Shown piece after piece: positions 1-57,044 of a stretch of 57,044 nucleotides of DNA. The stretch comes from Archangiaceae bacterium. Lineage in GTDB: Bacteria > Myxococcota > Myxococcia > Myxococcales > Myxococcaceae. The notes below the pieces were generated by a model. The model searched no databases. It had not been told where the DNA came from and was given only the letters and a program-made list of their open reading frames with translations. The DNA lies in contig JAYVCD010000415.1 in assembly GCA_043750125.1 (NCBI GenBank), positions 1 through 57,044 on the forward strand. Direction: 5' to 3'. The position numbers and the translations under genes were made by a program. Numbering within the stretch: the first letter of the stretch is position 1; every line of letters starts with the position of its first letter.

Positions 1-20
1 CGGGGGTCCGATGTCGCGAA

Positions 21-101
21 CTGGTGAGAACGACCCCCGGCGGTGAGGATTACCACCGAGGCGCGACGGTAAATGACACCAGTGGGGGTAGTTCTCACCA
101 G
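21..101. repeat. Imperfect long inverted repeat (REP/MITE-like or structured RNA hairpin)
   Basis: Arm 21-54 (ctggtgagaacgacccccggcggtgaggattacc) matches the reverse complement of 68-101 at 26/34 positions; the outer 11 bp are perfect. Confidence 0.7.
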
Positions 102-296
102 AAGCCCTGAAGCGAACGCCGACCGAGCCAAAGCAACACGAAGGCCCCCCCTTTTCCCGCCAATGCCCAGGGGACTTTCGAACCTTCGCCGACGCCCGCT
201 CCCGCCTCCTTCTCCCGGCCCGGTCCTTTCCGAACCGATCGTGGCGCGACCTTCCTCGTCATCTTCAGCGGCTGCCTGGCCGCTTGAAGTGCGTCG

Positions 297-527
297 CTAT
301 TTCTTCTTCGCAGGTGCAGGCGAAGAGTGCCGCGACTGAACGTCGGCGAAGCTCTTGTGCTCGCGGCGCTGCTCTTCGAGGCGCACCGAGTCGGCGGCCC
401 GGGTCAGCGCGGCTTCGAACTTCTTTTGCCGCCCGAGGTCGAGCTTGGCGGTCGAGTCGAACAGCGAGACCCGTTCTACCGCGGGCGTCTTGGTGACTTT
501 TCGATCGAAGCTGTACTGGGCGGACAT
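297..527 (-). CDS. Small hypothetical protein (76 aa, MSAQYSFDRK...PAKKK)
   Basis: C-terminal part of ORF 297..1430 from ATG at 527; protein-like composition; lies just downstream of the MMPL gene on the same strand. Confidence 0.55.
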   Translation of the reverse strand: MSAQYSFDRKVTKTPAVERVSLFDSTAKLDLGRQKKFEAALTRAADSVRLEEQRREHKSFADVQSRHSSPAPAKKK

Positions 528-571
528 CGGCGCATCGTGGTGCACCGTGTGGCCGCGGAGCAAGGGGGGCG

Positions 572-3217
572 CTACTCGCCGACCGGAGCCTCGATTTCGG
601 GGTGGGTGATGTGGGCTTTCTTCATCGCAGAGGGCTCGATTTTCACCCGCTTGTCGTGAATCAACTGCAGCACCGCGGCGAGCACGGTGAAGCTGACCAA
701 CAGGGTGGTGGCCAGGCCCAGGCAGGCGACGTACCCAATCGACTTGAGCCCGTTGTGCTGGGCGAAGAAGAGCGCTCCGAAGCCTGAGATGGCAGTGAGG
801 GTCGAGCTGGCCACCGCGGCGCCCACGCTGCGCAAGGCGACGATCGGCGAGGTGCCCTCGAGGAAGCGGTGAAGCAGGTAGAGCCCGTGACTGACTCCGA
901 AGCCGAGCAGAATCGGGAGGATCACCAGGTTCATGAAGTTCAGGGTGTGGACGGTGATGCTCATCAACCCGAGCATCATCCATAGGCCCACTCCGAGCGG
1001 GATCACGCTGGCCAGGGCGAGCTTCACGCTGCGGAAGTCGAGGAAGTGCATCAGCAGGATCCAAAGGGTCGCCAGGACCACGGTCAGCTTCCCGTCGCGA
1101 AGCACGATTCGAGCGAGGGTGGCGTAGAGGATGGCGAGGCCGGCGCTGCGGTACTCGCGGCCATCGCCGGTCTTGATCACCCGCATTTCGTCGGCGAACG
1201 TCATCATCTTCTTCCCGTCCCAGAGATCGACGCTCGGGTAGACGAAGGTCAAGTAGCCCTGGTTCTCGGGCCGGGTGGTCGGAAGGTTCCGGAAGTTGGC
1301 AGCGTAAACCTCGGGCACGTCGGCGACGCCGTACGGTCGCTTCGCGAGGATCCGCTTGAACAGCGCGGCCTTCTCTTGCATCTCGGGGGGCAGCGACTCG
1401 ACGTTGATTTCTTTGAGCTCTTCTTCCCACTCGGCGAGGACCTTCGCGTTGGCGGCCGCCACGTCGGGGGGCGGGACGAAGCTGTAGACCGACACCACCT
1501 GGTCCACCGAGGGGTACTTCTCTTTGTGCAGGGTCAGCTCGTCCCAGATCGCCTTGGTCTCTTCGATGGTCTTGGCGGTGAAGGCGATCGGGTCGGAAGA
1601 GATCTTGAAGCGGGCGTTGATCTCGTCCTGCAGCTTGATGCTCGCCATGTCCTCGGGCACCAGGGCGCGGGTGTTGTAGTTGAAGACCACTCCGCTCTTC
1701 AGCCGCTCGAGTACTGTCGGGGGGCGGTCCTTGGGCAGCTCTTCACCGGTCCACGGAATGGCGAACGCACAGACCGCGGCCACGCCGGTGCACATCACCG
1801 CCAGGACCCAGCGCGGGTGGGGGATCCGAAGCTCACCCCCGGCGTTGCTGTGCGAGGGGGGCTTCATCACTCCAATTGCTTTGGGAACCCAGGCGGGGTT
1901 CCGATTGCCGATCAGCGCGAGGACGGCGGGGCTCCACGAGAAGAGGGTGAAGCCGATGATCAAGGTGCCGAACGCGGCGAGAAATCCGAATTGCGAGAAC
2001 CCGCGGAACTGGGAAATCAGCAGCACCATGAAGCTGCCGCCGGTGACGATTGCAGCGATCAGCGCGGGGCGGCCGGCGTTGACGAGCGCATCGGTGATCG
2101 CCTCGGCGTACTGCTTGCCCGAGCCCAGCTCGATGCGGGTGCGGTAGATGAAGTGAATCCCGTAGTCGATGCCGAAGCCCATCAAGATCGCGCCGATGAT
2201 GCTGGTCACCATGTTCAGCTCGCCGAGCGTCAGGTAGGCGAACCCCATGGTGAGAATGGTGCCCATGATCATTCCGCTGATCACGATCAGCGTCGGGGCC
2301 AGCTTGCGGAAGAAGACGATGGTGATGAGGCAGATGAAGACGAAGGCCGCCAGCGCCACGTCGTCGATCGAATCCTGAATCGCGTAGCTGTCGTCGACGT
2401 TCGTTTTGTAGGAACCGGTGAAGCCGAAATAGACGGACTTGTCGTCGCCGCTCTTGGCGTAGTCCTCGATCAGCGTGACGCCGGTTTCGCGGGCGATGTC
2501 GGCCAGCATGCCTTTGCTCGCCTCGCCGATCTTCGCTTCCCCCGTCATGTGGTCGAGGAACTGCTTGGTCTCGGCCAGTTGGGTGGAGTTCCACATCGGC
2601 TTGATCAACATCAGGATCATCTGCCGATCGTCCGAGATGTAGTACTCGTCGCGGATGCTCTTTTTTCCGACCGCGGCGTACTTCGCGATCAGGTCTTCGA
2701 GCTCCAGCTTCACCGGTTCGGTCTTGCGGATTTCGATGAAGAACGGATTGTTCCGGCGCAGCTGATCCTTGATGTACGCGTTGATGCGTCTTTTGCCCTC
2801 GATCAGGTCCTCGGTCTTGATGAACAAGACCATGTTTTCCTGGATGAACTTAATCGGGACTTTGTAGGTGATGAACCGCACGTAGGGCGTTCCATCGGGG
2901 CGCTTCTCGGTCTTCAGTCGCGCGTCGATCGCGTCTGAGACCTTCTTCAAGGTGTCGGCGTCTTTTCCGCGCAGCCCGAGCATCAGGTAGCCGGCGCCTC
3001 CCACCATGTCGATGACCCGCTTGACCTCTTTGACTTCGGGCAGGTCTTGCGAAATCAGCGACAGCTGGTCGCTCTCGATGCGCAGCTTGAAGGCGAGCCA
3101 GGTGCTCACCACGGTCAGGCCCAATAAGAGCAGCAGGACCTTGCCGGGGTGGCCGATGATGGTGCGCGCGTACGAGGTGGTCCAGCGGGTGAGGAAGGCG
3201 GTCTTGTCGGCGCTCAT
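572..3217 (-). CDS. MMPL/RND-family lipid transporter (HpnN/BstA-like architecture)
   Basis: 881 aa; two repeats of TM, large periplasmic loop, then 5 TM; motifs GFGIDYGIH and GFGVSHGLY. Confidence 0.85.
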   Translation of the reverse strand: MSADKTAFLTRWTTSYARTIIGHPGKVLLLLLGLTVVSTWLAFKLRIESDQLSLISQDLPEVKEVKRVIDMVGGAGYLMLGLRGKDADTLKKVSDAIDARLKTEKRPDGTPYVRFITYKVPIKFIQENMVLFIKTEDLIEGKRRINAYIKDQLRRNNPFFIEIRKTEPVKLELEDLIAKYAAVGKKSIRDEYYISDDRQMILMLIKPMWNSTQLAETKQFLDHMTGEAKIGEASKGMLADIARETGVTLIEDYAKSGDDKSVYFGFTGSYKTNVDDSYAIQDSIDDVALAAFVFICLITIVFFRKLAPTLIVISGMIMGTILTMGFAYLTLGELNMVTSIIGAILMGFGIDYGIHFIYRTRIELGSGKQYAEAITDALVNAGRPALIAAIVTGGSFMVLLISQFRGFSQFGFLAAFGTLIIGFTLFSWSPAVLALIGNRNPAWVPKAIGVMKPPSHSNAGGELRIPHPRWVLAVMCTGVAAVCAFAIPWTGEELPKDRPPTVLERLKSGVVFNYNTRALVPEDMASIKLQDEINARFKISSDPIAFTAKTIEETKAIWDELTLHKEKYPSVDQVVSVYSFVPPPDVAAANAKVLAEWEEELKEINVESLPPEMQEKAALFKRILAKRPYGVADVPEVYAANFRNLPTTRPENQGYLTFVYPSVDLWDGKKMMTFADEMRVIKTGDGREYRSAGLAILYATLARIVLRDGKLTVVLATLWILLMHFLDFRSVKLALASVIPLGVGLWMMLGLMSITVHTLNFMNLVILPILLGFGVSHGLYLLHRFLEGTSPIVALRSVGAAVASSTLTAISGFGALFFAQHNGLKSIGYVACLGLATTLLVSFTVLAAVLQLIHDKRVKIEPSAMKKAHITHPEIEAPVGE

Positions 3218-3227
3218 GGGCGCGGCA

Positions 3228-3243
3228 AGCTAACCAATTGCCA
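3228..3243 (-). promoter_or_regulatory. Candidate sigma54 -24/-12 element (or TAGCTT -10 box) for the MMPL gene
   Basis: Minus strand TGGCAATTGGTTAGCT = GG-N10-GC; the GC ends 12 nt before the ATG at 3217. Confidence 0.4.
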
Positions 3244-3333
3244 CCCGTTCCGCTCTGAGAAAACCGGTGTGATTCAGGGGTCCGGCGCCCGTGGAAGTAC
3301 AGGCGCCGGAATCAATTCATCCGCTTCAGTCAA

Positions 3334-3383
3334 TTGGCAACGCACAAACATGGGCAACGTTGCCCATCGGGGTGCGCTGCCAA
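3334..3383. promoter_or_regulatory. 50-bp nested palindrome, putative operator/enhancer
   Basis: Perfect 18-bp palindrome atgggcaacgttgcccat (3350-3367), flanked symmetrically by ttggcaacgcac / gtgcgctgccaa, in a divergent intergenic region. Confidence 0.6.
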
Positions 3384-3480
3384 CCTTCTAAGGCCCGCAA
3401 CGCGGCTGGCGCGCGGCCGCCCACACCCCGTCCCCGGTCCTTCGGATGAACCCGGCTACGTCTGTTAGGGTGCCCGCGCC

Positions 3481-4719
3481 TTGCGCTTCCTGCCTTTCAT
3501 CCTCGCGGCGCTGGTCTGCGCCTGCCCTCCTTCTCTTTCGGGAATGGACGCCGCGCTGCCGGACGAGGACGCGGGCCCGATCGATGCGGGGACCCCGGAT
3601 GCAGGCCGGGTCGATGGGGGCTTCGTCGCGGTGCCGATCGAGCAGTGGTGTCAGCTGCAGGCGTTCGCGCAGTGCGATCGTTCGGTGCGCTGCCTCGAGC
3701 TGGCGCTGAGCAACCAGACCGAGTGCATCGCGAAGAAGAGCGAGCTCTGCGATCAGACCGCGTACACCCGCGCGGCGAAGGAAGGCCGGATGCAGTACCT
3801 GTCGACCCGGGCGGCGCAGTGCCTCAACGGCTACGCCGGAGGCAGCTGTCGAGACGTCCCCACGGGGTGTGAAGGGGTGTTCGCCGGGAAGGTCGTCCCC
3901 GATGGAGGCTGCATTCTGCTCGAGGAATGCAATGGCGGCGGCTTCTGCTACGCGTACGACTACACCTGCCCGCACCGCTGTCGGGGGTGGATCCCGCTCG
4001 GCGTGCCGTGCGATGGCTTCAGCGCCCGCTGCAGTCCCGAAGACGCGTACTGCGGAACTTTCGATGGCGGCACGGGCCAGCGGTGCCAGCCGCTGAAAGG
4101 AGTGGGCGAAGAGTGCATCGAATACGACGCCTGCCGAACAGACCTCACCTGCGCGAACAAGAAGTGCATCAAGCGGCGCGCGGGCCCGGGCGAGCCGTGC
4201 CGCGAAGCGCAGAGCTACCCCGATTGCAGCGAGGAATATTTCTGTCGACAGTCCACCGCCGTGACGCCTCCTCCGCCCGGCACCTGTGAGCGGCGCGGAG
4301 GACTGGGCGCCGTCTGTGCGGGCTTCGGCTCGTGCCTGCCCTCGCTGCGCTGCGGCTCGTCGTTCTCGACTTCGACCTGCGTGGCACGCGCAGCGGTGGG
4401 TGAAAAGTGCAGCAGCTACGGCGAATGCGAGGAAGGCCTGTATTGCCCACCCCGCACTTCCCGCTGCGCGCAGATTCCTTCAGCGGGCGCAGACTGCACT
4501 TCCCAGGGCAGCTACTCGGAGTGTGCATCGGCCCACTTCTGCGACTTCAGCGCACCTGACTCGCTCTACACCTGTCGTCCCCGACGCGCGCTGGGGGACG
4601 GCTGCACCTATGATGGGGTGTGCCTGTCGAATGATTGCGAATACGGGACGCTCCCCGACGGTGGTTACGCCGGGATCTGCGTCGCGCGTTGTTCGCAGAA
4701 GGCCGACGGCGGGCTCTAG
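3481..4719 (+). CDS. Cys-rich secreted/lipoprotein with repeated small disulfide modules
   Basis: Signal/lipobox (LVCAC), DAG repeats, many G..C....C..GL.C modules. Confidence 0.8.
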   Translation: MRFLPFILAALVCACPPSLSGMDAALPDEDAGPIDAGTPDAGRVDGGFVAVPIEQWCQLQAFAQCDRSVRCLELALSNQTECIAKKSELCDQTAYTRAAKEGRMQYLSTRAAQCLNGYAGGSCRDVPTGCEGVFAGKVVPDGGCILLEECNGGGFCYAYDYTCPHRCRGWIPLGVPCDGFSARCSPEDAYCGTFDGGTGQRCQPLKGVGEECIEYDACRTDLTCANKKCIKRRAGPGEPCREAQSYPDCSEEYFCRQSTAVTPPPPGTCERRGGLGAVCAGFGSCLPSLRCGSSFSTSTCVARAAVGEKCSSYGECEEGLYCPPRTSRCAQIPSAGADCTSQGSYSECASAHFCDFSAPDSLYTCRPRRALGDGCTYDGVCLSNDCEYGTLPDGGYAGICVARCSQKADGGL

Positions 4720-4722
4720 ACG

Positions 4723-6090
4723 GTGAACATGAAGTCTCTTTTTCCGATGGCCCTGTTGGGGCTGCTGGCGGGTTGTTCGGCTGCGCCCCCTGGGACAGAA
4801 GACGGCCACGCGATCGACGCAGGTGGCGGCGACGCGGGTCCCAGCGACGGCGGCGGCAACGGCGGCGGCAGCGGGCAGAGTGACGGCGGCTTGCCGCTGA
4901 AGTCCGCGTGCACGGTGCTCAATGCGCGCCGGTGTGACTACCTGCGGCGCTGCGGTTTGATTTCGGTTGCAGCAGTGCGCGATTGCCTGGCCTGGCAACA
5001 GGCCACGTCTTGCGGGCCTTCCAAATGGCAGCCGCGGGTCGAAGCGCAAGTGCCGACGCTGCGCTACGACCCGTTCCTGGCTCAGAGCTGCGCCGACAGC
5101 TGGGTGGACCGGAAGTGCACCGATTCCGCCACCGAGCCGACCGCGTGCGGAAATCGATTCCTGCTCCCGAGGGTCTTCAACACCCAGGCGTGTTTCGACG
5201 GCTACAAAGAGTGCCTCGAAGGCGTCTGCCGAGGGGCAGCGTGTCCGCGCACCTGCCAGAGCCCGGGCATGGTGGGTGAAGTTTGCAGAGACAGCCCCGA
5301 CTGCAAGAGCGGGCTCTACTGCAAGGTCAACATCCTCGCGACCGGCTCGGGCCTGTGCACCGCCTACGGTCAGGCGAGCCAGGCGTGCGATGCCGACCAG
5401 CCCTGCGCCAGCGGGCTGCTGTGCAACGCCGCGAGGTGCGCAATGCCTCCGATGGCGAACCAGCCGTGCCTGGGCTCGTCGTGCGACGAGGGCGCGTGGT
5501 GCCAAAGCAGCGCCGACGGAGGCCAGTGCAAAGCCCGAGCGGGCCTGGACACGGCCTGCACCGACGACGCGCAGTGCCAGGCCTCGTTGTTGTGCGAAGC
5601 GTTGCTTGGAAAGTGCGTCCCGCGGGTGTTGAGCGCGGTGGGGGGGGGCTGCGGGCAAAGGCAAGTGTGCCCGATGGGCGCGGTTTGCCTGTACGCCACG
5701 GCGACGGCGCTGGGGGTCTGCGGGGTTGCGCTCGATGCGGGCGCCAGCTGCATGTCGAGCAACGATTGTCAGCCCCAGCTGGCGTGCAGCGGTCTGGACG
5801 GAGGGCTCGCGCTCGGCTGCGGTCCGCGCCAGCCCGACGGAATGCGGTGTACCGAGACCCGCGATTGCCAGCTGCTCTCGGTGTGCAAGAAACAAACGTG
5901 CGTCCGACTGCCGACCACGGGGGACTCATGCTCGGTGGCCCAAAGCTGCCTGTTCGGCCCCTGCGTCAGCACCGACGCGGGCTCCCTCTGCACCGAGCCG
6001 TTCGGCCCCGGAGTGGCCTGCGCCAAAGACGCCGACTGCAGCTCGAGCAGATGCGTGACCGGCAAGTGTCTGCCCAGCTGTACGCCCTGA
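4723..6090 (+). CDS. Cys-rich lipoprotein, paralog of the upstream gene
   Basis: Lipobox LAGC, Gly-rich linker, same Cys-module pattern (C....C..GL.C); starts 3 nt after the previous stop. Confidence 0.8.
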   Translation: MNMKSLFPMALLGLLAGCSAAPPGTEDGHAIDAGGGDAGPSDGGGNGGGSGQSDGGLPLKSACTVLNARRCDYLRRCGLISVAAVRDCLAWQQATSCGPSKWQPRVEAQVPTLRYDPFLAQSCADSWVDRKCTDSATEPTACGNRFLLPRVFNTQACFDGYKECLEGVCRGAACPRTCQSPGMVGEVCRDSPDCKSGLYCKVNILATGSGLCTAYGQASQACDADQPCASGLLCNAARCAMPPMANQPCLGSSCDEGAWCQSSADGGQCKARAGLDTACTDDAQCQASLLCEALLGKCVPRVLSAVGGGCGQRQVCPMGAVCLYATATALGVCGVALDAGASCMSSNDCQPQLACSGLDGGLALGCGPRQPDGMRCTETRDCQLLSVCKKQTCVRLPTTGDSCSVAQSCLFGPCVSTDAGSLCTEPFGPGVACAKDADCSSSRCVTGKCLPSCTP

Positions 6091-6118
6091 CGTGATGTAA
6101 GGCCTCGAGGAGAACCCG

Positions 6119-7405
6119 TTGCCCCTCTACGTACAGGTGATCATCGGAGTCGTCTTCGGTTCGATCTTCGGCGTCATTTTCAAAAGAGAGCCGATCTTCC
6201 TCGGCCTTGGAAACGACGAGCTCGGCGCCCTGGGGATGCTGTTGATCCGCCTGCTCAAGGCGCTGGCGGTGCCGCTGGTGTTGTTTGCGATTCTCGACGC
6301 GTTCGTGCGGACCCGAATCTCTGCGCGCAGCGGGATCAAGCTGTTGGTCATCTGCCTGGTCAACGTCTCGGTCGCGTTCGCGATCGGCCTGACGCTGATG
6401 AACACCCTCAAGCCCGGGGTGGGCTCAGCCGAACGCCTGGCCGCGCTCAAAGGCATCCCGAACAAGGAAGCCGAAGCCTCGCTGGCCATCGGAGCCAAAG
6501 GTTCGATTTCGCCGCTCAAGGCAATCGACAGCTACGTGCCCGAGAGCCTGGTGGACCCGTTCCTGAAAAACAGCATCATCCCCGTGGTGTTGATCGCCTT
6601 GATCCTCGGCGCGGCGATGCGACGGGTGAAGGACTCTGACGAGGCCCCCGAGATGAAATCGATCGAGTCGTTCATCGGCGCCGGGTTTCAGATTCTGGTG
6701 CAGGTGCTCGCCTGGGTCGTGAAGGGAGTTCCCTTCGCGGTGTTCGCGGTCGTGGCCCAGGTGGTGGGCAAGGCGGGCCTCGGGGTGTTCGGGGCGCTGT
6801 TCCCTTTTCTCGGCATCGTCCTGCTCGGAATGACGATTCACAGTCTGCTCTACTACCCGGCGGTCGCCTGGCTCGTAGGGGGCAAGTCGCCGCGCGTCTA
6901 CCTGGGCCAGGGTGCGGACGCGATCCTGATGGCCTTGTCGACGAACTCGAGCCTGGCGACGGTGCCGGTCACGTTGAAGTGCCTGACCGAGAAGATGGGC
7001 GTCTCTCACGGCTCGGCCCGGCTGGCGGCCTGCATCGGAACCAACCTCAACAACGACGGCATCACGCTGTACGAGGCGATGGCGGCGCTGTTCGTCGCGC
7101 AGGCGCTGGGAATGGAACTGACGCTCTCGCAGCAGGCGGTGGTGGTGCTCGCGTCACTGATGGCTGGAATCGGAATCGCCGGAATTCCCGAAGCGGGGCT
7201 GGTGATGCTGCCTTTGGTGTTGGGCGCGATGGGGTTGCCGACCGAGCTGGTGGCGGTGGCGATCGCGTTCGTGCTGCCGGTCGATTGGATCCTCGCTCGT
7301 GCGCGGTCGGCGGTGAACGTGATGAGCGACATGCTGGTCGCGATTCTGCTCGACCGCGGTCAGCCCGTTCGGCTCGAAGACGCGGTGGAGGCGTCGGCGA
7401 AATAG
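6119..7405 (+). CDS. Dicarboxylate/amino acid:cation symporter (DAACS, GltP/DctA family)
   Basis: Multi-TM protein with STNSSLATVP, GTNLNNDG and AGIP motifs. Confidence 0.9.
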   Translation: MPLYVQVIIGVVFGSIFGVIFKREPIFLGLGNDELGALGMLLIRLLKALAVPLVLFAILDAFVRTRISARSGIKLLVICLVNVSVAFAIGLTLMNTLKPGVGSAERLAALKGIPNKEAEASLAIGAKGSISPLKAIDSYVPESLVDPFLKNSIIPVVLIALILGAAMRRVKDSDEAPEMKSIESFIGAGFQILVQVLAWVVKGVPFAVFAVVAQVVGKAGLGVFGALFPFLGIVLLGMTIHSLLYYPAVAWLVGGKSPRVYLGQGADAILMALSTNSSLATVPVTLKCLTEKMGVSHGSARLAACIGTNLNNDGITLYEAMAALFVAQALGMELTLSQQAVVVLASLMAGIGIAGIPEAGLVMLPLVLGAMGLPTELVAVAIAFVLPVDWILARARSAVNVMSDMLVAILLDRGQPVRLEDAVEASAK

Positions 7406-7448
7406 ATTTCACGTTCCGCCCGGGGCGCGATGAGCGATAGAGCGCGTC

Positions 7449-9035
7449 ATGATGTGGTTCTCACTGCTCGGGGCGCTGGCGATTTCGTGGTTCGGTTGGA
7501 AGCCCCTCGTCCGGAAGATGATCGGCTGGAAGCTCGGCCCATACCGGGTGACGGTCAATCGGGTCGACCCTGCGCTGCCGCTGAAGCTGCCGACTTCGAA
7601 GAAGGTCGCGGTGCTGGGAGGAGGTCTGGCCGGAATCGCCGCCGCCTCGACGCTGGCAGCGCGCGGGTACGCAGTGACGATCCTCGAATCGAAGTCGTAC
7701 CTCGGAGGAAAGCTCGGCTCGTGGCAGGTCGAGCTCGAGCCCGGCAAATCCGAGTGGGTGAGCCACGGCTTTCACGCCTTCTTCCGGCACTACTACAACT
7801 TGAACCGGTTCCTCGACGGGCTTGGGCTGCGTAAAAACTTTCGCGGAATTTCCGACTACCGGGTGCTGAAGCAGAACGGAACCGAGATTTCTTTCGGAGA
7901 GCTCGAGAACACTCCGATGCTGAACCTGATGGCGCTGCGCAATGTCGGCATGTACCGCTACGCCGAAGTGACCCGCGCTCCGACCCGGCACTTGATGACC
8001 CTGTTCCTCGAGTACGAGCCGACCACCAACGCCCGGCTGGACAACATGTCGTTCGCCGAGTTCGCCCGGCTCGCCGAGGTTCCGCCGGACTTGATGATCG
8101 CCTTCAATACCTTCTCGCGCGCGTTCTTCGCCGACGAGGCGCTGCTCTCGATGGCCGAGATGCTGAAGAGCTTTCACGTCTACTACCTGGGTCACGACGG
8201 GGGACTGCTCTACGACCACCCGACGAAGGACTACGAGGCGACGCTGCTGAAGCCGATTCGCTCTCACCTCGCCTCGCTGAAGGTCGAGCTTCGTCTGCAG
8301 ACTCCGGTGACGACGATCTCGCGCGTCGAGAAGGGCTTCCTCGTCAACGCCGAGCGCTTCGAGAAGGTGGTGCTCGCGACCGACGTGGTAGGCGCGCGCA
8401 ACATCCTCGGGTCGGCGCCCGGGTTCGAGAGCCTGCACGCGCAGTTTTCGAAGCTGCGTCCGGGACAGCGGTACTCGGTGTTGAGGCTGTGGCTCGACAC
8501 CCCGGCGCGCACCGGGCTGCCGGTGTTCGTGGTGACCGAGAAGATGCGGGTGCTCGATTCGATCACCTTCTTCGACCGCACCGAGGACGAGTCGGCGGCG
8601 TGGGTGAAGGCCAACGGCGGCGCGGTGGTCGAGCTGCATTGCTACGCAGTGCCCGAGGCGATGAGCGAGGCCGAGGTGCGTGCCTTGTTCGAGCAAGAGC
8701 TGAAGAAGTTTCTGCCCGAGCTCGACAACGCGGTCATTCGCCACGAGCACTTTCGGATTCAGCGGGACTTCACCGCCTACCACGTGGGGATGAACGCCGA
8801 TCGTCCGGGGACGGACACCGGCATCGACGGGCTGTACTGCGCCGGAGACTGGGTGAAGCTGCCCTTCCCCGCGATGTTGATGGAAGCCGCGTTCTCGAGC
8901 GGAATGGTGGCGGCCAATCGGATTCTGGTCAGCGACGGACTGCGCGAAGAGGCGATCGAATCGGTGCCGCTGCGGGGCCTGCTGGCGGGAATTCCGGAAA
9001 GCTCGGCGCGCAAGAAGCTGCTGGGCCTGTCTTGA
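7449..9035 (+). CDS. FAD-dependent oxidoreductase, CrtU-like (carotenoid phi-ring/isorenieratene synthase family)
   Basis: GGGLAG FAD motif, HGFHAFFRHYYNL and AGDWVKLPFPAMLMEAA resemble actinobacterial CrtU; coupled to crtY. Confidence 0.65.
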   Translation: MMWFSLLGALAISWFGWKPLVRKMIGWKLGPYRVTVNRVDPALPLKLPTSKKVAVLGGGLAGIAAASTLAARGYAVTILESKSYLGGKLGSWQVELEPGKSEWVSHGFHAFFRHYYNLNRFLDGLGLRKNFRGISDYRVLKQNGTEISFGELENTPMLNLMALRNVGMYRYAEVTRAPTRHLMTLFLEYEPTTNARLDNMSFAEFARLAEVPPDLMIAFNTFSRAFFADEALLSMAEMLKSFHVYYLGHDGGLLYDHPTKDYEATLLKPIRSHLASLKVELRLQTPVTTISRVEKGFLVNAERFEKVVLATDVVGARNILGSAPGFESLHAQFSKLRPGQRYSVLRLWLDTPARTGLPVFVVTEKMRVLDSITFFDRTEDESAAWVKANGGAVVELHCYAVPEAMSEAEVRALFEQELKKFLPELDNAVIRHEHFRIQRDFTAYHVGMNADRPGTDTGIDGLYCAGDWVKLPFPAMLMEAAFSSGMVAANRILVSDGLREEAIESVPLRGLLAGIPESSARKKLLGLS

Positions 9036-10159
9036 GTGACGGGCAGCTGGACCTGGTGTTGGTAGGAGGCGGGCTCGCCAACGGGCTGCTCGCCGACCGC
9101 CTGAAGGCGACCCGACCCGAGGTTTCGTTCGTGCTCCTCGAGGCCGGACCCTCTCTGGGCGCAAACCACACCTGGAGCTTTCACGGCACCGACGTGAGTG
9201 CGGGTCAGCGGGCGTGGCTCGAGCCGATGTGCTCGATGAACTGGCACAGCCACGAGGTGCTGCTGCCGGGCGTGAAGCGGACGCTGGGTGGGGGCTACCA
9301 CTCGATTCGATCTTCGGACTTCGATCGCCACCTGCGCGAAGAGCTCGCCGACCGGGTGCGGACCCGAAGCCCGGTGGCGAGCGTTGGCGCGACCCACGTG
9401 GTGCTCGCGACCGGCGAGCGGCTCGAGGCGAAGGCGGTGATCGACGGCCGCGGCACCAATTTCGAGTTTCCCTGCGGCTATCAGAAGTTTCTGGGCCAGG
9501 ACCTGGTGCTCGAGCAACCGCACGGGCTGACCCAGCCGCTGTTGATGGACGCCACGGTGGAGCAGCTGGACGGGTACCGGTTCATCTACGTGCTCCCGTG
9601 GAGCGATCGCCACGTGCTGGTGGAAGACACCTACTACTCGGACACGGCCGACCTGAATCTGCCCGCGCTGCGCGAGCGAATCGCGGCCTGGGTGACTGCG
9701 CGCGGTTGGAAGGTGTCGCAGGTGGTCCGGGAAGAAGCGGCGTCGCTGCCGATACCGGTGGCGGGTGAGGCGCCCCGTTTTGATCGTCCGGTGGTTGGGG
9801 TGGCGGCGGGGCTGTTTCACGCGACCACCGGCTACTCGTTGTCGATTGCCGCCGAGATCGCCGAGCGCATCTGTCAGTCGAAAGACCTGTCGGCCCCCGC
9901 GCTGACGGCCTTGCTGGGCGAGCTGTCTCGTCGCCACTGGGAAAGCCAGGGCTTCTTCCGGGTGCTGAACAAGATGATGTTTCGCGGCGCGAAGCCGGCC
10001 GAGCGGGTGAGAATCTTTTCGGCTTTCTACCAGCACGACGAAGGGGTGATTTCGCGCTTCTACGCCGGGAAGCTGAGCCTCAAGGACAAGCTCGTCGCGA
10101 TGCGGCGGGGAATCGGGACGATGCCCGCGCTCGACGCGCTCAAGGCCGCGCTCAGCTAG
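9032..10159 (+). CDS. crtY: Lycopene beta-cyclase
   Basis: LVGGGLANGL, NHTWSFH, YQKFLG, MDATVEQLDGYRFIYVLP, EDTYYSD, FHATTGYSL, FYAG; TTG start overlaps the upstream stop (TTGA). Confidence 0.9.
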   Translation: MSDGQLDLVLVGGGLANGLLADRLKATRPEVSFVLLEAGPSLGANHTWSFHGTDVSAGQRAWLEPMCSMNWHSHEVLLPGVKRTLGGGYHSIRSSDFDRHLREELADRVRTRSPVASVGATHVVLATGERLEAKAVIDGRGTNFEFPCGYQKFLGQDLVLEQPHGLTQPLLMDATVEQLDGYRFIYVLPWSDRHVLVEDTYYSDTADLNLPALRERIAAWVTARGWKVSQVVREEAASLPIPVAGEAPRFDRPVVGVAAGLFHATTGYSLSIAAEIAERICQSKDLSAPALTALLGELSRRHWESQGFFRVLNKMMFRGAKPAERVRIFSAFYQHDEGVISRFYAGKLSLKDKLVAMRRGIGTMPALDALKAALS

Positions 10160-10351
10160 CCCACAGCTGGCCCAGAAGGCAACCTCGTCGGCCCGAGCTC
10201 AGAGGCCCGGTCTTCACACAACTCCGCACACCCGGCGGTGGGGTGCGCAACCGGCTGCGCAGGCCTCCGCTATCTATGTCGTGAACGAGTACTCTGCTGC
10301 GACCCGGGCGCCGACCTAGCCCTTCCTTTTTGCGGCCCGAGGTGACAACCG

Positions 10352-11365
10352 ATGAAGCGCCTCACGTGGTTCCTGGCGGTGACGTTGAGCGCTTGTTCCG
10401 CACTTCCTGAACCCACCGTCGATGGCGGCACTGCCAGGGACAGTGGGGCTGCGGATGCGGCGATCGCCGACGCGGGGCAGGTCGACGCAGGGGAAATCGA
10501 TGCCGGACCGCTGGACGCAGGCGAAGTCGATGCGGGGGTGGCGGACGCGGGGAAAGCGGACGCAGGCACAGACGGTGGCGTGCGCCCCGACTCGGGGATC
10601 CCCAGCGACGGCGGCGCGTTCTCGACCGATCGCACCTTGTTCTTTGGCAGCCCACGCTGCGCGGGTGGAGGCTTTGCACTGTGCGAGGACTTCGAGTCCG
10701 GAGTCATCAACCCGGCGATCTGGACGGTGATCGGCGCCCCTTCAGTCGCGGTGGGGACGGCAGAACACGCACGGGGAGCGCGCGCCCTGCACATCACCAA
10801 GACCGCCAACGGCGCGGCGTACATTCGCGAGACGATGACGTTTCCCGCGGTGAACAACAGCTACTACGGACGGGCGTTCATGAAGTTTGTGTCGATGCCC
10901 GCGCGGCCGATGACCTACTCGCATTGGACGGTACTCGCCGCGTCCGGAAACATCGTCAAAGGAGAGATTCGGGTCGGTGGACAGCTGCCCACCAACGTCG
11001 CGGCCCGGCAGCTGTTCGGGGTCGGCACCGACAACCGGACCCAGGACGCAGGCACCGGAGACTGGACGACTTCCGACGCAGACCCGACCGGCAACGCGCG
11101 CGAAGTTCCGCTCAACGAGTGGCTCTGCATCGAATGGCTGCACCAGGGCAGCACCAACGAAACGCGCTTCTGGTGGGACGCGGTCGAGCACCCTTCCCTG
11201 CACACCACGCCGGCCAAGCACGGCGGCAACTCGAACCCGTTCATTCTTCCGCAGTTCACCAACCTGTGGATCGGGTGGCAGGAGTACCAGCCGTCGACCG
11301 AGACGTTCGAGATGTGGGTCGATGAAATCGCAATCGATGAAGCCCGGGTCGGCTGCGTTCGGTAG
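10352..11365 (+). CDS. Lipoprotein with DAG-repeat linker and a Cip1/polysaccharide-lyase-like beta-sandwich domain
   Basis: Lipobox LSAC; DAG pentapeptide repeats; LCEDFESG, WLCIEW and WVDEIAID...RVGC pattern. Confidence 0.7.
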   Translation: MKRLTWFLAVTLSACSALPEPTVDGGTARDSGAADAAIADAGQVDAGEIDAGPLDAGEVDAGVADAGKADAGTDGGVRPDSGIPSDGGAFSTDRTLFFGSPRCAGGGFALCEDFESGVINPAIWTVIGAPSVAVGTAEHARGARALHITKTANGAAYIRETMTFPAVNNSYYGRAFMKFVSMPARPMTYSHWTVLAASGNIVKGEIRVGGQLPTNVAARQLFGVGTDNRTQDAGTGDWTTSDADPTGNAREVPLNEWLCIEWLHQGSTNETRFWWDAVEHPSLHTTPAKHGGNSNPFILPQFTNLWIGWQEYQPSTETFEMWVDEIAIDEARVGCVR

Positions 11366-11379
11366 CGGGACGGCGCGGG

Positions 11380-12048
11380 TCAGCCGACGACCATCGCCCC
11401 CAGCGAGCGGCTGACCGCGATGAAGTGGCAGACCGCCGCGGCGATCACCAACGCGTGAAAGACCTCGTGGTACCCGAACACCATCGGCCAGGGGTCGGGG
11501 CGCTTGACCGCGTAGACCAGGGCGCCCAACGAATAGAGGACGCCGCCGAGCCCCATCCACAGCACCGAGGCGAGCCCAATCGTGTGCAGCAACGGCGCGG
11601 CGTAGAAGATCGCCAGCCACCCCACCGAAACCGCCAGCACCGCCACGATCCACTTTGGGCCGTGGACCCAGAAGAGGGCCTTGAGCACGCCGAGGGCAGC
11701 TCCGGTCCACGCGACGGCGAGCATTCGAAACGTCGACTGCGGGTCGAGGGTGAACGCCAGAGGGGTGTACGTGCCCGCGATGAGCACGAAGATCGCCGAG
11801 TGGTCGAGCCGCCGCATTCGCTGGCGCGCGGCCGGAGTGCTCCACGTCACCCGGTGGTACAGCGCGCTCACCCCCAGCAACAGGCACAGACTGGCCGCGT
11901 AGACCCCGCACGCAATCTTCGCCGTCGGGCCCTGCGCCGCCCAGACCAGCGCGATGCCGGAAAACAGTGCGACGAACACCGCCACCGCGTGCGACCACCC
12001 GCGCAGCTTCGGCTTGAGGGGAGCATCCGGGGACGCGAGCGAGGCCAT
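11380..12048 (-). CDS. Hemolysin III / PAQR-family membrane protein
   Basis: KPKLRGWSH, SALYH, RRLDHSAIFVLIAGTYTP, FGYHEVFH, CHF motifs. Confidence 0.92.
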   Translation of the reverse strand: MASLASPDAPLKPKLRGWSHAVAVFVALFSGIALVWAAQGPTAKIACGVYAASLCLLLGVSALYHRVTWSTPAARQRMRRLDHSAIFVLIAGTYTPLAFTLDPQSTFRMLAVAWTGAALGVLKALFWVHGPKWIVAVLAVSVGWLAIFYAAPLLHTIGLASVLWMGLGGVLYSLGALVYAVKRPDPWPMVFGYHEVFHALVIAAAVCHFIAVSRSLGAMVVG

Positions 12049-12129
12049 TGGGTGCCCTCCTGCCTAGCGTTGCTCGCAGAGTCCAGCCCCGATGCTCGCC
12101 TCAAAGGACTTACGAGTGGGCGAGGCTCG

Positions 12130-12281
12130 GCGTCCACCGAAGAAGTCGGCTTCCCGCGCGAGAGCGAAAAGAAAAACGTTCCATCGTTGGCGACGAAGAC
12201 TTCGGCTTCGGCCCGGGCAGAGAGCAGCAACACACAACCCACCACGAGGACTGCACGGCAGATGACGTTGGGATATTGCAT
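12130..12281 (-). pseudogene. Truncated paralog of the adjacent secreted protein
   Basis: Signal peptide then AEVFVANDGTFFFSLSRG, resembling AEVFTGRGGLHFSLSRG of 12319..12945; the frame then degenerates and runs into the PAQR gene. The end coordinate is approximate. Confidence 0.45.
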
Positions 12282-12318
12282 CGCCCTTGCCGACGGGTTT
12301 CTTGCGCCAGGCGCCTGG

Positions 12319-12945
12319 CTACCGAACGGCGACGTTCACTTGTTGCTCGTACTTCACCTCGTACACCACGTGACCGCGGCTGAACCGGAAGATGAGACCG
12401 TCCGAGTTGAGGGTGTACGCGCCCCGGCCCCACTGGCCCGGCGTTCCGTCCAGGGTGACTCCGCCTTCGTCGTACTTGTACTTGCCCCGCACCCGGCCGA
12501 ACAAATAGGTGCCGTTGGCGAACAGCACGAGCTGGGAAAACGTGGGGTGGGCCTGGGCGCCGTCGATGGTGACTGCCACCGCATTGAAGACGCGGTCCGT
12601 TTTCGCCATTCGACGGGGCGCGCGAATGATCTCGACCGAGACGACCTGGTCCAAGGCGGTGCGAATCCACATTCGCCACTTTCCACCCGCGGCGTCTTTG
12701 AGGTCATACGGCTCCCCCAGCGCGGTGACTTCTTGAGCCTCGTAATTTCCGCCCCGGCTCGAGCGCTTGACTCCGTACTTCGCCAACACCCCGGTCGAGG
12801 TGACCTCGAGATCCGAATCTTCTGGGCTGCTGACCGAACCGCGCGAGAGCGAAAAGTGGAGCCCGCCTCGACCGGTGAACACTTCCGCCGCGGCCGAAGT
12901 GGAGAGCAGCAACAACGAACAGAGCAGCGAAAGAGAGAGGCGCAT
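12319..12945 (-). CDS. Secreted hypothetical protein (beta-rich)
   Basis: ATG at 12945 gives signal peptide MRLSLSLLCSLLLLSTSAAA. Confidence 0.75.
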   Translation of the reverse strand: MRLSLSLLCSLLLLSTSAAAEVFTGRGGLHFSLSRGSVSSPEDSDLEVTSTGVLAKYGVKRSSRGGNYEAQEVTALGEPYDLKDAAGGKWRMWIRTALDQVVSVEIIRAPRRMAKTDRVFNAVAVTIDGAQAHPTFSQLVLFANGTYLFGRVRGKYKYDEGGVTLDGTPGQWGRGAYTLNSDGLIFRFSRGHVVYEVKYEQQVNVAVR

Positions 12946-12960
12946 GGCAGCGACGGTCAG

Positions 12961-12976
12961 TGCAATGCCTCGGCCG
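12961..12976 (-). promoter_or_regulatory. Candidate sigma54 promoter
   Basis: Minus strand CGGCCGAGGCATTGCA (GG-N10-GC, TTGC) just upstream of ATG 12945. Confidence 0.5.
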
Positions 12977-13039
12977 TAGGTCAAACCCCTACACTCCCGC
13001 TTGCGCCCACGGCGGTGAATGGCGGATGACCCGTCACCG

Positions 13040-14593
13040 ATGCGGCGCTTTGTCTCAATCGTGGCGGTGGTGCTGGGAGCGTGCGATCGCTCTTTGCCTC
13101 CCTCGCCTCCGGAACCGATTGCGCCTTCCTGCCTCAGCCCTTCACTGCAGCCGACCGCGCTGCGCCGGCTGACCCGGGCGGAATACGACGCCACGGTGAG
13201 AGATTTGCTCGGCGATGGGTCTGCGCCGGCCCGCGCATTTCCACCGGACGAAGAGTCTCAAGGGTTCGACAACTTCGCCGAGACCCAGAGCGTCTCGCCC
13301 CTGCTCGCCGAGGGCTATCTGTCCGCGGCCGAGACGCTTTCGACCACCGTGAATCTGGGGACGCTGGCGGGTTGCGATCTGGCGGTGAGCGCAGAGCCCC
13401 AATGCCTGCAGAAGCTGCTCTCAGGTTTTGGCCGGCGCGCGTTTCGGCGCCCGCTCGAGCCCGACGAAGCGCAACGCCTGACCGCGGTGTTCACGGCGGT
13501 GCGAGCGCAAGACGATGCCGAGGCGGCGATGCGGGCCGTGGTGGCGGTGGTGCTGCAGTCGCCCCAATTCCTATATCGCTTCGAGAGCGCACCGCTGACG
13601 AACTTCGAGCTCGCTTCGCGGCTGTCGTACTTCTTGTGGGGCTCGCAGCCCGATGACCTGCTGCTCGACGCCGCCGAACAGGGCCCGCTGGACCTTGCCG
13701 CCCAGGCCCGGCGGCTGCTGGCGGACCCGCGGGCCCGGCAGGTCGTGCGCCGCTTTCACCTGCAGTGGCTCGGAATTTCCGCGCTCGAGACGAAGAACAA
13801 AGACCCCCAGCGGTTCCCGACGTTCCCCACCCTCGCCCCCCTGATGAAGGAAGAGACCGCCCGTCTGGCCGAGTGGACGGTCTTCGATGGAAATGGAGAT
13901 GCGCGCCGCCTCTTCGATGGCCACACCACCTTTCTCAACCAACCGCTCGCCGAGCACTACGGCTTGACCGGAATCGAGGGCGAGGGCTTCGTGAAGGTCG
14001 ACACCGAACGCACCGCGAGGGTGGGCGTGCTCACCCAGGCCTCGGTGCTCTCGGCGTGGGCGAAGTACGACCAGAGCTCTCCGGTGTTGCGCGGGAAGTT
14101 CGTTCGCGAGCGCCTGCTCTGTCAGAACCTGAAGCCACCGCCCGGAAATGTGGTCGCGATGATTGGCATTCCAGACGCCGGCACCACCCGCGAGCGCTTC
14201 GCCGCCCACGCAAGCCAGGTGCAGTGCAGCGGCTGCCACCAACGGATGGATCCCATCGGCTTCGGGCTCGAGAAATACGACCCGGTCGGCGCCTACCGGT
14301 CGACCGAGAACGGGGTGAAGGTCGATGCGCACGGCGAAGTCATCGCGGGCGGCGACATCGATGGGACCTTCGACGGAGCCCTCGAGCTGTCGAGCCGACT
14401 GGCCGGCAGCCGCGACGTGAAGAACTGCCTCGCGCTGCAGTGGTTTCGATTTGCGTTCGGACGCACCGAGACCGCCGGCGACGCGTGCAGCCTCGCGCAG
14501 GCGCAACAGGCCTTCGAGGCCAGCGGCTGGAATACCCGCGAGCTGCTGATTGCCCTGACCCAGACCGAGGCCTTCACCCGGAGCATCCGATGA
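13040..14593 (+). CDS. DUF1587/1595/1592/1588/1585 domain lipoprotein with a CxxCH motif
   Basis: LRRLTRAEYDATVRDLLG, LQSPQFLYR, ELASRLSYFLW, SPVLRGKFV, CSGCH...DPIGFGLEKYD. Confidence 0.88.
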   Translation: MRRFVSIVAVVLGACDRSLPPSPPEPIAPSCLSPSLQPTALRRLTRAEYDATVRDLLGDGSAPARAFPPDEESQGFDNFAETQSVSPLLAEGYLSAAETLSTTVNLGTLAGCDLAVSAEPQCLQKLLSGFGRRAFRRPLEPDEAQRLTAVFTAVRAQDDAEAAMRAVVAVVLQSPQFLYRFESAPLTNFELASRLSYFLWGSQPDDLLLDAAEQGPLDLAAQARRLLADPRARQVVRRFHLQWLGISALETKNKDPQRFPTFPTLAPLMKEETARLAEWTVFDGNGDARRLFDGHTTFLNQPLAEHYGLTGIEGEGFVKVDTERTARVGVLTQASVLSAWAKYDQSSPVLRGKFVRERLLCQNLKPPPGNVVAMIGIPDAGTTRERFAAHASQVQCSGCHQRMDPIGFGLEKYDPVGAYRSTENGVKVDAHGEVIAGGDIDGTFDGALELSSRLAGSRDVKNCLALQWFRFAFGRTETAGDACSLAQAQQAFEASGWNTRELLIALTQTEAFTRSIR

Positions 14594-15885
14594 AGCTCTC
14601 GCGTCGCACCTTGCTGCGCACCACCGCCGCAGCCGCCCTCGCGCTGCCCTGGCTCGAGGCGTTCGGCCAGCCCGCGATTCCGAAGCGGTTGGTGTTGTTC
14701 TTCACTCCCAATGGCACCGTCTACCCCCGGTGGGCTGCGACCCAGAGCGCCGCGGGGCTGCAGCTGTCACCGATTCTCGCGCCGCTGGAAGCGCACAAAT
14801 CGAAGCTGCTGGTGCTGGGGAATCTCGATGTGAAGAGCGCCGAGTTCGGCCCCGGTGATGGTCACGGGAAAGGCATCGGTCACCTCTGGACCGGAACCGA
14901 GATGTGGGGCAATGACGCGCCCGGAAGTGTGTGGTGGGCAGGAGGGCCTTCGGTGGACCAGGTCGCGGCTGACGCGATTGGGCTGACGACTCCGCTGCGT
15001 TCGTTGGAACTCGGAGTTCAAGTGCAGGCCGCCCGGGTGTGGGACCGGATGAGCTACCGGGGCCGCGCGCAGCCCTTGCCTCCCGAGCTCGATCCGCGCG
15101 TGGCGTTTGATCGACTGTTCGCGGCCGTGGACCCCGATGCCCAGGCCGCGGCACGTCGGCGGGCGCGGCGCAAATCGATTCTCGATGGGGTTCTGGGCGA
15201 GATGAAGGCGATGCAGCCGAAGGTCAGTGGCAACGACCGGGCGCGGCTCGACTCGCATTTCACCAGCCTGCGCGAGCTCGAGCGGCGCATCGAGGCCTCG
15301 GCCACCGCCGCGCCTTCGTGTGTCCGCCCCCCTGCCCCGGGACCCTTGAACCTGGTCGACCCCGCGCTCTTCGAGCAGCTGGGCCGCGCCCAGATGGACC
15401 TGCTCGCAATGGCGATCGCCTGCGATCTGACCCGGGTCGCCAGCCTGCAGTACTCGTCGGCGACCAGCGCGGTGATCTTCGGCTGGCTGGGCTGCACCGA
15501 GGACCACCACGAGCTCTCTCACCGGGCCGACGACGATCTTCCCGCCCAGAAGCAGCTCGAACGGATTCACAACTGGTACGCCGCCCAGTTTGCCTATCTG
15601 CTCGGCCGGCTCGACGCGCTCGACGAAACCACCGGCTCGGTGCTCGACCATTCCCTCGTCGTGTGGGGCAACGAGCTGGGCAAGGGCAACACCCATTCCC
15701 ATACCCAGGTGCCCTTCGTCCTCGCCGGCGGGGCAGGTGGGGTGTTGAGAACCGGGCGTTTCGTCGATGCCCAGGGGGCGGCGCACAACGACTTGCTGGT
15801 CTCGGTGCTCAACGCGGTGGGAGTCCCGGCGACCACCTTTGGAAATCCGGCGTACTGCAGCGGACCCCTTCCCGGTTTGACGTAG
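14590..15885 (+). CDS. DUF1552 family protein (Tat signal)
   Basis: MKLSRRTLLR, LPWLE, PKRLVLFFTPNG, SVDQ, HHELSH, GNTH; ATGA overlap with the DUF1592 gene. Confidence 0.88.
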   Translation: MKLSRRTLLRTTAAAALALPWLEAFGQPAIPKRLVLFFTPNGTVYPRWAATQSAAGLQLSPILAPLEAHKSKLLVLGNLDVKSAEFGPGDGHGKGIGHLWTGTEMWGNDAPGSVWWAGGPSVDQVAADAIGLTTPLRSLELGVQVQAARVWDRMSYRGRAQPLPPELDPRVAFDRLFAAVDPDAQAAARRRARRKSILDGVLGEMKAMQPKVSGNDRARLDSHFTSLRELERRIEASATAAPSCVRPPAPGPLNLVDPALFEQLGRAQMDLLAMAIACDLTRVASLQYSSATSAVIFGWLGCTEDHHELSHRADDDLPAQKQLERIHNWYAAQFAYLLGRLDALDETTGSVLDHSLVVWGNELGKGNTHSHTQVPFVLAGGAGGVLRTGRFVDAQGAAHNDLLVSVLNAVGVPATTFGNPAYCSGPLPGLT

Positions 15886-16014
15886 CGCGCTATTCGAGCC
15901 GCGCGCGGTCTCGAAGCGCGACAAGATTACTGCCGTGGGCCTGGGGTCCAGTCGCCCCCCCCCGCCGTTCAGCTCGCGCTGAAGTCTTTCCTCAGTGCGC
16001 GACGGCCTTCCTCA

Positions 16015-16608
16015 TTATTGGAACGGGTCGTCGCGCACGGGCAGGCCCAGCGCACCGGGCAGCTCGTAGTGCCACCACTCCATCGGGTTCCGCTTGAAGC
16101 CCGCCCCTTCCATCGCCTCGAGCAAGACGGTGCGATGCAGGGTGGCCGCGGGCGTACCGCCGTCGTACTTGTGGTGCGCGGCCCGGGTGAAGTTGTCATA
16201 CGCAGTCGGCATCTCCACCGACCCTGCGTCGGGCATCGCCAGGGTCAGGTCGACCGCCGCGCCCCGATTGTGAAGGCTGCCTTTCTTGTTGGGGTCCGCG
16301 ACGTAGCCCGGCTTGGGAAACACCTTCCACAGCTCGAACTGCACCGACAGCGGGCGATAGCAATCCCAGACCTTCAGCCGGTAGCCCTTCGCCTTCAGCA
16401 CCTTCGCCGCGGCCTGCAGTCGGGTCGCGGCGGACTTGAGCAACAGGCAGCGGGCGCTGTCGGGGTAGACCTTCAGCTTCATGAAGTTGTCGGCGGTGGC
16501 GTAGCGCAGGTCCACCACCAGGTCCGGGACCCACTGCGTCGCTTCCACCAGCGGCTCGGGCGGGGGGGCCGCGGCCAGGGCCAGCGAAAGCAGCGCGGCC
16601 AGGCTCAA
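16015..16608 (-). CDS. ddpX: D-alanyl-D-alanine dipeptidase (M15D, VanX/DdpX family), secreted
   Basis: [34 protein letters not shown] start overlaps the queC stop. Confidence 0.85.
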
Positions 16609-17291
16609 CGCACGTACCGGGTGGGGTCCTTCACTTCTGCATCGGCAAAGCCTTTGCGGCGCAGCTGGCAGCTGTCGCATCGGCCGCACGCCAGGTCCCC
16701 GACCGGGTCGTAGCAAGAGTGGGTGAGCGCGTAGTCGACTCCGGCGGCGAGCCCGGCGCGAATGATGTCCGCCTTCGTCATCGCCGACAGGGGGGCGTGA
16801 ATGGTGAAGCGCGCGCCCTGCACTCCGGCTTTGGTCGCAAGCTGCGCGAGGGCCTCGAAGGCGCGAATGAATTCTGGGCGGCAGTCGGGGTAGCCGCTGT
16901 AGTCGACCGCGTTGACCCCGATGAAGATGTCGGTGGCTCCCACCACTTCGGCCAGGCCCAGGGCCAAAGAAAGAAAGACGGTGTTGCGCGCCGGCACGTA
17001 GGTGCTGGGAATTTCGGCCGCCATTCCCTTCTCGTCGCGATCCTTGGGGACTTCGATGTCCGCGGTGAGCGCGCTGCCGCCGATGTCCCGCAGGGACAGC
17101 GACACAATCCGGAAGTCGGTGACGCCCATCGAAGTCGCCACGGCGCGGGCCCGTTCCAGCTCGATCGAATGACGCTGGCCGTAGGAAATCGCCAGGCAGA
17201 CCGGCGCAAACCCCTGCTGTTGGGCCAGCGCCAGACAGGTCGTCGAATCGAGCCCGCCCGACAACAGCACCACCGCCTTCTTGAGGCTCAC
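16605..17291 (-). CDS. queC: 7-cyano-7-deazaguanine synthase
   Basis: [31 protein letters not shown]...CGRCDSC. Confidence 0.96.
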
Positions 17292-17869
17292 TTTCGCTCT
17301 CCGACCAATTGGTATTTCAGCACGCAGGCGCAGGCGGGATCACACGTGCCGTCGCCGGTGATTTCCTCGTACAGGTCTCCGCACGCGCGCACCGCGTCGA
17401 AGCCGGTCTGGGTGCTGCCCGGAAGGGTGACTCCGGAATCCGGGGAAGGAACCCCTCCATCGAGCGGGTTGGGCGGACAGCGATCTCCGACCGCCGAGCT
17501 CTGTGACTTCGAGAGCAGCGCGATCGACAGCGTCTCGATCACCCGCATCTGGCAGGGCGCGCACGAGCCCCCGTCGGGCAGCTTGAACGTGCGCGGCGCC
17601 GCGTGGCTGGACGTCAAAATCTGGCCATCGAAGCCCGCGTCGCGCGAGATGCCATTGAGGGTGAGGAAGACCGGGCCCCCGTCGCGAAAGCGCGAGAGCG
17701 TTCCGGCGAAATCGAAGCCGGCGTTTGGAATGTCCGGCAGCCCACAGGCCAGCGACAGGGGCTCGGCCCGAAACTGGTACAGGCCCATGTTCTCGTCGCC
17801 CGGAGGCCCGTCGTCCGCCGGGCAACCGCACAGGCCGAAGACCGCGAGAATCAAGACCCGCCGACTCAT
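17288..17869 (-). CDS. Hypothetical lipoprotein
   Basis: Lipobox LCGC; overlaps both neighbours by 4 nt (operon). Confidence 0.75.
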
Positions 17870-20800
17870 CGCCCCAACCGCTCGAGAGCTCGGCGCGCCA
17901 CCGCGATGAAGGCGGGGCTGTCGAGCAACACTTCGGCCAGCTGCACCGCTTGAGGATCTTTGCCGCGAACCCGGGGGTCGAGCATCGCCAACACCCGCCC
18001 GGCAGAAAGCGAGGACGGGTAGGCATCGAACGCCAGCACCGCTGCGTCGACGAAGGCTTTGACCTCGCCCGGCTCTCGCAGGGTGTGGCCCTCTTCACCG
18101 AGCGCCAACGCCAGCGCCAGCACGTAGGTCAGCTCGGACTGGCCGTAGACGGCGAGGGCTCCGGCGCCGATCACCACCAACCCCGTCGCGGCAAGCCAGG
18201 CCTCGGGACCTCCGGTCGGGTCGAGACAGACGCTGATTCCCCTGGCGCCCAACCCCAGCAGCGCGTCGTCGAGCACGGCCTTCAGGCGCGGCATTGTCGA
18301 ATCGGTCACCGGCATCAACCCCTCGGGCACCGTGGGAAACTTGTACGCCCCCGGCGCATCGACCGCTTCTGCGCGCACCGAGACCGCCTGGGTTTCACCC
18401 GAAGTGAGGGCCGCTCCGAAGCCATCGGCCAAGGCCGCGTCGTCGACGCGATTGGCCTGGCGCAGCGCTTCGGCGAACAGCGTCCAGCCATCGGCATCAC
18501 CGGCGCTCTGAAGCAACCGGGGCCACAGGCTCGCCGCCAGCTCGGCGCCCTGCCGCGTGGGCGAGAGCCGTTCGGCGAGGTAGCGCAGGGTCTGCGGCCC
18601 GAGCTTGTTCTCGGCGACCATCTTCTGCCCCAACCGAACCGCCATCGGGACCAGGTCGGCCTGCAGGTACCCGGACAGAATTCCTTCCAGCTCGGCCGAC
18701 GAGGTGGTGACCCGCTCGCGCAGCTGCAACGCTTCGCCGGTGAAGCCCAGCGACGAGGCCAGGCTGGCGCGGCGGGCCAGATTGTCCGGTGTCTCGGGCA
18801 GCTTGCTCAACAACCGCAAGGCATCGCGTTGCCGTCCCTGCGCTTCGAACGCGTCGACCAGCGCCTGTTGGTAGCCCTCGACGGCTTCCGGGCCGGCCAG
18901 CTCGGTCAGCCGTTCGATCATCGAAATGAAGCGCGCGGGATCTTCGCCCTGGGTCAGCGAGGCGAGGTGACTGACCGCGCCCACCGAGGTGCTGTCGGCG
19001 ATCAACGCCAGCTCGAAGGCCTCGCGCGCAGCCTTCGGCTGATTGAGGTCCATCAACAGCAACTCCCCGCGCTCGAGCTGCAACGCCGACCGACCCGGGC
19101 CGTTCTCTTCCAGCGGCGCGAGCTCGACCAGAGTTGCGACCGCTTCTTCGATTCGCCCGGCGGCCTTGCGCAAATCCACCAGCTTGCGAAGCAGCATCTT
19201 TCGCAGCCCGGGCAGCTCACCCGCCGCCACCGCCCAGAGCGCTTCCCGGGTCGGCTCGTCCAGCGAGTCCGCGTGGGGCAGCAGCTGCTCGAGCAGCAGC
19301 GGGTTCGGATTCTTGAGCGCTTCGGTGATGACGAAGCTCAGCGTGCCCGTCTGGCGCAAGTGCTCGAGCGCGCGGGACGAGCCGAACTTCAGCAGCAGCC
19401 CAGACCACACCTTGTCCGCGCGCTCGGTGGCGCCCGACTGCTGCAGCGCCGCGGCGAGCCGTTGCAGCTGCGCTTCGTCTGCGGCCGCCTCGAGCTGCTT
19501 GGCCAGGCGGTCTGCGTGCACCGTGCTGCCGTCTTGCCCGGCCAGCGCCCACAGCGCCTCGGTGGCCCGGGCGGCGTCCTTTGCTGCGTCGGCCAGCTTC
19601 AACGCGCCGACGAAGTCCGAGCCGGCCATCAGCGGAACAAAGCCGACCGCCAGCGCGCGCACCGGAAGCTTCAACACCAGGAAGCGGTGAGCCAGCGCCG
19701 TCGGTGAGAGGGCGTCGGGGTGCTCGCGGGCGACCCGTTCGAGAACGTCGATCGCCTCTTCGGGCTCGTCGGCTTGTTCCCAGGCGGCGACCGCTTCGAC
19801 CAGCAACTGCCCTTGCTGCCGGGAATTCGCGACGCACAGGCCGGCGGCAGTGACCAGCGCCAGCGCGGCGCGACGCGGCTCTTTCATCGCGCGCGCCAGC
19901 TCGACCATCAGCAACAACACCTCGACCGAAGGACGCAGCGAGAGCGCTTCCCGGCTGGCCACCAACGCACGCTCGAGGTTTCCACCCTGCTGGAAGGCCC
20001 GGGTGGCGGCGATCAACCGGTTGCCTTTCTCGTCGCCCGCTTCGAGCGCTGCCCGCTGGATCAAGGCCTCACCGAGCGCGACCCCGTTGTCCTGCGACTG
20101 CTCGAGCGCAATCAAGGCATCGAGCGCGCCGAGGTAACCGGGGAACGAGGGTCCGCGGGCCCGCAGCCCTTCGAGCGCCGCGCGCGCGCCGGGAATGTCT
20201 CCCGCGCGATGACGAAGACCGGCCAGCTCCAACGACACTTCGGCCCCTGGCTCGTCCTCGAGGGTCGGCGCCAGCTGCGCCAGCGTCTGCAGCAGCCCGG
20301 CCTCGTCCCCCCGCCGACGCTGATCTTCGGCGAGGCGACTGAGCGCAGCCGCGTTGCCGGGGTCAATCTTGCTCGCCTTCTGCCGCAGGTCGGTCGCGCG
20401 GGCCGCGTCTTGAAACTCGCGCTCGACCAGGTCGGCGGCTTCGAGCAGCGCGTTGGCCCCTTGCTCTCCCCCGGCCGCTTCGGCGAACTGCTCATGCAGC
20501 CACAAGAGCTCGCCGCTCTTTCCCATCGACGACAGCGCTTGCCGGGCCCGGGCGTAGAACCCTTCGTCCGACGGAGACTGCCGCACCAACACCGACAGCG
20601 CGGCCATCGCGTCTTGCGGCTTCGAAGCGAGATCCGCTGCGCGTCGGTAGAGCGCGGTCGCCTCGGCGCCTTCGGCCAGCTGAGCGAGCTTCAACGTGGC
20701 GCGGAACAGCCCTTCGTTGTCCTGGGTCTGGGTGTACGTCTCGACCAGCAGCGAGAGCGCTTCGCGGCCTTTGGTTCCGTTCGGGTCCAGCAGCAGCACC

Positions 20801-23800
20801 GCTTCGAACGCTTCGGCCGCGTCGTGAAACGCCTTGGCTTCGAGGGCGGCGTGGCCCAACCGGTGCTGAAGCTTGAGCCGCACTTCGCTTCCCAGCCCTT
20901 CGCCTCCCAGCTGCAAGAGGTGGCGGTCGAAAGGCTGAGAAGCGCGCGGGCCGGCGCTGGCCGCCGCGAGCTCGGCGCGCTGACCCAGGGCCTCGAGATC
21001 ATCGCTGGATGCCGCGAGCAGATCGTCCCACGCCGCGGCGGCTTCCAGAGATTCGCCGGCGGTCGTCAGCAGCTGCGCGCGGCGCTTGAGCAGGTCGTTG
21101 GCTTCCGACGGCACCGCCCGGGCGCGCGCGAACAGCACGTCGGCCAACGCGCGGGGATCATTGCGCTCGCGCTCTTCGAGGGTGAGGAAGGCCCCGTCGT
21201 CTTCCGGAGCGGCCTCGAACGCCTGGTCCTCGCAGACCCGTGCCCGCTCGACCGCCCCGACCTCGCCAAAGGCCTTCGCCGCAGCCAGCCACCGCGTCGC
21301 CGCTTCGGGGCCGGACTCTTTTTCGGCCCGGCGGGAAAGCAGCACCGCGCGGCCCTGCATGTCGCCGGTCTCGGTGAGGAAGGTGAGGTGACGGGCGAAG
21401 GCGGGGTGGAACGGATCCGCCTCGAGCAACAAGGCATCGAAGTCCGCCGCTTCCGGGTGACGACCCAGCTCGTGAAGCTGATCTGCGACCAGCCCGGTCA
21501 GCGCCGCGTCATCGGGGTTGGCGGCGCGCGCGGCGAGCAGGGCGGCGGCCGCGGCGTGAGGCTGCTGGGCCTTCTCTTTGTAGAGCGCAGCCGCGCGCAG
21601 CAACAGCCGCGCGCGCTCAGGCAGCGACGTGGCGCGCAGCGCGGACTCTTCGAAGAACGCGGCGACATCGGCGACGCGGTCCTGCCGCTCGTACATCGCG
21701 AGCAACAGCGCCTCGGCAGCGGCATGCCCGGGAGCGAAGATCAGCGCCTGCTTCAGCGCGGCTTCGGCCTGGTCCGGAGCGAGCATCGGCGCGCCCGGCG
21801 GCAGCGCCTCGCCCGTCGACGACTGCGCGGTCATTCCCAGGTGCAGCCGCGCGAGCTGAACGAAGGCAGAGGCTTTTCCGTCGTGGTCGGCGAAAGATTC
21901 CAGCGTGCGCTCGAGCCAATCGATCTCGGCTTCGCGGTCGGCCCGGCGGCGGGCGAGCTCGATGCCCAGCGCCGCGGTCGAGGCCTGGCGATCGAGGACC
22001 CACGCTTGCTGCAGCGACTGCTCGGCTCCGAGCAGATCCAGCTTGCTGTCTCGCAGCAGCTGCGCCCTTCGGACCCACAACCCTGCGGCCCGCTCGGCCT
22101 CGCCTTGCTCGTCGCACAGCTCGGCCATCGTCTGCAGCGACTTGAGCGCTTCGTCGACCCGCCCCGCCTGCAGCGCCAGCTCGGCCTGTTCCCCGTACGT
22201 CTCGAGCGTCGCTTCGACTTCGCCGCCCATCAGCTGCAGCTGGGCCACCTGCAGCAGCTCGCCCATCAGCTCACCGGTGCGACCGGCATCGCGCAGCAGC
22301 TTCGCGCGCTCGAGGCGAATGGGCAGCGCAGCTTCTGACTGCTCGGCCGCGCGCGCGAACAGCTCGGCGGGAAGATCAAAGTCCGCCAGCTCTTCACGGG
22401 CGCGACGGGCCAGCTGCAGCAGCCGTTCGACCGTGCGAGGCGAGGGCGAGAGCGCGCGAGCGTGGGTGGCCAACAGCCCGAGCGCTTCTCGAGGATTGCG
22501 CGGGTACACCAGCGCCGCGAGCCGTTCGACCGCCACCGCGTTCAAGGGCCGCTCTTGCCACAGCCTGCGCAGCGTCTGCTCGGCCAGCGGGGCATCGCCG
22601 GTCTGCTCGGCGAGGTCGGCCAGGCGCAGCAACGCCCCTTCGGCCTCATCGGGATCATCGGCGAAATCGAGCTCGGCGGTCAGCTGCTGCTGCAGCGGAA
22701 GCGCCTCGCGCACCGCGCCGTGCAGGTAGAGCAGGTTCGCCAACGTCTGCAGCTGCGCTCCGAGCGCGGGGACCTGGGCGTGGGCCTTGCGGTACAGGCG
22801 CAGCGCGCGCGCCTCGTCCGACGCGGTGTGCGCCAGGGCCGCGGCTTCGCGCAGCAGCGCGGCACTCTCTTCGGCGGTGGAAGTCGCGGCGGCCTCTTCC
22901 AACAGCCGGGTTGCGTCTTCGACTTCTCCGCGCGGAGCCAGCAGCGCAGCCAGTCGGCGGCGAGCGCCCACGTCGGTCGGGTCGAGCGAAACGACCCGCT
23001 TGAGCGCCGCTTCGCCCGGGCCGGTGAGCCCGAGTTGATCGAGGTACAGGCCTGCCAGCTCGGCAAACAACGCAGCCGCCTGCTGCCGCGGAGTCTGCGC
23101 CGCCTCGGTCGCCACCACCTCGGCAAGGGCGGCCCAGTCCTGCACCGCGCGCAGGTTTCGCTTCAGGGCGATCAGCAACTGGGGGTGACGGGGCGCCAGC
23201 GCGAGCGCCGCCTCGAGGGCAAAGATGGCTTCCGTCCGCACGTCGCGCGCTTCGAGCAGCCCGGCCCGCTCGAGCAGCGCCTCGACCCGGCGGGGAACCG
23301 GGCCCTGCTTCGAGGCCTCGAGCAGCGCGACTTCGGCGCGGCGCGCATCGCCGGTCGCCCGCGCGGCCGCCGCCACTCCGAGAAACGCCTCGCAGCGATC
23401 GTCCTTGGACAGCGGCAGGCTCGTCGCCAGCTCGAACGCTTCGCCGGCTTTGGCCGCTTCCTGCCGCTGGGCCCGGGCGCGCGCGACGAACAGCACCCGT
23501 TCGACCGCGTCGGCCACCAGCGCTTCGTCGCTTACGCCCCGTGCCAGCGCCAGTCGCCACGCCTCGAGCTCGATCGCGTCGTCTTCTGAGAGCCGCGCCA
23601 CTTCCGCCAGCTTGCGCAGCAGGGGAACGGGGCGGGTGGCGAGCGCAGCAGCGGCGGCCAGATCCGCGCGCGCCTCGTCCAGGGACCCACGGGCCCGGTG
23701 CAGCTCGGCGCGCTGCGACAACAGCTGCGCGCGTCGGTCGCCTTCGGCCTCGGTGATCAGCAGGCTGATCAGGCTCGAGCGTTCCTCGAGCGTGGCGTCT

Positions 23801-26800
23801 TCGATCGGCAGCAGCTTGAGCAGCTCGGCCGCCGACCAGGTGTCCCCCGGCTCGTCTTCCAGCGCGCTGCGCAGCGTCTGGCGCGCCTCGTCGAGGCGGT
23901 TGAGCTGCAGCGTGCCTTCGGCATATTCGCGGCGGGCGGTTCGCCGGCCCTGCCCTTCGAGCCGCGGCCACAGCTCGCCGAGCAAGTCGACCAGCGCCTC
24001 AGTGGCTCCGGCCCGGCGGTGCAGCTTCGCCAGCTCGAGGGAAACTTCGAGGTCTTCGGGCCGCCAGGCGGCGTACTGGGCGAGCAGGGTGCGGGCCGTC
24101 TGCTCCTGGTGCGCATGCACCGCGGCGAACCCGGCCTTGCGCAGCAGAGCGGGCCGGTCGATGCGGACCAGCTCGGGATCCGTCTCGTCGGTGCTGAGCA
24201 CCACCTCGAGATCCGCCAGAGCGGTCTTCGGGTCGGCCTGAAACACCAGCTCGGCGTGCCGAAGGCGGGCGGGGACGAACGCTCCATCGCGCTCGAGCGC
24301 CTGCGCCAGGTAGGTCTCTTCGCGGGTGGTCCCCTGGGCCAGGCTGCTGGCCTTGAAGAACCAGCGCGCGGCGGGGCGGGCGACTTTTTCCAGACCGGCG
24401 CGGCGGGCGTACAGCTTGGCGGCCTCGAGCCGTTCGCCCCGTTCGAGCTCGAGGTCTCCCATCGCCTCGAGGGCATCGCCCGCCTTCTCGCCGTTGGGCG
24501 CCGCTTCGAGCACCGCGGCCAACCGCAGCTGGGCGCCGGCGCGATCTCCGGCGTCGAGCAACGCCTGGGCGCTCTTGAAGAACAGCACCGCGGCATCGGC
24601 CGGGCGGCTGGCCTGCAGCAGCGCCTGCGCTCGGGCGGCCCACAGGTCGGTCAGCTCGCGGTGGAAGTTGCCTTCCTCGTAGAGCGCTTCCAGGCGATCG
24701 CACAGCTCGTCATCGAGCCGGCGCAGCGGGAAGGCGAGCGCATAGTTCTCGCGCGCGGCGTCTTTGTCGCCCAGCGAATCGCAGGCCTTGCCGAGCCGGG
24801 CGCGAACCTCGGCGAGCTTCTCGGGCGCCGCGTGCTTGGGCAGCAACGAGAGCACGTCTTCGAGGGCGCGGCGGGCATTGGTCGGGCGCTCGATGCGCAG
24901 CGAGAGGTTGGCGAGGTCGAGCAGCGCGTTGACTTCCGGAAACAGGCGCGCGGCTTTTTCCAGCGCGACCAGCGCCTCGCCGGGTCGACCCAGCCGCGCC
25001 TCGAGCACCTGCCCCAGCTCGCGCAGCGCCGCGGCGGCCAGGCGCTTGTCTCCGTGGGTCTCGGCAGCGATCGCCCGCCGCTCGAGCGCCCAGGCGAGCC
25101 CCGCCATGTCCGCGCGTCGGCGCTGCAGCGCACACAGCTCGCCGAGGGCCGGCAGATCTTCGGGCTCGACCTTGAGCACTTCGGCGAACGCCCACGCGGC
25201 CAGCTCGAGGTCGAACGACAGGTCTCGACCGGCGACCGCGAGCCGCCGCAGGTGTCGCACCCGCTCTTTGGGCTCTTCGGTCAGCAGCGCGAGCGCCTTC
25301 AGACAGCGGCCCAGCTGCGGCCCATCGCGGCGCGCCTCGGCCAGCGCGAGCAGACCTTCGAGCGCGCTGCGATTGCGCGGGTCGGCTTCGACGGCCTGGT
25401 TGAGCAGGCGTTCGGCCTTCTCGGGCTGGGCCAGCTGGTTGCGGTACAGCTCGCCGGCTTCGGCCCACAGCGCCGCGCGCCGAAAGCCGTCGTCGACGAC
25501 CGCGGCGGCTTTTTCCAGCGCATCGGCGAGCTCGACGGCGCGACCGGTCGACCGGAAATGGGGAAGCAGCTCGTCGAGCGCCGACAGGTCGGTGGGGACC
25601 AGCGCGAACGCGGCCTCGAGGTGGTCCTTGGCGCGCGCCGGCTCGGACAGCTTGCCCTTGTAGAGTTTGGCCAGCGCGTGGTGCGACTGGTGCGCCGCGA
25701 GTCGGGCCGTCTCGTGGGCCGGAGCGGGACCCGCAAGCTCAATCGCCTGCTGGTAGCCCGCGACCGCTTCCTGGGTCCGGCCCAGCGCATCGGCGACGCG
25801 CGCCGAGAGGTAGAGCGGCTCGGGGTCTCCGGGCAAAAGGGAAGCCGACTCGCGATAGCGCAGCAGGGCGTTCTCGAGCTGCTTGAGGCCCAGTTCCCAG
25901 ACCTGACCTGCGAGCAGATTCGCGCGGCCGATGCGATCGACCTCGTGGCGCGCCAGGCCCACGTCTCGCAGCCGGTCGAGCGCTTTGATCGCGCGCAAGA
26001 ATTCGCCGCTCTTGAAGCACAGCTCTCCCAACTGCAGCAGCGCGTCGGGGTGGTCGGGCAGCAGCCGCAGCGCCGCTTCGCAGTGAAGCCGCGCACCCGG
26101 AATGTCGTCGTCGGTCTGGGCGCACAGCCGGGCCAACTGCACGTGGGCGTCGGCGGCGTCGGCGGGATCCCGGGCGAGCGCGGTGAGGCGGCGGTAGGCG
26201 CGAATCGCTCCGGCGCGATCTTTGGCCTGGTCGGAAGCGCGGGCCAGCGCCTTGAGCGAGGGAAGGTGATCTGGCTTGAGCCCGAGCAGCTCGTGCAGCG
26301 CCTTGACCGCCATCTGCGGGGCGTGATCTCGCGCCGCGCGGGCTCCGGCTTCGGCGGCAAAAAACGCTCCGGCTTCTTCCTGTTGGCGGCGAGCGAGGTT
26401 GCACAGCGCCAGGTACCGCTCGGACGCGCGGGCGAACTCTCCGCGCCGCTCGCGAATCACGGCCTCGGACCACAGCGCGGTGGCGCTCTTCTCTCGCCGG
26501 CGGTGCAGCGACGCGGCGATGTCGAGCGCCATCTCGTGCGCCTGCGGGTCGGCCACCAGCAAGGTCAGCAGCCGTTCGACCGCGAACGGGTGGGCCTCGG
26601 TGGCATCGCCCAGCTTCAAATAAGCCTCGCGGGCCTCGAGCAGCTTTCCTTCCGCGAGCAGCTCTTCGGCGTCGGCAAACGCCCGCGCCCCTTCGAGCGT
26701 CAGCAGCAGCTCTTCGTCGGGCGGCGAAGGCGGAGGCAGCCCTCCCGACGAGAAGCGCAACCGCAGCCCCTTGCCGGAAATCGACGCTTCGGCCAGGCGG

Positions 26801-27426
26801 GCCTGGTCGAGGGAAGGCATCTTGAAGCCGCGCGCGACGGCCGCCCGCTCGACCAGAGTAGGAAGGATGGCGGTCGAGAACCCGTTGGCCCCGCGCCGCT
26901 CGAGCTGGGGGAGGAACCCCGACGCGCTCTCTTGCAACCCCTGGGTGACGAGCGCCGGCAGCCGCGCGGCGGGCACCGAAGCCCAGGCGTAGAAGCGCAC
27001 GTCGTAGAGGTAGACGGCCAGCTTTTCGGCATCGCCATCGAACGCGGCCTTGAAGGTGAGCGCCGCCCGCTCGCTGGTCCGCAGCCGGGCCTGGACCTCG
27101 AGGTAGCCGGGGCGGAAGTGAAGCTTGAGCTCGTCGAGCTCGCCCAGCTTTCCGGCCAGGGCGGCGACGTGCCGGTGAATGACTTCGGCGTCGATGTTGA
27201 GCTCGAGCAGCCCGAAATCGAGCTTCTTCTTCTGGTACTTCGAGGCCCCACCCGAGAGGTTCATCGGGAAGGTCACGTCCGGAATCTGGAGCGCGAAGTC
27301 GGTGATGGTGACGCCCGGCGCGAGCTTCAGCTCTGGGAAGCCCACGAAGGCGCGCCGGTCGATGAGACGCAGCTCTGGCCCGGGGCTTCGTGCTTCCTTT
27401 TTTGTGTTGTCGGGTTCCTGCGCCAT
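17866..27426 (-). CDS. Giant TPR/alpha-solenoid protein (3186 aa)
   Basis: Uninterrupted ORF rich in Ala, Leu, Glu and Arg with many TPR-like helix pairs (A...P....A...L); N-terminal ~230 aa is a non-TPR domain. Confidence 0.9.
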   Translation of the reverse strand: MAQEPDNTKKEARSPGPELRLIDRRAFVGFPELKLAPGVTITDFALQIPDVTFPMNLSGGASKYQKKKLDFGLLELNIDAEVIHRHVAALAGKLGELDELKLHFRPGYLEVQARLRTSERAALTFKAAFDGDAEKLAVYLYDVRFYAWASVPAARLPALVTQGLQESASGFLPQLERRGANGFSTAILPTLVERAAVARGFKMPSLDQARLAEASISGKGLRLRFSSGGLPPPSPPDEELLLTLEGARAFADAEELLAEGKLLEAREAYLKLGDATEAHPFAVERLLTLLVADPQAHEMALDIAASLHRRREKSATALWSEAVIRERRGEFARASERYLALCNLARRQQEEAGAFFAAEAGARAARDHAPQMAVKALHELLGLKPDHLPSLKALARASDQAKDRAGAIRAYRRLTALARDPADAADAHVQLARLCAQTDDDIPGARLHCEAALRLLPDHPDALLQLGELCFKSGEFLRAIKALDRLRDVGLARHEVDRIGRANLLAGQVWELGLKQLENALLRYRESASLLPGDPEPLYLSARVADALGRTQEAVAGYQQAIELAGPAPAHETARLAAHQSHHALAKLYKGKLSEPARAKDHLEAAFALVPTDLSALDELLPHFRSTGRAVELADALEKAAAVVDDGFRRAALWAEAGELYRNQLAQPEKAERLLNQAVEADPRNRSALEGLLALAEARRDGPQLGRCLKALALLTEEPKERVRHLRRLAVAGRDLSFDLELAAWAFAEVLKVEPEDLPALGELCALQRRRADMAGLAWALERRAIAAETHGDKRLAAAALRELGQVLEARLGRPGEALVALEKAARLFPEVNALLDLANLSLRIERPTNARRALEDVLSLLPKHAAPEKLAEVRARLGKACDSLGDKDAARENYALAFPLRRLDDELCDRLEALYEEGNFHRELTDLWAARAQALLQASRPADAAVLFFKSAQALLDAGDRAGAQLRLAAVLEAAPNGEKAGDALEAMGDLELERGERLEAAKLYARRAGLEKVARPAARWFFKASSLAQGTTREETYLAQALERDGAFVPARLRHAELVFQADPKTALADLEVVLSTDETDPELVRIDRPALLRKAGFAAVHAHQEQTARTLLAQYAAWRPEDLEVSLELAKLHRRAGATEALVDLLGELWPRLEGQGRRTARREYAEGTLQLNRLDEARQTLRSALEDEPGDTWSAAELLKLLPIEDATLEERSSLISLLITEAEGDRRAQLLSQRAELHRARGSLDEARADLAAAAALATRPVPLLRKLAEVARLSEDDAIELEAWRLALARGVSDEALVADAVERVLFVARARAQRQEAAKAGEAFELATSLPLSKDDRCEAFLGVAAAARATGDARRAEVALLEASKQGPVPRRVEALLERAGLLEARDVRTEAIFALEAALALAPRHPQLLIALKRNLRAVQDWAALAEVVATEAAQTPRQQAAALFAELAGLYLDQLGLTGPGEAALKRVVSLDPTDVGARRRLAALLAPRGEVEDATRLLEEAAATSTAEESAALLREAAALAHTASDEARALRLYRKAHAQVPALGAQLQTLANLLYLHGAVREALPLQQQLTAELDFADDPDEAEGALLRLADLAEQTGDAPLAEQTLRRLWQERPLNAVAVERLAALVYPRNPREALGLLATHARALSPSPRTVERLLQLARRAREELADFDLPAELFARAAEQSEAALPIRLERAKLLRDAGRTGELMGELLQVAQLQLMGGEVEATLETYGEQAELALQAGRVDEALKSLQTMAELCDEQGEAERAAGLWVRRAQLLRDSKLDLLGAEQSLQQAWVLDRQASTAALGIELARRRADREAEIDWLERTLESFADHDGKASAFVQLARLHLGMTAQSSTGEALPPGAPMLAPDQAEAALKQALIFAPGHAAAEALLLAMYERQDRVADVAAFFEESALRATSLPERARLLLRAAALYKEKAQQPHAAAAALLAARAANPDDAALTGLVADQLHELGRHPEAADFDALLLEADPFHPAFARHLTFLTETGDMQGRAVLLSRRAEKESGPEAATRWLAAAKAFGEVGAVERARVCEDQAFEAAPEDDGAFLTLEERERNDPRALADVLFARARAVPSEANDLLKRRAQLLTTAGESLEAAAAWDDLLAASSDDLEALGQRAELAAASAGPRASQPFDRHLLQLGGEGLGSEVRLKLQHRLGHAALEAKAFHDAAEAFEAVLLLDPNGTKGREALSLLVETYTQTQDNEGLFRATLKLAQLAEGAEATALYRRAADLASKPQDAMAALSVLVRQSPSDEGFYARARQALSSMGKSGELLWLHEQFAEAAGGEQGANALLEAADLVEREFQDAARATDLRQKASKIDPGNAAALSRLAEDQRRRGDEAGLLQTLAQLAPTLEDEPGAEVSLELAGLRHRAGDIPGARAALEGLRARGPSFPGYLGALDALIALEQSQDNGVALGEALIQRAALEAGDEKGNRLIAATRAFQQGGNLERALVASREALSLRPSVEVLLLMVELARAMKEPRRAALALVTAAGLCVANSRQQGQLLVEAVAAWEQADEPEEAIDVLERVAREHPDALSPTALAHRFLVLKLPVRALAVGFVPLMAGSDFVGALKLADAAKDAARATEALWALAGQDGSTVHADRLAKQLEAAADEAQLQRLAAALQQSGATERADKVWSGLLLKFGSSRALEHLRQTGTLSFVITEALKNPNPLLLEQLLPHADSLDEPTREALWAVAAGELPGLRKMLLRKLVDLRKAAGRIEEAVATLVELAPLEENGPGRSALQLERGELLLMDLNQPKAAREAFELALIADSTSVGAVSHLASLTQGEDPARFISMIERLTELAGPEAVEGYQQALVDAFEAQGRQRDALRLLSKLPETPDNLARRASLASSLGFTGEALQLRERVTTSSAELEGILSGYLQADLVPMAVRLGQKMVAENKLGPQTLRYLAERLSPTRQGAELAASLWPRLLQSAGDADGWTLFAEALRQANRVDDAALADGFGAALTSGETQAVSVRAEAVDAPGAYKFPTVPEGLMPVTDSTMPRLKAVLDDALLGLGARGISVCLDPTGGPEAWLAATGLVVIGAGALAVYGQSELTYVLALALALGEEGHTLREPGEVKAFVDAAVLAFDAYPSSLSAGRVLAMLDPRVRGKDPQAVQLAEVLLDSPAFIAVARRALERLGR

Positions 27427-27555
27427 CCGTCGCTACATAGGTGAGAGCGGAGCGCGAACCGTACCACCCTGAACAATCCGCCCAAACAAAACGGTCGGAC
27501 GAAGATCGCCCCCCCACCTTCCCGTCGGGCGGCCAGTTGGGTACCCTTTGACTTC

Positions 27556-28041
27556 ATGTTTGCCGCCCTCCACCACACGAAGCGACGTTCGTCCCGAGCC
27601 CCCATCGCAGCGGCCGCCCAGGTCGCCGTGGGCCTCGAGAGATTTCCGGCCACCATCAGCCAAATCAGCGAGGGTGGCCTGCGGCTCGAGACGGACCTCG
27701 AGCTGCCCAAAGCTCGGCTGGTCGTCGCTTTCGACCTTCCCGGGTTCGGCGCCCAGCGCATCCTCGGCGAGGTCTGTTGGCAGAAGCTGACCCCCAAGGC
27801 GCGCGGTTACGGCTGCGCGTTCAAAGAGCTCTCGGCCTCGACCCACCTCAACATCACCAGCTACGTGAAGAAGATGAAGCAGGCCTGCTCGGACCTGCAG
27901 TTCGCGCTGGCGATGAACAAGCCGCGTGGGGCGTGGGACGCGCTGGCGCGCGAAGTGGGAGTGGCGCACCTCACCGACCGGCTGGAAATCAAGAATTTCC
28001 TTGGCCGGGCGATGGAGCAGCTGCAGTCCGCCAGCCGGTAA
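27556..28041 (+). CDS. PilZ-like domain protein
   Basis: RxxxR (KRRSSR) and QISEGG motifs, GEVCW...GYGCAF, plus a C-terminal helical extension. Confidence 0.75.
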   Translation: MFAALHHTKRRSSRAPIAAAAQVAVGLERFPATISQISEGGLRLETDLELPKARLVVAFDLPGFGAQRILGEVCWQKLTPKARGYGCAFKELSASTHLNITSYVKKMKQACSDLQFALAMNKPRGAWDALAREVGVAHLTDRLEIKNFLGRAMEQLQSASR

Positions 28042-28068
28042 TCGCAGCCTTCCGAAAAACGCAAAAGA

Positions 28069-28102
28069 GCCCTCCAAAAACGTCTTGGAGGGCCCCCCTT
28101 TT
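28069..28102 (+). terminator. Intrinsic-terminator-like hairpin between convergent genes
   Basis: gccctccaa-N7-ttggagggc stem with an A-run upstream and a T-run shortly downstream. Confidence 0.55.
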
Positions 28103-28123
28103 GTTGAAAGCTGAAGTTTTGGA

Positions 28124-28900
28124 TTACGGGACGACGACGCCGATCAGCAGCGCGATGGCGCCTTCAATTCCGCGCTCGGCGTTGGACTTCGTCGCGTAGG
28201 TCTCGCCGCTGGCGATGACCGCACCGTTGGCCGCCTTGAGGACGAAGTAGTACTGGCCGTCGGACGCCTCCCGCAGCTCGTAGCGGGCGGCGATCGAGCC
28301 GTTGGTCTGGACCGAGGCGACGCCGTTTCGAGCGCTGGCGGCGGTGGTGTAGGACTGCGACTGGAGGACAATCTCTCCGTTCGCGGCGCGGGCGTGGAAG
28401 TAGTACTTCGAATCGAGGCCGGTGAAGGTCTCGAAGCGGGCGCCCATCACGACCGGAGCCTGCGCGAAGGTGACCTTCAAGACCGCGACGACGCTGTTGA
28501 TCGCGCGGGCGGTGTTCGAGGCCGACGCGTACATCTGGCTGACGCCAATCACCGCACCGTTGCCCGCTTTGAGCACGAAGTAGGACGCGCCATCGACCGC
28601 GGTGCGCGAGACGAACCGCTCGACCAACACCCCATTGGTCTTGACCGACGCGATGCCCGCTTCGGCGCTGGCGAGCGTGGTGTAGCCCTGCGAAGCGAGG
28701 ATCTTCTCGCCGTTGCCGGCCAGCAGGTGGAAGTACGTCTTCGCATCGCTGCCGACGAACGTCTCGAAACGGCCCTTGGCGATCAGTGCGTCCTGGTTCT
28801 GGTCGAGGACATCCGATTCGGCGGCCGGGGTGCTGTCGATTCCACAAGCGGTGAGCAGCGCGAAAGAGGCGAGCACGGCGGTGAGTTTGAAGAAGTTCAT
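28124..28900 (-). CDS. Lipoprotein with four DUF1508 (YegP-like) repeats
   Basis: Lipobox LTAC; four repeats of F....DG.YYF.L.A.NG.VI..S..Y.....A..G...V. Confidence 0.85.
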   Translation of the reverse strand: MNFFKLTAVLASFALLTACGIDSTPAAESDVLDQNQDALIAKGRFETFVGSDAKTYFHLLAGNGEKILASQGYTTLASAEAGIASVKTNGVLVERFVSRTAVDGASYFVLKAGNGAVIGVSQMYASASNTARAINSVVAVLKVTFAQAPVVMGARFETFTGLDSKYYFHARAANGEIVLQSQSYTTAASARNGVASVQTNGSIAARYELREASDGQYYFVLKAANGAVIASGETYATKSNAERGIEGAIALLIGVVVP

Positions 28901-28912
28901 GCTGGGACCTTG

Positions 28913-28928
28913 TGCAGTCCCCATGCCG
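28913..28928 (-). promoter_or_regulatory. Candidate sigma54 promoter for the DUF1508 gene
   Basis: Minus strand CGGCATGGGGACTGCA (GG-N10-GC); a sigma54 activator gene is divergent from it. Confidence 0.6.
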
Positions 28929-28980
28929 CTCTGACCCCACCTCCAAACGCCCGAAACCCCGCAGTCGCTTCTTCGCCTTT

Positions 28981-28996
28981 GTTGCATTGTCGCAAC
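28981..28996. promoter_or_regulatory. Candidate enhancer (UAS) palindrome
   Basis: gttgc-N6-gcaac about 55-70 bp upstream of the -24 element. Confidence 0.45.
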
Positions 28997-29019
28997 TGTT
29001 CGTCTATTCGGTGACACAC

Positions 29020-30525
29020 ATGTTTCAGAAACTCGACACCGACCAGGCGCTGCACTCTGCCGACATGGAGCAGGTGGCCCGCCGCCTGGTGGAAGTCGCC
29101 TGCGCGCAGACCGGGACCCGAGATGGGGCGGTCTTCCTCTTCGATTCGAAGCTCAAGGGGCTGACGGTCGACTTTCACGTGGTGGCGGGAGTGATCGTCA
29201 CCCTCCCCGGCACCGGCAGCGTGCTGCGAATCAGAAAGGACGGCCGCCCCAACGGAATCGCGCTGACCTGCTTCGAGACCGGCCGGCCGTACCTCTGCAA
29301 CGACACCTCGAAGGACAAGAACTACGCCCGATACTTCCTCGAGGTAGGCGCGGTGCTCGCCGTCCCCATTCCGTACCAGGGTCGGCCGATCGGAGTGCTC
29401 ACCGTTTCAGCCGCGCGCAAGGGTGCGTTCGCCCAGGCCGAGGTGGCGGTGCTCGAGCAGGTGGCGGCCGACTCGGCGAAGTTCCTCCGCCGCGCGCAGC
29501 TGGCCCGGGCGACCCGCGACGACACCGGGCGGCCCTTCGTGATCAAAGGTCTTTCCCCCGCCTGGCTCGAGGTCGAGCGCCGGCTCGAGCAGGTCGCATC
29601 CACCGACGTGGCGGTGCTGGTGCAGGGCGAGAGCGGAACGGGAAAGGACCTCGTCTCGCGCGCGATTCACTTCAACAGCAAGCGATCGAGCAAGCCGTTC
29701 GTCACCGTCAACTGCGCGGCCATTCCCGAGACGATGCTCGAGAGCGTGTTGTTCGGACACGTCAAAGGGGCGTTCACCGGGGCGAGCTTTCACAAAGTCG
29801 GGGAGTTTCAGAAGGCAGACGGGGGGACCCTGTTTCTCGATGAGTTGGGGGAATTGCCGTTGATGCTGCAGGCGAAGGTGCTGCGGGCGCTCGAGCAGGG
29901 CGAGGTGACTCCGCTGGGAAGCAACGACCCGCCGGCCCGGGTCGATGCGCGGCTGATCTGCGCCACCAATCGAGACCTGGCGGCGATGGTGAAAGAGGGC
30001 AAGTTCCGCGACGACCTGTACTACCGCGTCGGGGTGATGACGATCGAGCTGCCGCCGCTGCGCAGCTACAAGGACAACCTCGAGATCCTCGCCCAGGTCT
30101 TCTTGCAGCAGGCGGCGAAGAAGCATGGGCGGCGGGCCAATGCGATCGCCCCCGCCGCGATGGCGTTGATCAGCGCCTATGACTTTCCCGGCAACATGCG
30201 CGAGCTGAAGAACGGGCTCGAGCACGCGGTGATCATGGCGACCACCGAGCAGGTGGAGGTCGAGAACCTGCCCGCCTCGATGCGAAGCGGGCACGGGTCG
30301 GTGGGTTCGAGCCGGCCGCGGGCCAGGGCAGATCGTCCGCAGACCCTGGCCCAGCTGCGCGAGGGTTGGGTGGCTCCGCTTGAGCGTCAGTACCTTTCGG
30401 AATTGCTGGACCTGACCGAAGGCAAGGTCGACCCGGCCGCAAAAAAAGCGGGCGTCAACCGCGTCACCTTCTACCGGTTGATGAAGAAGCACGGCCTGAA
30501 GCTGAAACGCGCCGTGCAGCTTTGA
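29020..30525 (+). CDS. GAF-domain sigma54-dependent transcriptional activator
   Basis: N-terminal GAF; GESGTGKD, GAFTGA, LFLDE, FRDDLYYR, FPGNMREL; C-terminal Fis-type HTH. Confidence 0.93.
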   Translation: MFQKLDTDQALHSADMEQVARRLVEVACAQTGTRDGAVFLFDSKLKGLTVDFHVVAGVIVTLPGTGSVLRIRKDGRPNGIALTCFETGRPYLCNDTSKDKNYARYFLEVGAVLAVPIPYQGRPIGVLTVSAARKGAFAQAEVAVLEQVAADSAKFLRRAQLARATRDDTGRPFVIKGLSPAWLEVERRLEQVASTDVAVLVQGESGTGKDLVSRAIHFNSKRSSKPFVTVNCAAIPETMLESVLFGHVKGAFTGASFHKVGEFQKADGGTLFLDELGELPLMLQAKVLRALEQGEVTPLGSNDPPARVDARLICATNRDLAAMVKEGKFRDDLYYRVGVMTIELPPLRSYKDNLEILAQVFLQQAAKKHGRRANAIAPAAMALISAYDFPGNMRELKNGLEHAVIMATTEQVEVENLPASMRSGHGSVGSSRPRARADRPQTLAQLREGWVAPLERQYLSELLDLTEGKVDPAAKKAGVNRVTFYRLMKKHGLKLKRAVQL

Positions 30526-30991
30526 GCCTCTTCGCGCCTTTTTCCGGAGCGGGCGCCCCCTTCAGCCGGGCCGTGATGTGCTCGAGGACCGCGCTGGCCC
30601 TGCGCACCGCCCTGCCTTTTTCCGATTCGAGCGCCTCGCGCACCACCGCTTCGACGGTGTACTCGCCCTGCCCCAGCAGCGCTTTGCCGGCAGCGGTGGT
30701 CTGCAGCAGCGTGCGTCGATTGTCTTCCTTGTCCTTCTTGCGCGTCAGCAGGCCGCGCGACTCGAGCCGCTGCAGCACGCCGGTGAGCGTCGAAGGATCG
30801 AGGAACAGCTTGTCGGCCACCTCGCCGGAAGAGATTCCGGGCTGACTGTGAATGATTCGCAGGGCCAGCCGCTGGGGGCTGGTGACGCCGATGCGAGCGG
30901 CCATCGCCTTGCTCCGTTCTTGAAGCGCATGGTCCAGGGCCCAGAGGACCTGCATGAACTCGAGAACCTTCTCCAAAGGAACGCTCGGCAT
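30464..30991 (-). CDS. MarR-family transcriptional regulator
   Basis: GVTSPQRLAL, LDPSTLTGVLQRLESRGLL, DNRR; 3' end overlaps the activator gene convergently. Confidence 0.88.
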   Translation of the reverse strand: MPSVPLEKVLEFMQVLWALDHALQERSKAMAARIGVTSPQRLALRIIHSQPGISSGEVADKLFLDPSTLTGVLQRLESRGLLTRKKDKEDNRRTLLQTTAAGKALLGQGEYTVEAVVREALESEKGRAVRRASAVLEHITARLKGAPAPEKGAKRLKAARRVSASGRASSSTGRR

Positions 30992-31096
30992 CTCGCCCGT
31001 AAAGCCCAGCCTCTGCTCCGAAGCAATGTTTGCGAGGAATCCCCGGCGGGAGTAGATGGTTGGCACTCAAACGAAATCACCAGGAAAAGGCCAACC

Positions 31097-31609
31097 ATGA
31101 AAAACCTCGTACTCGCTGCTTCGATGTTGGGGATTGTGGGTTGTGCCACCCAGAAGGCAGCGGTCGTGTCTCCCGCCGCGCAAGCCGCTGTGAAAGTGGC
31201 TGCTGCGCCCGCCGCGGCCCCGATGGTCGCCGCCCCGGTGGAACAGAAGCAGCAAGATCTGGACGCGCTGCTCAAGGGGCTGGTGATTCACTTCGGCTTC
31301 GATGCCGCAGATCTGACCGCCGACAGCCAGAACCGCCTCGCCGCGCTGGCCGACGCACTGCGGGCCAACCCGAAGACCCAGATTCGCATCGCGGGGAACT
31401 GCGACGAGCTCGGCACGGTCGAGTACAACCTCGCGCTCGGCCAGAAGCGGGCGGACGCGGTGGGCCGCTACCTGGTGACGCTCGGCGTCGCAGGCAACCG
31501 CGTCGACACGGTCAGCTACGGCGAAGAAAAGCCGGTCGATTCCCGCAGCACCGAAGAGGCGTACACCGCAAACCGCCGGGCCGAGCTGTCAGGGAAGCAG
31601 GCGAACTAA
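31097..31609 (+). CDS. OmpA/Pal-family peptidoglycan-associated lipoprotein
   Basis: Lipobox IVGC; HFGFD, GNCDELGTVEYNLALGQKRA, VSYGEEKP, NRRAE. Confidence 0.92.
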   Translation: MKNLVLAASMLGIVGCATQKAAVVSPAAQAAVKVAAAPAAAPMVAAPVEQKQQDLDALLKGLVIHFGFDAADLTADSQNRLAALADALRANPKTQIRIAGNCDELGTVEYNLALGQKRADAVGRYLVTLGVAGNRVDTVSYGEEKPVDSRSTEEAYTANRRAELSGKQAN

Positions 31610-31614
31610 ATTGG

Positions 31615-32787
31615 TTACTGGGGCAGAACCGGCATCGCCTGCAGCGGCCCGAACGGCGCTCTGGGCTTTTGTCCCTTGGCCTGTTGCTCGAGGTGCCGCT
31701 CTCGGGCGGTCAATTCCTTCTCGTAGAATTTGCTGACCGTGCGGTCGGGCCGGGTCTGGACGAAGTCGGCGTCGGCGGTGTGACAGACCGCGCAGCCGAC
31801 GAGCTCGATCTGCTGTCGCAGCTGGGGAAATTGCGCGGCGACCTGGGGCTCGAGGCCGGACAAAGACAACGGGGTCCGCACCACGCCCTGGGTCACGCGC
31901 ACGGACTGGGTTCGAAACTTCTCGGGGAACACCTGGGTGCGCGCATCGAGGGCGGCGGCGTTGTCCTTCACCCAGAGCAGAAACGCATCGCGCACGGCGC
32001 CGGCCAGGTTCAGCTTTTCTACGTCCACCTGCTGGAAGAGCGGAGGATTTTCCAACGCGCCCGTCGCGTCCGGAACCCACTGCCGCCATTCCCACGGAGC
32101 GAGGGTGAACTCGACCGTCTCGGCGAGCAGGAACCGTTGCCGGGTGAAGCCCTCGGCCCACTTGGCTTTCAGCGCGGTGCGCAGCGCAGGCCCTTCGAGC
32201 AACGACAGGTCAGCCCAGCGGCGCGCCGTCGCCGCGCAGTGAATGCCCGCAGCGTCCTGGTCATCGGCGAGCGCCGGCTGGCGGAACAAGAAGAGCATGT
32301 GAAACGGCTGCAGCGTCGGGTCTTCACTGGCGATCGACACCCGCAGCTCGCCGCAATGCCCGCCGGCTGAGAAGTTCGCGAGGTCGATGCGGTTGTGCAC
32401 CCCGGTCACTTTGAACGGCAGGTTTCCCATCGCCCACTTCGAAGGGTCTGCGCCCTGCGCTGCGGCGAGCGCATCGACGAACTGTGCCGGCAGGGCCCGC
32501 TCGGAGTGCGGCGTCGTCGAGAAGCGGTGAAACCACTGGTCGAGCATTTTTCCGCCGTGACCGTCGGCCGCGATGATCCCCATCACCTTTGCGAACGAGA
32601 TCACCTGCGCGTCGTCGAGCAACTCGGGGTCAGCCCAGAACAAACTGTTTTGGCTCTTCACCGCGGGCACCGGCCCCGCGTCGGCCACCCCTGAATCGAC
32701 GGCGGATCCCCCATCGAGGCTCGAGGGTGCGGGACCACACGCGAAGAGCAACGCCAGCCCTGCTGCTTGAAGCGTGCCCGTCCTCAT
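31615..32787 (-). CDS. Hypothetical lipoprotein with one C-terminal CxxCH (possible c-type cytochrome)
   Basis: Lipobox LFAC; CAVCH near the C-terminus. Confidence 0.7.
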   Translation of the reverse strand: MRTGTLQAAGLALLFACGPAPSSLDGGSAVDSGVADAGPVPAVKSQNSLFWADPELLDDAQVISFAKVMGIIAADGHGGKMLDQWFHRFSTTPHSERALPAQFVDALAAAQGADPSKWAMGNLPFKVTGVHNRIDLANFSAGGHCGELRVSIASEDPTLQPFHMLFLFRQPALADDQDAAGIHCAATARRWADLSLLEGPALRTALKAKWAEGFTRQRFLLAETVEFTLAPWEWRQWVPDATGALENPPLFQQVDVEKLNLAGAVRDAFLLWVKDNAAALDARTQVFPEKFRTQSVRVTQGVVRTPLSLSGLEPQVAAQFPQLRQQIELVGCAVCHTADADFVQTRPDRTVSKFYEKELTARERHLEQQAKGQKPRAPFGPLQAMPVLPQ

Positions 32788-32854
32788 ACCTGCAGGGGTT
32801 GTGCTACATCCGGAGCAGTTACTCAAAGGGGCTTGCCATGCGCCGGAGGCCGAT

Positions 32855-34846
32855 TTGAAACGAAACCTGGTCTTGACGATTCTCCTCGCGTCCTCCGTTC
32901 AGGCTGCGACCAGCACCAAAACCGTCTCGAGCCCTGCGGGCGGAAACGGGCACAACGTCAGCTTCGATGGCCGGCTGTTCATCATTCGCCGAGGAGCGGG
33001 CTGGGAAGCGACGTTGCTCAAGCCGCAGAGCGTGGTCATCACCGCGGGCTTCCCGAACGTGAGTGGGGCGTTCAGCAACTCGCCACTGGTGCAGCTGGAC
33101 CAGAACACCGAGAACGCGCTCGCGCTGTGTGAAGAGACGCCGCAGCCGACGCGATGCGACCCCAATGGCACCGCGAACACAGCGGGGACGCACGCCTGCT
33201 ACGAGGAAGTCGTCATCGATTCCAACGCTCTGGCCGTGCCACCGAATGACATTTTCCGCCGCCGTAAATTGAAGGTGGTGGTGGGAAGTCCGAACACGGC
33301 GGCCGCGAACATCGTCAGCCACGTGTGGCTCGACTCGGCCCTGACTCCGCTTCAGCCGACGCTGCGTGGGCTCGAGCCGACGATGACCAAAGACGGGAAG
33401 CTGCTCGTCTGGCAGGGACATCCGAACAACACCGGCGCGATCGACACCCTCGTCTATGCGTACAACCCCACCCCGTGCGCGCTCGCCGGGTGGACTGCAC
33501 CCAAGGCCATCACCGCGATGGCCTTCGACGCGGCGCTGATCGGAAAATACAAGTTGGCCGAACGTCCGCTTCGCGGCGCCGACGGAGTGGCGTTCACCAA
33601 TGGCCAACTTTTTTTCGGCGCGTATCCGTGGATCTTCCCCAGTGGCGAGGCGATCAACTTCACCGCGGTCAACATGCCGTGCCGGGTTCCTGCGCCCAAT
33701 GAAGATCCTCCGGGCTGCGGGCCGCGCCGCAACGCGCTCTCGGTGATTGGCTACCCGACCAACTGGCAGTTGGCCCACATCGACGGCGCGGTGAACCCGG
33801 ACACCGACCAGACGGTGCGGCTGTTCTTCACGTCCCCCGGGCAGGCCAACGCGATTCCGCTTCCGGCCACCGTGGGGGTCGACGTCTGGCCTTTTTTCGG
33901 GAGCAACACCGCCAACTACACCGAGCTCGTCTTCGACGACGGGCTCGATGGGAAGTACGCCGGGCTGTGGCACTTCAACGAGCTGGTGAACAACACCGGC
34001 GCGTTTGATCGGACTCGAACCGCCGATTCCAGCGGCTACTCGAACACCGGCACGCTGGTGGGTGGGGCGAGCTTCCCGCTCAAGAACAACGGAGCGCTCG
34101 GCAAGGCGATTGTCTTCAACGGAACCACCGCGCGCGTCGAAGTCCCGCACGCCGCGAGCCTGAACCCGGTCAACCAGCTGACTCTCGAGATGCAGGTGAA
34201 GCTCGGCGCGGATCCGAACTGCGATGCGAACAACAACTACCGGCTGCTGCTCGGCAAGGGCCTGGGGTACAGCTTGATCCTCGAGGAAGACCGCAGCATT
34301 CACGCCCGCGTTCAGGTGCTGGGCGGCGCGGTGTACGAGCTGTTCTCGGGAGCTGGACAGGTGGCCGTCGGCGCCTGGACCCACGTCGCGTTTCAATACG
34401 ACGCTGCGTCCGGAGTGATGGTCTTTCGAATCAACGGGGTGGAGACCGCGCGCGATACCCGCGCTCCCGCCACGATTCTGGGCGTGACCGACGTGCTGCG
34501 AATCGGCGGCAACGGCGTCCGCGCCACTTGCCCCAACGGCGACGGCGCGTTTCAGGGCGAGCTCGACGAGGTCGGAATTTCGAGGTCCTGGCGCTATGGC
34601 GCTGTGCCTTCGGCGGCGTTGCCTGACGGGGGAAGTGGCGCAGGAGGCGGAGCCGGAAGTGGCGGCGGAGTCGGCGGTGGGGCGAGCACCGGAGTCGGCG
34701 GCGGCGCGAGCACCGGAGTCGGCGGCGGCGGCGATGCGCCCAGGCCTCGCAGCCCTGGCTGTAACGCCGCAGGCAGTGGAGCCTTGCTGCTGCCCCTGCT
34801 CGCGCTCTGGCTGGCCCGGCGACGACGCTCGGAAACTGTCCACTGA
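32855..34846 (+). CDS. Secreted LamG-like jellyroll protein with MYXO-CTERM-like anchor
   Basis: Signal peptide from TTG 32855; GLWHFNE, WTHVAFQYD, FQGELDEV; Gly-rich linker; GCNAAGSGALLLPLLALWLARRRR. Confidence 0.82.
   Translation: MKRNLVLTILLASSVQAATSTKTVSSPAGGNGHNVSFDGRLFIIRRGAGWEATLLKPQSVVITAGFPNVSGAFSNSPLVQLDQNTENALALCEETPQPTRCDPNGTANTAGTHACYEEVVIDSNALAVPPNDIFRRRKLKVVVGSPNTAAANIVSHVWLDSALTPLQPTLRGLEPTMTKDGKLLVWQGHPNNTGAIDTLVYAYNPTPCALAGWTAPKAITAMAFDAALIGKYKLAERPLRGADGVAFTNGQLFFGAYPWIFPSGEAINFTAVNMPCRVPAPNEDPPGCGPRRNALSVIGYPTNWQLAHIDGAVNPDTDQTVRLFFTSPGQANAIPLPATVGVDVWPFFGSNTANYTELVFDDGLDGKYAGLWHFNELVNNTGAFDRTRTADSSGYSNTGTLVGGASFPLKNNGALGKAIVFNGTTARVEVPHAASLNPVNQLTLEMQVKLGADPNCDANNNYRLLLGKGLGYSLILEEDRSIHARVQVLGGAVYELFSGAGQVAVGAWTHVAFQYDAASGVMVFRINGVETARDTRAPATILGVTDVLRIGGNGVRATCPNGDGAFQGELDEVGISRSWRYGAVPSAALPDGGSGAGGGAGSGGGVGGGASTGVGGGASTGVGGGGDAPRPRSPGCNAAGSGALLLPLLALWLARRRRSETVH
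34667..34730 (+). repeat. 24-nt coding tandem repeat (GVGGGAST)
   Basis: ggagtcggcgg(t/c)gg(g/c)gcgagcacc twice plus a partial third copy. Confidence 0.8.
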
Positions 34847-35019
34847 AGACTTCAGTGAAACCCATCAGTGACGACCTGGGTCGAGACAGAATGCGCGCTT
34901 AGCAGTGGCGCGAAGGTTGATGGGGGTGCGGTGAATGACGACCGTCCGGCCCCCGCTCCAGGCACGCACCGCTTCTCCGCCAAAGGCCATCTTCGAGGGG
35001 CCCGCTCGCGCTCTCGCTT

Positions 35020-35406
35020 CCCGAAGGTCAGACCATTTCACAGCCCTTCATCGTGGCGTTGCTGGCGGAACACGCCGCGCAGATGCTGGCCGCCTACCCC
35101 AACGTCGAGGTGCGGTGCGGGGACGGAACCTTCGGGTGGCCCGAGCAAGCTCCGTTCGATGCGATCATCGTCTCGGCCGCGGGCCCCCGGCTGCCTCCCA
35201 CCTTGATGGAACAGCTGGCTCCGGGCGGGCGGCTGGTGATGCCGTTGGGCACCGAGCGCGATCAAAAGCTGGTGCGGGTCACGCGCACCGGGCAAGGTGA
35301 GTTCGCCCGCGAAGATTTGATCCACGTGCGATTCGTCCCGTTGGGCAGGCGATCTCGGCGGCGGATTTTTTTGCTGAAAATGACGGCCTCGACCCGACGG
35401 TGGTAG
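35020..35406 (+). pseudogene. pcm: Protein-L-isoaspartate O-methyltransferase remnant
   Basis: GQTISQPFIVALL joined directly to AEHAAQML...GDGTFGWPEQAPFDAIIVSAA...QLAPGGRLVMPLG; the SAM-binding LEIGTGSGY segment and an intact N-terminus are missing. Confidence 0.8.
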
Positions 35407-35416
35407 GCCGCCGCGC

Positions 35417-37438
35417 ATGCTCCAACCGGTGCAGCCGACCCCTTTGCCCGCCGTGATGCCCGCCCTGCTTCACTCTGACGCAGAAGCGGCGATGTCTCGC
35501 GCATTGGGCAACCTGGCGAAGCTGCAGGAAGAGCGCGGCAGCTGGGCAGGGGACTACGGCGGCCCGATGTTCCTGATGCCGATGTATTTGGCGTTGTGCC
35601 ATTTGGCTTCGAAGAAGCCAGACCCGTTCGCCACCCAGCGGATGACGACGTATTTCTTCGCCGTTCAGCGGGACGACGGCTCGCTGGGCCTGCATGCCGA
35701 AGCGACCGAAGGCAGCATGTTCACGACTGCAATCGGATACGCGGCGTTGCGAATTCTGGGCCTGTCCCCCGACGACGTCCGGATGAAGAAGATGTCGCGT
35801 TGGATCCGAGAAAATGGAAGCCCGTTGGGCGCCGCGGCGTGGGGAAAGTTCACTTTGTGTCTGCTCGGCCTCTACGACTGGCGCGGAATCCACCCCGTCC
35901 TTCCCGAGCTGTGGCTGCTGCCGATTCAGGCGCCGATGCACCCGAGCAAGCTGTGGTGTCACTGCCGCCAGGTGTACCTGCCGATGGCCTGGCTCTACGC
36001 CACCCGCTCGAGCGGACCGGTCGATGGCTTCATCCGTGCGCTGCGCGAAGAGCTGTACGGCGCGAATGTCTACGACCAGGTCGAGTGGGAAAAGCAGCGA
36101 GACACGGTCTGCCGCGAAGACGATTACCGGCCCCGCACCCGCGCGCTGCAGGCGGTGAACTTCTCTCAAGGCCAGTACGAGCGGCTGCCCTTCAAGCCGC
36201 TGCGCAAGCGCGCGCTGGCCGAGTGCCTGAAGCACATTCGCTACGAGGACAAGGTCACCTTGGATCTCGACATCGGGCCGGTGAACGCCGTCTTCAACAC
36301 CCTGGTTCACCACTTCCGCGGGAAGGAAGGCACAGACGATTTTCGCCGGGGCTTCGCCGCGCTGGCGGTGTACCTCTGGGATGGCCACGACGGAATGAAG
36401 ATGCAGGGCTACAACAACAGTGAGCTGTGGGACCTGGGCTTCGCGGTTCAAGCTGCGCTCGCAGTGCCCGAGAAGCTGCGCGAGCCCCACGCAGCGATGA
36501 TTCAGCGCGCCTACCGGTACCTGCGCGACAACCAGATCCTCGAAGACGTCCCCGAGCGACTGGAGCACTACCGCCACGCCTCGAAAGGCGGCTGGCCGTT
36601 CTCGAACCGCGCCCACGGCTGGCCGATTACCGACTGCACCAGCGAAGGGCTGAAGTGCGCGTTGCTGCTCGAGGGAAAATACCCCGACGAAGAAATTCCG
36701 CTTTCGCTGCTTCGCGATTCGGTCGCGCTGATCTTGAGCTGGCAAAACGATGATGGCGGCTGGTCCACCTACGAGAAGCAACGCGCCGGAAGTTGGATCG
36801 AAGAGCTCAACCCTTCGCAGGTGTTCGGCGACATCATGGTCGACTACTCCCACGTCGAATGCACCAGCGCCTGCATTCAGGCGTTGATCCGCGCCCGCCG
36901 CCGCTTTCGTGGAGAGTTCGATGACGCGATCGACGCCGCGGTGGCCCAGGGGCTCGGCTTCCTTCGCGCCGCCCAGAAGAGCGACGGCAGCTTCGAAGGT
37001 GCCTGGGCGGTCTGCTTCACCTATGGCACCTGGTTCGCAGTCACCGCGCTGCGAGACGCGGGAGTCTCGAAGTCCGACCCGTCGGTGCGCTCGGCCTGCG
37101 AATTCCTGCTCTCGAAACAAAAGAGCGATGGCAGCTGGGGCGAGGCGGGCGACAGCTGCCGCGACCGCAAATACATTCAGCATGACAAAGGTCAGGTCGC
37201 GCAGACCTCGTGGGCGCTGCTCGCGCTGGTCCGCGCCGGCTGTGACCACCCCGAAGCACTGCGGCGGGCTGCGCAATTTTTGATCTCGCGTCAGGAACGC
37301 GACGGCAGCTGGGCGCGTGAGTCGCTGGTCGGAGTCTTCAACCGCACCTGCCTCATCAACTACGACAACTACCGTCACTACTTTCCGCTCTGGGCTCTGG
37401 CCGAGTGGTGTGCGAGCACCGCCGCTTCGACATGCTGA
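35417..37438 (+). CDS. osc: Oxidosqualene cyclase (cycloartenol-synthase-type signature)
   Basis: GDYGGPMFL, LWCHCRQVYLPM, MQGYNNSELWD, HGWPITDCTSE (DCTAE-type, not the DXDD of squalene-hopene cyclases), several QW repeats. Confidence 0.93.
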   Translation: MLQPVQPTPLPAVMPALLHSDAEAAMSRALGNLAKLQEERGSWAGDYGGPMFLMPMYLALCHLASKKPDPFATQRMTTYFFAVQRDDGSLGLHAEATEGSMFTTAIGYAALRILGLSPDDVRMKKMSRWIRENGSPLGAAAWGKFTLCLLGLYDWRGIHPVLPELWLLPIQAPMHPSKLWCHCRQVYLPMAWLYATRSSGPVDGFIRALREELYGANVYDQVEWEKQRDTVCREDDYRPRTRALQAVNFSQGQYERLPFKPLRKRALAECLKHIRYEDKVTLDLDIGPVNAVFNTLVHHFRGKEGTDDFRRGFAALAVYLWDGHDGMKMQGYNNSELWDLGFAVQAALAVPEKLREPHAAMIQRAYRYLRDNQILEDVPERLEHYRHASKGGWPFSNRAHGWPITDCTSEGLKCALLLEGKYPDEEIPLSLLRDSVALILSWQNDDGGWSTYEKQRAGSWIEELNPSQVFGDIMVDYSHVECTSACIQALIRARRRFRGEFDDAIDAAVAQGLGFLRAAQKSDGSFEGAWAVCFTYGTWFAVTALRDAGVSKSDPSVRSACEFLLSKQKSDGSWGEAGDSCRDRKYIQHDKGQVAQTSWALLALVRAGCDHPEALRRAAQFLISRQERDGSWARESLVGVFNRTCLINYDNYRHYFPLWALAEWCASTAASTC

Positions 37439-39924
37439 CGGCGCTGCTGTTCGCAACACTCGCCGCAACCGAAGGGCCGGGAGTGAATCAGTTCCTCAGC
37501 GCCGCCCGGGCTCCGTCGGAAATCATTCTCGACGGGAAGGTCGATGAAGCCGCCTGGCACACCGCTCCGGTCTTCGATGGCTTTCTGCAGACGTTTCCCG
37601 ACGCGAACAAGCCCCCCAGCGAGCGCACCGAGCTGCGGGTGCTCTTCGACGACGCGTACTTGTACGTCTCGTTCGTCTGCTTCGATTCCAGGCCCGAGAC
37701 GCTGCTGGCGAGCCTCTCGCGCCGCGACGACATTCCCGGTTCGGACCTGGTCGGAATCGCGATCGACACCCGGCACGACCATCGGTCGGCGTTCGTCTTC
37801 CGGGTCAACGCCGGTGGAGTGCTGCTCGATGGGGTGATGACTCAAGACACCCAGTTCACCAACACCTGGGATGCCGTCTGGGATGCCAGGGTGGCGCGCC
37901 GGCCCGACGGTTGGTCGGCTGAAATGAAGATTCCGCTCAACGCCCTGCCCGGCTCGACCAGCGATCTTCCCACCTGGGGCTTCTTTGCCCGGCGAGACAT
38001 CGCGCGGACCCACGAGACGATTACCTCGGTGGTGATTCCGCGCAACGCCAACGCGATCGTTTCCCGTTACGGCCACCTGCGGGGCGTCGCGCAGAAGCCA
38101 GGAATCTCGGTGCAGTGGGTCCCCTACGCCGCGGCCCGGCTCGTGCTCACCCCAGAAGTCGAGGGCCAGAGCGAGCCCCGGGTGATGCGGCCCTCGGCCG
38201 ATGTGGGCTTCGACTTGACCGCGCAGCTCACTCGGGAAACGCAGCTCAACGCGACCTTCAACCCCGACTTCGGCCAGCTCGAAGCAGATCGCATTGCGCA
38301 GAACCTCTCGAACACCGAGCTGTTCTTTCCCGAACGGCGACCCTTCTTCACCCAGGGGCTCGATGTCTTCTTGCCGGTCGGTGCGCAGAACGGGCGCTCG
38401 CCTCACACTTTGTTTTACCCGCGCCGCATCGGGCTCGACACCCCGATTTTTCTCGCCGGAAAATTTACCGGCACGGTCGGGTCCACCCAGGTGGGGCTGC
38501 TCGATGCGGTGGTGAGCGGACCCTGGGTCCCGCTGCAGCCCGGCGGGAAGAAGAGCCGGGAGTTCGGCTTTCACCTCGAGCGTCCCCTTCACTTCGGACT
38601 CAACGATGAGCTTCCCGACCAGCCGGTCACCACCACCAATTACCTCGCCGCGGTGGTGCGGCTTCAGGCCAGCAAGAACGCGACCTATGGGGCGATGGTC
38701 ACCTCGGTTGTTCCGGTGGCGACTGGATGCCCGGCGGGAAGGGCCTGCGATCCTTCGGGAGGCAACGCAGGGGCTCTCGACTGGAACTTCAAAAGCGATT
38801 CAGGCGACTGGAACCTGCTCGGCCAGCTCGAGGGCTCGGTGGTCACCGGCCCGGCCGAACGCACCTTGCGCGATGGGGTCTTGCTGCGCGCGTACGACAT
38901 GGGCTGGGGCTTCTACGCCCGCGGCGGAAAAGTGGGCGGAGAGCCGTTCCGGTTTCGAGTCGACGTGGAGTACGCGTCCCCGACGCTCGAGCTGAACCAG
39001 ATTGGCTACCTGCAAAACCAGAACTTCATGCGCGGCCAGGTGTACGCGAGCTGGGTGAAGACCGGGCGGGAAGGGTTGTTCAGCGAGCTCTACCTGACCC
39101 TGGGCACCAACCACTACGCGTCCACCGATGGCCGGGACGTCTACCGGGGGGGCGGGGTGTGGCTCAACCTCGAGTCGATGCTCTCGACCTTCGACTTTGT
39201 CGGCTGCAACGCCGACATCGAGCTTCCCCGGTACGACATTCGAGAAGTCGGCTCGACCGGCATTCCGTTCGGCCGGGGTCCGGCATTTTACTTCGACTGT
39301 TACGCCGAGACCGACGCGACCCGTACGGTGCAGGTCGTCGGCGACCTCAGCTACGGCTACAACTTTCCCTATGGGCTGTTCGCCGGGAATCCCGGCTACG
39401 GGGGCGAGGTGACCGGCCGGTTTCGATTTCACCCCCGGGTGCTGACCGAGCTCGTCGTCGGGCTGGACTACACCCCCCACGGGCCGCGCTACATCGAGAG
39501 CATCAGCGCGGAGCAGTTTCGGTTCGGTGAGCTCCATTCCCGCTTCCTCTCGCTGACCCTGCGCCAACAATTCGTGCTGACGCCGCGGCTTACTCTGCAG
39601 GCCTGGGGGCAGCTGTTCACCGACTCGCAGTACGCGCTTCGATTCTTCAACGGGTCTTCGACGGGCCAGCAGCCAATCAACGGCGCCGACCTGGACCCGG
39701 TGCTTGGGCCGCCGAAGATCGAACGCAGCAGCGCGCTCAACTTCAACGTGGTGCTTCGATGGGAATACCTGCCGGGCTCGACGCTCTACGCGGTCTACGC
39801 GCGCTACCAGCAAGGGGCGCCGACCCAGGACGTGCAGGGCCTGGCCGCGCTGCTTCCCGACAACCTCTTCGCGGGCCCGGCGACCGACTCGGTGCTGATC
39901 AAATGGTCGTACTGGTGGGGTTGA
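37432..39924 (+). CDS. DUF5916 outer-membrane barrel protein with N-terminal CBM9-like domain
   Basis: LDGKVDEAAW, GWSAEMKIP, NPDFGQLEAD, ELFFPERRPFF, VLRWEYLPGSTLYAVY, C-terminal KWSYWW; start overlaps the osc stop. Confidence 0.85.
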   Translation: MLTALLFATLAATEGPGVNQFLSAARAPSEIILDGKVDEAAWHTAPVFDGFLQTFPDANKPPSERTELRVLFDDAYLYVSFVCFDSRPETLLASLSRRDDIPGSDLVGIAIDTRHDHRSAFVFRVNAGGVLLDGVMTQDTQFTNTWDAVWDARVARRPDGWSAEMKIPLNALPGSTSDLPTWGFFARRDIARTHETITSVVIPRNANAIVSRYGHLRGVAQKPGISVQWVPYAAARLVLTPEVEGQSEPRVMRPSADVGFDLTAQLTRETQLNATFNPDFGQLEADRIAQNLSNTELFFPERRPFFTQGLDVFLPVGAQNGRSPHTLFYPRRIGLDTPIFLAGKFTGTVGSTQVGLLDAVVSGPWVPLQPGGKKSREFGFHLERPLHFGLNDELPDQPVTTTNYLAAVVRLQASKNATYGAMVTSVVPVATGCPAGRACDPSGGNAGALDWNFKSDSGDWNLLGQLEGSVVTGPAERTLRDGVLLRAYDMGWGFYARGGKVGGEPFRFRVDVEYASPTLELNQIGYLQNQNFMRGQVYASWVKTGREGLFSELYLTLGTNHYASTDGRDVYRGGGVWLNLESMLSTFDFVGCNADIELPRYDIREVGSTGIPFGRGPAFYFDCYAETDATRTVQVVGDLSYGYNFPYGLFAGNPGYGGEVTGRFRFHPRVLTELVVGLDYTPHGPRYIESISAEQFRFGELHSRFLSLTLRQQFVLTPRLTLQAWGQLFTDSQYALRFFNGSSTGQQPINGADLDPVLGPPKIERSSALNFNVVLRWEYLPGSTLYAVYARYQQGAPTQDVQGLAALLPDNLFAGPATDSVLIKWSYWWG

Positions 39925-40018
39925 CCGGAGGTCTCGTCGCGCCACCGCGACATTTGACCGACCGCGACTTGACCCGATGTACGCCTTGGCCTACCTCGTG
40001 CCGCTCCACAGGGGTTCC

Positions 40019-41221
40019 ATGAGCAAACACATCCGTCCCATTCTCGTCGTTCTCGCCCTGCTGATGACCGCCTGTGGCGCTCCGGCTCCTGCCATCGAGG
40101 TGGCCGACGCGGCCGTCCTGGATGTTCCGGACGCGGGCGTGGTGCCGGACGCTGGGCAACCCGATGCGGGACAGCTCGATGCAGGTCTCCCCGATGCGGG
40201 TCAGCCTGGCGGAATTCCGGTGCTGGGCAACGGCGCGCATAATCTGAACTCGGTCGCTTACAGCCTGGTGGCAGGTCCTGCCGACGGGCTGAATCAACCG
40301 CGGGACGTGGCGATCAACCCCGCCTCACCCACCGACGTGTGGATCGTCAACTACGCCGACAACTCGATGGTGATTGTGCGCGGGCTGGGCACGGCCCAAC
40401 AGACGAAGGTCAAAAAGAGCGGTTTGGGCAGCGTGCACTTCATGCCCCGGCCGTCAGCCCTGGCCTTCGGAGCCACCAATCGCATGGCGACCGCGCATGA
40501 AGAAGATCGCGTGACAGAAGGCGGCGGTACTCCGGCCGACTTCATGGGGCCCTCGCTCTGGCCCACCGACGCCACCTTCGAAGGCGGCCACGCCTCGCAC
40601 ATGGACATGCTCCACAACAGTCCCAACGCGGTGGGCATCGCGTGGGACCGCGCGAACATCTACTGGGTCTTCGACGGGTACCACAACGCGATCACCCGCT
40701 ACGACTTCGCGACCGACCACGGGCCCGCGGGTGCGGATCACAGCGATGGAATCATCTCTCGCTTCGTGCAGGGCGAGGTCTCGTACCTCAAGGGAATCTC
40801 GTCTGGCCTGGAGCTTGATCAAACCTCCAAGCTTCTCTACATCGCCGACACCGGCAATCGCCGCATCGCGGTGATGAACACCACGGCGGTCACCACTGGC
40901 GCCCCGCTGGCCCCCAACTACGACGGGGCCACCCAGCAGAAGATGACGGGGATGACGCTGACCACCCTGGTCGACGCTTCGACCAGCCCGCTGCGTCGGC
41001 CGTCGGGCCTCGCCCTGCGCAACGGCATCCTCTACGTCGGCGACAACGAGACGTCCCAGGTGCTCGCCTTCGACCTCACCGGGAAGCTCATCGACTGGCT
41101 CGACCTCTCGCCAATCGTCAAGCCGGGCGGGCTGATGGGCCTCGACTTCGACCCCCAGGGTCGGCTCTACGCCGTCGACGCGGTCGATTTCCGGGTGATC
41201 CAGATCTCGTCCCGGCCGTAA
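40019..41221 (+). CDS. Beta-propeller (NHL-like) lipoprotein
   Basis: Lipobox MTAC, DAG repeats, PRDVAINP, LYIADTGNRRI, RPSGLAL, GRLYAVD; DMLHNSP motif. Confidence 0.78.
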   Translation: MSKHIRPILVVLALLMTACGAPAPAIEVADAAVLDVPDAGVVPDAGQPDAGQLDAGLPDAGQPGGIPVLGNGAHNLNSVAYSLVAGPADGLNQPRDVAINPASPTDVWIVNYADNSMVIVRGLGTAQQTKVKKSGLGSVHFMPRPSALAFGATNRMATAHEEDRVTEGGGTPADFMGPSLWPTDATFEGGHASHMDMLHNSPNAVGIAWDRANIYWVFDGYHNAITRYDFATDHGPAGADHSDGIISRFVQGEVSYLKGISSGLELDQTSKLLYIADTGNRRIAVMNTTAVTTGAPLAPNYDGATQQKMTGMTLTTLVDASTSPLRRPSGLALRNGILYVGDNETSQVLAFDLTGKLIDWLDLSPIVKPGGLMGLDFDPQGRLYAVDAVDFRVIQISSRP

Positions 41222-41269
41222 CCCACAGAAAGGGTAGCCACCCGGCGCGCGACCGCTAGATTGCGCCGC

Positions 41270-42805
41270 GTGTCAGAACTGGCCAAGCCGTCTTCGGACA
41301 TCCTCGTTGCCGTTCGAAACCTCGCGAAGCTGGGCAGTTCGCTGGGGCTGACGTTGGTGATCGGTTTCGTGATTCGTCCCCTGCTGCGCCGATGGCTGGG
41401 GCCCGATTCGTTCGGCCCGCTCGACGCCGCCGACGGCTTCACCGCGGTGAGCTTCATCGCGCTGACCCTGGGAGTCGATTCCTACATCTTCAAAGAGATT
41501 CCCCTTCGGCCCAAACACGCGAACGACTTCTTCGCTTCGGTGCTGCTCACCCGGTTGGCGCTGTGCGTTCCCATCTTCGCGGTGATGCAAGGGGTGATGA
41601 TCGCCACCCATCGGCCGCCGCTGCTCCAGTGGCTGGTCTGGGTGCTGGGCCTGACCCAGTTCATGATCGCGTTGGCCTCGACGCTGGGCTCGCTGCTGCA
41701 GGCGAACACCACGGTCGATGGGTTGTCGGCGGTCAACGTCTTCTCGAAGGTGCTGTGGGCCGCGGTGGCCCTGGGCGGAGTTGCACTGGGCTACGGAATC
41801 AAGGCCGTCGCGCTGGCGCTGCTGTTTTCTGAAACCATCAAGGCCGCGTTGTCCTGGTCGCTGTGCCGCAAGCACCTGGACCTCTCGCTGGCCACCTTCG
41901 GCTGGAGACCCGCGAAGGTGATCGTCCTCGCCTCGCTGCCCTTCTACCTGAACACCGTTTTCCACACCGTCTACAACAAGGTCGACGTCTTCCTGCTCTC
42001 GGTCATCGCGGGCGACAGGCTGGGCGTGCGGGCCGGAGACGAAGAGACTGGCTGGTACGGAGCCGCGTCGGCGCTGGGCGGAATGTCGATGCTGCTGGTG
42101 CCGCTGCTGTTCGGAGTGATGATGCCGCTGCTCGCCCGCGCGCGCGAGAAGGACCCGGAAGAATACAACCGGCTGATCAAGCGCTCGCTCGAGCTGATTC
42201 TCACCGTCGCGATTCCGATCACGCTCGCGCTGGGCATTGGCGCCGACGTGGGAATCGGGCTGTTGTTCGGGCACGCCTACGCTCCGGCCAGCCTCGCGCT
42301 GCGGCTGCTGGCCCCGGTCTACCTGTTCATCTACGTCAGCATCATCAGCGGAGTGGTGTTGCTGCTCGAGAACTACGCCTGGACCCTGGCGATCATCTCG
42401 GCGTGTGCCCTGGTGTTGAACCTGATCGCCAACCTGCTGCTGATTGGGCCGGCGCTGCAATGGTACGGGCCTTCCGCCGGAGGCGTGGCGTGCGCGGCGA
42501 TTCAGATTCTGACCGAGGCCGCCGTCGCCACGACGATGGTGGTGATGATGGGCCGGCGCAGCTTCGACGCACGCTCGGTGAAGATGCTGCTGAAGACCGC
42601 CGCGGTCTGCGCCGCCGTGATCGGGCTCGATTGGATGTTGCGCCGACAGGCCCCGGGAATTCCGGGACTGGTGCGGATGACGATCAACGGCTGCGCCTAC
42701 GCCGCGGGAGTCGTGCTCAGCCGGGCGGTCAACGTGCGCGAGATGTTCGAGTTTGGAAAGCAGGCCTTCAAATCAAAGGCCGCCGAGCCGGTCGTCGCGG
42801 GCTGA
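41270..42805 (+). CDS. Wzx-like polysaccharide flippase (MOP superfamily)
   Basis: Multi-TM protein; RWLGPDSFG, VYNKVDVFLLS, GWYGAA. Confidence 0.85.
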   Translation: MSELAKPSSDILVAVRNLAKLGSSLGLTLVIGFVIRPLLRRWLGPDSFGPLDAADGFTAVSFIALTLGVDSYIFKEIPLRPKHANDFFASVLLTRLALCVPIFAVMQGVMIATHRPPLLQWLVWVLGLTQFMIALASTLGSLLQANTTVDGLSAVNVFSKVLWAAVALGGVALGYGIKAVALALLFSETIKAALSWSLCRKHLDLSLATFGWRPAKVIVLASLPFYLNTVFHTVYNKVDVFLLSVIAGDRLGVRAGDEETGWYGAASALGGMSMLLVPLLFGVMMPLLARAREKDPEEYNRLIKRSLELILTVAIPITLALGIGADVGIGLLFGHAYAPASLALRLLAPVYLFIYVSIISGVVLLLENYAWTLAIISACALVLNLIANLLLIGPALQWYGPSAGGVACAAIQILTEAAVATTMVVMMGRRSFDARSVKMLLKTAAVCAAVIGLDWMLRRQAPGIPGLVRMTINGCAYAAGVVLSRAVNVREMFEFGKQAFKSKAAEPVVAG

Positions 42806-42809
42806 AGCG

Positions 42810-43278
42810 TCAGATGGCAGCGCGAGCGCGGGCCAGGTACATCTCGCGTTCCGCCAGGCCGTTGTACCCGCCGTTGATCCGGTGGGTGATTTCGCGGAAG
42901 TTGCCCGAGTCGGCCAGGGCGTTGAGGCCGTGCGACTTCCAGAAGTAGGCGGCGATGCGGAAGCCGACTTCGGGGCGGGCCGCGATCGACGGGTTGTTTT
43001 CGAGATCGAGGCCCAGGGCCTTGCCGACCGAACGGCAGTTCGCGCGGCCGGTGAGTTGAATGGGTCCGCGGCCCTTGTCACGCGTTCCGTCGCCCGGCTG
43101 GGTGAGAACCGCGGCGGGGACTCGAATCAAACCCGTCCCCCGGGACCTTCAGTCAGGCGCCGGCGTAGATCAGGTCGACGTTCTTGATCCCGTTGGCCTT
43201 GGCGAGGGCTTTGACCGTGGTCTTGAAGCGCACCGCGAGCGTGCTGAGGTTGTCGCCACGACGGATCAGGTAGGACAT
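42810..43278 (-). pseudogene. LysM + GH19 lysozyme/chitinase remnant
   Basis: ATG 43278 gives LysM MSYLIRRGDNLSTLAVRFKTTVKALAKANGIKNVDLIYAGA*LKVP (TGA at 43153-43155). A different frame carries the GH19 C-terminus (KGRGPIQLTGRAN, AAYFW, ITHRINGGYNGL). The middle is deleted. Confidence 0.82.
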
Positions 43279-43284
43279 GAGGGG

Positions 43285-43717
43285 TTATCGTAGAGTGTTG
43301 AAGGGCCACACCTGGTCGTTGATCGAGAAGGCCACGCCGGCAGCAGTCTCAACCTCTTTGAGCACGAATTTTCGAACCGGGGTGGCGGCGGTGACCGGGA
43401 GCACCGGCAAGTCTCTCCAGGTCGTCGGCAACGAGAGGGGAGCTGTGGCGCGGGCAGGCCCGAGCACCACGTTCATCAGCGTTGGCGCTGTTGACCAGCC
43501 GCCACCGTTCGCGTGAGCCCGCCGCCACGGTCAGCGAAGGCAGCTTTCGGCCATTGACCAACAGCACATTGCCCTGCCGGCCGAGCATGACGTCGAGGTT
43601 GTCGGTCTGAGTCGAGAGCTGACCGTCGGCGCTGACCTTCACCTCGTCGAGCACCAGGTAGCGGTCAGCCGCGACATCGACCGGCGCCGTGGGCCCCGCA
43701 TGAACAGCACAGTCCAA
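43285..43717 (-). pseudogene. Multicopper oxidase remnant
   Basis: Fragments GRQGNVLLVNG...ERWRLVNSAN and FVLKE...FSINDQVWP in different frames; Cu-ligand His motifs absent. Confidence 0.7.
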
Positions 43718-43741
43718 TCACTACTGCGCCAAGCCGTCGCA

Positions 43742-44130
43742 TCAGTTGTTGGGAGCGCCCTGCTGAATCCAGGTCTCGAGCTTCTTCACCGCGACTGCGT
43801 CCAGCACCGCCCCGAGAGGCATCTTGGCCAGCGGGACTCCTGGTGACTTGGGGGTGATGTATTTTTTGCGCGTGGGCTCACACAACCACGAATCGAGCAC
43901 AGTCAGCCGCTGCCACAACGTGCGATCCGGACACCCCGTCGCGGCCTGGGTGTTGGGATCTTTCGAGCCCAGCGCCACATTTTACAATGACAGCCATCCT
44001 CGGCAACCCCCGGCGGTCGTCGGGCCGTAAGCGATTCGGGAGTGGCAGTTGTTGTCTCCGGCACCGCACGACTGGTTGAAGATCGGCACGATGTGCTGTT
44101 GAAAAAATAGCCACCGTCGGGCAAAGACGT
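43742..44130 (-). pseudogene. Remnant of a myxobacterial lipoprotein/cytochrome-c-like gene
   Basis: FQQHIVPIFNQSCGAGDNNCH...GWLSL* followed in frame by ...KMPLG...KLETWIQQGAPNN; internal stop and no start. Confidence 0.6.
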
Positions 44131-44189
44131 AGCCGAGCCGCCACCGACGCCGGTTCCCCCATCTGTTCCCTGGGCACGAACCAAAGCTC

Positions 44190-44330
44190 TCGCCAGCTTC
44201 ACCTCGTGGGGGACGAGGTGGCCATCGTGTTGTCGGGCATGAACGACTGCTTTCTCGCCGACGACCAGGTCGCTGAAGGTGAGGCCCGCGTCTCCGCGCG
44301 TGAACTCAGTCTTGTCGTGGGGTGCGCGCT
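44190..44330 (-). pseudogene. DUF5666-like fragment
   Basis: KTEFTRGDAGLTFSDLVVGEKAVVHARQHDGHLVPHEVKL resembles a DUF5666 OB-fold segment; no start. Confidence 0.45.
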
Positions 44331-44343
44331 CGAATGCCTCCCG

Positions 44344-44589
44344 ATGACCACGCTGGAAATTCCCGTGGCCGGCTTGCCGCGGGCAGAGGTCGTCAGCAAC
44401 TGGAATGCACCCCGCTCGGGCGGGTGTCGGCACCAGGGTGTCGATCTCTTCGCGAGCCGAGGGACGAGCGTGGTCTCGGCAACCGGCAACGCACACACCA
44501 CGCCCCCGCACCTGCACTTTGGCGTCTACCGGGTCGGCCTCTGGCGCACCCGGGCGGTCGACCCCGTGCCGCTGCTGCTCAACGAGTGA
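44344..44589 (+). pseudogene. M23 peptidase remnant with internal deletion
   Basis: RHQGVDLFASRGTSVVSAT joined directly to GNAHTTPPHLHFGVY; the central YAHL/GYVG region is absent. Confidence 0.75.
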
Positions 44590-45958
44590 TCGCCGAACGC
44601 ACCGCCTCGAACAACTTGTCGGCAGGGCCGCTGGCTTCGAACACCACGACTCCCGCGGGCGAGAGGACCCGCACCCGCGGCAACAGGTCGACGCCGGGAA
44701 GCTCCTGCCTGGCGATCGGCGAGTCGAAGTCGACGATGTTCACCCGACGAACCGCGAGATTTTCTTGCCTCCCCGTCAGCTCGCGCAGCTTCGCGTCGAG
44801 GCCGATGCAGGCCTCACACCACGGCGCCCAGAAGTCGATCACTGTCCATTTTCCGGGGACCCCGGCCAAAGGCACCGCCTCGCCCTGGGTGACCAGCTCG
44901 AGCACGTCGCCCGCTGGAACCGTGGACCCTGACTCTTCGTGCATTCCCGATTCGAGGTGAAACAGCCGCCCAATCGAGAACTGGAGCACCACCGGCAAGT
45001 CCAGCTGCGCCCCGACCACCTGTCCCCAGACGTGGGCATTCACTTCGACCGACGCGCTCCAGTCGTCTGCAAAAGGGAAAGTGGCCCCGGCTCCGACGAA
45101 GAGATCCGTGCGGCCCTGATTGCCGTCGTCGGTGCGCACCCGCCCGTCCCATCGCTCGGCGAACTCGTGGGCGAGCGTGACCGAGACGCGTGCCGAAGGC
45201 TTTCCTCCCGCGGGAGTCGACGACGCGACCAGCCCACCGAGCAGCTGGGCCCCCGCCTGGTAGCCGTACCGACCCCGGTAGAGCGGCGCATGTCCAAAGC
45301 CAAAGGCCGCCAACGACCAGGGCCCAAAGCCGTACGTCGCATCCACCCCGAGCAGCGGGTCGAAGGTGCCCGTCCCGAACTGAAAGTGCTGATGCACTTT
45401 GCCCTGGTCCCCCAGTTGGTACGGGTTCTCGACGATGTTTCCCAAGGGCAGCGAGAGCCCCAGCCGCCCTCCCAACAACAGGTTTCCAAACGACAGCCCC
45501 GAATGGGCGAACACCTGCGCATCGCCCAGGCCCACCAGCGTCGCGTTGGGGTGGTGAATGTTCTGGTAGTCGAGGGTCTTCGGGGTGCCGTTCAAATCGC
45601 TGTAGGTGGTGAGGCTGTTGGCGAGGCGAAGGGGCAGCACCGCTTGGATCGCCAGCTTTTCAAACAGCCCGTACTCGGCCAACACCCGCAACTCGAAGAG
45701 CCACAGCGCGGTGTGGTGCTGCTGCGGGGGCTCGTCGCGTTGAGCGCAGATGGGGCCGATTTCAGGGCACGACTCATCGTGCGTCGAGTCCGCATGCGAG
45801 CCGGTCAGCGAAGCGTCCAACCGAAGGTGGTGCGGGCTGACCGTTGCGGACTGTGCGCCCCCGACCGGGAGCGTGGGATTGCTTCACCCTGCTCAACCCC
45901 CGGCTTCCGCTGCGGCCGAGGCGAAGAGTGCGAGACCCAATGCAAGAGCGCGTTTCAC
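44579..45958 (-). CDS. Candidate selenoprotein: signal peptide, UxxU motif, His-rich outer-membrane barrel-like domain, C-terminal thioredoxin (WCEAC)
   Basis: GTG 45958 gives MKRALALGLALFASAAAEA-GG*AG*SNPTLP..., in frame with ORF 44579..45820; TGA at 45893-45895 and 45884-45886; downstream SECIS-like hairpin; NIHHPNATLVGLGD; DFWAPWCEAC. Confidence 0.75.
45856..45873 (-). promoter_or_regulatory. Bacterial SECIS-like stem-loop
   Basis: mRNA CGCUCCC-GGUC-GGGGGCG: 7-bp stem, loop starting with G; the stem begins 10 nt after the second UGA. Confidence 0.65.
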
Positions 45959-46033
45959 AGGGGCCGTCGTAGTGCAGAAAAGCCATGCCCGTCGACTGCG
46001 AACGACCAGAGGTCACTCGGTGCGCGGGTCGAG

Positions 46034-46717
46034 GTGCAGCGTGCCGGGCTCGCCGCGGACCTTCCGGCCAGCTGGAAAGCGGCGCTCGCAGACGAGACGT
46101 CGAAGCCGTATTTCAAGGCCCTCGACGCATTCGTCACGTCCGAGCGGGCGACCCACACCGTCTTTCCCCCCAAAGCGCTGACCTTCGCTGCGCTCGCCCA
46201 TACGCCGCTCGAAAAGGTGCGGGTGGTGGTGATCGGCCAGGACCCCTACCCCACGGCGGGCAACGCCAACGGGCTCGCGTTCTCGGTCAACCCGGACAAG
46301 AAGGTCCCCGGCTCTCTGAAGAACATCTACACCGTGCTCGGGAAGGACGTGGGCACGACCCCTCCGACCCACGGAAATCTAGAGCAGTGGGCAGACCAGG
46401 GCGTGCTGCTGCTGAACACGGTGTTGACGGTGCGCGAAGGCGAGCCCAATTCCCACCACGGCAAGGGGTGGGAGGATTTCACCGGGGCGATCTTGAAGAA
46501 GATCAACGAATCGGATCAGCCGGTCGTGTTCCTGCTGCTTGGAGCCCAGGCCCAGAAGATGGCCTCGATGATCGACTTGTCGAAGCACTCGGTCGCGATC
46601 GCTCCGCACCCCTCGCCGATGAACACCACCCGCTTCCTCAAGAGCCGCCCGTTCTCTGCGGTCAATGCGGCGCTGGAAGCCAAGGGCCGCGGTTCGATCG
46701 ACTGGCAGCTTCGCTAG
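46034..46717 (+). CDS. ung: Uracil-DNA glycosylase (family 1)
   Basis: GQDPYP, GLAFSV, QGVLLLNTVLTV, SHHGKGWE, HPSP; start estimated. Confidence 0.95.
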   Translation: MQRAGLAADLPASWKAALADETSKPYFKALDAFVTSERATHTVFPPKALTFAALAHTPLEKVRVVVIGQDPYPTAGNANGLAFSVNPDKKVPGSLKNIYTVLGKDVGTTPPTHGNLEQWADQGVLLLNTVLTVREGEPNSHHGKGWEDFTGAILKKINESDQPVVFLLLGAQAQKMASMIDLSKHSVAIAPHPSPMNTTRFLKSRPFSAVNAALEAKGRGSIDWQLR

Positions 46718-46723
46718 AGAAGG

Positions 46724-48109
46724 CTACGCCGTCGCTTCGGGCATCGGCGCAACCGGGTGGAGCGCGGCGCGGCGCTCCTGCACCACCGTCGTCAAGACCC
46801 GGCTGAACGTCCGTTCGAGCCGCTCGAAAGAAGTCGACAGCAGCGCCTGCATCCGGCTGGCGCCTTTGATCGGCGTCCGGCCCTTCACCGCTTCGCGCCA
46901 GACGTCGAACGTCGACAGCCCCATCACCCGCGCGTATTCCGAGACGAACGTCCGTGGGTTGGCGTATTCGCCCGAGAGAATGCCCATCGACTTGGCGCGC
47001 GCCTTCTGGGACGAGCCCCAATATCGAAACGTGCCCGCCTGCAGCGCCTTCGAGCCTTCGTCGTGGGCGCGGAAGACTTCGTACAGGGCCTCGGTGAAGA
47101 CTTCTCTCGACCGGATAAAGCGATAGCGGCGCTGCTGATATTCGAGCAGGGCGCTCTGCGACGGGCCCGCGGTTCCCAGGCACGCGCACAACGTCAACAC
47201 GTCGTTCACTGCGTTGGTCATGCCCGCGGCCGTCAGCGGGTGCATGCAGCCGCCTGAGTCTCCCACCAGCACGATTCCGTTCGCCGCGCACGCGTCGGTC
47301 GACACCGAGTGGGTCGCGCACCCTTCCAGCGGTCGATTCTGCAGCGACAGCAGCATCGCGCTGCGCAAAGGCTCGGGGACGAAAGGCGCGAACGCGTCTT
47401 CGACGTACTGCTTGATCGCCGCCTTCCCCCTGGCCTCGCCGACCGGCACGTCGATGCACATCCGCACCCGACCCTGTCCATAGGGGTAGGCGAGGATCGG
47501 CCCCGGCGCTCCGAGGAAGACGTGGCCGTGGCCGGGGTGCGGCATGACATCGCCTTCCACCGAGACCGCCACGGTATGCGAGAGCAGCTTCACCTCGGGG
47601 TTCAGGCCGAGCAGCGCGCGGATCTTCGACTGCCGTCCATCGGCGCCGATGGTCAGGTCGGCGCGGTGCTGTTTTCCATCGGCGGTGCGGACCCCGGAAA
47701 TTCGCGCCCCGTCGCGAAGCAGCCCGTCGACCCGCTGCCCGGTCAAGAGCCGAACCCCCGGGCGCGCCCCCACCACCTCGCGCAGCTTCCCGACCATCGC
47801 GTGGTGATCGATGCCCACCCCGGTGCCGAACCCGATTCCGTACGGCAACACCATCGGAACCTGACCTTCGCCCGCGGTCACCGCGAAGCCTTTGATCGCC
47901 ACCGCCCCCGCCTCGAACAGCGGAGCCTTCAGCCCCAGCGTCTCGAGCCCCCGAACGCCACGGGGGTGAATCAGCTCGCCTCGAAATCGGGGGTCAAAGC
48001 CCAGGTGGGACTCGAGCACGGTGACCGTGGCTCCGCGCGCAGCCATCGCTGCCGCACTGACCAGGCCTGCAAACCCTCCCCCGACGACGACCACCTCGGT
48101 CCTGAGCAT
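46724..48109 (-). CDS. Squalene monooxygenase (epoxidase)
   Basis: GGGFAG, RFRGELIHPRG, GADG, GDSGGCMHPLTAAGMT, EALYEVF; divergent from the squalene synthase-like gene, with an OSC nearby. Confidence 0.85.
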   Translation of the reverse strand: MLRTEVVVVGGGFAGLVSAAAMAARGATVTVLESHLGFDPRFRGELIHPRGVRGLETLGLKAPLFEAGAVAIKGFAVTAGEGQVPMVLPYGIGFGTGVGIDHHAMVGKLREVVGARPGVRLLTGQRVDGLLRDGARISGVRTADGKQHRADLTIGADGRQSKIRALLGLNPEVKLLSHTVAVSVEGDVMPHPGHGHVFLGAPGPILAYPYGQGRVRMCIDVPVGEARGKAAIKQYVEDAFAPFVPEPLRSAMLLSLQNRPLEGCATHSVSTDACAANGIVLVGDSGGCMHPLTAAGMTNAVNDVLTLCACLGTAGPSQSALLEYQQRRYRFIRSREVFTEALYEVFRAHDEGSKALQAGTFRYWGSSQKARAKSMGILSGEYANPRTFVSEYARVMGLSTFDVWREAVKGRTPIKGASRMQALLSTSFERLERTFSRVLTTVVQERRAALHPVAPMPEATA

Positions 48110-48236
48110 GGGCGGCGATGTACTTGAGGGTTCCCGGCCGGTGAAGCGCGTCACGGGGCCTCTGACACTCGTCAGTCAACTCGACCCTCGGGACAGGTGA
48201 GCCCACTGCGCGGCTCGTGTAAGTCGATGCTCAGCC

Positions 48237-49142
48237 ATGCGTGTGGATCTCGATGACTTGCTGCTCAAAACATCGCGGACGTTCGCGCTCGCCATTCCCC
48301 TGTTGCCCGAGCCGACGCGGCGCGCGGTCTCGGTGGCGTATCTGTTGTTCCGAATCGCGGACACCTTCGAAGACGCGACGACCTGGCCGAGCCAACAACG
48401 GATTGAAGCGCTGACGGCCTTCGCCCGGGGAATTGAAGATCCACCGCCGCGCGCGGGCCTGCAGGCGGCGACGAAGCGCTGGCTGGCGGTGCCTCCTTGC
48501 GATCACCCCGGTTACCTCGAGCTGTTGAAGCTGACCGTCGAAGTGGTGGCCGAGCTGGACGAGATGTCGAGCGGGGCTCGGGAAATTTTGATTCGCCACA
48601 CGGTCCGTACGGCCGAGGGAATGGCCGAGGTGGTGGCCCGCGCCGACGACCAGGGAAACCTGCGGCTGGCCTCGATTCAGGAGCTCAAGGACTACTGCTA
48701 CATCGTCGCGGGAATCGTCGGCGAGCTGCTGACCGATTGTTTCCTTCACGACGCGCCCCAGCTGCAGCAAATCGCTCCGACGCTGCGGCGACACATGGCC
48801 GCCTTCGGAGAAGCGCTGCAGTTGGTGAACATCTTGAAAGACGCCGGAGACGATGCGCGCGACGGTCGGGTCTACCTGCCGCCCACGGTCCCGCGGGCCG
48901 AGGTGTTCGCCCTCGCGCGCAAAGATCTCGAAGCGTCTTTCGAGTACGTCGCCGCTCTGCAGAACGCGAAAGCCCCCCAGGGCTTTCTGGCATTCACCGC
49001 CCTTCCTGCTCGGTTGGCGCACCAGGCGCTGATGGCGATCGAGCAGCGGGGCCCGGGCGCGAAGGTGCCCCGGACCGAAGTGGCGCTGTTGATGGAACAG
49101 CTGCAGTCAGACCTGGCGGCCGGCCGGAACCTCAGCGCCTGA
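48237..49142 (+). CDS. Squalene synthase (squalene/phytoene synthase family)
   Basis: SRTFALAI, YLLFRIADTFED, YCYIVAGIVG, LQLVNILKD, GRVYLP. Confidence 0.85.
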   Translation: MRVDLDDLLLKTSRTFALAIPLLPEPTRRAVSVAYLLFRIADTFEDATTWPSQQRIEALTAFARGIEDPPPRAGLQAATKRWLAVPPCDHPGYLELLKLTVEVVAELDEMSSGAREILIRHTVRTAEGMAEVVARADDQGNLRLASIQELKDYCYIVAGIVGELLTDCFLHDAPQLQQIAPTLRRHMAAFGEALQLVNILKDAGDDARDGRVYLPPTVPRAEVFALARKDLEASFEYVAALQNAKAPQGFLAFTALPARLAHQALMAIEQRGPGAKVPRTEVALLMEQLQSDLAAGRNLSA

Positions 49143-49242
49143 GCCGATTTCCCCCGCGGAACCGCCGGCCCGGAGCTCGGGCTGCAGCCGGAACTTCGTC
49201 GCCTGGACTTTCAAATTCCGCCGTGGCGCGGCCGGCCCGTCG

Positions 49243-50418
49243 TCAGGCCGCGTCGCGGTCGGTGGTCGCCGCAGCGGTCGACACGTTCGAAATCGAGCTG
49301 CCCGCGAGCACGCTGCCCAGCAGCCTCACCACCGCTTTGCGCACGGTCGGGTTGTTGTAGGCGCCGGCGACGGCATCGAGAATCGGCGAAGCGACCACCG
49401 CACGCAGCGCAAGTCCGCCGACGAAGCCGGTCGTGAAGCGCTTGCGGTGCTTCCACAGGTACCCGTCCCACGCCTTGGCTTCGGTGGCCTTTCCCTGGAG
49501 CACATCCGACACCGCCTCGGCGGCGAAGATCCCGCTTTGCATCGCGTGGTAGATGCCTTCGCCGGTCGCGTTGTGGGTGACGCGCGCGGCTTCGCCCAGG
49601 TACAGCGAGCCCGCGGCTGTGCAGTGACCGACCCAGTTCGTGTAGACGATCGGGTGGCCCTTCCACTTTCCTACCGGCTTCGCCGTCTTCAGCTGTGCCC
49701 CGTAGTGATCATCGAGGAAGCGCTGAAACACCTGGCGCAGGTTGCGGGTCGACTTCTGGCCCTCGTCGTCCTGGCCGTCGACGCAGATCCCGATGTTCAC
49801 CCGGTGGGCCGTCTCGGGGAACATCCACCCGTAGAGCGGCGCGACCTGCTTGTCGAAAATCATGTCGAGCTGCCCAGGAGCGTGCTCGAAGTCTTCCCAC
49901 CAACCCATCAAGGTCGAGATCGATCGCTTCGGCCGCGGGTCGCTGGAGAAAATCGAGTGGGCCCCGTCCGCGCAGAGCACAAAGCGGCCGTGGTGTTCCT
50001 GCCCGTCGACGCTGCGAACGCCAATCGCGCGACCCGCTTCGTCTTTGATCAACCGCTCGGCGCGGAAGCCGGTGGTCAGCGTCACTCCCAGCGATTGCGC
50101 CTTTTCGACGATCAGGTTGTCGAAGACCCGGCGCAACAAGACGACCGCCGCCGCGTTGGAGGCGAGGATCATCTCTTTCCCGCCCGGGGTCACGATGCGC
50201 ACTGACATGATCGGGTAGGCCTGCTTTCGCACTTCGTCGCCCAGGCCGAGCTCGTCGAGCACTTTGAGCGCGTTCGGCGAGAGCCCCGAGCCGCACGTCT
50301 TGTCGCGCGGAAACGGGTCGCGATCCAACAACAGCACGTCCTTCACTCCGCGCTGCGCGAGGGCGAGCGCGGCTGCTGCGCCCCCCGGGCCGGCTCCGAC
50401 GATGACTGCGTCATGCAT
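49243..50418 (-). CDS. Geranylgeranyl-reductase-family FAD oxidoreductase
   Basis: GAGPGG, FPRDKTCGSGL, ADGAHS, YGWMFP, GEAA...GEGIYHAMQSG. Confidence 0.85.
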   Translation of the reverse strand: MHDAVIVGAGPGGAAAALALAQRGVKDVLLLDRDPFPRDKTCGSGLSPNALKVLDELGLGDEVRKQAYPIMSVRIVTPGGKEMILASNAAAVVLLRRVFDNLIVEKAQSLGVTLTTGFRAERLIKDEAGRAIGVRSVDGQEHHGRFVLCADGAHSIFSSDPRPKRSISTLMGWWEDFEHAPGQLDMIFDKQVAPLYGWMFPETAHRVNIGICVDGQDDEGQKSTRNLRQVFQRFLDDHYGAQLKTAKPVGKWKGHPIVYTNWVGHCTAAGSLYLGEAARVTHNATGEGIYHAMQSGIFAAEAVSDVLQGKATEAKAWDGYLWKHRKRFTTGFVGGLALRAVVASPILDAVAGAYNNPTVRKAVVRLLGSVLAGSSISNVSTAAATTDRDAA

Positions 50419-50447
50419 GGTGGTGGGCGCCTACTACACAAGGACGC

Positions 50448-52109
50448 CTAGGAAATAGGCTTGGCCGCCGTCTTCGCCCACGCGTCCTTGAGCGACACCG
50501 TCCGGTTGAAGACCAGCGCTCCTTCGGCGGAATCCCGATCGACGCAGAAATAGCCCAGCCGCTCGAACTGAAAGCGCTCGCCGACCTTCGCGGCGGCAAC
50601 CGAGGGCTCGAGGCGCGCGGAGGTCAACGTCTCGAGCGAGGCTGGGTTGAGCTCCTTCAAATAGTCGCGGTCGGCGCCATCGGGGCTCTCGTGCTTGAAC
50701 AGCCGGTCGTACAGGCGAACCTCGGCCTTCACCGCGTGCTTCGCCGACACCCAGTGCAGGGTGCCCTTCACCTTGCGGCCATCGGGCGAGTCTCCGCCCC
50801 GGGTCGCGGGGTCGTAGGTGCAGATGAGCTCGGTCACTTCGCCCGCGGCGTTCTTCACCACTTGTTTGCAGGTGATGAAGTAGGCCGCGCGCAGCCGGAC
50901 TTCGCTGCCGGGGAAGAGGCGAAAGAACTTCTTCGCCGGCACTTCCATGAAGTCTTCGTGCTCGACGTAGAGCTCGCGCCCGAACGGCACCTGCCGGGTG
51001 CCCGCGGTGGGGTCCTCGGGGTTGTTCATCGCCTCGAGCAGCTCTTCCCCCCCTTCGGGGTAGTTCTCGATCGTCACCTTCAGCGGCCGGAGCACCACCA
51101 TTTTCCGCTGGGCGGTCTGGTTCAAGTCTTCGCGAATCGCGTTCTCCAGCCGGCCGAGGTCGATGGTCGACTCGAGCCGGGTGACTCCCACGTCCTCGAC
51201 GAACTTCGCCAGGGCCTGCGCGGTGTAGCCGCGGCGGCGCAGCCCGGTCAGCGTCGGCATCCGCGGGTCATCCCACCCGTTGACATGTTTGCCCTTCACC
51301 AGCTCGAGCAGCTTTCGTTTGCTGGTGACGATGTAGTTGACCTTCAACTTCGCGAACTCAATCTGCTGCGGGTGGTGAATGCCCAGCTCGTTGAGAAACC
51401 AGTCGTACAGCGGGCGGTGGTCCTCGAACTCGAGGGTGCAGATCGAATGGGTGATGCCTTCGATCGAGTCTTCCAGCCCATGCGCCCAGTCGTAGGACGG
51501 GTAGATGCACCAGGCGTCTGCGGTGCGGTGGTGCGAGGCCTTGACGATGCGGTACATCACCGGGTCGCGCAGGTTGATGTTCCCCGCCGCCATGTCGATC
51601 TTCGCGCGCAGGGTATGGGTGCCTTCGCCAAATTCGCCCGCGCGCATCTTGCTCAGCAGCTCGAGGTTTTCGGCGGGGCTGCGATCGCGAAACGGGGAGT
51701 TCTTTCCGGGCTGGCCAAACCGGCCCCGGTATTCGGTCATCTGCTCGGCGGTCAGGTCACAGACGAAGGCCTTCCCCTTCTTCACCAGGTCGACCGCCCA
51801 GCCATACATCTGCTCGAAATAGTCCGAAGCGAAGAACACCTTCGGTCCGATCTCGGCCCCCAGCCACCGCACGTCATCGATGATCGCGTCGACGTATTCC
51901 TGTTCTTCCTTCGCCGGGTTGGTGTCGTCGAAGCGGAGGTTGAAGGTGCCTCCATTGGCTTTGGCCAGGCCGAAGTTGAGGCAGATGCTCTTGGCGTGAC
52001 CGATGTGCAGGTACCCGTTGGGCTCCGGCGGAAACCGGGTGTGCACCCGCCCGCTCCACTTTCCGGAGGCCTTGTCCGCGTCGACGATTTCCTGAATGAA
52101 ATGACTCAT
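50448..52109 (-). CDS. glnS: Glutamine--tRNA ligase
   Basis: RFPPEPNGYLHIGHAK, RFDDTNP, THSICTLEF, TSKR, WDDPRMPT, FQFERLGYF. Confidence 0.96.
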   Translation of the reverse strand: MSHFIQEIVDADKASGKWSGRVHTRFPPEPNGYLHIGHAKSICLNFGLAKANGGTFNLRFDDTNPAKEEQEYVDAIIDDVRWLGAEIGPKVFFASDYFEQMYGWAVDLVKKGKAFVCDLTAEQMTEYRGRFGQPGKNSPFRDRSPAENLELLSKMRAGEFGEGTHTLRAKIDMAAGNINLRDPVMYRIVKASHHRTADAWCIYPSYDWAHGLEDSIEGITHSICTLEFEDHRPLYDWFLNELGIHHPQQIEFAKLKVNYIVTSKRKLLELVKGKHVNGWDDPRMPTLTGLRRRGYTAQALAKFVEDVGVTRLESTIDLGRLENAIREDLNQTAQRKMVVLRPLKVTIENYPEGGEELLEAMNNPEDPTAGTRQVPFGRELYVEHEDFMEVPAKKFFRLFPGSEVRLRAAYFITCKQVVKNAAGEVTELICTYDPATRGGDSPDGRKVKGTLHWVSAKHAVKAEVRLYDRLFKHESPDGADRDYLKELNPASLETLTSARLEPSVAAAKVGERFQFERLGYFCVDRDSAEGALVFNRTVSLKDAWAKTAAKPIS

Positions 52110-52206
52110 GGCGTCAGCCTTCCTCGCCCAGCCGTGGGTGAAAAGCCACCCTTCGACAGCGCAGGATCAAATGAAGTAGCACCGTTTCAGGCGGATTTTT
52201 CCACCA

Positions 52207-52629
52207 ATGACAGAAACACTTCCCCGATTTCGCGTTCTGCTCGTGGTTCGAGACACCGCAGAGCGGACCTCGCTGGCCAGCCTGCTCGAGCCGGACTTCG
52301 AACTTCATGCTGTGGCGACGGGGAAAGAAGCGCTCAGCGTGCTCGAGGCGAGGCGCTTCGAGGTGCTGTTGATCGAGCAGAACCTGGAAGACCAAAGCGG
52401 AGCCAAAGTCGCCACCGAAGCGGGCCGAATGCCGGGATCCTTAAGCTGCATTCTGCTGGGCGAGCAGGACGAAGAGCTCACCGCGGCGCAGCGCCAGAGC
52501 GCTCAATTGCTGACGGTGGTCGTCAAGCCCTGGCATGCGGCGCGGCTGGTGCGATTGCTCGACCAGTCGGCCCGATTGGCACTGGCCCGTCGGGCCGCGG
52601 ATGCGATTCAGAAACAGCGCGAGCCCTGA
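52207..52629 (+). CDS. Atypical single-domain response regulator
   Basis: REC fold pattern with KPW; acidic pocket degenerate (VVRD) and the phospho-Asp position appears to be Glu (LLIEQNL). Confidence 0.75.
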   Translation: MTETLPRFRVLLVVRDTAERTSLASLLEPDFELHAVATGKEALSVLEARRFEVLLIEQNLEDQSGAKVATEAGRMPGSLSCILLGEQDEELTAAQRQSAQLLTVVVKPWHAARLVRLLDQSARLALARRAADAIQKQREP

Positions 52630-52641
52630 GGGCGCGTCCGC

Positions 52642-53082
52642 TCAGAAGGGAGCATCCTCATCGCCCGGAGGGGGCGGCTCTTCCTGACCACTTCCGCCTC
52701 CGCTTCCGCCGCCCTGGCGAGCGACCTCGGCTTCAATCGCCGCGAGAAGCACGCGTTCCTTGTCGTGCCAGCGGCTCTTGCTGGGGTCATTGAGCGTTCG
52801 CTTGCAGCCGTTGGCGTAGTACTCGAGGTCCTGCATCGAGCCCCCGCGAACCGGCATCCCCTTGCTGCGCCCATAGGGAGGAAACACCAGCCCGTCACCG
52901 CCACCCGAGGCTCCGGCAGATCCTCCGGCTGCGGCACGAGGCGCGGGCGTCGAACCGATCGAAAGCTGACCCATTGAAATGCTGAAACCGTCCGCACTTT
53001 TGGTGGCCGTTCCGACGCGCACCTGCTCGACCGAGCCATCGTTGCGGGTGACTGCGACAGTGACTGGAAATTGATCGCTCAT
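52642..53082 (-). CDS. Hypothetical protein with SSB-like acidic C-terminal tip
   Basis: ATG 53082; FPPYGRSKG...DLEYY domain; Gly/Pro linker ending in GDEDAPF. Confidence 0.75.
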   Translation of the reverse strand: MSDQFPVTVAVTRNDGSVEQVRVGTATKSADGFSISMGQLSIGSTPAPRAAAGGSAGASGGGDGLVFPPYGRSKGMPVRGGSMQDLEYYANGCKRTLNDPSKSRWHDKERVLLAAIEAEVARQGGGSGGGSGQEEPPPPGDEDAPF

Positions 53083-53123
53083 GTCGAATGAAATGGCAGC
53101 CGAACGCTCGAGAGTCAACGCGT

Positions 53124-53489
53124 TCATGCCTGCACCTGCGCCACCACCGGCCGCACGAACAACGAGAAGCCGGCCTCGTTGATTCGCAGCAGCGGTCGCA
53201 GCTTCATCGCCTCGATTCGCACTGGGCTGAGCATTCCTCCCCCCAACATCTTGATCATCGCTCGCACCAGCGGCATCGGAGCCGGCTCGGTGAACACCAG
53301 CGAGCAGGTCGCCCGACCTTCCACCACGAACACCATCGATGGAGCTTCGTTTGGCAGGCAGTGCGCCTCGTCGAGCAGCGACTGGATCAGCGCTTCGGCT
53401 ACGTCCCCTTCGGCATCGAACTGCAGGGCCGGCCCCGACGCCGGAACCTCGGACTGCGGAAAAAACTCCTCTCGGTTGCTTCGCTTCAT
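53124..53489 (-). CDS. Hypothetical protein
   Basis: ATG 53489 (MKRSNREEFF...) preceded by a purine-rich RBS-like stretch; no recognisable motif. Confidence 0.5.
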   Translation of the reverse strand: MKRSNREEFFPQSEVPASGPALQFDAEGDVAEALIQSLLDEAHCLPNEAPSMVFVVEGRATCSLVFTEPAPMPLVRAMIKMLGGGMLSPVRIEAMKLRPLLRINEAGFSLFVRPVVAQVQA

Positions 53490-53700
53490 TTCTTCCCCCC
53501 GGAAAAAATTCCTACGAGTGAGTGCGACGAGAGGAAGAGTACTGATCAGGTCTGACATGTGGCCGCCCGCCGCAGCGGTGCGATTGAGACACCCTGCCTT
53601 CTGGGCTGCGAAACCTGGGCAGGCTGATGAAGAAGTGTTGAGGCTCTTGCCCCCGGTGCATCGAGAGGAACACTCTGCGAACAACCCGGAGGGATTTCAC

Positions 53701-54041
53701 ATGATGCGAGTGATACAAGCCTGACGCTGTGTCTGATGCTGCCGATGTCTGCCTTTGCCGAGGATGTACAGGGAGCGCCCGCGGCAGACCAGCCGACCCA
53801 GGCGTCGCTGGTTCCGACCGAGGGCGCCGCCCCGGCGAATCGAGCCACCGAAGGGACGCGCGCCTGTGGAATGTCGGGCGGCTGTTGCCACGCAGGCGGC
53901 AAGGCGAAGTGGATTGTGCTGACCGGGGTCGTCGGAACCCTGGTCACCGCCGCCGCCGTGGGGATCGCGGTCGGGGTGGCCCGCTCACAGCCGTCGACGG
54001 GTCAGATTCCGCGCTGGTTTTTTTTTAAACGGCGCAGGTGA
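53701..54041 (+). pseudogene. Small secreted/membrane protein with an apparent frameshift in its signal peptide
   Basis: GGAGGG + ATG 53701 gives MMRVIQA*; a shifted frame continues LTLCLMLPMSAFAED... with a C-terminal TM helix. Confidence 0.45.
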
Positions 54042-54057
54042 GGGCGAGGTCCGTCGA

Positions 54058-54519
54058 TCAGGCGTCCTTCTCGCCCTCGAAGTACTCCACCTGCGTCCCC
54101 TTCTTGAACATGAACCGCTTGGTGTTCGGAGGCGCCCCGACCGCCGCGGCCACTTTGTCCGAGTCGGGGTACTCGACGATGTCCACCCCCTGCGTCGCCG
54201 ACATCGCGACATAGACCATCGGCTCGGTGCCATCGTTGATCAACTGGTGCGGCAAACCGCCGGGGGGAAACGAGACGTAATCGCCCGCGGCGATCGGCGT
54301 TAATCCTTCCGAAGTCCGCACCTGGCCCTTGCCGGAAATGACGAACATCGCCTCTTCGGTGATGTGGTGCGAATGAAGAGGAAACGACTTCTTTCCTGGG
54401 GTCAGCTCCCACAAGCCGCAGCTGAGCTTTTCGCCTCCCAACGGTTTGCGGCGCTGGTGAAAAGCCCCCTTCTGCATCGCGTCCGTCCACGCCACTTCTG
54501 CCGTCCGAACGATTTTCAT
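54058..54519 (-). CDS. Cupin domain protein
   Basis: PLHSHHITEEAMFVISG, AGDYVSFPPG..HQLIN, YPDSDK. Confidence 0.9.
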   Translation of the reverse strand: MKIVRTAEVAWTDAMQKGAFHQRRKPLGGEKLSCGLWELTPGKKSFPLHSHHITEEAMFVISGKGQVRTSEGLTPIAAGDYVSFPPGGLPHQLINDGTEPMVYVAMSATQGVDIVEYPDSDKVAAAVGAPPNTKRFMFKKGTQVEYFEGEKDA

Positions 54520-54574
54520 GGCCCGCGATCTACTCCAAAGCGGGCCCCGAAATCGTCCTCACCCGGGGGCTTTT

Positions 54575-55054
54575 TCAGTCGGGGACGAAGTGCCGACGCA
54601 AGTAGTCCTGCGCGTGATCGAACGCGCCTCGCGCGGCAGCGGAAACCTCCGTTCCCCCCTGGGCCAGTCGCGCGGCCCGCAGCACCGGCCCCGACCGCTC
54701 ATCGGCGTGCCGCGGGGGAAGCAACCCTTCCAGGACGTCAAGCCGCGACCGCGCCTGGGCCACGACGCCCAGCGCTTCGTCCAGCGGCAGCTCTTTGTCG
54801 TTCAGCGATCGCGCGAGCAGGCAGTCAAACCGTCGACACGTGAAGGGCCGCTGCGCGTAGACGGTGCACCGGCACCCGGCGAGCGCCCCACAGCGCTGGG
54901 GAAGTCTCGAGCGGCCGGCTTCCTCGTGCACCTCGACCCCGGCGGCCTTCATCGTTCGCCCTTCCTCGGCCGAGAGGACGACGAACGAGAACAGCGTCCC
55001 GTCGCAGCACATCCCGCATGCCGTACACAGACTGCTCGCCGCCGATTCGCTCAT
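54575..55054 (-). CDS. YkgJ-family (CxxCxxCC) cysteine cluster protein
   Basis: LCTACGMCCDGTLF...C..L...CTVYAQRPFTCRRFDC. Confidence 0.85.
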   Translation of the reverse strand: MSESAASSLCTACGMCCDGTLFSFVVLSAEEGRTMKAAGVEVHEEAGRSRLPQRCGALAGCRCTVYAQRPFTCRRFDCLLARSLNDKELPLDEALGVVAQARSRLDVLEGLLPPRHADERSGPVLRAARLAQGGTEVSAAARGAFDHAQDYLRRHFVPD

Positions 55055-55085
55055 CTCGTCGCCCGCCATTGAAGGCGAGGTCCGC

Positions 55086-55565
55086 TCACGGGTCATCGGG
55101 GTCATGACCCAGAAAGTGGTGACGCAAGAAGCCTTCGGCCTTCAGCCACGCCTGGTGCGCGTCTTCGGAAATCGGCCCGTCCTGGCCCTCGCGCGCCCGC
55201 TGAAGCGGAGTCGCCGGGGATCCCGGTTCCGGGTCGGGAAGTGCCAGCTCGACCTTGCGAATCAGCTGGTGCGCCTCGACCACGATCGCCATCGCTTCCT
55301 CGAGCGGAATCTCTTCTTCCGTCACCGCCTCGCCCAGGTCGCAGACGTATTTGCGGCACCCCTCGGGACGAGAGAAGTAGATGCCGCAGTTCCTTCCCTT
55401 CAGTGCCGAACAACACTGGCGCAGCCGCAGCGTCCCGTCCGCGTACTTCACCGTCGGGACCTGCAGCGCCTTCAATCGCATCACCTCGTCGCTCGAGAGG
55501 CGCACGTGTCCGAACAGCGACCCATCGCAGCAAAGCCCGCAAGAACGGCACAGCTCGGAAAGCAC
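55086..55565 (-). CDS. YkgJ-family (CxxCxxCC) cysteine cluster protein, tandem paralog
   Basis: LCRSCGLCCDGSLF...CGIYFSRPEGCRKYVC; start estimated at GTG 55565. Confidence 0.85.
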   Translation of the reverse strand: MLSELCRSCGLCCDGSLFGHVRLSSDEVMRLKALQVPTVKYADGTLRLRQCCSALKGRNCGIYFSRPEGCRKYVCDLGEAVTEEEIPLEEAMAIVVEAHQLIRKVELALPDPEPGSPATPLQRAREGQDGPISEDAHQAWLKAEGFLRHHFLGHDPDDP

Positions 55566-55615
55566 CCGGGCGCTTGTAACAGGGCTGTGAAAAACGCGCT
55601 CCCCGGGGGGTGTTT

Positions 55616-56611
55616 TCAGAGGTCCCCGACCGACGACAAGCTCTCGCCCACCAGCGGCACCGCGACCCCTTCGACCACCTGCTCGAGGTCGCCCCACCGG
55701 CCGCCGGCGAACCGCATCGTTCGCAGCTCATGACCGCGACTCAAGGTGACCTCAGATTCGAGAATGGCTGCGCCGGCACCTGGTGGGTGGGTGGTGACCG
55801 CAAGGACGGTCCAAACCCGCTCGGCCGCAGGCGCCGCGGCGAACACCGGGCCGACGAAGATCAGCGCGCCCACCGCCGCTGCCAGGGCCACGAACATCCG
55901 TCGGCGGCGCGCCCCGATTCCCAGCAGCAAGGCGGCGAGGGCAAAGGGGGCCGAGCCGGTGGTGCTGCACCCACGGGTCGGCTCTTCAGACACCGGGGCC
56001 GTCTGACCGTAGAGAAAGCGAAGCCCGTCGAGGTCGTCGGCCGCGAGCGCCCGCTTGCCGATTTCGCCCGGGAAGCTGCTGGGGAACATCACCGTCTTCG
56101 GAAGATTGTTGTGGGCCAGGCCCAGCGCGTGCCCCAGCTCGTGCGTCATCGCGTTCTGCACGTCGTAGCGCTCACTGCCCGCATCGCCGGCCACCACCGC
56201 GAAGTCGGTGTGCTTCACGTTGAAGGCGATGTCGGCCTCGATGATCTGGTGGGTCGAGCGCGACAAGGTGATGACCGTCGTGGCCACTGCGTCGACGTTC
56301 CACTTCCACTCTTCGGGAGCGCTCACATCGCTGGTGCTCGCTTCCGGGTGCTCGAAGTCGTACCCCATTCCCTGCGGCTTGCCGGCTTCCGCCGAGAGGT
56401 GGAGCGTGGGGAACGCGGTGTTGACCGTCTCGAGCGCCGCCCGCACCGCTTCCGCGGATCCTTTCGCCTGAAGCCGGGTCGCCAGGTGCTCGTCGACGAT
56501 GAAGTGAAGCGGGGTCTTCCACGCCGCGGGCTCACCGGCCGAGTCGCGCTTGAGCTCGAACGCGGACGAGGCAGAGGCAGTGACCAGCACAGCGGCGAGC
56601 ACCAGGCGCAT
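55616..56611 (-). CDS. Matrixin (M10-like) metalloprotease with internal MYXO-CTERM-like segment and extra C-terminal domain
   Basis: Signal peptide; EADIAFN, HELGHALGLAH, Met-turn TVMFP, GLRFLY; GCSTTGSAPFALAALLLGIGARRRR lies mid-protein. Confidence 0.85.
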   Translation of the reverse strand: MRLVLAAVLVTASASSAFELKRDSAGEPAAWKTPLHFIVDEHLATRLQAKGSAEAVRAALETVNTAFPTLHLSAEAGKPQGMGYDFEHPEASTSDVSAPEEWKWNVDAVATTVITLSRSTHQIIEADIAFNVKHTDFAVVAGDAGSERYDVQNAMTHELGHALGLAHNNLPKTVMFPSSFPGEIGKRALAADDLDGLRFLYGQTAPVSEEPTRGCSTTGSAPFALAALLLGIGARRRRMFVALAAAVGALIFVGPVFAAAPAAERVWTVLAVTTHPPGAGAAILESEVTLSRGHELRTMRFAGGRWGDLEQVVEGVAVPLVGESLSSVGDL

Positions 56612-56623
56612 GAGCTGACCCAG

Positions 56624-56639
56624 AGCAAGCTGCGTTCCG
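56624..56639 (-). promoter_or_regulatory. Candidate sigma54 promoter for the matrixin gene
   Basis: Minus strand CGGAACGCAGCTTGCT (GG-N10-GC, TTGCT), ending 12 nt before the ATG. Confidence 0.6.
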
Positions 56640-56753
56640 TCCTGCGCAGCGAGCCAAGCGGTTGATCCTCCGGTGACCGATGGAGGTCACGGCCCGCGCA
56701 CCGAGTCAGCCCACACTCGGCAACGGGGTGAGCGCTCGTGGTAGGGGAGACCG

Positions 56754-57044
56754 ATGGTCAGGCCGCCGAATGTGAAAGCGCTCGTCGAGCGGAACCCGAA
56801 CCAGGCGTTTGCGACGCTGGCCCCGAAGCTGTCGAAGGCCGCGCGGACTGAGAACCCCGCGGTGGCTGAAGAGATTGTCGCCGCCCTCGCACGCCATGGG
56901 GACACCCTCCCCGCCGCCTGGCGCAAGTTGCTGGTCGAGATGGCAGACGAGAAGCCCCTGGCCTTGAGCGCTGCGGTCGGCCTGGCTCAAGTCAAGCCCC
57001 ACCCTTCGATGGTGCCCGCGATGATCCGGCGGGTCGCCGCCAAG
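56754..57044 (+). CDS. Hypothetical helical protein, truncated by the window edge
   Basis: GGGGAG RBS + ATG 56754 gives MVRPPNVKALVERNPNQAF..., open to the end of the window. Confidence 0.6.
   Translation, partial: MVRPPNVKALVERNPNQAFATLAPKLSKAARTENPAVAEEIVAALARHGDTLPAAWRKLLVEMADEKPLALSAAVGLAQVKPHPSMVPAMIRRVAAK

Follow-up and report, generated by a model that had tools for sequence, protein, structure and literature searches.

The gene at 44579..45958 on the minus strand of the window (the whole stretch of 57,044 nucleotides analysed here, from an Archangiaceae bacterium) is best explained, at a probability that we put at roughly 0.7, as a selenoprotein gene in which two in-frame UGA codons are both read as selenocysteine (Sec), one hairpin is shared between them, and the product is an exported outer-membrane barrel. 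Translated with TGA as U and checked with the list of open reading frames, the gene runs for 459 codons from a GTG start (45958..45956) to a TGA stop (44581..44579). Codons 1 to 21 (45896..45958) read as a putative signal peptide, MKRALALGLALFASAAAEAGG, which is followed by the first in-frame TGA (codon 22, 45893..45895), the first U of a U-A-G-U motif, and by the second (codon 25, 45884..45886). Both TGAs are preceded by the predicted signal peptide and followed by 434 codons; after the signal peptide and U-A-G-U, the gene encodes an outer-membrane barrel of the 12-strand type and then a thioredoxin domain. In most homologues a predicted signal-peptidase site of the A-x-A type stands directly before the first U or C. 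We hold with high confidence that the gene does encode a selenoprotein and that the GGUC-loop hairpin is its SECIS element.

The initial annotation had described the hairpin CGCUCCC-GGUC-GGGGGCG, with a loop starting 17 nt past the second UGA and 26 nt past the first, and it was confirmed on the minus strand at 45873..45856 (loop at 45863..45866). Its 7-bp stem consists of six Watson-Crick pairs and one U-G pair, with an energy of -11.9 kcal/mol; the spacer to the stem is 10 nt from the second UGA and 19 nt from the first, and the element overlaps the codons for T-L-P-V-G-G-A. Taken alone, the window hairpin does not stand out from chance. The region of 71 nt that contains it folds no better than its shuffles (z = -0.72; 44 of 200 shuffles equal it). 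Hairpins with a GGUC(N) loop and 6 bp or more in the stem number 602 in the 6.17-Mb assembly, so that about five to six would be expected in any 57-kb window, both strands counted. A cmscan of 45700..46000 against Rfam (E <= 10) reported no SECIS family and only a chance snoRNA match of 14.3 bits. A histogram of how far TGAs lie upstream of GGUC hairpins, taken over the whole genome, was dominated by a 3-periodic background and was uninformative, and a long-range helix pairing the first UGA with downstream sequence, seen in the minimum free energy (MFE) fold of the window, was rejected as it was not conserved in RNAalifold.

The hairpin carries weight because of its distribution among homologues, of which 66 genes were collected from 65 of the 368 genomes of the class. 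The family also occurs in relatives with complete genomes, such as G012 and G061. The motif is UAGU in 35 of the 66, CAGU in 24, CAGC in 7 and UAGC in none, so position 1 is TGA in 35 and TGC or TGT in 31, position 2 is TGA in 59 and TGC in 7, and in-frame read-through is kept whether a homologue carries one TGA or two. All 59 TGA-bearing homologues have, at the same place, a hairpin with a GGUC loop and 6 bp or more, and none of the seven Cys-only ones does; the latter form a single clade on the protein tree, meaning that this loss represents one evolutionary event followed by drift. The stem is 6 to 7 bp long in 58 of 58 aligned Sec forms, and the energies of the Sec forms range from -8.9 to -12.0 kcal/mol. 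In the Cys-only forms just two to three contiguous pairs remain, the mean MFE is -3.8 versus about -11 kcal/mol, and the loop position reads GGUG (three genes), GACA, GGCG, AGCG or CUCU.

Covariation in TGA-containing versus Cys-containing homologues, which the initial annotation had put forward as a check, points the same way. The six inner stem pairs are 100% paired in 53 distinct rows, and three pairs change on both sides. Compensatory changes are seen at pair 30-45, which is CG in 34 rows, GC in 13 and UA in 6, and at pair 33-42, which is CG in 49, UA in 3 and GC in 1; pair 32-43 is UG in 35 and UA in 18. The covariation score over these rows is 0.207 versus 0.091 in shuffles (0 of 500 reach 0.207), and shifting the 3' partner by 1 to 3 columns makes it collapse; the covariation counts overstate independence because the homologues are related. 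Distant UAGU members from metagenomes carry the hairpin at the same place with other loops (CGGGU, CGGGC, GGU) and with the stem ACCUGCC/GGCAGGU; they were found with a degenerate pattern, whose 79 listed matches were mostly chance and included at least ten family members. A separate search of genome contigs for related loci returned only three. Since it is kept in TGA-bearing homologues with compensatory changes and lost in Cys-only ones, the hairpin at 45856..45873 is predicted to be a genuine bacterial-type SECIS, as had been proposed.

The genome encodes most of the machinery that such an element needs, with a tRNA-Sec (65.1 bits, anticodon UCA), SelB (281 bits) and a SelD that itself carries one in-frame TGA. 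SelA was not found in the assembly, which is 89.4% complete, and was present in five of five relatives searched, including one of the same genus. A norm for the distance between UGA and loop is given by the other SECIS candidates of this genome, namely SelD (16 nt, loop CGGGAC), an FdhA-type gene (18 nt, GGUCU), an AhpC-like UxxC gene (17 nt, GGC), an FG-GAP/Trx protein (17 nt, GGUCA) and locus L110 (18 nt, GGUCC). All five fall within 16 to 18 nt, in a candidate list that is non-exhaustive, as the filters of the scans missed the window's own gene. A relaxed UxxU scan of the genome recovered that gene together with ten others resembling non-coding frames. At 17 nt the hairpin is canonically placed for the second UGA only, while the first, at 26 nt, is outside the local range and inside the 16 to 37 nt window published for bacterial SECIS (bSECIS) elements, as given in PMC13188914.

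The initial annotation held that one element recodes both UGAs. The part of this claim that stands is that a single structure is conserved and that both positions are real Sec/Cys positions; the part that needs qualifying is the placement, canonical for one UGA of the two. Given 34 UAGU sequences that span -30 to +96, RNAalifold arrived at the same hairpin unprompted, the only other helix being of 3 bp, and no second conserved downstream structure of more than 3 bp was found in this region of these genes. On the protein tree, position 1 switches between Sec and Cys at least three to four times with the hairpin unchanged, as in the close pair L032 (UAGU) and L082 (CAGU). Because there is no second conserved structure and position 1 is swapped over an unchanged hairpin, one SECIS serving both UGAs is the best-supported reading of these sequences, and the same hairpin probably recodes the first UGA as well.

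According to this proposal, translation would start at the GTG at 45958, make the signal peptide and then meet two UGAs three codons apart, both of which would be read as selenocysteine. SelB with Sec-tRNA(Sec) would bind the hairpin loop where the mRNA enters the ribosome, and would deliver Sec. For the first UGA the hairpin would most likely act over a distance 9 nt longer, which the single-stranded spacer would accommodate, and within three codons the hairpin would have to be occupied again, either by a recharged SelB-GTP-Sec-tRNA complex or by a second one. The product would be an exported outer-membrane barrel with two selenols, or a diselenide, at its mature N-terminus; the periplasmic thioredoxin to which it is fused is, in relatives, the product of the neighbouring gene. 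In E. coli, moving the SECIS stem-loop relative to the UGA lowers efficiency. The minimal stem-loop of that species is described as 17 nt long and 11 nt from the UGA (PMC8659212), and only 30-40% of ribosomes are reported to recode each UGA in vivo (PMC4513850), so two UGAs in a row would be costly. We lean, a little beyond even odds, towards the full form of the proposal, in which one hairpin programmes two Sec insertions 9 nt apart and yields an outer-membrane protein with an N-terminal Sec and a diselenide or bis-selenolate, maybe a Cu site; SelB and SECIS would therefore have to work at two distances, 17 nt and 26 nt, and to be ready again within three codons.

Several other explanations were weighed. 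The nucleotide conservation might reflect selection on the peptide L-P-V-G-G alone with no RNA structure involved, as the hairpin does overlap a conserved peptide in which L, P and G are also kept in the Cys forms. We give this next to no weight, since synonymous sites within the hairpin are frozen in the Sec forms only, where Pro is always CCG and Val always GTC (58 of 58 each) and the following Arg is AGG or AGA in 20 of 20, versus CGN in 7 of 7 Cys forms. At Pro the Cys forms use CCG, CCA and CCC, and at the Val position they have V, T, A or S; the neighbouring codons 2, 3 and 7 are variable among homologues, and the changes in the stem are compensatory. It is also highly improbable that there is no selenoprotein at all and that the TGAs are stops or untranslated, with a start at TTG 45820 and the hairpin an incidental or regulatory stem of the 5'-UTR. 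Such a start agrees with the public gene calls, which begin only at this TTG and give 413 aa, and the hairpin is thermodynamically ordinary for GC-rich DNA. Of the first 340 residues, no more than 89% are covered by public predicted proteins, and all of those sampled (70 listed clusters, named 'thiol-disulfide isomerase/thioredoxin' or 'hypothetical protein') begin after the TGAs, lack at least the first 35 residues and so have neither the signal peptide nor the U/C-x-x-U/C site. A 413-aa outer-membrane barrel would, however, be without a signal peptide, whereas the frame, the signal peptide and U/C-A-G-U/C-S-N-P are kept in 66 genes with Cys codons exactly at the TGAs, and in unfused loci the stop of the upstream thioredoxin gene overlaps the ATG that opens this frame.

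The remaining alternatives accept the SECIS and concern the first UGA. The hairpin may be the SECIS of the second UGA only, the first being decoded by near-cognate read-through or by a tRNA(ReC)-like tRNA, which, given a SECIS, would insert Cys there, in which case the product would not be a true U-x-x-U protein. This would fit the 9 nt by which the first UGA lies beyond the 16 to 18 nt spacing of the genome's other candidates, as well as the motif states, since CAGU is common (24 of 66) and UAGC was seen neither among the 66 homologues nor among the metagenome matches listed, which ties the element to the second position; genes for tRNA(ReC)-like tRNAs are, moreover, described as enriched in the UXXU genomes of other phyla (PMC13582414). 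We nonetheless regard this explanation as unlikely, as a single tRNA-Sec-like gene exceeds the Rfam cut-off in each of three UAGU genomes (this one, G012 and G082), the weaker matches being tRNA-Ser and tRNA-Leu, position 1 is strictly TGA or TGC/TGT as expected of a Sec/Cys site, and 26 nt is within the bSECIS range stated in PMC13188914. Very unlikely, in turn, is a small helper helix of 3 to 4 bp around the second UGA that aids the first, formed by the GGN of codon 3 and the AAY-CC of codons 6 and 7. All four of its pairs are possible in 13 of 34 UAGU genes versus 1 of 24 CAGU genes, but this difference tracks clades, the window gene itself can form three pairs only, pair 15-24 does not form in 36 of the 53 distinct rows, and RNAalifold did not predict the helix from the 34 UAGU sequences. 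Furthermore, its 5' half would be inside the ribosome with the first UGA in the A site, where about 11 nt are described as occluded (PMC4513850).

A second Cys pair, in the motif C-P-E/D-I-G-P-I-C (45746..45769, minus strand), was located in the alignment with invariant His residues nearby; in mature numbering C43, P44, G47, P48 and C50 are at least 90% conserved, and H39 and H60 are invariant. The outer-membrane beta-barrel domain (44957..45829, minus strand) resembles COG4313/PF13557 and was modelled by AF2 with a mean pLDDT of 88.9, its best PDB match being 4rl8 (E = 6.4e-11, TM-score on target 0.74). PF13557 scores 29.8 bits against a cut-off of 22 in one homologue (L060) and is above cut-off in several public relatives; the profile scan did not report it for the window's own protein. 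The C-terminal domain (44585..44848, minus strand) has the thioredoxin fold, with the W-C-x-x-C present as W-C-E-A-C (44807..44821, minus strand) and a model that aligns to thioredoxin structures; PF00085, whose cut-off is 23.5 bits, scores 22.9 bits in the window protein and exceeds the cut-off in homologues. No Pfam or NCBIfam model covers residues 1 to 340, and weak Trx and AhpC matches lie at 343-445.

The domain HMBD (PF19335) is fused in three of six homologues scanned; among the 70 public proteins listed, 12 carry this fusion and one a cupredoxin fusion. From these domain fusions and the conserved His and Cys residues we infer that the barrel-thioredoxin product likely has a role in metal handling, possibly of copper. 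A Sec at the mature N-terminus together with HMBD and cupredoxin fusions would point to selenium-based metal handling in the cell envelope. If the proposal is true, this would be the first known outer-membrane protein with selenocysteine as its mature N-terminus, and the N-terminal site may serve as a tethered site for a soft metal (Cu) that a dedicated periplasmic thioredoxin resets.

Among known elements, the E. coli fdhF SECIS has a loop that reads GGUC. Like fdhF and other bSECIS elements, the window hairpin is a coding-region stem-loop just 3' of a UGA, with a small loop and G at its first two positions. PMC13188914 summarises the bSECIS consensus model of Zhang and Gladyshev, in which the loop has 3 to 9 nt and the upper stem 4 to 16 bp (here 4 nt and 7 bp), a G stands at one of the first two loop positions and is usually followed by G or U (here GGUC, in 59 of 59), the energy is at or below -7.5 kcal/mol (here -11.9) and the spacing is 16 to 37 nt (here 17 and 26 nt). 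Among the homologues, UGA is aligned with Cys, and the structure is kept where there is a UGA and lost where there is none. For fdhF, PMC8659212 names U17, G23 and U24, U17 being a bulged U in the 5' arm; the GGU of the window loop matches the essential G23 and U24 and the spacer is 10 versus 11 nt, whereas the window stem is a perfect helix with no bulged U in its 5' arm. Unlike bacterial SECIS elements, moreover, the window hairpin has no lower stem that includes the UGA, and ahead of it stand two UGAs, 17 and 26 nt from its loop.

The initial annotation considered an arrangement of this kind mechanistically unusual, which needs qualification, as UxxU families already figure in reviews and a shared SECIS has already been proposed for hydrogenases (PMC13582414). 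Catalogued UxxU proteins include a Prx-like thiol:disulfide oxidoreductase (PF00578), a metal-binding family (NF041115) and FmdB (TIGR02605), as listed in PMC13188914 and PMC9312934, and like the barrel family they are in silico predictions with two Sec in a redox or metal-binding motif of the C-x-x-C type. Their models, however, give no match at E <= 0.1 to the window protein, the weak AhpC/TSA and Trx matches fall on the C-terminal C-x-x-C domain and not on the U-x-x-U, and the motif of the barrel family is the extreme N-terminus of the mature protein, outside any fold. Text searches of the 2022 and 2026 catalogues and a paper search did not find the barrel selenoprotein family, which would add an exported outer-membrane barrel with two Sec to the prokaryotic selenoproteome. 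The best structural match of the barrel is the COG4313 channel Pput2725 of Pseudomonas putida F1 (4rl8, PF13557), with a sequence identity of 13-14%, to which the barrel family adds the N-terminal U/C-A-G-U/C tail, C-x6-C, several invariant His residues and a thioredoxin partner.

The closest parallel for the decoding is provided by the UXXU Group 4 [NiFeSe] hydrogenases, for which decoding of both UGAs by a single downstream SECIS was proposed in silico in 2026 and whose UXXU and CXXU forms are described as having the same SECIS architecture (Front Microbiol 2026, PMC13582414). UxxU with one downstream SECIS has thus already been put forward for other families, and two-UGA decoding with one SECIS inside the ORF has so far been raised only in silico. 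Both systems have two UGAs in a motif derived from C-x-x-C and one predicted downstream SECIS. They differ in that the window protein would be an exported barrel from a different phylum and not a cytoplasmic Ni-Fe subunit, and in that the searches of this genome, G012 and G082 turned up no tRNA(ReC)-like gene. The barrel family, unlike the hydrogenases, has 59 Sec-form genes, explicit covariation and a known local spacing norm. With one invariant hairpin, this norm and three natural motif states it offers a clean test bed, in which the natural UAGU, CAGU and CAGC variants could be used to measure the reach of SelB and its reload time.

On the minus strand, the frame starting with the GTG at 45958 encodes MKRALALGLALFASAAAEAGG and then runs into an in-frame TGA (45895..45893), separated by the codons GCA and GGG from a second in-frame TGA (45886..45884). 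After the second TGA the translation continues with S-N-P-T-L-P-V-G-G and then 425 codons up to the TGA stop (44581..44579). Table-11 ORF finding returned as the sole ORF there one of 413 codons from a TTG at 45820, and public collections hold the gene product in that same form. The gene is solitary. A convergent ORF on the plus strand (44206..44589), named from its M23-peptidase-like H-L-H-F-G-V-Y end, shares 11 nt with its stop end, and 27 nt ahead of its start codon begins a divergent plus-strand ORF (45985..46717), named from its uracil-DNA-glycosylase motif G-Q-D-P-Y-P.

The protein's barrel part was located by six-frame searches at 66 places in 65 of the 368 genomes of the class; the named relatives are Myxococcaceae MAGs. 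All 66 places were retrieved and typed by their N-terminal motif (U, selenocysteine; C, cysteine), L061 by eye and the others by regular expression, giving 35 UAGU, 24 CAGU, 7 CAGC and 0 UAGC forms. In all homologues a signal peptide lies upstream in the same frame, usually ending in A-x-A immediately 5' of the first U or C. A UAGC-specific pattern search of a metagenome collection gave no match; a looser pattern gave, among the matches listed (at least 79), 10 family members, all UAGU. In divergent metagenomic UAGU members (L119, L130, L161, L181, L156 and L188) the motif is followed by S-N-P-N-L-P-G-G-G or S-N-P-Q-L-Q-V-G.

As regards selenocysteine decoding, the assembly (460 contigs, completeness 89.4%) contains tRNA-Sec (65.1 bits, anticodon UCA), SelB and SelD, the gene for the last having an in-frame TGA itself. 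SelA was not found in this 89.4%-complete assembly, and since it was present in 5/5 relatives searched, one of them of the same genus, its absence is likely due to assembly gaps.

It was proposed in the initial annotation that one SECIS-like hairpin serves both UGAs. The hairpin, CGCUCCC-GGUC-GGGGGCG (45873..45856, minus strand), lies exactly where it had been described, with its loop starting 17 nt past the second TGA and 26 nt past the first. Taken alone it is not more than chance: the 71-nt region folded no better than its dinucleotide shuffles (z = -0.72), and GGUC(N)-loop hairpins with stems of 6 bp or more number 602 in the assembly, so that about 5-6 are expected per window. The hairpin being unremarkable by itself, the case rests on comparison. 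Comparing TGA- with Cys-containing homologues, as had been suggested, bore the hairpin out, since a GGUC loop on at least six contiguous pairs was found at the same codons in 59/59 TGA-bearing genes, with covarying pairs, and was lost in 7/7 Cys-only genes. The six inner pairs were formed in every one of 53 distinct rows, in which pair 30-45 was CG in 34, GC in 13 and UA in 6, pair 33-42 CG in 49, UA in 3 and GC in 1, and pair 32-43 UG in 35 and UA in 18. The covariation score was 0.207 versus 0.091 in shuffles, was reached by 0/500 shuffles, and was lowered by sliding the 3' partners. Synonymous sites within the stem-loop of the Sec forms are frozen (Pro is CCG in 58/58 and Val is GTC in 58/58), and the Arg next in line is AGG or AGA in 20/20 Sec forms versus CGN in 7/7 Cys-only genes, the rare codons being used because they pair with the 5' arm; codons 2, 3 and 7 beside the hairpin vary freely. 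In the seven Cys-only genes the loop is replaced by five different sequences with just 2-3 contiguous pairs. As these genes form one clade on the protein tree, they represent a single loss of the hairpin with later drift rather than seven losses. In the divergent metagenomic members the hairpin occurs at the same position in other letters, with loops CGGGU, CGGGC and GGU and a stem ACCUGCC/GGCAGGU.

The hairpin also agrees with the published bSECIS consensus (PMC13188914) on all four of its points, and differs from the E. coli fdhF SECIS, which has a bulged U (PMC8659212), in having no such bulge. The stem is 7 bp long in 32/34 UAGU genes and 6 bp in 22/24 CAGU genes (alignment A1, columns 29/46 and 43-45), and a mini-helix of 4 bp can form around the second UGA in 13/34 UAGU and 1/24 CAGU genes; these differences track clades and may or may not be important. 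We consider it very probable (about 0.93) that this is a real selenoprotein gene, with this hairpin as its SECIS.

Whether the same element would serve both UGAs was weighed against five other genes of the same genome, in which the UGA-to-loop spacing is 16-18 nt. The genome's SECIS spacing is defined by SelD (L015; 16 nt), an FdhA-type molybdopterin enzyme (L107, at G000:C416:1552-3453 of this assembly; U in C-N-R-T-U-H-A-P-S, GGUCU loop, 18 nt) and an AhpC/TSA-like protein (L109, G000:C66:2619-3740; U-T-V-C, i.e. U-x-x-C, GGC-loop hairpin, 17 nt). Two further candidates lie outside the window. One (L108, G000:C204:4270-7194) is a 975-aa FG-GAP/ASPIC-UnbV protein with a C-terminal thioredoxin domain and a candidate in-frame TGA in C-V-R-D-L-U-S-D-Y-W, an 8-bp GGUCA hairpin following 17 nt on. 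The other (L110, G000:C313:3446-4156, minus strand) varies the theme of the window's gene: its product would be a secreted, barrel-like protein of 237 aa, without a Pfam match, that ends in GLGYSF. An in-frame TGA stands at the first residue of the mature protein (signal ending DARA, then U-G-I-S-A-P-V-G), with a 7-bp stem and GGUCC loop 18 nt past the UGA. This TGA is kept in 8/8 relatives' matches covering the N-terminus, from 6 genera, two further matches being partial.

The second UGA, at 17 nt, falls within this norm, but the first, at 26 nt, falls outside it, and this atypical distance speaks against a shared hairpin, as does the lack of any UAGC form, in which the first UGA would be decoded alone, among the 66 homologues or by metagenome pattern. 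The consensus spacing of 16-37 nt quoted in PMC13188914 does include 26 nt. In favor of a shared element, an RNAalifold prediction over 34 UAGU genes, from -30 to +96, contained the hairpin but neither a second conserved structure nor another helix longer than 3 bp; the protein tree shows at least 3-4 switches of position 1 between TGA and TGC/TGT with the hairpin unchanged, the close pair L032 and L082 being one of them; and searches of this genome and of two others (G012 and G082) for a second tRNA-Sec-like gene found none. Since just 30-40% of ribosomes recode each UGA in E. coli (PMC4513850), two consecutive UGAs are costly; a decoding failure in this gene yields merely a 21-24-residue peptide. 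The proposal of one element for two UGAs agrees with the single conserved structure and the spacing of the second UGA but is weakened by that of the first. The predicted shared-SECIS mechanism is the best reading, and the same hairpin probably recodes the first UGA as well.

The AlphaFold model, built on an alignment of 63 homologues, shows a beta-barrel and, C-terminal to it, a thioredoxin fold (mean pLDDT 88.9; first 20 residues of low confidence). Among solved structures it matched 4rl8 best, an outer-membrane channel of COG4313 (E = 6.4e-11, TM-score of 0.74 on the target), and then FapF and FadL. In the same alignment the head U/C-A-G-U/C-S-N-P-x-L-P, the motif C-P-D-I-G-P-I-C and His at mature positions 39, 60, 114/115, 168 and 170 are invariant or nearly so. 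The thioredoxin is fused C-terminally in the window's close clade, whereas in other homologues the order is reversed and it is encoded just upstream, by a separate gene with a stop that overlaps the ATG of the barrel gene; in the unfused loci L025-L035 and L062-L103 the overlap is ATGA, which suggests that the two genes may be translationally coupled. At one unfused pair (L104, G012:C1:8861000-8875000) the neighbors are a TauE/SafE-type exporter, an outer-membrane efflux protein (OEP) and an Fe/Mn superoxide dismutase, and at another (L105, G061:C1:241000-256000) a pyridine-nucleotide disulphide oxidoreductase and a PadR regulator; thioredoxin was the sole common neighbor seen between these two loci. 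A heavy-metal-binding domain (HMBD, PF19335) is fused in 3/6 homologues scanned and occurs in 12/70 listed public proteins, and one public protein has a cupredoxin domain. We would suggest, with low confidence, that the N-terminal selenol pair might function in metal handling, perhaps of copper.

No match of the protein was found to models of the UxxU families catalogued in the tables of PMC13188914 and PMC9312934, namely Prx-like, NF041115 and FmdB. The sole outer-membrane barrel in the 2026 table, the GSU2204/MtrB-type family, is unrelated to it, and our literature search found no report on outer-membrane selenoproteins of Myxococcus. A single element for two UGAs had been called mechanistically unusual; it is not without precedent, as decoding of both UXXU codons by one SECIS has already been put forward for Group 4 [NiFeSe] hydrogenases (PMC13582414). 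The unannotated gene, with two predicted selenocysteines and a well-supported SECIS, is a new family, and the kind of system to which it belongs is already known.
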